From Eledone cirrhosa (Eukaryota), in contig OZ024765.1 of assembly GCA_964016885.1 (NCBI GenBank), positions 11,842,001-11,906,000 on the forward strand: a stretch of DNA of 64,000 nucleotides, read 5' to 3'. Positions within the stretch are counted from its first letter, which is position 1. Each line of letters opens with the position of its first letter. The notes beneath the pieces are model-generated. The model was not told where the DNA came from, did not search any database, and was given only the letters and a program-made list of their open reading frames with translations. The translations under genes were made by a program, and so were the position numbers. Positions 1 through 64,000 of this stretch are shown one piece after another.

Positions 1-70
1 TGGGAAAACTCCCGTCCAACCCCATGCAAGCGTGGAACATGGACGTTAAACGATGATGATGATGATGATG
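1..70 (+). mobile_element. 3' tail of an RTE-type SINE/LINE ending in (GAT)n, cut by the window edge
   Basis: cccatgcaagcgtggaacatggacgttaaac followed by (gat)n. The same tail recurs more than 15 times in the window (e.g. 19600-19678, 57370-57446). Confidence 0.75.
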
Positions 71-506
71 ATATATACAATAAATGTAATCTGAGTTTTT
101 CAAATATTAATAATAACATTCGATTCATTTGCAATTATGCAAACAAGTCTCAATTTTATAGCCATGTCAGAAGAATGAACACTTCATTCTTGCTCTTGTG
201 TTGGCATGCGAACAGAACTGCAGACACTAATGTTTCTGGGTATCACCCTTCATCAGTACAGTTCACTGTTCACCAAACTGTCAGAGCTAGTGAAAATATG
301 TGCTGTTTTCAAAAATACACAGTGACTGATCGGTCAGATCTGCATATTAGCAGACTGGCCAGTCAGTTTCCTGTATACGAGCGATAAATGGCCGGCTTTG
401 CCAACATAAGAGCAAGAATGAAGTGTTCATTCTACTGACATGGCTATAAAATTGAGGCTTGTTTGCATAATTGCAAACAAATCGAATGTTATTATTAATA
501 TTCAAA

Positions 507-693
507 GGGCGGTGGATTGGCAGTATCGGTAGAGGATCGGACGCCATGCTTTCCAGCATAGTTACGTCCCTTTACGATCTGAGTTCAAATCCCGCCGAGG
601 TTGACTTTGCCTTTCATCCTTACGGGGTCGATAAAATAAAGTACCAGTAATGCACTGGGTAAATGCTGGCCTTGTGCCTAAAGTAGAAACAAT
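507..693 (+). mobile_element. tRNA-derived SINE family A, full length, with TSD
   Basis: A-box-like tggcagtatcggta, B-box gagttcaaatccc, central gcctttcatccttacggggtcgataaaataaagtaccag, 3' end gtagaaacaatt. 16-bp TSD attattaatattcaaa. Confidence 0.85.
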
Positions 694-709
694 TATTAAT
701 ATTCAAAAA

Positions 710-858
710 TGCTTTGACGCATAGAGTTACGGCCCTTGCCATTCTGAGTTCAAATCCCGCCGAGGTTAACTTTGCCTTTCATCCTTACGGGGTCGATAAA
801 ATAAAGTACCAGTAATGTACTGGGTAATTGCTGGCCTTGTGCCAAAAGTAGAAACAAT
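710..858 (+). mobile_element. SINE family A, 5'-truncated tandem copy
   Basis: Same B-box, central motif and tail as 507-693. Confidence 0.8.
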
Positions 859-980
859 TATTAATATTCAAAAAACTACATTTATTGTATTCAGCCATGT
901 AGAGCAAAATTTTCTTTTTTATATATATATATATATATTTGTTTTGGAGTAGGCATTACAATACAACGGGAGGATACAAA

Positions 981-1034
981 ATAGTACCATTGAGGATGTC
1001 ACAGATGTGTGACGAAAGAACTTTGATAGACTAT
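981..1034 (+). ncRNA. Degenerate type I hammerhead-like motif (family H3) in a TA-flanked island (~940-1215)
   Basis: ttgagga-t-gtcaca-gatg-tgtgac-gaaa-gaac-tt. Homologous to the 12444-12488 copy; core position C3 is changed to U. Confidence 0.45.
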
Positions 1035-1217
1035 ATATATACATATTTATATCTGTATTTTTAACCATTGGTATATTGATTGCCAGATAAATTAACTATG
1101 GAGATATAAAAGATACAGAAGCGAAAACCAACCCAAACCAAACAGTGAGTGTGTTGTTATTATTTCTGGCAATATTATAACAATATGATCCTCCCCAAAT
1201 ATAACAATATATATATT

Positions 1218-1440
1218 TACTCAGCTGTAGAAATGAGATGATAGGGGCTGGGGTCCCTATCATTCCACTGCAAAGTGGTCGTGGAGGTGCCACGGCAAAA
1301 AAGCACCCAGCACTCACTGTAAATGAGGTTGGTGTTAGGAAGGGCATCCAGCTGTAGAAATCAAGCCAGAATCAGTTCCCGTCCCACCCTTGCAAGCAGG
1401 GAAAAGTGGACGTAAAATGAAATGATGATGAAATGATGAT
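1218..1440 (+). mobile_element. SINE family B, 5'-truncated
   Basis: Near-identical to the 3' two-thirds of 54815-55154; ends in (GAT)n. Confidence 0.8.
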
Positions 1441-2149
1441 ATATATGTATATGTTTATATTTGTGTGTGTGTGATTATATATATATATGACACAGCTAAG
1501 GTCAACACTAGGAGAGAAAGAAAGAAAACTACAGACAAAAATGTGAACTGTTCTCCCTATATATATATGTATGTAAAGAAAATGTTTTCCCATATTCTTA
1601 TTGTTCTTATTAATATACAATTTAATTGCATTATACACTTCTGTCGTATGAAGAGGCCTACAAGCTGAAACAGGTACAAATAATGTGGAAATTCCTATTT
1701 TGTAAATAAATGTTTTGCTATTATTCTGAGAGAAAATCCCTTTAGCATTTTCTACTGTTTTTTTTTTCTTTTTTACTATTATATAAATATATATATATAT
1801 TGTAGGTCGACTTTGCTTGCCCACAGCCAAAGCTTCGATTTTACTAAGCTTCCAATAGTGTGTATGTATATATATATATATCATAGATTTAGTTAGAAAC
1901 TCAAAAATAGTCGTGTAATATAACTCAAAAAGAGCCGTGTAATATAATTGTGTATATGTATATATATATGTGAGAAAAACCACAGACCCTCCATCTCAAC
2001 TCTACTTTTGAAAAGCAGAAGAACTGCGAAACCGGTAAAGGAACCAAATAAATATATATATTTTTTAAAAAAATAAGACTCCAGTTGCATTTTTGATTTC
2101 ATCTTTTTTTCTTTATACTTTCACTCGTGTAGGACACCTCGGTTATTTT

Positions 2150-2742
2150 TCATTTTGTAAAAAGCTGGACTAATCTTCTTTAACCATCCTTGGAAACTCT
2201 TTGAGATAGTACCTAGTGCTCCTATGACAACCGGGACGACCTTGATCTCATAACAGTCCCAAATCCTTTTTAACTCCCACTTTAAATCCTCAAATCGGTT
2301 AATTTTCTCCCTCTCCTTCTCTTGCACTCTTGTGTCAAAGGGACAGGCTACATCTACAATCAGGCATGATCTTTTTTCCTTGTCAAAAACCAACAGGTCA
2401 GACCTATTGTGTTCTAATTTCTTGTCCGTCTGTATCCTGAAATCCCACAGCACCTTCACCTGATCGTTTTCTATCCCTGACTCTGGCTTATGCTCATACC
2501 ACTTCTCAGAATGTGGTAAATTGTTTACTCTGCATAGATACCAGTGAATCACCTTTCCTGTTATATCATGTCTCCAGCCATTATAGTGAGTCTGGGCTAG
2601 CTGTTTACACTCGGATACAATGTGAGCCACAATTTCCTCTCTCTTTCTTTCCACAGATCCTACACAGTGAGCTAGCCTCCTCCTTGTCAATATGGTGTTT
2701 CACCCACTTCGTTCTGAGGGCCTGCTCTTGCGCAGCCATTAA
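2150..2742 (-). pseudogene. Non-LTR retrotransposon relic, R4/Dong-like: CCHC zinc knuckle plus restriction-like endonuclease
   Basis: Translation reads LMAAQEQALRTKWVKHHIDKEEASSLCRICGKK, frameshift, EIVAHIVSEC...WRHD...LWDFRIQTDKKLEHNRSDLLVFD...IVDVACPFD...VVPVVIGALGT. The typical NRPD motif appears as NRSD. The 5' junction abuts (TAA)n. Confidence 0.85.
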
Positions 2743-2859
2743 TCATTATTATTATTATTATTATTATTATAATCTGTTGTTGTTTCCTTTTGTATTTCAA
2801 TTGTGAATTCCCCTCCACCCCCACCCCAGTATCTTGGGATCTTGTGTCCAATATAATAA

Positions 2860-3194
2860 ATTGTTTTTATTGTTGTTATCATCATCATCAACATCATTAT
2901 TAAGTTTATCATGAACAAAATCATCATCATCATCATCATCATTATTGTTATTATTATTGTTATTATTATTGTTATTGTTATTATTATTATTATTATTGTT
3001 GTTGTTATTGTTGTTATCATCATCATCAGCATCATCATGAATACCATTCTTATTGCTGTTGTTGTTGTTGTCGTCACTGTTTCTGTTGATATAAATCCAT
3101 GCATTAATTCATTTCCAATTCAAAAATTTTTATATTTCTTGTCTCAGAGATTTGGTTATAAAGCAAGGCCTGGTGTAAGATATATGTGTGTGTA

Positions 3195-3263
<69 letters not shown>

Positions 3264-3288
3264 GCGTGTGTGTGTGTGTATATATATA

Positions 3289-3372
<84 letters not shown>

Positions 3373-3788
3373 ATATATATATCATCATCATCATCATCGT
3401 TTAACGTCCATCTTTCACGCTATATACATATATATATATATGTGCGTGTGTGTGTATGTATATATATATATATGTATATGTAGTTATGTTTATGTATATG
3501 TGTATGGCGCTATGTGTGCATGCCAGTATGTATGTTAGTGTGTGTATGCATGCATGTGTGTGTCTGTGTGTGTGTGTGTTAGTATGACTGTCTATGTAAG
3601 CACGTGATTTTGTGTGATTTATTTTGCCTTATCAATTTAAAATTATTGCTCAGGGATTTACAATCAAAAATGTAATTACATACACACACACACATAAACA
3701 CACACACGCACACACACACACACACACACACACGCACATACACACTCTCACACACACACATGCATACACATGCTCACACACACACATG

Positions 3789-3819
<31 letters not shown>

Positions 3820-4470
3820 GCACACACACATACATGCACACATACACACATGCACATACACACTCTCACACACACAAACACACACATGCATACACACGCT
3901 CACACACACATGCACACTCACTCACATACGTACACATGCACACACACGCACACATGCATACATGCACACACACATACATGCACACACACACACACATGCA
4001 TACACATACTCACTCACACATATGCACATATCCACACATACACACACACACACACATACACACGCTCACACACACACATGCATACACACGCTCGCACACA
4101 CATGCACACACTCACTCAAATACGTACACATGCACACACGCATACTCTCACATAAGCACTCACACACAGGCACATACACGCATGCACACTCAAACAAACA
4201 CACACACACACTCACATGTATATTTATATACAGAAAAAAATGCACTAGTTTGTTTATACAGAAACACACACACACACAAACACACACACACACTCAAACA
4301 CACACATACACACACACTCAAACACACGCGCACACACACACAGATGCACACACACACATGTAATTCTATGTAAGCATACACATAGAGGAGCCCACGCATT
4401 TATATATATACACATACATAAAAACACACACGTGCGCTTATTTGAATATATTGTATACGGACATACAAGT

Positions 4471-4502
<32 letters not shown>

Positions 4503-4970
4503 GAGAGAGAGATACATGTATATATTTAAACGTGTGTGTGTGCATATATATATGTGTGTGTGTATGTATATATATATATAGAGAGAGAGATGCATGTATA
4601 TATATATATATATATAAACTTGTGTGTGTGCATATATATATGTGTATATATATATGTGTGTGTGTATGTATATATATATATACAGAGAGAGAGAGAGATG
4701 CATATATATATATATAAACTTGTGTGTGTGCAGATATATATGTGTATATATATATATGTGTGTGTGTATGTATATATAGATACAGAGAGAGAGAGAGAGA
4801 GAGATGCATGTATATATATATATATATAAACTTGTGTGTGTGCATATATATATGTGTATGTATATATATATACAGAGAGAGAGAGAGAGAGATGCATGTA
4901 TATATATATATATAAACTTGTGTGTGTGCATATATATATGTGTATATATATATATATGTGTATAGATATA

Positions 4971-5049
<79 letters not shown>

Positions 5050-5072
5050 ATATATACATATATATATATATA

Positions 5073-5128
<56 letters not shown>

Positions 5129-5339
5129 AACATCCATACACATTATTATGTATATTTATCTCTTAAACACTCAACTTTCCAAACAAACTAGGATTTCTTT
5201 ATCACATCTGTTTGCCTTGTCTCTCTCTTGAGACACACAGACACATAGCCACGAACATAGACACATACACACATATACTTACATACATACTCACACAGTG
5301 ACACACACACAATCACAGATATATGCACACATACACATA

Positions 5340-5385
<46 letters not shown>

Positions 5386-5614
5386 AAGATTTATCAATGG
5401 AGATATACACTTAGTTTCAACAAATATATATATATATATTATATATGTATTATACATATATTATATATGTATATATATTATATATGTATTATATATATAT
5501 TATATATGTATATATATATATATATTATATATGTATTATATATATTATATATGTATTATATATATATTATATATGTATATATATTATATATGTATTATAT
5601 ATATATTATATTTG

Positions 5615-5675
<61 letters not shown>

Positions 5676-5841
5676 ATATATATATATATAAATGAAAGGT
5701 ATAGAAAGTATTGTAGCAAGAAGCCAACAGTATTCCATAATATATTATATATATATATATATAATATATATATATATATTATATATGTATATCATCATCA
5801 TCATTATCATTATCATTTTACGTCCGCTTTTCCCTGCTTGG

Positions 5842-5910
<69 letters not shown>
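2860..5910. repeat. Compound microsatellite field: (ATC/ATT/GTT)n, (TA)n, (CA)n, including a ~100-bp composite higher-order repeat at 4500-4960
   Basis: Direct reading. Blocks of ...tatacag(ag)n-atgcatg(ta)n-aacttgtgtgtgtgca... recur about 5 times. Confidence 0.9.
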
Positions 5911-6126
5911 TGATAAAAGCAAAGTAAACAACTAAAAAAGACCTCAATACAGTAATGTGGAGTGCGATACATAAATTATTAAATATGAAGATTATCTTTC
6001 ATTTACATTACAACTGACAGCTTCACCACTTCTGGACGCTCAAATAATGGCTAACTTTTAGTGGTAATATAAATGAAGAATGATGCAGCTATTAAATTAT
6101 ATATATTTTATATCCCTGTGTGTGAA

Positions 6127-6159
<33 letters not shown>

Positions 6160-6160
<1 letters not shown>

Positions 6161-6268
6161 ATGAAGGAAATGTGGTAAGGAACCAGGTGGACCATAACAC
6201 ACCAAAGAGTACAGAATTAGCCATCGAAACGGCTTGAGCTCAGCCGTCGGGGTCTTACTTGTTCCTAT
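6160..6268 (+). mobile_element. Short TA-embedded element family H6, internally deleted copy
   Basis: Shares aaggaaatgtggtaaggaaccaggtggaccataac and cagaattagccatcgaaacggcttgagctcagccgtcggggtc with 44660-44833. Confidence 0.65.
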
Positions 6269-6269
6269 A

Positions 6270-6307
<38 letters not shown>

Positions 6308-6442
6308 AACAACGTATTTAAAATTGAGTGGCACAGCTTCAAGTGTTCAGTAATTTTTAGACAACTTAATCAGTGAAACAATTGTTATTACTGTAAACAA
6401 AACCCTTTTTTGTACTGTTGACCATGTTATTCTTCACTCTTT

Positions 6443-6507
<65 letters not shown>

Positions 6508-6513
6508 AAGTAA

Positions 6514-6585
6514 GATGTGTTAGTGTAAATGGTAGTACAGTGGTCCGGATAACCAAAGATGTGGGGTCGACTCCCATGTACGTCA
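6514..6585 (+). pseudogene. 72-nt tRNA-like cloverleaf (degenerate tRNA or tRNA-derived head)
   Basis: Acceptor gatgtgt/gtacgtc, D arm gtgt/gtac, anticodon arm tggt-ccggata-acca, T arm gtggg-gtcgact-cccat, T-run about 10 nt downstream. Lacks U33, purine 37 and a TTC T-loop. Confidence 0.55.
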
Positions 6586-6707
6586 ATACTCATCTTTTTC
6601 CATTTCTCCGAGGGTTCTTAACCACACTATCAGGCTAAATAATTTCTTTAATTTCTTTAATGAAAATACGGCGATAGCTTACATTTCTAATAATATATAT
6701 ATATATA

Positions 6708-7047
6708 TCATCATCATCATTTCATTTTACGTCCACTTTTCCCTGCTTGCAAGGGTGGGACGGGAACTGATGCTGGCTTGATTTCTACAGCTGGATGCCC
6801 TTCCTAACACCAATCTCATTTACAGTGAGTGCTGGGTGCTTTTTTGCCGTGGCACCTGCACGACCACTTTACAGTGGAATGATAGGGACCCCAGTCTCTA
6901 TCATCTCATTTCTACAGCTGAGTAAACTGGAACAATGTGAAATAAAGTGTCTTGCTCAAGGAAACAACGCATCACCCGGTCTGAGAATTGAACTCACAAC
7001 CTTTCGATTGCAAGGCCAATGCTCTAATCACTAAGCCATGTGCCTCC
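6708..7047 (-). mobile_element. SINE family B (tRNA head, CORE-like domain, RTE-like tail), full length
   Basis: Minus strand reads catggcttagtgattagagcattggcc...gagttcaattc...ccttgagcaagacactttatttcac...ggaagggcatccagctgtagaaa...ggacgtaaaatgaaa(tga)n. Confidence 0.85.
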
Positions 7048-7131
7048 TAGATATATATATCTACCCAGTGAATTTTCAACCGATAAGGTATGATTTTCAT
7101 GGGTACGTCTCTATTTATAAAACAACCTTTG

Positions 7132-7196
7132 TATTTTATCTGATGAAAGTGCTCCAATGTTGTCTTGGTTGCCCTTGAAATATATATAATAAAATA
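7132..7196 (+). ncRNA. Type I hammerhead ribozyme candidate (family H1)
   Basis: Stem I tattttat/ataaaata; CTGATGA 7140-7146; stem II aagtgc...gccctt; GAAA 7177-7180; palindromic minimal stem III tatata; UA 7187-7188. Confidence 0.65.
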
Positions 7197-7681
7197 AATA
7201 TGGTTTTATAAATATATTTTCCATTTATTTAATATCATTGTATATATATATATATATATCATCATCATCATCATCATCTTCGTTTAACGTCCATCTTCCA
7301 CGCTTGCATGGGTTTGGACGGGAGTTTTCCCACTTGAGGCAAGAGTGGTTGTCTTGCTCGTATAGGACTGTCTGGGTGGGATTTGATCTCAGACGCTCAT
7401 AACTAAATGACGCAAAGTATTTTGTTCGATGTTCCACCGACACTGGCAAGCCACCACCCAAAGAAAACAATTATTAAGATGGTTCTGAGAAGTTTTTAAT
7501 CTCTAAATCGGAAGACATCAGAAAGCAGATTCTTCATTCTCTAAGACTCTTGAATAGAATTCAACCTCAATAACATTTACATAACAACAGGACATAGAAA
7601 ATGTATGTATATATATATATATATATACATACATACAAACATACACATATATATATATATTAAATACATATATGTGTATGA

Positions 7682-7730
<49 letters not shown>

Positions 7731-7906
7731 TATATGTGTATATATACACATACAATTATATGTATATATATACACACAAATATATATATATATATATACA
7801 CAAATATATGTATATATATATATACAAATATATGTATATATATATATTATTTTATCCTTTATACTCTTCCCTTCATATACATATATGTATATATATATAT
7901 ATATAA

Positions 7907-8009
<103 letters not shown>

Positions 8010-8334
8010 TATATAGACATATATATATATATATAGACATATATATATGCATATATACATACGTATATATACACATATATGTGTGTATATATAGGTATAT
8101 ACCATCAAAAAGATCATAATGCATAAAAGATATTTATATTAATAAATATTCAAATATTTTCAACAGGGCTCCAATACTTTACAATGATAAGACAGACATT
8201 TTTAGAGCTCTAAATAATTTTTTTTTCTCCTTTGTTCTATTGCTGTACATTACATAACATTGTTTGGTCATTACATAACAAAATTGTGTAATAATTTGCC
8301 TATATTCCCATCATTATCACCATCAAATGTTTGG

Positions 8335-8580
8335 GAGTATCGTTAGAGCATCAGATACCATGCTTTGCAGCATAGAGTTATGGCCCTTTATGCTCTGAGT
8401 TCAAGTCCTACCGAGGTTAAATTTGCCTTTCATCCATTCATACTTAAGTTAAAGTATTGGTCTGAAAATAAATAATGTCAAAACTCATAGATTCGTTATT
8501 ATGTGAGATAATTATGTGAAATAAAGCCCTTACTATGAAAATACAATAGTAAATATAGAGTAATGTAAATGCTAAAGAAA
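8335..8580 (+). mobile_element. Degenerate SINE-A head followed by the 3' half of the piggyBac-like MITE
   Basis: gagttcaagtcctaccgaggttaaatttgcctttcatcc, then aaaataaataatgtcaaaactcatag...aatgctaaag. Confidence 0.55.
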
Positions 8581-9039
8581 TGGTGAAGAAATGGTGACAT
8601 CTCCATTGCAGGTGCCATGATAAACTACACCATGTACACTCTGTAAAGGAGTTGATGAATGCAACTCAAAACAGTGAGAATACTAGCATGTTGCTGAATC
8701 CATAGAAACTTCTATGATGTTGGTGCCATGATATACAACACCATGTACCCTCTATAAAATACTTCGTGAATGCAACTTGCAGCAAGTATTCTGTCATCTC
8801 GCTGGAGACATGTCAACCCCTCCAATGTGGGTGCCATGATAAAACACACCCAGTACTTAGAGACACAGCATGGAGAAATGTGCCAAAAGTTTGCTAGACA
8901 CTCATTAGGTCCTGGATTTGATCTCAATGTGTAACATCTTAAGCAAGTGTCATTTATAACAGCCTTCGGTTAACCCATAGCTTGAGGGAAATTGGGTAGA
9001 CAGAAGCTGTATGGAAGCCTGTAACGGACAGTACCTATA

Positions 9040-9988
9040 TGTATGTGTGTGTGTGTGTATATGTGTGTGTGCATTTGTATACACACACTGCCTACACAAA
9101 CCACATACATAAGCACATACATACATACATGCACTCATACATACACGCATATATACATACACACAACATATATACATAAACACATACATAGACACATACC
9201 CACACATATACATACATACATACACACATAGGTGCACACATGCATACATAAATACACACACACCTACCTACATACTTATTCACCTACTTAAATACATACT
9301 TATACACATAGATACATATTTACCTACCTATCTATATACATATATATACAGACATATATATACAAACAAATACATACATATACACACACACACATAATTA
9401 CCTACCTACCTACCCACATACATTGAAACACAGACATAGATGCACACATAAATACATTAGACACATACACACCTACATATATACGCACATACATACATAC
9501 CCCAAAGACAAATTGTAGAACACAAAAACATACTAAATAACACAAAAAAAAATCCCCCCAAAACTAACAAGAAAAAATAACATACACCACACAAAAAAAA
9601 AAAATTTAATAAAAACCTCCGAACGAATGTACGGAATATTCTAGCAAAGATAAACAGAATAGAATTATTTCTTTTAATTTTTCGTCTTCAATATTATCTT
9701 TGGAAACGATATATTCTACTTAATGTAGATCTCAAATAAAAAACAAAATGGCTAGGAGTGCTTTGAAGATTAAACATAGTTCTGAATAGAATCTTCTGGA
9801 AATAACCAAAACAAGTTTAAATAATCTACTAAGAATCAAATTGGTAATTGGCATTCTTAAAATTTCATTTGGCACTTGATTTTTCAATATTGTTGGGAAT
9901 TTTGGTGTTGTTGTTGTTATATATGTATATACATATAAATATATGTATGTATGTACATATGTATGTATGTATATATATATATGTAATG

Positions 9989-10050
<62 letters not shown>

Positions 10051-10263
10051 ATGTATGTATGTATATATATATATATATATATATAATATATGTATGTATA
10101 TATGTATATAAATATATATGTATGTATATATATAATGTATGTATGTATATATGTATATATATATATATGTATGTATATATATATATATATATATAAATAT
10201 ATATATGCACATATATATATATATATATATACATATATATATAAATATATAAAATATATATAC

Positions 10264-10339
<76 letters not shown>

Positions 10340-10573
10340 ATACATATATATGCATATATATATATATATGTATATATATATATGCATATATATATATTTA
10401 TATAGATATATACATATATATATATACATATATATATATGCATATATATATATGCATATATATATATGCATATATATATATTTATATATATTTATATATA
10501 TATATATACATATATATATGCATATATATATATTTATATATATAATATACATATATATATATATGCATATATA

Positions 10574-10604
<31 letters not shown>

Positions 10605-10728
10605 GCATATATACATATATATGCATATATATATATATACATACATACATATATATGTGCATATATATACATATATATATATACATACATATATATGTGC
10701 ATATATATATATACATATATATATATAC

Positions 10729-10770
<42 letters not shown>
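9040..10770. repeat. (CA)n, (TACA)n and long (TA)n microsatellites
   Basis: Direct reading. Confidence 0.9.
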
Positions 10771-10771
<1 letters not shown>

Positions 10772-11045
10772 AGTGTTGAAAAATGGATATATGGCGATGA
10801 TGAAACTCTTATAGTAATATAATGTTTAGATAAGTAATTGAGTATATATGGAGTTTGTGGGTATGTGTGTAGAATTTTCCTGTTTTCATCAGTGTGTGTA
10901 TATACATATGTATATAATATTGTAATGAGTTTCCGAGCAGTAATTCATTACAGTACCAATACTCTACTCTTTAAGTATTGAGTACTAAACTAGACAATGG
11001 TCTTACTTACTTAACTGGTAACTCCCAATCTCTCTCTCTCTCTCT

Positions 11046-11383
11046 ATCATCATCATTTCATTTTACGTCCGCTTTTCCCTGCTTGCAAGGGTGGGATGGG
11101 AACTGATTCTGGCTTGATTTCTACAGCTGGATGCCCTTCCTAACACCAACCTCATTTACAGTGAGTGCTGGGTGCTTTTTTGCCGTGGCACCTCAACGAC
11201 CACTTTGCAGTGGAATGATAGGGACCCCAGTCCCTATCATCTCATTTCTACAGCTGAGTAAACTGGAGCAATGTGAAATAAAGTGTCTTGCTCAAGGAAA
11301 CAACACATCACCCGGTCTGAGAATTGAACTTACAACCTTTCGATTGCAAAGCCAATGCTCTAACCACTAACCCATGTGCCTCC
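11046..11383 (-). mobile_element. SINE family B, full length
   Basis: Near-identical to 6708-7047 and 46040-46376. Confidence 0.85.
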
Positions 11384-11690
11384 ATATATATATAATAATA
11401 ATAATATTATTTATCCTTATATATACACTATATATAATTATAAACAGGAAAGGTCAGCACTCTTTCTATACACTTGTACTGCTAATATCCTCATTTTGTG
11501 AGTAACTTTCTTCTTTAATTCCTCTATAATTGTTGTATTATTCTTTTATAACGTTTGTTGTATCTACTGATACTGACCACATCATCTTCACTCTTTAAAT
11601 ATGACACTGTTAATGACAACAATAAGATCTATGTAGCTTTACGATTGTTCTGTGGAATAGGAGGTTAATTATATGTCTAAACTTTGCGAG

Positions 11691-11737
11691 TGCTCTGATG
11701 ATTCCAAACGAAAGTTTGGAAGAAACGATTGTCAGCA
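11691..11737 (+). ncRNA. Minimal type I hammerhead ribozyme candidate (family H2)
   Basis: tgct-CTGATGA-ttccaaac-gaaa-gtttggaa-GAAA-cgattg-TC-agca. Perfect 8-bp stem II with a GAAA tetraloop, GUC cleavage triplet, AATAAA immediately downstream. Confidence 0.75.
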
Positions 11738-11843
11738 ATAAAATGTTTTGAACATAGTTTTGATTATTCTGTAACTTATATATATATATATATATATAGT
11801 AATAATAATAAAATTGAAGACTAAATCCAAAGAGGGCTCGATA

Positions 11844-11898
11844 AGAGTTTCAGAAGATCCTGTTAAGGGTGAAAGCAGCGATTCTTTGCTTAAACTTT
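11844..11898 (+). ncRNA. Degenerate hammerhead-like motif (family H5)
   Basis: agagttt-CAGAAGA-tcc-tgttaa-gggt-GAAA-gca...tgc-TT-aaacttt. Core U4 is changed to A. Confidence 0.4.
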
Positions 11899-11959
11899 AA
11901 TCTGTTATTTTAATAAATATATATATATATAAATCATCATCATCATCATTTTATGTCTG

Positions 11960-12090
11960 CTTTTCTATTCAGCACAGCATCTCTCCACATGTCACGGTCC
12001 TTCATCATCTCCTCGGTGAGTTTCACCGATCTGAGGTCTGCTCTCACCACCTCCGCCCATGTTTTATGTGGTCTACCTCTACCATCTCCA
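11960..12090 (-). pseudogene. RTE-clade LINE ORF C-terminal fragment
   Basis: GDGRGRPHKTWAEVVRADLRSVKLTEEMMKDRDMWRDAVL matches the RGRPxxxW...DRxxWR terminus of RTE ORFs. Confidence 0.75.
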
Positions 12091-12293
12091 TATATATATA
12101 TAGAGAGGGAAAAGTTCACATTTTTGTCTGTAGTTTTCTTTCTTTCTCTCTCAGTGTCGACCTTAGCTGTGTCACCATTAATAGTGGAAGCCAATAGAAT
12201 ATATATATATATATTATATTGGCAATATTGACAACATGACTATCCCCAAATATAACAATATAAGTATATATATATATATATATATATATAAAT

Positions 12294-12684
12294 ATATTGT
12301 TATACTTTGGGAGGGTCATGTTGCCAATAAGAAACACACGCACCAGTTGCTTTCACTTCAATTTATTATATATTTATAAATTTACAAATTTATAAATTTC
12401 TGGTTGGTTGGTTGGTTCCACAACCAGATAGTTGTTTATATATAGTCATAGTTCTTTCGTCACACACTCTGTGACCTCTTCAGTGACTGGGGATTCCTTT
12501 CTTTGTTTCTGTGTGTGACGAAAGAACTATGACTATATATAAACAACTATCTGGTTGTGGAACCAACCAACCAACCAGAAATTTATAAATTTGTAAATTT
12601 ATAAATATATAATAAATTGAAGTGAAAGCAACTGGTGCGTGTGTTTCTTATTGGCAACATGACCCTCCCAAAGTATAACAATAT
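12294..12684. mobile_element. 174-bp inverted repeat (43-nt spacer) of a hammerhead-bearing element, resembling a Penelope-like inverted pseudo-LTR
   Basis: 12294-12467 is the reverse complement of 12511-12684 with no mismatch seen by eye. TA-flanked. Family fragments also at 940-1215, 12218-12261 and 25840-25867. Confidence 0.75.
12444..12488 (-). ncRNA. Minimal type I hammerhead ribozyme candidate (family H3)
   Basis: Minus strand reads agtca-CTGAAGA-g-gtcaca-gagtg-tgtgac-GAAA-gaac-TA-tgact. Confidence 0.65.
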
Positions 12685-12746
12685 CGGTTTCAACACACGA
12701 TTTCAGATAAAGAATCTTGCTAAACAAATTCAGAAACGAAATATCT

Positions 12747-12817
<71 letters not shown>

Positions 12818-12820
<3 letters not shown>

Positions 12821-12995
12821 GTTTCTATTTTAGGCACAAGGCCAGCAATTACCCAGTGCATTACTGGTACTTCATTTTATCGACCCCGTAAGGATGAAAG
12901 GCAAAGTAAACCTCGGCGGGATTTGAACTCAGACCGTAAAGGGACGTAACTATGCTGGAAAGCATGGCGTCCGACTCTCTACCGATACTGCCAAT
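12818..12995 (-). mobile_element. SINE family A
   Basis: Reverse complement of the 507-693 consensus. Confidence 0.85.
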
Positions 12996-13459
12996 ATAGT
13001 GATGTATGTTGTGTGTATGATGTATGTATCAACGGTATATATGATGGGTAGTCTGTCTTAAGCTATGTGAAGTAGTGTGTGTATGTATGTTAACTATATC
13101 TCTATGTTATAAAGATTAAATTCTAAATGTCAACAATTTATTGTGTATATATATATTATAACTGGTGTATGCATATTCATACATAAGCCATAGCGAGGGG
13201 AAATCCACCTAGAAGAGCAATAAAAGCCTGCTTCAATATAGAGGGTACACTTAAGTCGTGATAAACAACCTCTCAAGTGATGGTGGTATGATAAAATATA
13301 TCCATTACATATTGACAAACTGGTTGGATGATAGGACTGGAAGCCAGCCAGATAGACCTTGCCAAAACTATGAAAGGTTCAGCTTCTGCCATAAAACTTA
13401 ATTCCATATACAGCAGTAACAGTAAGCATGGGGAAATGGATATAAGATGATGATCATGA

Positions 13460-15750
13460 TAGAGATGGATAGATGGATGGATGGAGAGATAGAGAGAAAG
13501 CTGGACATAGACAGATAGAGGGAGAGATGGGTGGATGGAGAGATTGCTGGACATCGATAGATAGATGGAGAGATGGATAGATGGATGGAGAGATAACTGG
13601 ACATAGATAGATAGATGGATGGAGAGATAGGTGGACGTGGAGAGAGAGATGGAGAGATGGAGAGATGGATAGATGGATGGAGAGATAGCTGGACATGGAG
13701 AGAGAGATGGAGAGATAGATGGAGAGGTAGCTGGACATGGAGAGAGAGATGGAGAGATGGATGGAGAGATGGATGGAGAGATAGCTGGACATGGAGAGAG
13801 AGATGGAGAGATGGATGGAGAGATGGATGGAGAGATAGCTGGACATGGAGAGAGAGATGGAGAGATGGATGGAGAGATGGATGGAGAGATAGCTGGACAT
13901 GGAGAGAGAGATGGAGAGATGGATGGAGAGATGGATGGACATGGAGAGAGAGATGGAGAGATGGATGGAGAGGTAGCTGGACATGGAGAGAGAGATGGAG
14001 AGATGGATGGAGAGATGGATGGACATGGAGAGAGAGATGGAGAGAGAGATGGAGAGATGGATGGAGAGGTAGCTGGACATGGAGAGAGAGATGGAGAGAT
14101 GGATGGAGAGATGGATGGAGAGATAGCTGGACATGGAGAGAGAGATGGAGAGATGGATGGAGAGATGGATGGACATGGAGAGATGGATGGAGAGGTAGCT
14201 GGACATGGAGAGAGAGATGGAGAGATGGATGGAGAGATGGATGGACATGGAGAGAGAGATGGAGAGAGAGATGGAGAGATGGATGGAGAGGTAGCTGGAC
14301 ATGGAGAGAGAGATGGAGAGATCGATGGAGAGATGGATGGAGAGGTAGCTGGACATGGAGAGAGAGATGGAGAGATGGATGGAGAGATGGATGGAGAGAT
14401 GGATGGAGAGATAGCTGGACATGGAGAGAGAGATGGAGAGATGGATGGAGAGATAGCTGGACATGGAGAGAGAGATGGAGAGATGGATGGAGAGATGGAT
14501 GGAGAGATAGCTGGACATGGAGAGAGAGATGGAGAGATGGATGGAGAGATGGATGGAGAGGTAGCTGGACATGGAGAGAGAGATGGAGAGATGGATGGAG
14601 AGATGGATGGAGAGGTAGCTGGACATGGAGAGAGAGATGGAGAGATGGATGGAGAGATAGCTGGACATGGAGAGAGAGATGGAGAGATGGATGGAGAGAT
14701 GGATGGAGAGATAGCTGGACATGGAGAGAGAGATGGAGAGATGGATGGAGAGATAGCTGGACATGGAGAGAGAGATGGAGAGATGGATGGAGAGGTAGCT
14801 GGACATGGAGAGAGAGATGGAGAGATGGATGGAGAGGTAGCTGGACATGGAGAGAGAGATGGAGAGATGGATGGGGAGATAACTGGACATGGAGAGAGAG
14901 ATGGAGAGATGGATGGAGAGGTAGCTGGACATGGAGAGAGAGATGGAGAGATGGATGGAGAGATAACTGGACATGGAGAGAGAGATGGAGAGATGGATGG
15001 AGAGGTAGCTGGACATGGAGAGAGAGATGGAGAGATGGATGGAGAGATAACTGGACATGGAGAGAGAGATGGAGAGATGGATGGAGAGGTAGCTGGACAT
15101 GGAGAGAGAGATGGAGAGATGGATGGAGAGATGGATGGAGAGATAGCTGGACATGGAGAGAGAGATGGAGAGATGGATGGAGAGATGGATGGAGAGATAG
15201 CTGGACATGGAGAGAGAGATGGAGAGATGGATGGAGAGATGGATGGAGAGATAGCTGGACATGGAGAGAGAGATGGAGAGATGGATGGAGAGATGGATGG
15301 AGAGATAGCTGGACATGGAGAGAGAGATGGAGAGATGGATGGAGGGATGGATGGAGAGGTAGCTGGACATGGAGAGAGAGATGGAGAGATGGATGGAGAG
15401 GTAGCTGGACATGGAGAGAGAGATGGAGAGATGGATGGAGAGATAACTGGACATGGAGAGAGAGATGGAGAGATGGATGGAGAGGTAGCTGGACATGGAG
15501 AGAGAGATGGAGAGATGGATGGAGAGGTAGCTGGACATGGAGAGAGAGATGGAGAGATGGATGGAGAGATAGCTGGACATGGAGAGAGAGATGGAGAGAT
15601 GGATGGAGAGATAGCTAGACATGGAGAGAGAGATGGAGAGATGGATGGAGAGATGGATGGAGAGATAACTGGACATGGAGAGAGAGATGGAGAGAGAGAT
15701 GGAGAGATGGATGGAGAGATAACTGCACATAGATAGATAGATGGATGGAT
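13460..15750. repeat. Purine-rich satellite built from ggagagatggat (12-mer) and gctggacatggagagagagat modules
   Basis: Direct reading; variable 45/57-bp units. Confidence 0.95.
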
Positions 15751-16326
15751 GCATGGAAAGAGATAGCTATCTTTCTTTATTTTCCACAAGGGCATACAAG
15801 AAAAGGGGACAATACAAAGACATATGGCAGGGATTTTACATACAGTCGTGTAAAAATATTGAAACAAACAATTATAACAATCGAAATCCCCAATAGGAGG
15901 GAGACGCCACAAATAGGTTGTTTAATACCCCGTAGATAGAACAACCCTTAACTCCAGGAGCGTGTTGTGCAAGTGCTCCTTTCTTCCTTTTGCTCTCTTC
16001 TTCAACCTACAGGTTTATAAACAGAGAAGGCCCAATCACTCGGGCCATTTTTACCACATTCACCCACCTTTCAGTAAATTTACAGTGCCTCTCTCTCTCC
16101 ACTCTGATTCTCCTTCTAAAGTGGTACCTAAAGAAAGATAGATGGATGGATAGGTAGAAAGAGAGATAGGCAGGTCCAACCCTAAAGAACTATATTAACA
16201 GTACACGGGTCTATGGAATGCTCAACTACTTACATATATTTAACGAGCTGGCTAATTGTTTGAATACCTGAAACAGGTGTTCTTGTTGGTAATGATGGAA
16301 GACCAATGCAATGTATGTGAGCTATG

Positions 16327-16521
16327 TTAACCCTTTACCATTCAAACTGGTCATATTCGGCCAGGATTCTCTCACCTCGGCAATGACCGGCTACTCATAC
16401 TAATGTTAAGGTATTGTTCTCAAAATAAATAATATCAAAATCTTGTAGCTTCGATATTATGCGAGATAAAGCCTTTTCTGTGTAAATACAATAGAGAGCA
16501 ACGTGAATGCCAAAGGGTTAA
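16327..16521. mobile_element. piggyBac-like MITE (TTAA-CCC...GGG-TTAA)
   Basis: ttaaccctttaccatt...aatgccaaagggttaa. Homologues at 54508-54722, 37630-37912 and 49182-49533. Confidence 0.7.
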
Positions 16522-16524
16522 TTG

Positions 16525-17697
16525 CACAAGGTCAGCAATTACCCCAGTGCGTGACTGGTACTTTATTTTATCAACCCCTTAAGGATGAAAGGCAAAGTTA
16601 ACCTCGGCGGGATTTGAACTCAGACCATAAAGGGCCGTAACTATGCGTCAAGGCATGGGGTCCGACCCTCTACCGATACTGCCAATTCACTATAATAATA
16701 ATTGTTTCTGCTTTTGGCACAAGGCCAGTAATTACTGGTACTTTATTTTATCAACCCTGCAAGGATGGAAGGCAAAGTCAACTTTGGTGGGATTTGAACT
16801 CAGTACGTAAAGGGCCTTAACTCTATGCAGCAAAGCATGTTGTCCAGCACTCTATTGAAATAATAATAATAGTTGTTTCTATTTTTGGCACATGGCCAGT
16901 AATTACCCGTGTATTACTGGTACTTTATTTTATGAACCCTGTAAGGATGGAAGGCAAAGTCAACTTTGGTGGGATTTGAACTCAGTATGTAAAGGGCCTT
17001 AACTCTATGCAGCAAAGCATGTTGTCCAACACTCTATTGAAATAATAATAATAGTTGTTTCTATTTTTGGCACATGGCCAGCAATTACCCAGTTCATTAC
17101 TGGTACTTTATTTTATCGACCCCGTAAGGATGAAAGGCAAAGTCTACCTCGGCGGGATTTGAACTCAGATCGTAAAGGGACGTAACTATGCTGGAAAGCA
17201 TGGCGCCCGACCCTCTACTGATACTGCCAATCCACTCTAGTGAAATAATAATAATAGTTGTTTCTATTTTTGGCACAAGGCCAGTAATTACGCCAGTGTA
17301 TTACTGGTACTTTATTTTATCAACTCTGTAAGGATGGAAGGCAAAGTCAACTTTGGTGGGATTTTAACTCAGTACGTAAAGGGCCTTAACTCTATGCAGC
17401 AAAGCATGTTGTCCAGCACTCTATTGAAATAATAATTGTTTCTACTTTAGGCACACGGCCAGCAATTACCCAGTGCATTACTGGTACTTTATTGAACTCT
17501 ATTAAAATAATAGTTGTTTCTATTTTTGGAACAAGGCCAGCAATTACCCCAGTGTATTACTGGTACTTTATTTTATCGACCCCGTAAGAATGAATTGCAA
17601 AGCTAAGTTCGGTGGAATTTGAACTGAGAACATACGGGACGATATCTCGATGTCGCTAAGCATAGTGTCCGACGCTCTACCGATTCTGCCAATCCAA
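16525..17697 (-). mobile_element. Cluster of ~7 tandem SINE-A copies and subfamily variants
   Basis: Repeated ttgtttct...ggcacaaggccag...ctggtactttattttatc...gatttgaactcag units, separated by aataataat. Confidence 0.85.
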
Positions 17698-18318
17698 TAA
17701 CAACATCAGTGTCTGGTGAGAGAATCCTTACTTTGGAGAGACCAGACCAATTTGTTTAATAAATAAATAGATATAAATAGACACACAAATATACACGGGA
17801 ATAAAAGATCTCCTGAAGACAGCTAATGGAATGGATATTAGGAAGGAGGGAACAGGGTGTGGGGAGGTGAGGGTGGGGGAGGAGGGGAATACAGGGGGGG
17901 GGGTAGTACTATGACAATTTATAAAAGTGTTGGTGATGATTGTAATAATGATGAGGGTGGGTGTGATGATGGGGTGATGGTAGTGGCATGATTATGCTAT
18001 TTATATATATATATATACACATATATATGTACATACATACACATGTATATATACATATATATATGTATATATAAACATATACATAGATATAGATACATAC
18101 ATATATAAATACATACATACATATATACATATATATATAAATACATATATACATATATATATAAATACATACATACATATAATATATATACACACATACA
18201 TATATATATATATAAATATACACACACATATACATATATATATACACATTTACACAGATACACATATATATATATACATGCAAACATATATATATAAATA
18301 CATACATATAATATATAT

Positions 18319-18379
<61 letters not shown>

Positions 18380-18475
18380 TATATATACATATATCATCAT
18401 TTTCATCATTTCATTTTACGCCCGCTTTTTCCCTACTTGCAAGGGTGGGACGTATACATACACATATACATATAC

Positions 18476-18506
<31 letters not shown>

Positions 18507-19369
18507 TATATATATATATATATATATAAACACATATACACAAATATATATATCCATGCAAACATACATATATATACATACATACATACACTCATTTATA
18601 CATACACATATGTACATTCACATATGTACATACACACATATATATATACATACATACATATATATATACATATACACAGATATATATATACATACATATA
18701 TATATACATATACACAGATATATATATACATGCAAACAAACATACATATATATACATACATACATACATACATACATACACTCATTTATACATACACATA
18801 TGTACATACGCATATGTACATACATACATATATATATATACATACATATATATGAAGAAAGAGAACGAGCGAGATATATATATATATATATATAGAGAGA
18901 GAGGGGGGGAGACGGGGGGAGAGGGGGGGAGACAGGGAGAGGGGGGGACAGGGACAGACTGATGTGTGTCAGATGACAGTCAGGACAGGAGTTTTTGATT
19001 TGGTATATAATCATTGATGGTGTTTGTGGGGCTGACATTCTAACAATAGGCTCGGTGGGGTGTTGCTTTAAAAATACCCCTGATAGACAGATTGTATTTG
19101 TTATGGTGTGGAGATGGGGGTAAGGAGAAGGGGGATGAGGGTGGGGAGGTGTTTCAGCTAGTAAAGGTATATATATGTATATATATGTGTGTGTATATAT
19201 GTATATATATATGTGTGTGTGCATATATATATATATATATATAAATGTCACTGGACCGAGACCTTTGGCGGTACTCAGTAACAGAGAAGACCCACCTTGC
19301 CAGTAGGCATCTCTAACAAAATACACCCCGTCCCACCACCACCACCCCCACCCCATCCACACCACCCCG

Positions 19370-19678
19370 TCCTATGTAAAGTTATGTTGGTGCCGCGCCA
19401 TCCGGGCCGAAACAAATGAGATCGTGTAGGTGTCACGACAAAAAACACACAGTCCACGCTGTAATGTGGCCGTGTAGGCAACACGGTAAAAACCTCCCAG
19501 ACCCACACTGTAAATGTGGTTGGTGTTAGGAAGGGCATCCAACTGTAGAAAACCTGCCAGACAGTCCTATGCGAGCAAGACAATCACTCTTGCCTCAAGT
19601 GGGACTACCCCCGTCCAAACCCATGCAAGCGTGGAACACGGACGTTAAACGTTGATGATGATGATGATGATGATGATG
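19370..19678 (+). mobile_element. RTE-tailed SINE 3' region (variant carrying a gtgtcacgac...gtaatgtggcc module)
   Basis: ggttggtgttaggaagggcatcc...cccatgcaagcgtggaacacggacgttaaac(gat)n. Homologous to 37995-38260 and 49534-49800. Confidence 0.7.
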
Positions 19679-19757
<79 letters not shown>

Positions 19758-20081
19758 GTATGTATGTATGTATATATATATGTGTGCTTGTGTGTGTGTG
19801 CGTATATATATATATATAAATATATATATACACATATATATGTACACACAAACAAATACATATATATATATATATACACATATATATAAATACATACATA
19901 CATATGAATACATACATACATATATATACATATGTGTGTGTGTGTGTGTGTGCATGTATATATATATATATATACATATACATACATACATATATACATA
20001 CATACATACATACATACATACACACACATATATACATACATACAACTAAATACATATATATATATATATATACATAGACAC

Positions 20082-20116
<35 letters not shown>

Positions 20117-20444
20117 CACATACATACACATAGCACACAAATGCTCACACAATACACACACACACACAAACACATACACACATACACGCATACTTACAAA
20201 CACACACACACATACATACACCCCCCACACACACACACACACCCACACACACACACACAAAATAAGCAAGGAATGAAGAACCTAGAAGAATGATTGGTTT
20301 TTCTGGAGAAGCACGGCTGAACTGAGAAGAACGAGTATTTTACTAATCCCTACCTTAGGGAGATTTAAATAGAAATACCATAAGATGGAGGGATTAAATA
20401 CCATGAGGTATTTAGTTACCTGTCATCATTGCTATTATCGTCGT

Positions 20445-21065
20445 ATTCATCATCATCGTCATCATCATCATCACTTATCATCACTTATCATCAATCTCAA
20501 CATAATCAACCTCAGCATAATCATCATCATCATCATCATCATCATTATCACCATCATCATCATCTCCACCATCTCCACCATCATCAGCACCACTATCATC
20601 ACAACCATCATCATCACCATCATCGTCACCATCATCATCATCACCATCACCATCACCATCACCACCACTATCACCATCATCACCACCATCACCATCACCA
20701 TCACCATCATCACCACCACCATCACCACCATCACCATCATCACCATCACCACCATCACCATCACCACCATCATCACCATCATCACCACCATCACCATCAC
20801 CTCCACCATCACTACCATCACCATCATCTCCACCATCACTACCATCACCATCACCACCATCATCACCACCATCATCACCATCATCATCACCACTATCACC
20901 ACCACGATCACCACTATCATCACCATCACCGCCACCATCATCATCATCATCGTCAACACCATCACCCCCCCACCATCACCATCACCATCACCACCATCAC
21001 CATCACCATCACCACCACCACCATCACCACTAACATCAATGTCAACGCCATCATCATCCTCACCA
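20445..21065. repeat. (CAT/CAC)n trinucleotide tract
   Basis: Direct reading. Confidence 0.95.
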
Positions 21066-21079
21066 CCATATCATCACAA

Positions 21080-22411
21080 CAAAGCAAGATATACCACAGC
21101 AGACAAAGATATCATTACAGCAGGGCAGGATATACCACAGCAGAGTATGATATCATCACAGCAGGGTATGATATCATCACAGCAGGGTATGATATCATCA
21201 CAGCAGAGAAAGATATCATCACAACAGAGAAAGATATCAACACAACTGGGTAAGATATACCACAATGGAGAAATATATCATCACAGCAGGATGAGATATA
21301 CCCTAACAGAGCAAGATATCATCACAACAGAGAAAGATATACCACCCAGAGCAAGATAACATCACAACAAAGAAAGATATGCCACACAGAGCAAGATATC
21401 ATCACAGTAGATAAAGATATACCACCCAGAGCAAGATATCATCACAACAGAGAAAGATATACCACATAGAGCAAGATATTATCACAGCAGGGTAAGATAT
21501 CATCATAACAGCAGTGGATATCAGCATATCTGGTAAGAGATATCGCCGTAACAGAGCAAGATACCATCAAAGTGGAAGTGTTTATAATTATGATGCAGTT
21601 TGATATCATCAATGACAAAGCTGGATATCATAATATCATACAGAGAATCATGGTGGTGATATCCTTTGTCACCACCCAGAGAAAGATATCATCACAGCAG
21701 AGAAAGATATACCACATAGAGCAAGATATCATCACAGCACAGAAAGATATACCACCCAGAGCAAGATATTATCACAGCAGGGTAAGATATACCACACAGA
21801 GGAAGATATCATCACAACAGAGAAAGATATACCACATAGAGCAAGATATTATCACAGCAGGGTAAGATATCATCATAACAGCAGTGGATATCAGCATATC
21901 TGGTAAGAGATATCGCCGTAACAGAGCAAGATACCATCAAAGTGGAAGTGTTTATAATTATGATGCAGTTTGATATCATCAATGACAAAGCTGGATATCA
22001 TAATATCATACAGAGAATCATGGTGGTGATATCCTTTGTCACCACCCAGAGAAAGATATCATCACAGCAGAGAAAGATATACCACATAGAGCAAGATATC
22101 ATCACAGCACAGAAAGATATACCACCCAGAGCAAGATATTATCACAGCAGGGTAAGTAAGATATACCACACAGAGCAAGATATCATCACAACAGAGAAAG
22201 ATATACCACATAGAGCAAGATATTATCACAGCAGGGTAAGATTTCATCATAACAGCAGTGGATATCAGCATATCTGGTAAGAGATATCGCCGTAACAGAG
22301 CAAGATACCATCAAAGTGGAAGTGGTTATAATTATGATGCAGTTTGATATCATCAATGACAAAGCTGGATATCATATCATACAGAGAATCATGGTGGTGA
22401 TATCCTTTGTC
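21080..22411. repeat. 20-21-bp GATATC-rich minisatellite with a ~370-bp higher-order triplication
   Basis: Monomers agagcaagatatcatcacaac and agagaaagatataccacat. The block gtggaagtg(t/g)ttataattatg recurs at 21572, 21942 and 22316. Confidence 0.9.
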
Positions 22412-22559
22412 TGCTGTCATCTGTTATTGCTAATGTGTAGTATCAAAAGATCTATTTATACTAATATGGTAATATCTCTGTTCTTTATGCAAATGATGCG
22501 CTATAAAATTTATCACATTAACCGATATCCTTCTGAAGTACCGATATTTATTTGCTTTT

Positions 22560-24726
22560 AGTGATGGTGGGGGTGATGATGGGGGTGAGGGTGGGGGTGA
22601 GGGTGGGGGGTGATGACAGAAGAGGTGGTGAGGATGATGCCAGGGGTGATGAGGAAGATGACAATGGCAGCGCTGTTGATGATGATGATGATGATGATGA
22701 TGATGACAGTGGAGGTGGTGATAATGGTGGTGGTGATGGAGATAGTGATAATGGAGGTGGTGATAATGGTGGTGGTGATGGAGATAGTGATAATGGAGGT
22801 GGTGATAAGGGTGGTGGTGATGGAGATAGTGATAATGGTGGTGGTGATAAGGGTGGTGGTGATGGAGATAGTGATAATGGTGGTGGTGATAAGGGTGGTG
22901 GTGATGGAGATAGTGATAATGGAGGTGGTGATAATGGTGGTGGTGATGGAGATAGTGATAATGGAGGTGGTGATAAGGGTGGTGGTGATGGAGATAGTGA
23001 TAATGGAGGTGGTGATAATGGTGGTGGTGATGGAGATAGTGATAATGGAGGTGGTGATAAGGGTGGTGGTGATAAGGGTGGTGGTGATGGAGATAGTGAT
23101 AATGGAGGTGGTGATAATGGTGGTGGTGATAAGGGTGGTGGTGATGGAGATAGTGATAATGGAGGTGGTGATAAGGGTGGTGGTGATGGAGATAGTGATA
23201 ATGGTGGTGGTGATAAGGGTGGTGGTGATGGAGATAGTGATAATGGAGGTGGTGATAAGGGTGGTGGTGATAAGGGTGGTGGTGATGGAGATAGTGATAA
23301 TGGAGGTGGTGATAATGGTGGTGGTGATAAGGGTGGTGGTGATGGAGATAGTGATAATGGAGGTGGTGATAAGGGTGGTGGTGATGGAGATAGTGATAAT
23401 GGAGGTGGTGATAATGGTGGTGGTGATGGAGATAGTGATAATGGAGGTGGTGATAAGGGTGGTGGTGATGGAGATAGTGATAATGGTGGTGGTGATAAGG
23501 GTGGTGGTGATGGAGATAGTGATAATGGTGGTGGTGATAAGGGTGGTGGTGATGGAGATAGTGATAATGGAGGTGGTGATAAGGGTGGTGGTGATGGAGA
23601 TAGTGATAATGGTGGTGGTGATAAGGGTGGTGGTGATGGAGATAGTGATAATGGAGGTGGTGATAAGGGTGGTGGTGATGGAGATAGTGATAATGGTGGT
23701 GGTGATAAGGGTGGTGGTGATGGAGATAGTGATAATGGTGGTGGTGATAAGGGTGGTGGTGATGGAGATAGTGATAATGGAGGTGGTGATAAGGGTGGTG
23801 GTGATGGAGATAGTGATAATGGTGGTGGTGATAAGGGTGGTGGTGATGGAGATAGTGATAATGGTGGTGGTGATAAGGGTGGTGGTGATGGAGATAGTGA
23901 TAATGGAGGTGGTGATAAGGGTGGTGGTGATGGAGATAGTGATAATGGTGGTGGTGATAAGGGTGGTGGTGATGGAGATAGTGATAATGGAGGTGGTGAT
24001 AAGGGTGGTGGTGATGGAGATAGTGATAATGGTGGTGGTGATAAGGGTGGTGGTGATGGAGATAGTGATAATGGTGGTGGTGATAAGGGTGGTGGTGATG
24101 GAGATAGTGATAATGGAGGTGGTGATAATGGTGGTGGTGATGGAGATAGTGATAATGGAGGTGGTGATAAGGGTGGTGGTGATGGAGATAGTGATAATGG
24201 TGGTGGTGATAAGGGTGGTGGTGATGGAGATAGTGATAATGGTGGTGGTGATAAGGGTGGTGGTGATGGAGATAGTGATAATGGAGGTGGTGATAAGGGT
24301 GGTGGTGATGGAGATAGTGATAATGGTGGTGGTGATAAGGGTGGTGGTGATGGAGATAGTGATAATGGAGGTGGTGATAATGGTGGTGGTGATGGAGATA
24401 GTGATAATGGTGGTGGTGATAATGGTGGTAGTGATAATGGTGATGATGGTGACAGTGGAGGTGGTGATAATGGTGGTGGTGATGGTGGTGGTGGTGATAA
24501 TGGTGGTGGTGATGGTGGTGGTGGTGATAATGGTGATGTTGGTGACAGTGGTAATGATGATGGTGCTGGTGGTAGTGAAAATGACGATGACAGCGGTGGT
24601 GGTGGTGGTGGTGGTGATAATGATGACAGTGATGACAATGATGGTGATAATGATGGTAATAGTAGTAGTGGTGGTGGTACTGGTGTTAGAAGTAGTAGTA
24701 GTAGTAGCAGTAACAGTAGTAGTAGC

Positions 24727-24758
<32 letters not shown>

Positions 24759-24766
24759 TAGTAGTG

Positions 24767-24806
<40 letters not shown>

Positions 24807-25155
24807 CAGCAATAGTAGCAGTAACAGTAGTAGTAGTAGCAGCAATAGTAGCAGTAACAGTAGTAGTAGCAGTAATAGCAGCAGTAGTAGTAGTAGCAGC
24901 AGTAGTAGCAGCAGCAGAAGTAGTAGCAGCAGTAGTAGTAGTAGTAGCAGCAGCAGCAATAGTAGCAGTAACAGTAGTAGTAGCAGTAACAGTAGTAGTA
25001 GTAGTAGCAGCAGCAGCAGTAGTAGTAGCAGCAGCAGCAGTAGTATTAGTAGCAGTAACAGCAGTAGTAGCAGTAGTAGTAGTAGTAGTAGCAGCAGCAG
25101 TAGTAGTAGTAACAGTAGTAGTAGCAGTAGTAGTAGCAGTAGTAGTAGGAGGTAG
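22560..25155. repeat. 39-bp GGT/GAT satellite (22710-24420) grading into (AGT/AGC)n
   Basis: Unit ggagatagtgataatggWggtggtgataaKggtggtggtgat. Confidence 0.95.
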
Positions 25156-25702
25156 AGGAGGGGGAGATGTAACTTTATCGATCTGTCGCCTTCCATCTTC
25201 GATCTTTTTCTTAACAGGAGTCTCAACTCTGACAACAATAGAATTTTTGATGTAACATGATATATAGGTAATGGATAGACAGGTGTGTGTGTGTGTTTAT
25301 ATATATATATATATATATAGTGTTGAGCTCTGCTGATGATCGAATCCAACCGTGACCATCCCCACTGAAAGTTTTGTGAAATAGTCTTTTCAAGACTATA
25401 CAGAGCATTTGTAGTTTTTCCTAATTAAAGGATGAGTATTTTAAACTTTATTTTATCATGAATTAAGGCTCTATTGATTTTTCCCTGGATTTCACTAAAT
25501 TCTGTTGGATGAATCTATATCCTGATTCTTTTTGAATTGAGTTTGAATTATTTTTCCCACATCTTACGTTAACTATTTCCCCATTTTGACGCTATAGTCA
25601 CTTATATATTATGGAATACTGTTGGCTTCTTGCTACAATACTTTCTATACTTTTCATTTATATATATATATTATATTTTCATTTATATATATATATATAT
25701 TA

Positions 25703-25767
25703 TATTTTATCTGATGAAAGCGCACCATAATTTGCTTTGGTGTCCTTGAAATATGTATAATGAAATA
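25703..25767 (+). ncRNA. Type I hammerhead ribozyme candidate (family H1, second copy)
   Basis: tattttat-CTGATGA-aagcgcacca-taatttgctt-tggtgtcctt-GAAA-tatgta-TA-atgaaata. Same downstream flank (aatatggttttataaatata) as the 7132 copy. Confidence 0.7.
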
Positions 25768-25809
25768 AATATGGTTTTATAAATATAGTTTCCATTTAAT
25801 AATATATTG

Positions 25810-25841
<32 letters not shown>

Positions 25842-26104
25842 TATTGTTATACTTTGGGAGGGTCATACATATATGTATATATATGTATATATACATATAT
25901 GTATATATATGTATATATACATATATGTATACATATATATATACATATATGTATACATATATATACATATGTGTATGCATATATATATATACATATGCAT
26001 ATATACACATATATGGATACATATAAGTAAAAATATATATACATATCTATATATATATATATATATATTAATTTTGCTTTGTCGGTTCACCACTGGATAG
26101 AAAT

Positions 26105-26690
26105 AATTATTCCCCCTTTTGGCACAAGGCCAGCACTTATCCCAGTACATTACTGGTACTTTATTTTATCGACCCCGTAAGGATGAAAGGTAAAGTTTAC
26201 CATGGTGGGATTTGAACTCAGATCGGAAAGGGACGAAACTCTATGCTGCAACGCATGGCGTCTGACCCTCTTCTGATGTTGCCAATCAGCAAAAATAATT
26301 GTTTCTACTTTTGGCACAAGGCCAGCAATTACCCAGTGCATTACTGGTACTTTTATTTTATCGACCCCGTAAGGATGAAAGGCAAAGTCAACCTCGGCGG
26401 GATTTGAACTCAGATCGTAAAGGGACGTAACTCTATGCTGGAAAGCATGGCGTCCGACCCTCTACCGATACTGGCAATCCACCGCAAAAATAATTGTTTC
26501 TACTTTAGGCACAAGGCCAGCAATTACCCAGTGCATTACTGGTACTTTTATTTTATCGACCCCGTAAGGATGAAAGGCAAAGTCAACCTCGGCGGGATTT
26601 GAACTCAGGTCGTAAAGGGACGTAACTCTATGCTGGAAAGCATGGCGACCGACCCTCTACCGATACTGCCAATACACCGCAAAAATAATG
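26105..26690 (-). mobile_element. Three tandem SINE-A copies (~190-bp period)
   Basis: Units separated by gcaaaaataat; copies 2 and 3 are near-identical. Confidence 0.85.
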
Positions 26691-26814
26691 AAAGCAAGTT
26701 TGACCCCAGCCGGGATCTGCACTGGGATCCCATCCACTTGGAACTCCTGGCACAACATTACCCAACTGTCATCATCCATTCATATACAAGTACTTGATCA
26801 AGAAATTTATCTTA

Positions 26815-27236
26815 TATCAACAGCGATGTTGCATGGTAGTGAGACCTGGGCGCTGAAGGTGGAAGACTTACGTAGATTAGAGAGAAACGAAGCCTGCATG
26901 CTCCGATGGATGTGTAACAGTAATATACGTGAACGACAAAGCATAAAGGAATTGAGAGAGAGACTGAGCATAAGTGGAATCAAATGCTGCGTGCAGGAGA
27001 GGCGGTTACGCTGGTATGGACATGTGATGCGTATGAAGGATGACAGCTGCATAAAAAGGTGCAGAGCACTAGAAGTTGATGGAAACCGCGGAGTGGGGAG
27101 ACCCAAGATGACTTGGGATGAGGTGATAAAAGCCGACCTTACCCAACTACACCTCTCAAAGACAATGACACACGACCGTGACTTCTGGCGTCACGCAGTA
27201 ATACAGGGTACCCGACCTCCCATGGGTACATGCTGA
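26815..27236 (+). pseudogene. RTE-clade LINE ORF C-terminal fragment
   Basis: TAMLHGSETWALKVEDLRRLERNEACMLRWMCN...RRLRWYGHVMRM...RGVGRPKMTW...DRDFWR. Confidence 0.9.
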
Positions 27237-27269
27237 AGCATATAAACAATATGCCCCCCCCCCCCCCAC

Positions 27270-27538
27270 CGCAAGGTGGTCGTGGAGGTGCCACGGCAAA
27301 AAAGCACCCAGCCCACACTGTAAAGTGGACGTGTAGGCGCCACGAAAAAGCACCCAGCACTCACTGTAAATGAGGTTGGTGTTAGGAAGGGCATCCAGCT
27401 GTAGAAATCAAGCCAGATCAGTTCCTGTATGAGCAAGGCATGGTCAGCCGACCAGACACTGCCCACAACAGGACAACCCGTCTAACCCATGCTAGCGTGG
27501 AAGAACGGACGTAAAACGGTGATGATGATGATGATGAT
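27270..27538 (+). mobile_element. RTE-like 3' tail of the type shared with SINE family B
   Basis: ggtgccacggcaaaaaagcaccca...ggaagggcatccagctgtagaaatc...cccatgctagcgtggaagaacggacgtaaaac...(gat)n, directly downstream of the RTE ORF end. Confidence 0.75.
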
Positions 27539-27592
27539 CAAATTTCTCTGTCGGAATATCTTATTCTAAATATCTATCCATGCCAAAAGTTC

Positions 27593-27625
27593 ATAGCCAA
27601 TTTCTTGCTCTCTCTCTCATAGCCA

Positions 27626-27662
<37 letters not shown>

Positions 27663-27691
27663 CCAATTTCTTGCTCTCTCTCTCATAGCCA

Positions 27692-27732
<41 letters not shown>

Positions 27733-27970
27733 CCAATTTCTTGCTCTCTCTCTCTGTCATAGCCAATTTCTTGCTCTCTCTCTCATAGCCAATTTCTCTC
27801 TCTCTCTCATTCAGTATCTCGTTCTCTTGCTCTCATAGCCAGTCTCTCTCTCTCTCTCCCTCTGTATCTCTCGTTCTCTCTATCATTCTCTCTTACCGTC
27901 TCATTCTCTCTCTATCATTCTCCCGTTTTATCTCTCTCTCTCTCTCTCTCTGTATGATTCTCTCGCTCCC
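27593..27970. repeat. (CT)n tract punctuated by catagccaattt anchors
   Basis: The anchor recurs about 8 times. Confidence 0.85.
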
Positions 27971-28299
27971 TCTGAGTCTATTATTGTAATCCCCTTAAAA
28001 CAACAGACATAACACTTAAATAAAAGTGATGGAATCAACACATTGTTATTTGACATATCATAACTGAAGCCAGGGGGAGATAAGCAAGACAAACATTAGC
28101 TAAATTAACCACTCTTAGTTTTGTTTGTTTTACATGTCTTACATAAATAAACTCTGGCATCAAATCTTATCTATTCTCCTTCAGAAGCAAATCTTATTTT
28201 GACATTAAAAATGATATCTACTATAGACACAAGGCCGCAAGGCCGAGTAATTTTGAAGGAGGGGAAAGTCAATTAAATCGATCCGCAGTACTGAACTGG

Positions 28300-29015
28300 T
28301 GGTTAAAGTGTCTCAGGAAAGAATCACTGGACAGATTTTATGCGAAAAAACTAACCTATGGTCATGAATCTTGGGTAATGACCGAAAGAATACGATCGCG
28401 AATACAAGCAGCTGAAATGGGACTCCTCTGAAGGGTCTTTGGAGTAATGTTACTTGATAAGGTACATAGCTCGGAGATCAGAGACTCACTCCAGGTAGAA
28501 CTGCTACTTCTCTGAATTGGGAGATCAAATCTCCGATAATATGGACATGTGGTTAGAATGTCTCAGGAAAGAATTGCTGGAGATATTTGTAGCTTGGAGA
28601 TCAGAGAGTCACTCCAGGTAGAGCTGCTACTTCTCTGAATTGAGAGATCACAGCTCTGATACTATGGGCATATTGTTAGAATGTCTGAGGAAAGAATCAC
28701 TGGACATATTTGTAGTTCAGAGATCAAAGAGTCACTCCAGGTAGAGCCATTACTTCTCTGAATTGAGAGATCACAGCTCTGATACTATGGATATGTGGTT
28801 AGAATGTCTCAGGAAAGAATCTCTGGACAGATTTTATGGGATAAACCAATTGGTAGGAGACCCAGGAGCAGACCCTGAGCAAGATGGTTGGATAACATCC
28901 ATGAGCTTGGCTGGTCAAGCTTGGGGATCCAGCCAGATTAGTTGGAGACGGTTGCTTCTGACAGGACCCACTGGAAATAGTGTTTGAGGACTCTGCCCCC
29001 ATGACCCTCTCAGGT
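28300..29015 (+). pseudogene. Decayed RTE-clade LINE 3' fragment with an internal 123-bp triplication
   Basis: LTYGHESWVMTERIRSRIQAAEMGLL*RVFGV...YGHVVRM with in-frame stops; gagatca recurs at 28474, 28597 and 28720. Confidence 0.8.
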
Positions 29016-29182
29016 ATAAGTGAGAGAAGTCTTGCTCTCTCTCTCTCTCACTCACTCCTTCTCTTGTTCTCTCTGTCTCTCAATCTCTCTCTCTCATTCT
29101 CCATCTCTCTCTGTCTCTCTCTCTCTTTCTCTCTCTCACTCCTTCTCTTGCTCTCTCTCTCAAATAGAATGATAGTGATAAT

Positions 29183-29582
29183 AATTGTTTCTACTTTAGG
29201 CACAAGGCCAGCAATTACCCAGTACATTACTGGTACTTTATTTTATCGACCCCGTATGGATGAAAGGCAAAGTTAACCTCGGCGGGATTTGAACTCAGAT
29301 CATAAAGGGACGTAACTCTATGCTGGAAAGCATGTCCGAGCCTCTACTGATACTGCCAATTCACCGAATAATGGTTTCTGATTTAGGCACAAGGCGAAAC
29401 TTTTGAAAGGAAGGGGAAAGTTGATCAAATTGACCCCAGTGTATTACTGGTTCTTTTTTTATCGACCCCTTGGGGATGAAATGCAAAGCTAACCTTGATG
29501 GGATTTGAACTCAGACCTTAAACAACTTTAACTATAAGATGCAATGCATAGTGTCCGACACTCTACCGATTATACCAACCCT
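29183..29582 (-). mobile_element. Two tandem SINE-A copies (second is an older, longer subfamily)
   Basis: Consensus motifs on the minus strand. Confidence 0.8.
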
Positions 29583-29594
29583 CCTACTTTAGCT

Positions 29595-30030
29595 ATGACG
29601 ATGATGATGGTGATGATGATAATGCTGCTGTTGCTGTAGATGGTGATGATGACGATGATGGTGATGATGACGATGATGGTGATGATGACAATGATGGTGA
29701 TGGTGATGATGGTGATGACAATGATGATGATGATGATGATGATGATGATGGTGATGACAATGACAATGATGATGATGATGATGATGATGGTGATGACAAT
29801 GATGAGATGAAGAAAACAATGATGATGATGACAATGCTGCTGTTGCTGTAGATCATCATCATCATCATCATCATGACAATGATGATGATGATGATGTTCA
29901 TGATGATGACGACGACAATGATAATGGCAATGATGGTGATGACAATGATGGTGATGACAATGATGGTGATGACAATGATGGTGATGACAATGATGGTGAT
30001 GACGATGATGATGATGATAATGATGATGAC
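29595..30030. repeat. (GAT)n-type tract
   Basis: Direct reading. Confidence 0.9.
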
Positions 30031-30699
30031 AACAGCTATATGCTAGCGATGACCTCACCATGTGTATATAACAGGTTGTGTTAAACCTTTATACTGTTAT
30101 CAGACACACAGACAGAGACATCCAGACCTAGGGTTAACAGATCAATATTTGCAATCATTGGCTCGAAAATAATTTGGTGACCAACCCCCCCCAATACACC
30201 CCCCACCCCCACCCCTCCCCTCACACACACACAGAAAATAAATTTAAAAAAAATAAAAATAAAAAATTAAAAAAAAAATTAAGAAATAAAAATAAGAAAT
30301 AAAATTTAAAAAAATAAATAATTATATTTTTAAAAGATATATAACAATAAAATAAATTAAAAAATAAACAAATAAATAATGATAAAATTAAAAAATAAAT
30401 AAATAAGATAAAAATTCTAAAAATTAATAAAGTCAAAAGTCACGAAGAAAATTATAAGAAAAAACAATTTTTTTTTTTTAAAGTGAGAAATAAATAATGA
30501 AAAAAATTAATGAAGCAAAATTAATTTTCTTAAGATATTTAAATTAATTTTGCTTATTGGAAAAATGTTCATATTTAATCAGGATATTAAAAATTGTGAA
30601 CTTTGGGAAAAATGAAATTGGAGTGTTTGTTTATTTGTTTGTTTGGTTTTTGCACTTTTTAAACACTAGTTTATCATCATCACCATCATTATTATGTCG

Positions 30700-31060
30700 G
30701 CCATTGGTTTGGCAGTATCGGTAGAGCGTCAGACACCATGCTTTGCAACATAGTTATGGCCCTTTGCATTCTGAGTTCAAATCTGCCAAGGTTAACTTTG
30801 CCTTTCATCCTTACGAGGTCGATAAAATAAAGTACCAGTAATGCACTGGGGTAATCGCTGGCCTTGTGCCAAACATAGAAACTATAGGGCGGTGGATTGG
30901 CAGTATCGGTAGAGGGTCGGACACCATGCTTTGAAGCATAGAGTTACCTCCCTTTATGATCTGAGGTTAACTTTGCCTTTCATCCTTACAGAGTCAATAA
31001 AATAAAGTACCAGTAATGAACTGGGTAATTGCTGGCCTTGTGCCAAAGTAGAAACAATTA
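30700..31060 (+). mobile_element. Two tandem SINE-A copies
   Basis: tggcagtatcggtagag heads at ~30710 and ~30898. Confidence 0.8.
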
Positions 31061-31349
31061 TTAATGACACTGGTCCACTAATCTTTAGCAAAAAAAAAAA
31101 AAATAATAACAACAAATGCCACAAAACATTTTGTTTGACATTCTGCCAATTCCAAGAACGCCCAACCCCACCTCAATTGCTGGCCTTGTACCAAAAGTAG
31201 AAACAATTATTATTATTGTTATTCTTTGAGTGTCAGTCATTGATGTTATTTAATTGGAAAGTTTGTCCAAATGAACATCAAGCTGCTACCTGCAGCCTCA
31301 GATATTCAGGATGTATCGGAGGGTTCTTGCTGTTCCCAGCAAGCATGCT

Positions 31350-31600
31350 TTTTGAAGGTCACAAATGACCATGGTATTTGCACATAGAAAGTCCTTCTCT
31401 GAGGCACAAGTCCGGGCAAGGTTGTTTGTGGAGGCCCAGCAGTCACCCACACATACCAATCTCCCCTCTCCACGTCACTGATGCTGTCCAAGGGAAAGGC
31501 AATGGCTGATACAGCTGAGTAAACTGGACCAACATGAAATAAAGTGTCTCGTTCAAGGACACAACACATTATCCGATCCGAGAATCAAATTCCCCTCACG
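31350..31600 (-). mobile_element. CORE-type SINE with a different 3' tail (family C), decayed
   Basis: CORE-like gtgtccttgaacgagacactttatttca followed by ccttggacagcatcagtgacgtggagagggg...aaccttgcccggacttgtgcctc. Confidence 0.55.
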
Positions 31601-31879
31601 ATAGTAAGCTTGTTGTAGAAGTTTTCATAGAAGAACAAAAATTTTGTCACTTAGCACAATACTTTAAGCAAACTAAAATACCTACCTTCCATCATAATTT
31701 ATTTTAGATATTTTTGTTAAGTAATGTTCTAAATACCAGCTTACTAACGAATAACTTAGTTATTCTATTAGATTCCTGCAAATGCTTGGTTATTTTCAAA
31801 ATTAACTGAAATAGATTCTGACAGAAGAAATATAAATTGTGTTAACACAAAGATGTCTGAAACCAATTATTGTTACAAA

Positions 31880-32450
31880 GGACAGTGGATTGGCAGTATC
31901 GGTAGAGCGTCAGACATTATGCTTTGTGGCATACAGTTATGGCCCTTTATATTCTGTGTTCAAATCCCGCTAAGGTAAGATTTGCCTTTCATCCTTACGG
32001 GGTCGATAAAATAAAGTACCAGTAATGCACTGGAATCGATTCAGTTGACTTCCCCCCCCCCCTTCAGTTCAAATTGCTGGCCTTGTATCAAATGTAGAAA
32101 GAATTATCGTAACTGGCAGAATCGGTAGAGTGTCAGACACCCTACTTCAAGGCATAGAGTTACAGACCTTTACATTTTTCAATTCAAATCCGGCCAAGGT
32201 TAACTTTGCCTTTCATCCTTACGGGGTCGATAAAATAAAGTACCAGTAACATACTGGGGTCGATTTAATCGACTTTCCCCTCTCCCCAAATTACTGGCCT
32301 TGTGCCTATACTAGAAATCATTATTATTAGTATTATTATTTTCTGGATTGGCAGTATCGGACGCCATGCTTTGCAGCATAGAGTTACGGCCCTTTACGGT
32401 ATGAGTTCAAATCCCGCCGAGGTTAACTTTGCTTTTCATTCCTACGAGGG
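31880..32450 (+). mobile_element. Three tandem SINE-A copies
   Basis: Heads at ~31885, ~32113 and ~32345. Confidence 0.8.
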
Positions 32451-33160
32451 CGATAAAATAAAGTACCAGTAATACACTCGGACAATTGCTGGCCTTGTGC
32501 CTAAAGTAGAAACAATTATTATTTTACAGGGTCAATAAAATAAAGTACCAGTAATACACTCGGACAATTGCTGGCCTTGTGCCTAAAGTAGAAACAATTA
32601 TTATTTTACAGGGTCAATAAAATAAAGTACCAGTAATACACTCGGACAATTGCTGGCCTAAAGTAGAAACAATTATTATTTTACAGGGTCAATAAAATAA
32701 AGTACCAGTAATACACTCGGACAATTGCTGGCCTTGTGCCTAAAGTAGAAACAATTATTATTTTACAGGGTCAATAAAATAAAGTACCAGTAATACACTC
32801 GGACAATTGCTGGCCTTGTGCCTAAAGTAGAAACAATTATTATTTTACAGGGTCAATAAAATAAAGTACCAGTAATACACTCGGACAATTGCTGGCCTTG
32901 TGCCTAAAGTAGAAACAATTATTATTTTACAGGGTCAATAAAATAAAGTACCAGTTAATACACTCGGACAATTGCTGGCCTAAAGTAGAAACAATTATTA
33001 TTTTACAGGGTCAATAAAATAAAGTACCAGTAATACACTCGGACAATTGCTGGCCTTGTGCCTAAAGTAGAAACAATTATTATTTTACAGGGTCAATAAA
33101 ATAAAGTACCAGTAATACACTCGGACAATTGCTGGCCTTGTGCCCAAAGTAGAAACAATT
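32450..33160 (+). repeat. 82-bp tandem array (~9 copies) derived from the SINE-A 3' half
   Basis: acagggtcaataaaataaagtaccagtaatacactcggacaattgctggccttgtgcctaaagtagaaacaattattatttt. Unit starts at 32526, 32608, 32683, 32765, 32847, 32929, 33005 and 33087. Confidence 0.95.
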
Positions 33161-33439
33161 GTTGTTTTGTCCATGTTTTTTTGTGTTTGCAGCTCGTAAA
33201 TTAAGTCTATCTTAATGGCCATAACGAGTGTTTAAGTAAGATACTTTAATATAACTCCTCTCTTCTCCTCATAGTCTTAAGATGACAGAGGGAAGTGGGA
33301 GTGGGGAGGTGGGGAAGGGGACCTGACAGAGGGAAGTGGCAGTGGGGAGGAGGGGGGAAGGGGACCTCGTTGATAGATAATTTAAATGTTTCCACTAACG
33401 AATGTGAAATCTATTTTCAATCTAGACACTAACATTCAA

Positions 33440-33594
33440 TACCTTTCTTCTCTCTCTCTCTCTCTCTCTTTCTTTTACTCTCAGTCTCTCTCACACTTTT
33501 TCTCTCTCTCTCTCTCGCTCTGTCTCTCTCTCACACTTTTCTTCTCTCTCTCTCTCCCTCTCTCTTTTACTCTCAGTCTCTCTCATACTTTTCT

Positions 33595-33629
<35 letters not shown>

Positions 33630-33688
33630 CACTTTTCTTCTCTCTCTCTCCCTCTCTCTTTTACTCTCAGTCTCTCTCACACTTTTCT

Positions 33689-33722
<34 letters not shown>

Positions 33723-33867
33723 ACACTTTTCTTCTCTCTCTCTCCCTCTCTCTTTTACTCTCAGTCTCTCTCACACTTTTCTTCTCTCTCTCTCTCTCTC
33801 TTTTACTCTGTCTCTCTCACACTTTTCTTCTCTCTCTCTCTTTTACTCTCAGTCTCTCTCACACTTT

Positions 33868-33904
<37 letters not shown>

Positions 33905-33925
33905 TCTCAGTCTCTCTCACACTTT

Positions 33926-33962
<37 letters not shown>

Positions 33963-33983
33963 TCTCAGTCTCTCTCACACTTT

Positions 33984-34026
<43 letters not shown>

Positions 34027-34080
34027 TCTCAGTCTCTCTCACACTTTTCTTCTCTCTCTCTCTCTCTCTCTCCCTCTCTT
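33440..34080. repeat. (CT)n array with alternating anchors ttttactctcagtctctc and acacttttcttc
   Basis: Direct reading. Confidence 0.9.
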
Positions 34081-35169
34081 CTCACTATCACAGCCATCCC
34101 ATCCTATTCAATCCCACCAACAACAACAGGACCATCACCGTCATCACCACCACCACCACTTACACCACCACCTACACCAACGCCACCACTACAACACCAC
34201 CACCACCAACGCCACCACTACAACACCACCACCACCAACACCACCACCACCAACACCAACACCTACACCAACAACACCACCACTACACACCAACACCAAC
34301 ACCACCACCACCACCACCTACACCAACACTACAACACCAACACCACCACCACCAACAAAACACCACCACCACCACATGGTCAGCTAGTTCAATGCAAACT
34401 TCAGTGGATGTTAACACCTGTTGAACACACACATGCACACACACACACACACGTGTGCATGCAGACACATACACACGCATGTGCACATACACATAGACAC
34501 AAACACATACTCAAATGCAAACACAAAGCTCATCAATCACCCCCACCTCACCACACCATCATACCACCGTCTCCATCTCCCCAACAGCACTATTTTCACC
34601 ACCACCACCACCACTACCCCTACCACCACCACTACCCCCTACCACCATTACCACTACCCACCCACCATTACCACTACCCACCCACCCACCACTACCACTA
34701 CCCACCCACCACCACCACCATTAGCACTACTACCGCCACCACCACTAAGATCAGCACCACCACCACCACCACCACCACCACGACCACCACCACGACCACC
34801 ACCACTACTACCACCACCACGACCTCCACCACTACTACCATCACCACCACCACCACCACCACCACCACCACCACCACCACCACCACCACCACCACCACCA
34901 CCACCACTACCACCACCATACCATCCATGTCAGGCTTATGAAATAAAATGTAATGACCGGATAATTGTGGAAAAGATAGATTGATGATATCGCATCTAGG
35001 AATAGACATTTCTAATTCATAGAGTGGTTATTGTGACCACTGTCACTACCACCTATACAGTCACTTCCACCTACACCACTGACACTACCACCTACACCAC
35101 CACAACAGTTACCACTACCAACACTACCATTGTCCCCTGCACCATCACAGCTACTCTCAGAACTTCAAA

Positions 35170-36050
35170 TACCACCACCACCACCAACAGTGGTACCCCA
35201 ACACCACAACTACTACTACCACCACCACCACCAAGAGTGGTACCCCAACACCACAACTACTACTACCACCACCACCACCGCCACCAACAGTGGTACCCCA
35301 ACACCACAACTACTACTACCACCACCACCACCAACAGTGGTACCCCAACACCACAACTACTACTACCACCACCACCACCAACAGTGGTACCCCAACACCA
35401 CAACTACTACTACCACCACCACCACCACCACCAACAGTGGTACCCCAACACCACAACTACTACTACCACCACCACCACCAACAGTGGTACCCCAACACCA
35501 CAACTACTACTACCACCACCACCACCACCACCAAGAGTGGTACCCCAACACCACAACTACTACTACCACCACCAAGAGTGGTACCCCAACACCACAACTA
35601 CTACTACCACCACCACCACCAAGAGTGGTACCCCAACACCACAACTACTACTACCACCACCACCACCACCACCAACAGTGGTACCCCAACACCACAACTA
35701 CTACTACCACCACCACCACCAAGAGTGGTACCCCAACACCACAACTACTACTACCACCACCACCACCACCACCACCAACAGTGGTACCCCAACACCACAA
35801 CTACTACTACCACCACCAAGAGTGGTACCCCAACACCACAACTACTACTACCACCACCACCACCAAGAGTGGTACCCCAACACCACAACTACTACTACCA
35901 CCACCACCACCACCACCAACAGTGGTACCCCAACACCACAACTACTACCACCACCACCACCACCACCAACAGTGGTACCCCAACACCACAACTACTACCA
36001 CCACCACCACCACCACCAAGAGTGGTACCCCAACACCACAACTACCATTA
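35170..36050. repeat. Minisatellite: constant agtggtaccccaacaccacaactactac plus variable (ACC)n
   Basis: About 19 units; aac/aag dimorphism just before the anchor. Confidence 0.95.
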
Positions 36051-36326
36051 TCAGCCACACCATACCACCACCTCCTCAATTAACACTACCACTACCACCA
36101 CCACCACCACCACCACAACTACTACCACTATTGCAGCTTCCAACCATCCGCCACCAACACCCACATTACTACCACCACTACCACCATCACCAACGCTATA
36201 ACCACCAAAATTACCACCACCACAACTACCACCACCAACACTACCACCACCACAACTACCACCACCAACACTACCACCACCACAACAACTACCACCACCA
36301 ACACTACCACCACCATAACTATCACC

Positions 36327-36358
<32 letters not shown>

Positions 36359-36500
36359 AAGCACCACACAGTTGCCAACACCACATGCATCACATTCACA
36401 CTTATACATACAGAAACACACACACACACACATATATATATATACTTGTATACACATACACACACATATATATATATATATATACGCACACACTCATTTA

Positions 36501-36568
<68 letters not shown>

Positions 36569-36611
36569 GCACACACATTTATATATATATACACACACAC
36601 ATATATACCCC

Positions 36612-36666
<55 letters not shown>

Positions 36667-36747
36667 ATATATTTATATATATACAATCCATGCTAGCATG
36701 AAAGATGGACGTTAATCGATGACGATGATTATATATATATATATATA

Positions 36748-36786
<39 letters not shown>

Positions 36787-36814
36787 ATATATATATATAT
36801 ATACCTCTATCTAT

Positions 36815-36851
<37 letters not shown>

Positions 36852-36859
36852 GCTCTATC

Positions 36860-36946
<87 letters not shown>

Positions 36947-36967
36947 ATATATATATATACCTCTATC

Positions 36968-37006
<39 letters not shown>

Positions 37007-37116
37007 CTATATATATATATACCTCTATCTATATATATATACATATATATATATATAGACCTCTCTCTATATATATATACCTATATATATAAATATATAT
37101 ATATATACCTATATAA

Positions 37117-37165
<49 letters not shown>

Positions 37166-37319
37166 CTTATATATATACATATATATATATATATACTTAT
37201 ATATATATATACTTATATATATATACATAAGAAACACAGCAGCTGAAAACTAAATTACATATTCCACCACAACCATCACTGCCACCCCTACCACTACTGC
37301 CTTCACCAGAGCCAATGCC

Positions 37320-37505
37320 ATCTCCACCACAACCATTGTTATCATCATCATCACCAACAGCACGCCAACCACCACCATGTCCACCACAACCATTGTTATC
37401 ATCATCATCACCAACAGCACGCCAACCACCACAATTTCCACCACAACCATTGTTATCATCATCATCACCAACAGCACGCCAACCACCACCATGTCCACCA
37501 CAACA
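37320..37505. repeat. 60-bp tandem repeat, 3 copies
   Basis: ccaccacaaccattgttatcatcatcatcaccaacagcacgccaaccacc... Confidence 0.85.
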
Positions 37506-37629
37506 CTAATATTACCATCAGCACTACCTACGTCACAACAACAAGCTGCTCTGGTTGCTAGAAATAGCAACCAAACAGCCCTCAAAATGCACTCAACATG
37601 ATAATTGTTTCTATTTTAGGCACACAATT

Positions 37630-37912
37630 TTTATGTGAGACAAAATAATTCTGTGAGGAAATACAATAGTAAATATAGAGCAATGTAAATGCTAAAGGGT
37701 TAAACCAGCCATATCCGGCCGGAATTCCATCACCCCATTCTGTTCAAACCGACTGTAACCAGCCACTCATACTGATGTTAAGGTATTGTTCTCAACATAA
37801 ATAATATCAAAATCTCATAGATTCAATATTATGTGAGATAATTATGTGAGATAAAGCCTTTACCGTGAAAATACAATAGTATATATAGTTTAATGTAAAT
37901 TGTAAATGGTTA
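37630..37912. mobile_element. piggyBac-like MITE fragments in tandem
   Basis: aatgctaaagggttaa at ~37690-37703, followed by a second body ending taaatggttaa. Confidence 0.6.
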
Positions 37913-37994
37913 AAAAAGCTGAAGCCCACATTACAAAAATACGAAAGAAACCTCTAAGAAAGGCAGCCAGCAAAGCATTATGTTCTGAGTCTCC

Positions 37995-38260
37995 TATCAT
38001 TATCATCATCATCATCATCATCATCGTTTAACGTCCATTTTCCACGCTAACATGAGTCTGGACGGGAATCGTCCCACTTGAGGCAAGATTGGTTGTCTTG
38101 CTCAGGATTGTCTGGTGGGTTTTCTACGGCTGGATGCCCTTCCTAACACCAACCACATTTACAGTGTGGGGCTGGGAGGTTTTTACCGTGTTACCTACAT
38201 GGCCACATTACAGCGCGGACGGTGTGATTTTTTTTGTCGTGACACCTTCACGACCTCATT
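37995..38260 (-). mobile_element. RTE-tailed SINE 3' region
   Basis: Reverse-orientation homologue of 19370-19678. Confidence 0.7.
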
Positions 38261-38840
38261 TATTTAATAATAAAAAAACATGCAAGGTACATGCTATGAG
38301 ATACACCCGGTGATATATTATGTTCTTGAGCAAGATGTTCCATCCCACATTGCATTTCATGAAAGGACTGGGACCTGCTATCAGAAACTTCCTACCACTC
38401 ACCAAAGAGACCATGTATAAGATACAATATGCTAGGAGATCAGCTAATTCTGTATGTATACATAAATATAATATATATATACACAATATATATATTGTAC
38501 AGAGAGGGTGTGGCAAGATACCAGATGGACCGTAACATAACAGAGTACTCAATACTTAGGGTAGTAGAGTGGGTAATAGGAAAAGCTGTCAAAACAGCCG
38601 GAGCGCACCCACTGGGGTCCTGACTCTTTTCCTATATATATATATATACACAATATATATATATACAATATATTATATATATATATATATAATATACATA
38701 TGCATATTGCAGAAGAGTGTTGTTTATCTTAGTTGTTACGTTATAACTTCCATGAATAACCATGTAACAGAAATATGTATCATGTAATAAACAATTATGG
38801 TGATTTAATCCTATCTTAACTACCATTATTTCATATATAT

Positions 38841-39027
38841 GGGCGGTAGATTGCCAGTATCGGTAGAGAGTCGGACGCCATGCTTTCCAGTGTAGTTACG
38901 TCCCTTTACGATCTGAGTTCAAATCCCGCCGAGGTTGACTTTGCCTTTCATCCTTACGGGGTCGATAAAATAAAGTACCAGTAATGCACTGGGTAATTGC
39001 TGGCCTTGTGCCTAAAGTAGAGACAAT

Positions 39028-39029
<2 letters not shown>
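38841..39029 (+). mobile_element. SINE family A, full length, with ~16-bp TSD
   Basis: TSD attatttcatatatat at 38825-38840 and 39026-39041. Confidence 0.9.
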
Positions 39030-39065
<36 letters not shown>

Positions 39066-39071
39066 GATATT

Positions 39072-39137
39072 AAACAAATGGAAACTATATTTATAAAACC
39101 ATATTTATTTCATTATACATATTTCAGGGATACCATA
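39072..39137 (-). mobile_element. Truncated family H1 copy (3' half of the hammerhead plus flank)
   Basis: Minus strand reads tggtatccct-GAAA-tatgta-TA-atgaaataaatatggttttataaatatagtttccattt. Confidence 0.65.
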
Positions 39138-39140
39138 TTA

Positions 39141-39230
<90 letters not shown>

Positions 39231-40149
39231 GGGGGAGAGAAGGTGAAAATGGAAATATCACGGAAAATTTATTTAAGGGTCTGTTTTTCTTTTTTTTCCT
39301 TTCTATGATGTTTTTTCCCCCTTTTTTTTTGAAAAAATGAGAGGGACAATTCTTTAAAAAAAGAGTTTTATATTGTATATAAAGCATAACCAGTTTCGAT
39401 GTATTAGTAAAATCCATCTTATTAAATGTTGAGTATTACAATTAAAAAGAATTAATAAAAATTGAAAATTAAAGATTTAAAAGTAAGTGTTGAGGGAAGT
39501 TTTTTTCATCTTCCTTGTTGAGAAGGAGACTGGAAAATAAAATGTATATACATATATATCTTTATATACGTATGTGAGATGTAAAGATGTAAATTTACAT
39601 TAATTTCATTTCATTTTGACTTCAATTTCATCCAATTGTCAAAAGCAATGACTGAGCCATTGCAGAGAAAATGGCAGTAGAGGGAGGGAATGCTCCAATG
39701 ACAATAGTGGTGTTGGTGGTGGCAGTGGAGTGATGCTGGAGAGGGGGGATGGGTAAATATTTTCCAACTGTAAATAGCAGACCCCATGTTTGCATATTTC
39801 AAGGAAATACATTATTGACAAAAATCTGTCCTAACAAGGTGTGAATGCAATGGGGTATGGGGGAGGTGGAATAAATTACAGTAGATGGTTATATGCAGTA
39901 CGGGGGTTGATGTTGACGATGGTGGTAGAAAATTTGTAGGGAATCTGGGGTGGTGAGGGTGGGGCAGGAGTTCGGAGTAGACCACAGCGCAAGTAACAAG
40001 ACATGTGAGCGAATAAAAGGTATATATGTGTATATATACAAACACAGATATATACTAATAAAAATATATATATAGATATATACATATAAATATATATCAT
40101 CATGATCATCATTTTACGTCCGCTTTTCAATGCTTGCATGGATACATAA

Positions 40150-43510
<3,361 letters not shown>

Positions 43511-43638
43511 TATACCAATCAGTTGATGACTCCACATTTGGCTAGCTAACAGCTCTCGTACACTATATCACTATATCACTATATCACATGATTTAGTTTA
43601 ATTCTTTGACACACACAAAAGAGAAGCTGACAACTAAT

Positions 43639-43668
43639 GGAACATTCTAGAACGCCAATCAACAGCTG
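43639..43668. promoter_or_regulatory. Perfect 3-unit heat-shock-element motif adjacent to CCAAT and an E-box
   Basis: gGAAc-aTTCt-aGAAc (43639-43653), gCCAATc, CAGCTG, in a non-repetitive island. Motif match only. Confidence 0.3.
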
Positions 43669-43930
43669 AATGATGCCAGAATGGACACTATTTACTCAAT
43701 TTTTGCTGGCCAAAGTTCAGCCATTGTTGAATCAGTAAAGCAATTTCATATACTTGCGTTGGGAGCGTGTTTGGTGGAGTGTTCGGATATGGCGGGGTCT
43801 GTGGTAGTTTGTAGTGTTGTAGTGTGTTGTGTGTTTTGTGCTACAAGAAGTTGGTGCTGTAAATATGAGCAATGTTTTATATATATATATATACATATAT
43901 ATCACATGACATATATATATATACACATAT

Positions 43931-43971
<41 letters not shown>

Positions 43972-44011
43972 AATGAAATGAATGAGGATGACATACATAT
44001 ATATATATATA

Positions 44012-44200
44012 TAGGAAAATGTATGACCCCGACGGCAGAGCTCAAGCCGTTTCGACGGCTATTTCTGGACTAAATATGAATTTAGTCCAGAAATAGCCGT
44101 CGAAACAGCTACTTCTGGACTATTTCCCACTCTACTACCCTAAGTATTGAGTGCTCTGGTGCGTTATGGTCCTTTTGTTTCCTTACCACTATTCCTTTGT
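44012..44200 (-). mobile_element. Family H6 copy with an internal ~31-bp-arm palindrome
   Basis: 44045-44075 and 44080-44110 are inverted; flanks match the reverse complement of 44660-44833. Confidence 0.7.
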
Positions 44201-44247
44201 TATATATATATAAAAGTACACCAACCACCAACGAAGTCATTCTTCTC

Positions 44248-44284
<37 letters not shown>

Positions 44285-44318
44285 CACATGAATCAAAGTT
44301 CTGTTCAAACCATTTATT

Positions 44319-44365
44319 AGCTTACAATTGTTTCGTCCAAACCGAGGTTTGGAGTCTTCGGAGCA
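44319..44365 (-). ncRNA. Minimal hammerhead candidate (family H2, second copy)
   Basis: Minus strand reads tgct-CCGAAGA-c-tccaaac-ctcg-gtttgga-c-GAAA-caattg-TA-agct-aataaa. Downstream flank homologous to 11738-11770. Confidence 0.6.
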
Positions 44366-44629
44366 ATTTTTCAATGATTGTTTACATACATGACCTCCTT
44401 TCCAACACAAGAGACATACAGAAACATATGTATATATCGATGCACAGTGGGGTGACATCCATTGTAATATTTTAGCATGGCAATTTACATTCAAAAATTA
44501 AAATCATATTAAAAGAAAATTAAAACAAAATTAAAGTTAAAATACAACATCGGCAGTTTACGAAGGGTTTAAAATATATATAACTATAAAAAGTTTTAGT
44601 ATATACATAACCATAAATAGTATCCTTAA

Positions 44630-44659
<30 letters not shown>

Positions 44660-44660
<1 letters not shown>

Positions 44661-44828
44661 ACGAAGGAAATGTGGTAAGGAACCAGGTGGACCATAACGT
44701 ACCAAAGTACTCAATACTTAGGGTAGTAGAGTGGGTAATAGGAACGAGTAGGACCCCGACGGCTAATTCTGGAGTCCAGAATTAGCCATCGAAACGGCTT
44801 GAGCTCAGCCGTCGGGGTCCTACTCGTT

Positions 44829-44833
<5 letters not shown>
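44660..44833 (+). mobile_element. Family H6 element ending in a hammerhead-shaped three-way junction
   Basis: 20-bp stem 44738-44757/44814-44833; hairpin 44758-44790; GAAA-cggct-tgagctc-agccg-TC. TA tracts on both sides. Confidence 0.7.
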
Positions 44834-44878
<45 letters not shown>

Positions 44879-45389
44879 TATATGTACTGTAAGATTTATA
44901 ATCTTTGAAGTTATAATGTAATGTACACATATATAATATTCATGTATATAATAAAACTGTGTGAACCTAATATAAATGTGTAATGTTGCCTCCTGTGTTT
45001 TATATATATATATAGTTATTATAACTATTAAGCTCTGTTACCTACATAGAGCACTCTTTTTTCCTGGACTTTTCCGACGATGTTTATATATGCATGTATA
45101 TATATATATATACATATATATGGTGGCTGCCAACTCGTTTTCGAGTACGGCCACTACTTTATATCCATGTAGGAGAACCCCTACCGATGCGCTGAACGAA
45201 TGTGACTTTTTAGTCCAGCCAGCGACTTGAAAACTCTGGTACAAAGACTACACTTGTGACCATTATTGACACATAGTGCAGGGCCCATGGTACCATGTGA
45301 TGACAAGTGCAGAGAGATCTCCAGATATAAAGCAATGCCTGTGCTGTGAAGCTTTTATAGTGAGCAAAGGCACTGCACAAAGCCAGTCC

Positions 45390-45725
45390 CACTCTCTTAA
45401 CCAAGATGATATTTACCAAAAAGAAGAACAAGTCAACATCATTGGATACCATCAGGGTTGCAGGTGTTATATCAGAGTTTTCCTTCTCCTAGAATTCTGC
45501 CTTGACAAAGGCTAAGGGGTCATCTCTCCCAGTGATTTTGGATGGCTATTGACTCTTAAGAGCTCCCTTGCCCTTTGACAGGTTTTGTTTTTAGTCCTGC
45601 AGGATGTCCAAAGTCACCCTCCTCACCAAGAAACCTTGGTGGGGTTGCCAGTTTAGTCGCCAACGACCCGACCATGAGACAGGTTGTACTGGGATACATG
45701 TTACCAGTAGCACCAACTGGTGACC
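45390..45725 (-). mobile_element. Probable 5' UTR fragment of an RTE-like LINE
   Basis: Minus strand ...ggcagaattctaggagaaggaaaactctgatataacacc... resembles RTE 5'-UTR motifs as I recall them; not verified. Confidence 0.35.
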
Positions 45726-45849
45726 ATATATATATATACATGCATATATACACATACATCATCATCATTTAATGTCTATCTTCCACGCTAGCATATACAT
45801 ACATACATACGATTGCTATTTAATACCCGAGCTAGTTAACTATATATAC

Positions 45850-46015
45850 ACAGTTGTCCCCAGGTATTAACAATGGTTACATTCCTAGGGAACCCGCGAG
45901 GAGTGAAAAACCGAGAATATTGGACGTGGTCCATAAAAATGCCTATAAATGTCAAAATATAACGTAAAATATAATTTTAAAAACAGCGGGACCGTCTTAT
46001 GTGAAGGAGCGTCCA
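45850..46015. mobile_element. Tigger/pogo-like MITE relic
   Basis: cagttgtccccaggtatt...ggttacattcctagggaacccgcgaggagtgaaaaaccgaga resembles pogo/Tigger left ends; right end truncated. Confidence 0.4.
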
Positions 46016-46039
46016 ATAGGCCAGCAAATATGATATCAT

Positions 46040-46376
46040 TCATCATCATTTCATTTTACGTCCGCTTTTCCCTGCTTGCAAGGGTGGGACGGGAACTGAT
46101 TCTGGTTTGATTTCTACAGCTGGATGCCCTTCCTAACACCAACCTCATTTACAGTGAGTGCTGGGTGCTTTTTTGCCGTGGCACCTCCACGACCACTTTG
46201 CAGTGGAATGATATGGACCCCAGTCCCTATCATCTCATTTCTACAGCTGAGTAAACTGGAGCAATGTGAAATAAAGTGTCTTGCTCAAGGAAACAACACA
46301 TCACCCGGTCTGAGAATTGAACTCACAACCTTTCGATTGCAAGGCCAATGCTCTAACCACTAAGCCATGTGCCTCC
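46040..46376 (-). mobile_element. SINE family B, full length
   Basis: Near-identical to 11046-11383. Confidence 0.85.
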
Positions 46377-46764
46377 ACTATATATATTGGTATTAATAAT
46401 TTCACATTAAAAAAATATGTATTGCCACGTAAAAAGCCATAAAAAAAAACACAGAAGATATTTACGGCTCTGTCAATATGTAGTGGTTTCCACAAACAAT
46501 TATTAGTTAGGTGTAGGAGACACGGCAAAAAGCACCCAGCACACAATGCCAATGTGGTTCACATTAGGAAGGGCATCTGGCTGTAGAAAACCAGCCAGAA
46601 ACATCTCTATATGAGTGAGATACGGTTACCCAACCCAACTTGCCTCTAAATCGGACCCGTCTAACCCATGCTAGCGTGGAAGATAGACGTTAATCGATGA
46701 TCTTGGTGATGATTATGATGATATACCTTCATATACAGGCTGTATCAAAAGGAACCATCCGATT

Positions 46765-46797
<33 letters not shown>

Positions 46798-46801
<4 letters not shown>

Positions 46802-46933
46802 GTTTCTACTTTAGGCACAAGGCCAGCAATTATCCAGTACATTACTGGTACTTTATTTTATCGACCCCGTAAGGATGAAAGGCAAAGTTAACCTCGGCGG
46901 GATTTGAACTCAGACTGTAAAGGGACGTAACTA
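46798..46933 (-). mobile_element. SINE family A, 5'-truncated
   Basis: Tail, central motif and B-box present. Confidence 0.8.
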
Positions 46934-47042
46934 TTATATATATATATAATAATGAGTTCAAATCTCAGGCGATCATTTACAATGAAATATATACGTTATT
47001 CCGGGTTGAATCATTGCAGAGTATAAAAGTTTTATTTTATAT

Positions 47043-47132
47043 ATGAGATTCTACAGAACTAGAACTGTTTCATTCTTTAGAAATCATCATGATTTCTAAA
47101 TAATGAAACAGTTCTAGTCCTGTAGAATCTCA

Positions 47133-47133
<1 letters not shown>
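47043..47133. repeat. Near-perfect palindrome (45-bp arms, 1-nt centre, 2 mismatches)
   Basis: atgagattctacagaactagaactgtttcattctttagaaatcat-c-atgatttctaaataatgaaacagttctagtcctgtagaatctcat. Confidence 0.9.
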
Positions 47134-47184
<51 letters not shown>

Positions 47185-47302
47185 CAATTCAAGTGTTATA
47201 GAATAAAAACTAATGATAAAACAAAAATATATTTTAAGAAATGAGGCCCCTGAGGATGTGTGGCCCTAATCTATAGCTTATTTAGCTTATAGGTAAGTAG
47301 AA

Positions 47303-47432
47303 GGAGCATGGCTTAGTGGTTAGAGCATTGGGCTTGCAATCGAAATGTTGTGAGTTCGATTCTCGGACCGGGTGATGTGTTGTGTCCTTGAGCAAGACAC
47401 TTTATTTCACGTTACTTCAGTTTACTCAGCTG
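47303..47432 (+). mobile_element. CORE-SINE head (tRNA part plus CORE-like domain) without the family B tail
   Basis: catggcttagtggttagagcatt...gagttcgattc...gtgtccttgagcaagacactttatttcac. Confidence 0.75.
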
Positions 47433-48264
47433 GGTGGCAGTAGTTCCAGCTGCACGCATCGTAAGACTGGTGTAGTGGTTCTGAGAACAATTCGGCTTTG
47501 CAGATGATCAATGCAAATTGACAATGGAAAGGGGCTCCTGCTCGAGTTAGAAGAGAACTATTGACCTTCAGGAGAAGCAGTGACCCCTGATTGTATTCAG
47601 CAACTGAAACAAATATGGAGTACACCAAATCCAATGCTCCTAGGGGCGGCCCTTCATCATCATCATCATCATCATCACCGTTTTACGTCCGTTCTTTCAT
47701 GCTAGCATGGGTTAGACCGGTTGTCCTGTTCTGGGCAGTGTCTGGTCGGCTGACCTTGTCTTGCTCATACGGGAACTGATCCTCCCTTGTTCGTCTTATT
47801 TGCGTGTGTAAACTTTTAAGATTAAATTAGTAAGTCCAGTACTGCAGCTGATTTGACAGAGCAATGTGAAATGAAGTGTCTTGCTCAAGGACTCAATTTG
47901 CCATGGGCAATTTAATTCATGAGCTCACCATCATGAGATGAACATCATAAACTTAAAGCCAAACGCATTCAAAAAAGATAAGTATGTAGAATATAAGTAT
48001 ATATTTGCTGTTATTTGCTGGTTAGGAGTGTCAATTATTGCTGGCAAAGTAAAGACTGCTTTCTGGTGATTGGTTGCTGGGAATCGAATTGACGGCCTAA
48101 TAAAATTGACGGGTGCAGCGCAATCTTGTTACAGTCAAATCTTTGAAATATTTATAACGTGCTAAATTTGCGTCTATTTGTATAATGTCAAGGTACAGCA
48201 CTGCGTCAAACATTTGAAACTCCACTACTCTCTTTTCATCTCTGTCTTTCTTTCTTTCCTTCTC

Positions 48265-49050
48265 AACCACCACCACCACCACCACCGTGAGTATTACTAC
48301 CACCCAACACAAATACCAACACCTGAACAACCCACCAATACTAACACCACCAATACCCTCACCACCACCACCACAACCACCATCAGCTCCACCACCACCA
48401 CATTCATCACCACCAACACCATCGCCACCATCACCACCATCATCACCACCAGCTCCACCACCATAACCATCATCACCAACACAACCATCACCACCACAAC
48501 CATCACCATCAGCTCCACCACCACCAGTTATACCAACACGTCCACAACCATCACCACCATCATCATCATCATCATCATCATCACCACCACCACCACCATC
48601 ATCACTACCACCACCAGCTCCATCACTACCACCACCATCACCACCAGTAATACCAACACCTCCACAACCATCACCACCATCATCATCATCACCACCACCA
48701 CCACCACCACCACCACCACCACCACCACCACCATCATCACAACCACCACCATCACCACCAGCTCCATCACTACCACCACCAGTAAAACCATCACCTCCAC
48801 AACCATCACCACCAGTTCCACCACCATTACCACCACCACAACAACCATCACCATCTCCACAACCAACCATCACCACCATCACCACCAGTAATACCATCAC
48901 CTCCACAACCATCACCACCAACACCACCACCAGCTCCACCACAACAACCATCACCATAACCAACCATCACCACCATCACCACCACCAGCTCCACCACAAC
49001 AACCATCACCATCTCCACAACCAACCATCACCACCATCACTACCATCATC
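48265..49050. repeat. (ACC/ATC)n tract
   Basis: Direct reading. Confidence 0.9.
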
Positions 49051-49300
49051 AAGGGTAAGTAGTTTAGTACAAGAGAGTCTCATTATAGAAGTCATTAACT
49101 TGTTTATATCATGTTAACCCTTTCATTACCGTATATCTACAATGTCATCTAGAGTTCTTTGGAAAACACAGTGGAGTGATTTAACCCTCTAGCATTTAAA
49201 CCAGCTTTATCTGGCCATAACTGGCCACTCTCAAAATAAATCACATCAAAATCTCGTAGATTCGATATTATGTGAGATAAAGACTTTACCATGAAAATAT

Positions 49301-49498
49301 AATTGTTTCTACTTTAGGCACAAGGCCAGCAATTACCCCAGTGCATTACTGGTACTTTATTTTATCGACCCCCGTTAAGGATGAAAGGCAAAGTAAACCT
49401 CGGCGGGATTTGAACTCAGACCATAAAGGGCCGTAACTCTTTGCTGCAAAGCATGGCGTCCGACCCTCTACCGATACTGCCAATCCACCACCTTCCAC
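49301..49498 (-). mobile_element. SINE-A inserted into a piggyBac-like MITE (49182-49533) with a 20-bp TSD
   Basis: ctttaccatgaaaatataat at 49284-49303 and 49499-49518. Confidence 0.85.
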
Positions 49499-49533
49499 CT
49501 TTACCATGAAAATATAATAGTATATATAGAGTA

Positions 49534-50535
49534 ATCATCATCATCATCATCTTTGTTTAACGTCCATCTTCCATGTTAGCATGGGTTTAGACGGGAGTTG
49601 TCCCAATCTGAGGCAAGGTTGGTCGGGTGACCGTGTCTCGCTCATATAGGACTGTCTGGCAGGTTTTCTACGGCTGGATGTCCTTCCTAACACCAACCAC
49701 ATTTACAGTGTGGAGTGGGAACTTTTTACCGTGTTACCTACACAACCACATTACAGCGTGGACTGTGTTTTTTTTGTCGTGACACCTACACGGCCACATT
49801 ACAGCGTGGACTGTGTGTTTTTTTTGCTATGACACCTACACGGCCACATTACAGCGTGGACTGTGTGTTTTTTTTCGTCGTGACACCTACATGGCCACAT
49901 TACAGCGTGGACTGTGTGTTTTTTTGCCATGACACCTACACGACCACATTACAGCGTGGACTGTGTGTTTTTTTGCCATGACACCTACACGGCCACATTA
50001 CAGCGTGAACTGTGTGTTTTTTTTCGTCGTGACACCTACACGGCCACATTACAGCGTGGATTGTGTGTTTTTTTTCGTCGTGACACCTACACAGCCACAT
50101 TACAGCGTGGATTGTGTGTTTTTTTGCCATGACACCTACACAGCCACATTACAGCGTGGATTGTGTGTTTTTTTGCCATGACACCTACACGGCCACATTA
50201 CAGCGTGGACTGTGTGTTTTTTTGTCGTGACACCTACACGGCCACATTACAGCGTGGATTGTGTGTTTTTTTGTCGTGACACCTACACGGCCACATTACA
50301 GCGTGGACTGTGTGTTTTTTTGTCGTGACACCTACATGGCCAGATTACAGAGTGGACTGTATGTTTTTTTGTCATGACACCTACATGGCCACATTACAGC
50401 GTGGACTGTGTGTTTTTTTGTCGTGACACCTACATGGCCAGATTACAGAGTGGACTGTATGTTTTTTTGTCATGACACCTACATGGCCACATTACAGCGT
50501 GGACTGTGTTTTTTTGTCGTGACACCTACACAATC
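49534..50535 (-). repeat. RTE-tailed SINE whose internal ~50-bp module is expanded to ~16 tandem copies (49730-50535)
   Basis: Unit gacacctacacggccacattacagcgtggactgtgtg(t)ngtcgt; unexpanded in the homologues at 19420-19490 and 38185-38255. Confidence 0.9.
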
Positions 50536-50933
50536 TCGATCTCATTATCTCATTTATTTGGACTGAATGTTGTGGTACCAACTTTACAGAGAGAGGGTGG
50601 TGTGTATATATACATATACACACACACATTTAGACACCCGTATATATATATATATGTGTGTGTATATATGCATACATGATAAAAGAGAAGAATAACTTCA
50701 CTGGTGGTTGGTGTTCTTTAATAGTTCAAATCCTTATAGTAGTTTGTTATTGATATTAGTTCTGTATGCATATATGTGTGTGTGTGTGTGTGTGCGTGTG
50801 CATGTGTGTATGTGTGTATATATATAAGTATATAATTATATACATCTACACATACATATGTATATATATATATATATGTATAAGTATATAGATATATATA
50901 CACATGTATATATATATATATGTATAAGTATAG

Positions 50934-50980
<47 letters not shown>

Positions 50981-51354
50981 GGTGTGTAAGTATATAAATA
51001 TATATATATATATATATACACATACATACCTATATATCTAAAATATATATATATATACACACACATATATCTATAATGCTCAAGTAAGTGCTGGCATGAA
51101 CTGCATCTCAACCCAAACAGTATGTATTGAACCACGACAAAAACAAAGATTGTTTAATCAGGCATGACTGATTGAATCTACATAATTAAACAGTGTTTTG
51201 CAGCTTAATAAAAACTTCAGTGATGCTTGAGTAAATGAGCAACAGAAATGCTAGAAATAGCGGCCAAACCTTTCTATTTATGTTCTTCCTGGCATTTATT
51301 AGAGCATGCCATGCTGTAGTACTGACTTGAAGGTATTTTGTTGAACTTATTACT

Positions 51355-51730
51355 CCAGAATTTCCCCTGCCCCCAAGTCTAGGATATATTTTCCTCAGAG
51401 TGTGGCCATGCTGTGGCATTATCAAGCTAATTAACCCTAGAATTCCCCCTGCCCCCAACTCTAGGATATATTTTCCTCAGAGCGTGGCCATGCTGTGGCA
51501 TTGTCAAGCTAATTAACCCTAGAATTCCCCCTGCCCCCAACTCTAGGATATATTTTCCTCAGAGCGTGGCCATGCTGTGGCATTGTCAAGCTAATTAACC
51601 CTAGAATTCCCCCTGCCCCCAACTCTAGGATATATTTTCCTCAGAGCGTGGCCATGCTGTGGCATTGTCAAGCTAATTAACCCTAGAATTCCCCCTGCCC
51701 CCAACTCTAGGATATATTTTCCTCAGAGTG
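51355..51730. repeat. 82-bp tandem repeat, ~4.6 copies
   Basis: ctagaattccccctgcccccaactctaggata... starts at 51437, 51519, 51601 and 51683. Confidence 0.95.
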
Positions 51731-52080
51731 CAGTGTCTCAACAGCTAACAATCGATGCAGGTAGTTTGTTCCATGGAGGTTTTAAAGGATGCAGTGTCTC
51801 AACAGCTAACAATCGATGCAGGTAGTTTGTTCCATGGAGGTTTTAAAGGATGCAGTGTCTTGACAGCTAATAACTGATGCAGGTAGTTTGTTCCATGGAG
51901 GTTTTAAAGGATGCAGTGTCTTGACAGCTAACAACTGATGCAGGTAGTTTGTTCCATGGAGGTTTTAAAGGATGCAGTGTCTCGACAGCTAACAACTGAT
52001 GCAGGTAGTTTGTTCCATGGAGGTTTTAAAGGATGCAGTGTCTTGACAGCTAATAACTGATGCAGGTAGTTTGTTCCATG
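51730..52080 (-). repeat. 61-bp tandem repeat, ~5.7 copies, derived from a LINE ORF end
   Basis: Starts at 51730, 51791, 51852, 51913, 51974 and 52035; minus strand encodes NKLPASVISCQDTASFKTSM. Confidence 0.9.
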
Positions 52081-52234
52081 CTTCAGCAACTCTGAGCATG
52101 AAAAGAATGTTTCGGAAAGTTACGGGAGCTGGCTGCTTTCTGACTTTGTAGGCATGCCCACGGGTGTTAGACATGATATTCAAAAAGGTGCTCAGGGTTG
52201 TTGTTGGAAAGATGGTTAATAATTTTGTTTCCAA
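52020..52234 (-). pseudogene. CR1/L2-group LINE ORF2 C-terminal fragment
   Basis: NTRGHAYKVRKQ...FMLRVAEAWNKLPASVISCQDTASFK matches the TRGH..K...F..RV...WN.LP......FK motif. Confidence 0.8.
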
Positions 52235-52604
52235 ACATTCCCAAAAGATCTGATCGGATTATTTTCCATCCAATGAGGATAGTGATTGTGATGCTGAAAA
52301 TGATGATGATGATGATGATGATGATCGCAACCACCACCACTGTCATCCCCACCATCATCATCATAGTCATCATCTATCTGCTATCTTTATCAACATGCCA
52401 ACTTATGGAGGACTATAAAAACAACGGAAGTTATCTAATCAAGTTTTAAGACATATCATATTGGTAAATTGATATCAATACATCACGGTATCAACAGTTA
52501 TCAGGAGATATCGGTGTGATTACAATTAATATAATGAACAAATAGAGTAATCAATATAACACACAAGATATGTGATATCATATCATATCATACATGTGGT
52601 ATGG

Positions 52605-54190
52605 TGAAGATGGTGGTGGTGGTGTTGAAGTAGTGATTTGGAGGTGGTGGTGGTGTAGAAGTAGAGATTTGGAGGTGGTGGTGTAGAAGTAGAGATTTGG
52701 AGGTGTGGTGGTGTAGAAGGAGAAATTTGGTGGTGGTGGTGTTGAAGTAGAGATTTGGAGGTGGTGGTGGTGTAGAAGGAGAAATTTGGTGGTGGTGGTG
52801 GTGTTGAAGTAGAGATTTGGAGGTGGTGGTGGTGTAGAAGGAGAAATTTGGTGGTGGTGGTGGTGTTGAAGTAGAGATTTGGAGGTGGTGGTGGTGTAGA
52901 AGGAGAAATTTGGTGGTGGTGGTGGTGTTGAAGTAGAGATTTGGAGGTGGTGGTGGTGTAGAAGGAGAAATTTGGTGGTGGTGGTGGTGTTGAAGTAGAG
53001 ATTTGGAGGTGGTGGTGGTGTAGAAGTAGAGATTTGGAGGTGTGGTGGTGGTGTAGAAGGAGAAATTTGGTGGTGGTGGTGGTGTAGAAGTAGAGATTTG
53101 GAGGTGTGGTGGTGGTGTAGAAGGAGAAATTTGGTGGTGGTGGTGGTGTTGAAGTAGAGATTTGGTGGTGGTGGTGTAGAAGTAGAGATTTGGAGGTGTG
53201 GTGGTGTAGAAGGAGAAATTTGGTGGTGGTGGTGGTGTTGAAGTAGAGATTTGGAGGTGGTGGTGTAGCAGTAGAGATTTGGAGGTGTGGTGGTGGTGTA
53301 GAAGGAGAAATTTGGTGGTGGTGGTGGTGTTGAAGTAGAGATTTGGAGGTGGTGGTGGTGTAGAAGGAGAAATTTGGTGGTGGTGGTGGTGTTGAAGTAG
53401 AGATTTGGAGGTGGTGGTGGTGTAGAAGGAGAAATTTGGTGGTGGTGGTGGTGTTGAAGTAGAGATTTGGAGGTGGTGGTGGTGTAGAAGGAGAAATTTG
53501 GTGGTGGTGGTGGTGTTGAAGTAGAGATTTGGAGGTGGTGGTGGTGTAGAAGGAGAAATTTGGTGGTGGTGGTGGTGTTGAAGTAGAGATTTGGAGGTGG
53601 TGGTGGTGTAGAAGGAGAAATTTGGTGGTGGTGGTGGTGTTGAAGTAGAGATTTGGAGGTGGTGGTGGTGTAGAAGGAGAAATTTGGTGGTGGTGGTGGT
53701 GTTGAAGTAGAGATTTGGAGGTGGTGGTGTAGAAGTAGAGATTTGGAGGTGGTGGTGGTGTAGAAGGAGAAATTTGGTGGTGGTGGTGGTGTTGAAGTAG
53801 AGATTTGGAGGTGGTGGTGGTGTAGAAGGAGAAATTTGGTGGTGGTGGTGGTGTTGAAGTAGAGATTTGGAGGTGGTGGTGGTGTAGAAGGAGAAATTTG
53901 GTGGTGGTGGTGGTGTTGAAGTAGAGATTTGGAGGTGGTGGTGTAGAAGTAGAGATTTGGAGGTGTGGTGGTGGTGTAGAAGGAGAAATTCGGTGGTGGT
54001 GGTGGTGTAGAAGTAGAGATTTGGAGGTGTGGTGGTGGTGTAGAAGGAGAAATTTGGTGGTGGTGGTGGTGTTGAAGTAGAGATTTGGTGGTGGTGGTGT
54101 AGAAGTAGTGATTTGGAGATTGAAGTGGTGGTGGTGGTGTAGAAGTAGTGATTTGGAGATTGTAGTAGTGGTGGTGGTGGTGTAGAAGCA
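52605..54190. repeat. ~31-bp dimeric (62-bp) satellite
   Basis: gttgaagtagagatttggaggtggtggtggt plus gtagaaggagaaatttggtggtggtggtggt. Confidence 0.95.
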
Positions 54191-54507
54191 GTGGTATTGT
54201 ATATGGCATTGTAGTGATGGTGTAGGTGGAGAAGGTGTATCAAACATGGTATGGTGGTGTGTTGTATTTGAAGCAGTAGGACCAACACTATCACCAAAAA
54301 TAAGACACGGTTGCTCTTGGTTACTCTCAACATTTTATTTTTTTTTGCTTGGTCTACCTTTTATTTTCTCTATCTATCCTTAGTGATCCTGTCTCTATTT
54401 TTGTACTCCTGAAGAAGGGCTAAACCCAACATGTCAAACTTTCTTTCCCTTTTTCTATATAAATCGTAAACTAATAAGACTTTTTGTACCTCTGTTTTAT
54501 TGTTTCC

Positions 54508-54722
54508 TTAACCTTCTAGCATTTAAACAGCCATATCCAGCCAGGATTCTCTCACCTCTTTCTGTTCAAACTGGCCATAACTAGCCACTCATACTGATGT
54601 TAAGGTATTGTTCTCAAAATAGATAATATCAAAATCTCATAGATTTGATAATATGTGAGATAAATACTTTACCATGAAAATACAATAGTAAATATAGAGT
54701 AATGCAATTGCTAAAGGGTTAA
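54508..54722. mobile_element. piggyBac-like MITE, full length
   Basis: ttaa-ccttctagca...tgctaaaggg-ttaa. Confidence 0.7.
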
Positions 54723-54814
54723 ACTAAATATATACATCGTAATAAAAAATACAAAACCAAACTCCAAAGAGGACTCAATAAGGGTTGTATGTGTGTGTGT
54801 GTGTATATATATAT

Positions 54815-55154
54815 ACATGGCTTAGTGGTTAGAGCATTAGCCTTGCAATCGAAAGGTTGTGAGTTCAATTCTCAGACCGGGTGATGTGTTGTTTCCTTGA
54901 CCAAGACACTTTATTTCACATTGCTCCAGTTTACTCAGCTGTAGAAATGAGATGATAGGGACTGGGATCCCTATCATTCCACTGCAAAGTGGTCGTGGAG
55001 GTGCCACGGCAAAAAAGCACCCAGCACTCACTGTAAATGAGGTTGGTGTTAGGAAGGGCATCCAGCTGTAGAAATCAAAGCCAGAATCAGTTCCCGTCCC
55101 ACCCTTGCAAGCAGGGAAAAGTGGACGTAAAATGAAATGATGATGATGATGATG
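54815..55154 (+). mobile_element. SINE family B, near full length
   Basis: tRNA-like head, CORE-like domain, internal hairpin, RTE-like tail with (GAT)n. Confidence 0.85.
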
Positions 55155-55249
55155 ATATATATATAAGTATATATATAAACCCATAAAACAAATATTTATT
55201 AATCTGTACTAATAATAAATATACATACATATATATATATATGTATATA

Positions 55250-55326
55250 CAGGGTGGAGCAGAAAAACCTTCCATATTTTACAAATTCAACACTTAAAAT
55301 GTGGGAGGTATTTTTACCACAACTTG
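55250..55326. mobile_element. Tiny Tc1/mariner-like MITE, degenerate
   Basis: TA-cagggtgg...aaaaaccttccatatttt / aaaatgtgggaggtattttt...acaacttg-TA. Confidence 0.45.
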
Positions 55327-55755
55327 TATGAGAGAGAGCTAGAGAGAGAGAGAGAAGGAGGGCAGGTGTTGTTTCCAAACGTTCCCAAAAGATGTGATCG
55401 GATCACATGCAATCACATTGGATCACATCGGATGAGATGAGAAGAAATCAAAATCAAATCAAATCAATAACTCTCGTTTTTCTATTTTCATATTGAAATC
55501 GATAATGAATTCAGATTAGGTAGATGGGAGGGTGACGGAAGGAGTTGGGGGCTATTGGGTAAACAGAAGATTGGGTGAGCAGGTAGATAGGGGTAAAGTG
55601 AAGATACAGAGCTGTAGGAAGGTATGTGATACACGTTAGAGGGGTGAAAGGGGTGAAATTGGGTAGGGAACTGTTTTAAGCAAAAAACAATTTGCAAATA
55701 AAATTTACAAATAAAATTTTGTTTAAAATAATTCAGTGTATAAATATACACACAC

Positions 55756-55896
<141 letters not shown>

Positions 55897-56010
55897 CATA
55901 TATATATGTACATATATATATATATATATATAAAATATATATATGTACATATATATATATATACATATATATATGTACATATATATATATATATATATAA
56001 AATATATATA

Positions 56011-56079
<69 letters not shown>

Positions 56080-56191
56080 GTACATATATGTACATATATA
56101 TATATATATACATATATATGTATATATACACACACATATATTTATATATACATATATACGTATATATACATACACATATATATATACACAC

Positions 56192-56243
<52 letters not shown>

Positions 56244-56344
56244 TTACACACAAATATATATATATATATTTACACACACACACACACATATATATATATA
56301 CACATATATGTACATATATTTATATATATATATATATATATATA

Positions 56345-56444
56345 CAGGGGGTCCCAAAAAATGTATACACATTTTGATCACCTGTAGAAGCAATATAAAT
56401 TAGAATGCTGTTGAAGTGTGTATACATTTTTTGGGGACACCCTA
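56345..56444. mobile_element. 100-bp Tc1/mariner-like MITE in (TA)n
   Basis: TIRs cagggggtcccaaaaaatgtatacaca / tgtgtatacattttttggggacacccta, TA-flanked. Confidence 0.75.
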
Positions 56445-57279
56445 TATATATATATATATATATCACGACATAATAAACTCCCTGTTTGCAACTAGTTCAT
56501 TTTGTTTAGTTTTTATCTAAATTATTATTGTTTTTGCTGTTTATATTGGAGGGAGGAGGGGGGAGCAGCGGGGGGGGGGGGGGTCTGAAGCAAAAATGGT
56601 TTCACTGGAATAAACGTGCAACAGATTGAATTAATAGGATATGTGGTGGTGGTGGTTGTGGTGATGATGGTAGTGGTGATAGTGGCGGCGCTGGTGGTGG
56701 TGGTGGTGATGGTGGTTGTGGTGGTGGTGGTGGTAGTGGTGGTGGCAGTGGTTTTGGCGGTGGGGGTAGGGGTGGGGGTGATGGTGGGGGTTGTGGTTGT
56801 GGTGATGATGGTAGTGGTGATAGTGGCGGCGCTGGTGGTGGTGGTGGTGGTAGTGCTGGTGGTGGTGATGGTGGTTGTGATGATGGTGATAGTAGGGTTG
56901 GTGGTGGTGGTGGTGGTTGTAGCGGTGGTGTGGTGGTGGTAGTGGTGATGATAGTGGTGGTGATGGTAGTAGTAGTGATGGTGGTAGTAGTAGTACTAGC
57001 AGTAGTAGCAGCAGTAGTAATAGTAGTAGTAGTAGTAGTAGTAGTAGTAGGAGCAGCAGCAGCAGTAGTAGTAGTAGTAGTAGTGGAAGTTGTATATACA
57101 ACAAAAAATTCCAAGAAAAATGGGAGACTATATAAACAGCATCATATTGTGTCACAATGAAACCAGAACCCCCACCACTACCAGAAGTCTCAATCCCCCC
57201 CCCCCCCCCCAATATATATATATGATTGATATGTGTATATATATATATGTGTGTGTGTATATCTATATATACATATATC

Positions 57280-57446
57280 ACACTGTAAACGTGGTTGGTG
57301 TTAGGAAGGGCATCCAGCCGTAGAAAACCCGCCAGACAGTCCTATGCAAGCAAGTCAACCACTCTTGCCTCAAGTGGGAAAACTCCCGTCCAAACCCATG
57401 CAAGCGTGGAAGATGGACGTTAAACAATGATGATGATGATGATGAT
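57280..57446 (+). mobile_element. RTE-tailed SINE 3' fragment
   Basis: cactgtaaacgtggttggtgttaggaagggcatcc...ggacgttaaac..(gat)n. Confidence 0.75.
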
Positions 57447-57497
57447 ATGATATATATATATATGATATATATATATATATGATATATATATATATAT

Positions 57498-57531
<34 letters not shown>

Positions 57532-57542
57532 ATATATATATG

Positions 57543-57617
<75 letters not shown>

Positions 57618-57748
57618 TATATATATGATATATATATATATATATATATATATGATATATATATATATGATATATATATATATATATCATATATATATAT
57701 ATATCATATATATATATATATATCATATATATATATCATATATATATA

Positions 57749-57783
<35 letters not shown>

Positions 57784-57968
57784 AGATATATATATATGAT
57801 ATAGATATATATATGATATATATATATCATATATATATATATGATATATATATATATGATATATATATATATATGATAGATATATATATATGATATAGAT
57901 ATATATATGATATATATATATCATATATATATATATGATATATATATATATGATATATATATATATAT

Positions 57969-58004
<36 letters not shown>

Positions 58005-58161
58005 ATATATATATATATGATATATATATATATATATATGATATATATATATATATATATCATATATATATATATATATCATATATATATACATATATCA
58101 TATATATATATATATGATATATATATATATATGATATATATATATATATGATATATATATA

Positions 58162-58227
<66 letters not shown>

Positions 58228-58570
58228 TATATATATATAAGATCAAAAGATGGTTAAAAGAGTTCCATGTATTTTATTATGCGCATTTCAAAAACAAATA
58301 TCATCATGCAATAACATTTGTGTTTTCATCAGATAAAATAGGAAGACATGATATGAAGGTTAAAGAACACTTGTGAATACACACGCATTTGTACATACAT
58401 ACATACGTACATTTGTGAGTGTATATACATACATATACACACACCTAACTATATTTCCTTATATTTTTTTTATATATTTTATATGTCTATTGCATTACTT
58501 TTATTTATATATATATTTTTTTTTTGGCATTTCTTGAGGAGACTTTCCAAATATTTCACTATGTTTTATA

Positions 58571-58646
58571 TTGCCTCGTCCGACGAACGAATGAGGACGT
58601 TTCTTTCGTATTCGTCTTATTCGGGAAACCTCTGGTAATGAGGTAA
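58571..58646 (+). ncRNA. Type I hammerhead candidate (family H4)
   Basis: ttgcctcgt-CCGACGA-a-cgaatgaggacg-[13 nt]-cgtcttattcg-g-GAAA-cc-tct-gg-TA-atgaggtaa; 9-bp stem I with G-U pairs, GUA triplet. Confidence 0.6.
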
Positions 58647-58747
58647 TTATATTGTATTGTTTATTATACATTAAATTTTGCTCTGGTACTTACATAGAGC
58701 ACTCTTCACTCCTATGACTTCTTCAATTTTCAATGGAAACTTCAATA

Positions 58748-58807
<60 letters not shown>

Positions 58808-58972
58808 ACCGATGGAATACCAATGAAGGTTGGAAAATCACTGATGAAGGACTATTTTTATCATATGTAACCCATGTGCAACCACGCAGTATTCGATTCT
58901 TCTCATGTTTTTTATATATATGATATGTATATATATATATATATGATATATAGGATACGTATGTATATATAA

Positions 58973-59024
<52 letters not shown>

Positions 59025-59152
59025 CGTATTTATATATGATATATATATATTTACAAACATTCACAAAACACTTGGCATATTCCCATGAAATATAACATCA
59101 TGGATATATATATACATATATATATATACATATACGTATATATATATATACA

Positions 59153-59183
<31 letters not shown>

Positions 59184-59763
59184 GTGTGTATATATATACA
59201 CACACTCGCACACATATATATATGTATATAATATATGTTATATTTATGTGTATATATATATATATGTATATATTTCCAATGATTGAAAGAAATATGACAA
59301 AGTATGATCCTTCCTTACCCCCCCCCCCTCCCCCCCCCCCCCCTCATTCCATCCTTCTATATATCATTCTTTCTTTCTTTCTTTCCTTCTTAATTCTACA
59401 TTCAAACATTTTTTTTTTCTATTAATTTGCAAACTTTTTTTTTTTTAACTTTGGGAATTTTTTTTTAAACCGGAAAATTATGTTTATTATAAATTTCCTC
59501 CTCCTCCTGCTCCTCCACCTCCACCTCCTGCTCCCCCACTTCCACCACCTCCCCTCCACCACCTCCTCTCCCTCACATGCAGGTATCAAATATTGCAGCA
59601 CAACAATACCAACAACCGCCAACCCACCCCCACCAACAACAACAACAATAACAACAACAACAGCAACAATAACAACAATACCAACAACAACAACACTAAA
59701 AATACCAACCACTACAACAACAACAACAACAGGAACAACAACTACAACAACAACCGCCCACCC

Positions 59764-59801
<38 letters not shown>

Positions 59802-60637
59802 ATACTGTTGTGATTGTTGTTGTTGCTTTTGGTACTGTTGATATTGTTGTTGTACTTTAGTGTTGTTGATGTTGATATTGTTGTTGATGTTGTTGTACTT
59901 TAGTGATGTTGATGTTGTACTTTAGTGTTGTTGATGTTGTTGTTGTTGTACTTTAGTGTTGTTGTTGTTGTACTTTAGTGTTGTTGATGTTACTGTTGTT
60001 GTTGTTGTACTTTAGTTTCCAGTGTTGTTGTTGCTGTTGTTTGTATTGCTGTTATTAGATATCACATATCACATTTGTGATGTTTTTTTTATTGATGTTG
60101 ATGTTACTGTTGTTGTTGTTGTTGTTGTTGTTGCTGTTGTTGTTATTGCTGCTGTTGCAGTTATTGCTGCTGCTGTTGTTGTTGTTATTGCTGCTGTTGT
60201 TGTTATTGCTGTTGTTTTTGTTATTGCTGCTGTTGTTGTTGTTGTTGTTATTGCTACTGTTGTTGTTGTTATTGATGCTGTTGTTATTGTTGGAAAAGCC
60301 CTACTTTTCTAATGGACAGCTAAAAAAATCAATGACAAAGCCACCACCACCTTCAACACCATCACTACCACCACAACCACTACCAACACTACCAACACCA
60401 CTACCAACACCACCACCAACACCAACATCAACACCACTACCACCATGATCAACACCAACACCACCACCACTATCACCACCACCACCACTATCACCACCAC
60501 AACTATCCCCACCACCACCACCATCACCATCACCACTACCAAAAGACAAGCCACCATTTATCAATGAAACCCAGAGGAGAATTTTGACATGGAGACAAAA
60601 GGAATTATAATGCTTAATATTCTATTTTAGATATTTC

Positions 60638-61025
60638 TGGTGTGGTGTAGTGTGGTGTGGTGTAGTGTAGTGTGATGTGATGCAGTGTGGTGAAGTGTGG
60701 TGTGGTGTGGTGTGGTGTGGTGTGGTGTAGTGTGGTGTGGTATGGTGTGGTGTAGTGTAGTGTAGTGTGGTGTAGTGTGGTGTAGTGTGGTGTAGTGTGG
60801 TGTAGTGTGGTGTGGTGTAGTGTGGTTTGGTGTGGTGTAGTGTGGTGTAGTGTGGTGTAGTGTGGTGTGGTATGGTGTGGTGTGGTATGGTGTGGCGTAG
60901 TGTAGTGTGGTGTAGTGTGGTGTAGTGTGGTGTAGTGTGGTGTGGTGTGGTATGGTGTGGTGTAGTGTGGTGTGATGCAGTGTGGTGTAGTGTGGTGTGA
61001 TGCAGTGTGGTGTAGTGTGGTGTAG
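60638..61025. repeat. (GTGTG/GTGTA)n pentanucleotide tract
   Basis: Direct reading. Confidence 0.95.
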
Positions 61026-61028
61026 AGT

Positions 61029-61410
61029 GGCATCCGACCCTCTACCGATACTGCCAACCCACCGCCAGATGAATTGGCAGTATCGGTAAGGGTCGGACGC
61101 CATGCTTTGATACATAGAGTTATGGCCCTTGCCATTCTGAGTTCAAATCCCGCCGAGGTTAACTTTGCCTCTCATCCTTACGGGAGGTCAATAAAATAAA
61201 GTACCAGTAATACACTGGATTAATCACTGACCTTGTGCCATTAGTAGAAACAATTATAAAAAAATAATTGTTTCTACTTTAGGCACAAGGCCAGCAATTA
61301 CCCAGTGCATTACTGGTACTTTATTTTATCGACCCCGTAAGGATGAAAGGCAAAGTTAACCTCGGCGGGATTTGAACTCAGATCGTAAAGGGACGTAACT
61401 CTGCTGGAAA
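61029..61410. mobile_element. Three SINE-A pieces in alternating orientation (minus head, plus full, minus 3' part)
   Basis: 61029-61066 inverted head, 61072-61255 plus strand, 61266-61410 minus strand. Confidence 0.85.
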
Positions 61411-61797
61411 AAAAATAATAATATTAATAAATGCCACAAAATATTTTGTCTGACACTCTGCCAATTCCAAGAACACCCCCACCCAATCCCATTCTTTCTT
61501 CTTTCTTATTTTGAAGGGTTGGTGGTTCTTTTAACAAAATTACCAGACTATTTTTAACTGTTTTCTTATTATTAATCTAATTATTTGTAAAATAAAAACG
61601 TTTATTTTTGTTTTTATTCGTGTAATGTGTTTCGGTGTTGAAGATGAAAGCAGACAGTGTTAAAAGGTGTAAAAGATAGAGAAATATTGTAATATTAAAA
61701 ACAAATACAAGCATTAAAATATTTCTGAAGGAATATTTACGATGTCAAAACATCATTTTAGTGTTGTTTTATATATGTATATATATACATATATATA

Positions 61798-61830
<33 letters not shown>

Positions 61831-61851
61831 GTGTATATATATATATATATA

Positions 61852-62009
<158 letters not shown>

Positions 62010-62080
62010 CATATATATATATACATATATATACATATATATATATATACATATATATATATACATATATATACATATAC

Positions 62081-62135
<55 letters not shown>

Positions 62136-62233
62136 CATATATACACACATATATATATATATACATATATACATTTATATATACATATATACATTTATAT
62201 ATACATATATATATATATATATACATATACATT

Positions 62234-62277
<44 letters not shown>

Positions 62278-62939
62278 TTTATATATACATATACATATAT
62301 ACATTTATAGATACATATACATATATACATTTATAGATACATATACATATATACATTTATAGATACATATACATATATACATTTATATATACATATACAT
62401 ATATATACATATATATGTATACATATATATATACATTTATATATACATATATATACATACATATATATACATATATATATATACATTTATATATACATTT
62501 ATATATACATATATATATACATTTATATACACATATATATGAACATATATACATATATATACATATATATATGCATATATACATACACATATATATGCAT
62601 ATATACATACATATATATACATACATATGTACACATACATATACATATATATATACACATACATAAATATATATATATATATATACACACATATATACAC
62701 ACACTAATTTTTATTATATTTTGTTTTAGTAAATTCCAAGATAATGGTCCTTTACCATTCAGTATTTACTATTTAACCAGACACTAGAAATCAATATGTC
62801 AGTATCGGTCGAAAGTTGAAGTTGATTAGATAGAAGAAACTTGCAAGATTTCTGAGAGGCTTTTTCAATATTTAGTTTTGTTTCCGAACAGGTGGTAAAT
62901 AGGCTGAGTGATTAAAGTGTACACTGATATATACTAATG

Positions 62940-64000
62940 TGTGTATTTGGTTTACAATAAGTACATTGTTTCCCTGCGTATTTGGTGTACAATAGGTACA
63001 CTGTACCCCTGTGTATATCTGGTTTACAATAGGTACACTGTAACCGTGTGTGTATCTTGTTTACAATAGGTACACTGTATCCCTGTGTATATTTGGTTTA
63101 CAATAAGTACATTGTTTCCCTGCGTATTTGGTTTACAATAGGTACACTGTATCCCTGTGTGTATCTGGTTTACAATAGGTACACTGTAACCGTGTGTGTA
63201 TCTGGTTTACAATAGGTACACTGTAACCGTATGTATATCTGGTTTACAATAGGTACACTGTATCCCTGTGTATATCTAGTTTACAATAGGTACACTGTAT
63301 CCCTGTGTATATCTGGTTTACAATAGGTACACTGTATCCCTGTGTATATCTGGTGTACAATAGGTACACTGTATCCCTGTGTATATCTAGTTTACAATAG
63401 GTACACTGTATCCCTGTGTATATCTGGTTTACAATAGGTACACTGTATCCCTGTGTATATCTGGTGTACAGTAGGTACACTGTATCCCTGTGTATATCTG
63501 GTGTACAATAGGTACACTGTATCCCTGTGTATATCTAGTTTACAATAGGTGCACTGTATCCCTGTGTATATCTGGTGTACAATAGGTACACTGTATCCCT
63601 GTGTGTATCTAGTTTACAATAGCTACACTGTATCCCTGTGTATATCTGGTTTACAATAGGTACACTGTATCCCTGTGTATACCTGGTTTACAATAGGTAC
63701 ACTGTATCCCTGTGTATATCTAGTTTACAATAGCTACACTGTATCCCTGTGTATATCTGGTGTACAATAGGTACACTGTATCCCTGTGTATATCTAGTTT
63801 ACAATAGGTACACTGTATCCCTGTGTATATCTGGTTTACAATAGGTACACTGTAACCGTGTGTATATCTGGTTTACAATAGGTACACTGTATCCCTGTGT
63901 GTATCTGGTTTACAATAGGTACACTGTATCCCTGTGTATATCTGGTTTACAATAGGTACACTGTATCCCTGTGTATATCTGGTTTACAATAGGTACACTG
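62940..64000. repeat. 37-bp satellite running off the window end
   Basis: ggtttacaataggtacactgtatccctgtgtatatct, about 28 copies. Confidence 0.95.

Follow-up and report, generated by a model that had tools for sequence, protein, structure and literature searches.

The window, a stretch of 64,000 nucleotides from Eledone cirrhosa, is microsatellite-rich animal DNA with 179 tandem-repeat rows and a G+C content between 19 and 52%. On its forward strand a compact hammerhead motif (11691-11742) lies near the 3' end of a dispersed repeat unit of about 380 nt (11395-11776, forward strand, 5' edge approximate), which has 29% G+C and no notable reading frame. An initial annotation had described this motif as an intact CUGAUGA and GAAA core with an 8-bp stem II, a GUC site, a 4-bp stem I and a following AATAAA. 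Read directly from the sequence, every one of these elements sits where it had been placed, and the anatomy is confirmed letter by letter.

Stem I is formed by 4 bp (11691-11694 with 11734-11737). The first core strand, C3 to A9, reads CUGAUGA (11695-11701); its position 4 corresponds to 11696 and is occupied by C in most copies of the family. Stem II (11702-11709/11714-11721) consists of 8 Watson-Crick pairs closed by a GAAA loop, and the second core strand, G12 to A15.1, is GAAA (11722-11725). In the monomer form helix III (11725-11732) contains 2 bp, A15.1-U16.1 and C15.2-G16.2, and a 4-nt loop GAUU. The GUC ends with C17 at 11733, on the 3' side of which the scissile bond is predicted by hammerhead numbering, and AATAAA (11737-11742), a possible poly(A) signal, has its first A in common with the last base of stem I. 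With helices of 4, 8 and 2 bp and the open ends in stem I, the motif has a type I layout, and the type I pattern CUGANGA...GAAA...UH is found in it. Folding predicts in addition an extension of stem I past an internal loop, whose 5' strand (11672-11685) pairs with approximately 11742-11756. The base of stem II is the pair U10.1-A11.1 (11702/11721), to which the folding assigns a probability of 0.38, against 0.83-1.0 for the inner seven pairs. No hammerhead model of Rfam matched at the gathering score, nor at E values up to 10 over 11400-11900.

A second, diverged copy of the repeat unit is located on the reverse strand at 44280-44632, flanked by a (TA)14 tract on each side. The alignment of the two copies runs from (TA)n tract to (TA)n tract (11395-11776 with 44632-44280), and (TA)n is found on both sides of both of them. 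At 11691 the 5' side is a short (AT)n tract followed by (TAA)n (11384-11394, from sequence and alignment), and the (TA)n tract at the 3' end (11777-11798) is the likely insertion target. A 5' terminal block (11400-11453, forward strand) is common to both copies, as indicated by read letters and a contig joint: 4 of the 9 read-derived alternative letters listed for 11407-11438 equal the letter of the second copy, and one contig of run X1 joins 11453 to 11674. The 3' tail (11738-11776, forward strand) is of fixed length, the (TA)n of each copy starting 43 nt past the cleavage site. Identity between the copies is 77% in the ribozyme, 64% in the tail, 61% in the 5' block and 51-58% in the remainder between; the homology of the upstream and middle parts is not significant alone, as 21 of 300 shuffles reach its score. 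Reads and contigs of runs X1 and X7 cover the unit in its entirety, and the ribozyme lies under hundreds of reads. Thus the hammerhead is, as the initial annotation had proposed, the motif of a repeat family, with one further copy in the window and many related copies in the sequencing runs.

The hammerhead of the second copy (44365-44319, reverse strand) has the core CCGAAGA, a C.C mismatch at 10.1/11.1 and a GUA site, so that the pair G10.1-C11.1 is absent from both copies. The inner seven pairs of its stem II are identical to those at 11691, while all four loop letters differ. As regards a tertiary contact between loop I and loop II, the predicted extension of stem I contains an internal loop, and loop II agrees at none of its 4 positions between the copies. 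The 8 nt at 11725-11732 are self-complementary with two G-U wobbles and could form an 8-bp helix between two copies (-5.8 kcal/mol), and the counterpart in the second copy is a perfect palindrome (-6.4 kcal/mol). Positions 15.2-16.2 with loop III are thus palindromic, and 8 of 8 pairs are possible for a dimer helix in both copies; in the predicted monomer fold helix III is not populated. The nearest family member lies 32.6 kb away on the opposite strand, which leaves the motif with no second copy in cis, and according to the tandem-repeat listing of the window no tandem array covers either copy; both are solitary. The second copy is enclosed by an inverted repeat of 93 nt (44120-44212/44649-44741, 88% complementary), whose arms end on (TA)n. 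The arrangement is one of nested insertions into one microsatellite.

We also looked for further motifs of this kind, using a descriptor composed of the exact core, stem II, a self-complementary helix III and a stem I of at least 4 bp. It matched five times in the window and not once in any of 200 dinucleotide shuffles (500-nt blocks), a control which is generous because the descriptor was written after the motif had been seen. With one core change allowed there are seven matches in all, including the second copy (44365-44319, reverse strand) and a doubtful match at 55429, which was left out; six motifs were compared. Among these, as judged by the letters alone, the copy at 11691-11742 is the only one whose core is canonical, whose site is GUC and whose stem II has no break. 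Within the ribozyme the two copies of the family differ at 9 of the 12 positions left free by the hammerhead model and, among the 35 that are paired or belong to the core, at 2 (Fisher P = 8e-6). Core and paired positions have been spared between the copies, and therefore the fold was under selection in the history of the family.

[quoted passage not shown] Its members share the core CUGAUGA, the pair A10.1-U11.1, a stem II whose fourth pair is a pyrimidine mismatch, an 8-nt palindromic helix III, an AUA site, an 8-bp stem I and a tail of 38-52 nt, followed by (TA)n. A single hammerhead-like motif at 256-223 (reverse strand) has an 8-bp stem I, GUC, a 10-nt palindromic helix III and A.A at 10.1/11.1; the unit around it is bounded by long terminal inverted repeats, seen by eye at about 495-390 and 210-100. 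Not far downstream of the family motif, the repeat at 11846-11905 (forward strand) has, in runs X1 and X7, a depth several times that of the hammerhead. It contains CAGAAGA, a short hairpin with U.U at its base and GAAA, resembling a core with A at position 4; there is no helix III, and the reads restore the hairpin at 11861.

The state of core position 4 was followed in four sequencing runs (X1, X5, X6 and X7), which were aligned to 11400-11910 at 80% likeness. They belong to a set of nine, six of which contain part of the stretch; none of the nine is recorded as RNA, which has no bearing on expression. X1 (contigs) and X7 (RAD reads) carry the same organism label, and X6 carries another one. 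C is found at 11696 in 466 of 507 X7 reads from 56 start places, in 86 X1 contigs amounting to 17,378 of 17,939 depth units (97%), in the single X5 contig and in the second copy of the window. The core of the family is therefore CCGAUGA, and the canonical U4 of the copy at 11691-11742 is a minority state within its family. Among the 40 strongest of 88 variant rows no alternative letter is given for 11697-11745, hence none for 11702 or 11721, and U10.1-A11.1, the GAAA loop and the GUC appear to be the majority state. The U-A pair at 10.1/11.1, which the initial annotation had noted as the one deviation of the motif, is present as described. It is unlikely to be a defect peculiar to this copy, since the rows just mentioned give no other letter there and since in Hydra-clade hammerheads a pair different from G-C is common at this place.

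Over 11400-11777 this copy carries at least 27 minority letters, in comparison to the X7 majority and among the variants listed, and 11395-11776 is therefore a decayed copy. At 11 positions both X1 and X7 show another letter at 80% or more, and seven of these changes are C>T or G>A. Four of the seven, 11696 included, lie at CpG, where 14%, the share of C or G sites that lie in CpG, would be expected (binomial P = 0.009). The canonical core of this copy was thus probably produced by CpG deamination, which turned CCGA into CTGA. Instead of decay at this locus, the T at 11696 could mark a small sub-lineage that regained the canonical core and spread. C is lacking in 3% of the X1 depth and in 41 of the 507 X7 reads, as such a sub-lineage would require, but independent CpG decay predicts the same share. 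One X6 contig, which differs from 11644-11767 at 2 of 124 nt (98% identity), also has T at 11696, and T is therefore either older than this assembly at the locus or shared by a small sub-lineage; however, this contig may stem from the corresponding locus of a relative. The X5 contig shares the minority letters of this copy upstream and would belong to the same sub-lineage, yet it has C at 11696, and other CpGs of this copy were lost too. We therefore regard the spread of a sub-lineage as unlikely.

Concerning the origin of the unit, we consider it likely that the type I hammerhead at 11691-11742 belongs to the 3' end region of a repeat of about 380 nt, solitary and decayed, which would be a non-coding, (TA)n-targeting PLE derivative whose ribozyme would cut as a dimer and is predicted to be nearly silent alone. 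The observed bases of this reading are the (TA)n flanks, the fixed 43-nt tail and the many related copies in the sequencing runs. Neither copy contains a reverse transcriptase (RT) or GIY-YIG frame when read by eye, and a Pfam scan of 150 of the 168 complex open frames of the window revealed no RT and no GIY-YIG. Three frames had any match at E up to 0.01, one of them a C2H2 finger fragment and two below threshold; the scan is weak because it also missed the evident retroelement fragment at 2124-2699. From the architecture of a unit that has no PLE reading frame, a link to PLEs is nevertheless likely.

PLE hammerheads are described as combining a long helix II with a short helix I and a palindrome in helix III, and most of them occur singly and dispersed (PMC4209133). 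The likeness to the pLTR hammerheads in that article extends to the length of helix II (7-8 bp there, 8 here) and of helix I (4-5 bp there, 4 here), to the palindromic helix III, to the mostly single dispersed copies and to the dimer model, which is also found in a review citing Lunse et al. (PMC6765202). In its Fig. S3 a palindromic loop III of 3-4 nt is also seen in the rows of D. willistoni and Hydra, whose helix II apparently has U.U at its base. In contrast to our motif, the pLTR hammerheads have an extra base after A9 and a G10.1-C11.1 pair, and C4 occurs in 0 of the 56 rows of the same figure (PMC4209133). This absence of C4 from the published rows is partly by construction, because the descriptors used there fixed the core.

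The closest architecture, by analogy, is that of the Hydra clade of PLEs. As described in PMC8557442, the hammerheads of this clade are likewise type I motifs near the 3' end with a short tail, which measures 43 nt here and about 36 and 46 nt past the site in the two consensus ends that were counted, and nearly all of its families insert at (TA)n. Counted by eye in its File S2, helix III begins with AC and ends with GT in all 26 Hydra-clade rows, and 10.1/11.1 is not G-C in 19 of them. The motif at 11691 has the same AC...GT with a self-complementary middle, and the same single base on each side at 10.1/11.1, often non-G-C in the clade. Differences are seen in position 4 (U in 26 of 26 rows, C in the family described here), in the length of helix III (9-10 nt there, 8 nt here), in stem II, which is longer here than in most rows, and in the coding frame, which the copies of the window lack (PMC8557442). 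Membership of the clade is defined by a single ORF with an RT (RWK and DKT motifs) plus, at its C terminus, a GIY-YIG without CCHH (PMC8557442). Because the clade is defined by its protein and our copies have no ORF, the claim is that the unit works like the end of a Hydra-type PLE and not that it is a Hydra element.

An Octopus family, Hydra-1_oBim (also Hydra-1_Obim), is listed in the Hydra clade, and its hammerhead sequence differs from the motif at 11691 (PMC8557442). Identity with published Octopus PLEs was accordingly rejected, short motifs of our family being absent from the text of the supplement of PMC8557442, in which line breaks may hide a match. A faint likeness of the first 16 bases of Hydra-1_oBim to the 5' block was considered too short and too AT-rich to count. 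Pattern matches to stem II in metagenomes were taken as chance as well, since at 0 of the 31 loci a CUGANGA or CCGANGA core was seen by eye directly upstream.

Under the preferred PLE-type reading, the source element would have been transcribed in tandem, and two motifs of such a transcript would pair through the palindrome at 11725-11732, giving an 8-bp helix III and a cut after position 17. Cleavage of the dimer is proposed to be slowed by C4 and by the lack of G-C at 10.1/11.1. RNA that stayed uncut or was re-joined would then be reverse-transcribed by a PLE protein with RT and endonuclease acting in trans, and be inserted at (TA)n; uncut or re-joined RNA is proposed as template because the copies hold both sides of the site. 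After insertion the copy would have decayed, with CpG deamination in CCGA yielding the textbook CUGA.

The unit could instead represent a single non-LTR retrozyme monomer; such a 380-nt repeat would occur elsewhere in tandem arrays and be expressed as circular RNA. Such units are non-coding and AT-rich and hold one type I hammerhead; in mussels they measure 350-390 bp and their hammerheads, too, are described without the usual tertiary letters (PMC7229834). The length of our unit, its mollusc host, its low G+C and the 5' end which both copies seem to share would fit. Solo monomers are moreover common, and retrozymes have been argued to derive from PLE ends (bioRxiv 10.64898/2026.07.22.740005), so that this explanation shades into that of a PLE derivative. 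However, retrozymes are described as tandem repeats (150-450 bp), each with a hammerhead, that give linear and circular RNA (PMC7229834), whereas the two copies of the window stand alone, and their distance from the site to the terminal (TA)n is identical. Among the joints listed none connects the 3' tail to the 5' end, the reads stopping at the (TA)n tract, and a helix II of 8 bp with a helix I of 4 bp fits the PLE motifs and not the canonical form of 4 and 6 bp. A retrozyme origin is thus improbable, and we continue with the PLE derivative.

The initial annotation had also ranked the motif as the best candidate for activity in the window, and in favour of this ranking stands its combination of canonical core, GUC and unbroken stem II. 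We do not uphold it: the core is a minority state, the copy is decayed, the core is predicted to pair with the cleavage site and no second copy exists in cis. In the predicted monomer the G5-C17 pair has a probability of 0.97 when the 47-nt core is folded by itself, of 0.94 for 11670-11760 and of 0.26 for the complete unit. For this motif, the core is free and stem I shut with a probability of 0.0013-0.0024, compared to 0.013-0.049 for the three motifs of the second family, 0.004-0.015 for the second copy and 0.0001 for the motif at 256. A full monomer hammerhead fold reaches 0.0002-0.0003 here and stays below 1% for all six motifs. Relative to the best dimer fold, the double hammerhead is less stable by 2.0 kcal/mol, against 4.9 kcal/mol for the monomer. 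Nearest-neighbour folding takes account of neither tertiary contacts nor Mg2+ and indicates activity only weakly. U4 as the cause of the misfold was dropped, since it shifts the register and leaves the chance of a free core unchanged: with C4 substituted, G5-C17 has a probability of 0.39 in comparison to 0.97 with U4, and the free-core probability of 0.0022 is not raised.

From these models the lone copy at 11691 is predicted to cut poorly and is probably silent. That it acts instead as a ribozyme which cuts its transcript at C11733 as a monomer, beside a poly(A) signal, is in our opinion very improbable. Canonical core, GUC, 8-bp stem II and the predicted extension of stem I would suit such an activity, and the stretch 11697-11745 has none of the majority differences listed, against 27 over the 378 nt covered (P ~0.03). 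An axolotl hammerhead with a 2-bp helix III, a tetraloop and U.U as the basal pair of helix II cut 22% in one hour as a monomer (PMC7229834). Against monomer activity stand the predicted pairing of core and cleavage site, the stem I of just 4 bp, the decay of the copy with loss of CpG, and the surroundings, in which no gene was recognised near the repeat in the Pfam scan of 150 of the 168 complex open frames. In addition, the minimal PLE hammerhead for which results are given in PMC4209133 showed no cleavage as a monomer and low cleavage as a dimer or trimer. The dimer construct, which the initial annotation had included as a test, is the right one for this motif. X7 read ends at 11667/11670 were rejected as RNA ends; they correspond to the AATT restriction site of the RAD library and are DNA ends. 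Finally, a chance hairpin beside chance core words in AT-rich repeat DNA would agree with the lack of an Rfam hammerhead match even at E = 10 and with a predicted monomer fold that is not a hammerhead, but we give it virtually no credence, as it is already refuted by the shuffle control, where 0 of 200 shuffles contain any such motif, and by changes between the copies that spare core and stems.

AATAAA is present in the second copy too, one base further on. It follows the cleavage site in four of the six motifs (the two copies plus two members of the second family, which has three), and these represent two families and not four independent cases; 3.2% of 20-nt stretches of comparable AT-rich DNA contain it. 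A role in polyadenylation is plausible. AATAAA was not accepted as a proven poly(A) signal, as it could equally be the 3' side of the internal loop of stem I.

Other repeats are frequent in the window. A SINE-like stretch (11060-11383) lies directly upstream of the hammerhead repeat, has a near-identical copy at 1424-1214 (reverse strand) and is a possible source of read-through transcription. Tandem arrays of one SINE-like family with periods of 82-204 are found at 560-874, 16524-17572, 26101-26689 and 32453-33168, and a tRNA-like match (6514-6585, forward strand, 33.4 bits) adjoins a (TA)n tract and is possibly the head of a tRNA-derived SINE. The region 2124-2800 (reverse strand) holds the 3' end of a non-LTR retroelement, recognised by eye from a Cys/His finger and a restriction-like endonuclease stretch and without Pfam match, which we take to be R4/Dong-like. 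One C2H2 zinc-finger fragment is encoded at 45184-45354 (reverse strand; Pfam E = 2.6e-5, just below the curated cut-off).

PLE hammerheads number thousands per invertebrate genome, and one more copy is ordinary in itself. The copy which looks most perfect is canonical most likely through CpG decay, and a clean core is therefore no sign of function, which is a caution for the search for such motifs. The new point is a modest one: the kind of element is already known, and what is added is a C4 core throughout the family together with a base pair of stem II that is not G-C. Exceptions to G10.1-C11.1 have been published, and a U.U mismatch at 10.1/11.1 exists in nature. In the literature we found no C4 hammerhead family described in PLEs or cephalopods, and U4C for a viroid only; a prior description is possible. 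In the viroid, as cited in PMC3088659, the same core change that the family shows at 11696 considerably lowered activity in vitro and was yet sufficient in vivo. There, however, it is a rare variant of a monomer-active ribozyme with tertiary contacts, whereas here it is the majority state of a many-copy family (PMC3088659).

Tentatively, therefore, a many-copy animal retroelement may have been amplified with a CCGAUGA (U4C) core and without G10.1-C11.1, its stems and palindrome being kept under selection; we regard this as possible, with the odds rather against it. If true, the cleavage of C4 hammerheads in dimer form would be sufficient, or else selection in PLE-type elements favoured weak cutting, by which the 3' tail required for insertion would be preserved. 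Such families would then have escaped descriptor searches that demand CUGANGA. The role of hammerheads in PLEs is stated to be unclear in PMC8557442. A family with a C4 majority and with stems conserved between diverged copies allows C4 and U4 to be compared directly, as monomer and as dimer, and the copies decayed to CUGA would provide natural C4/U4 pairs for testing what the hammerheads of PLEs are for.
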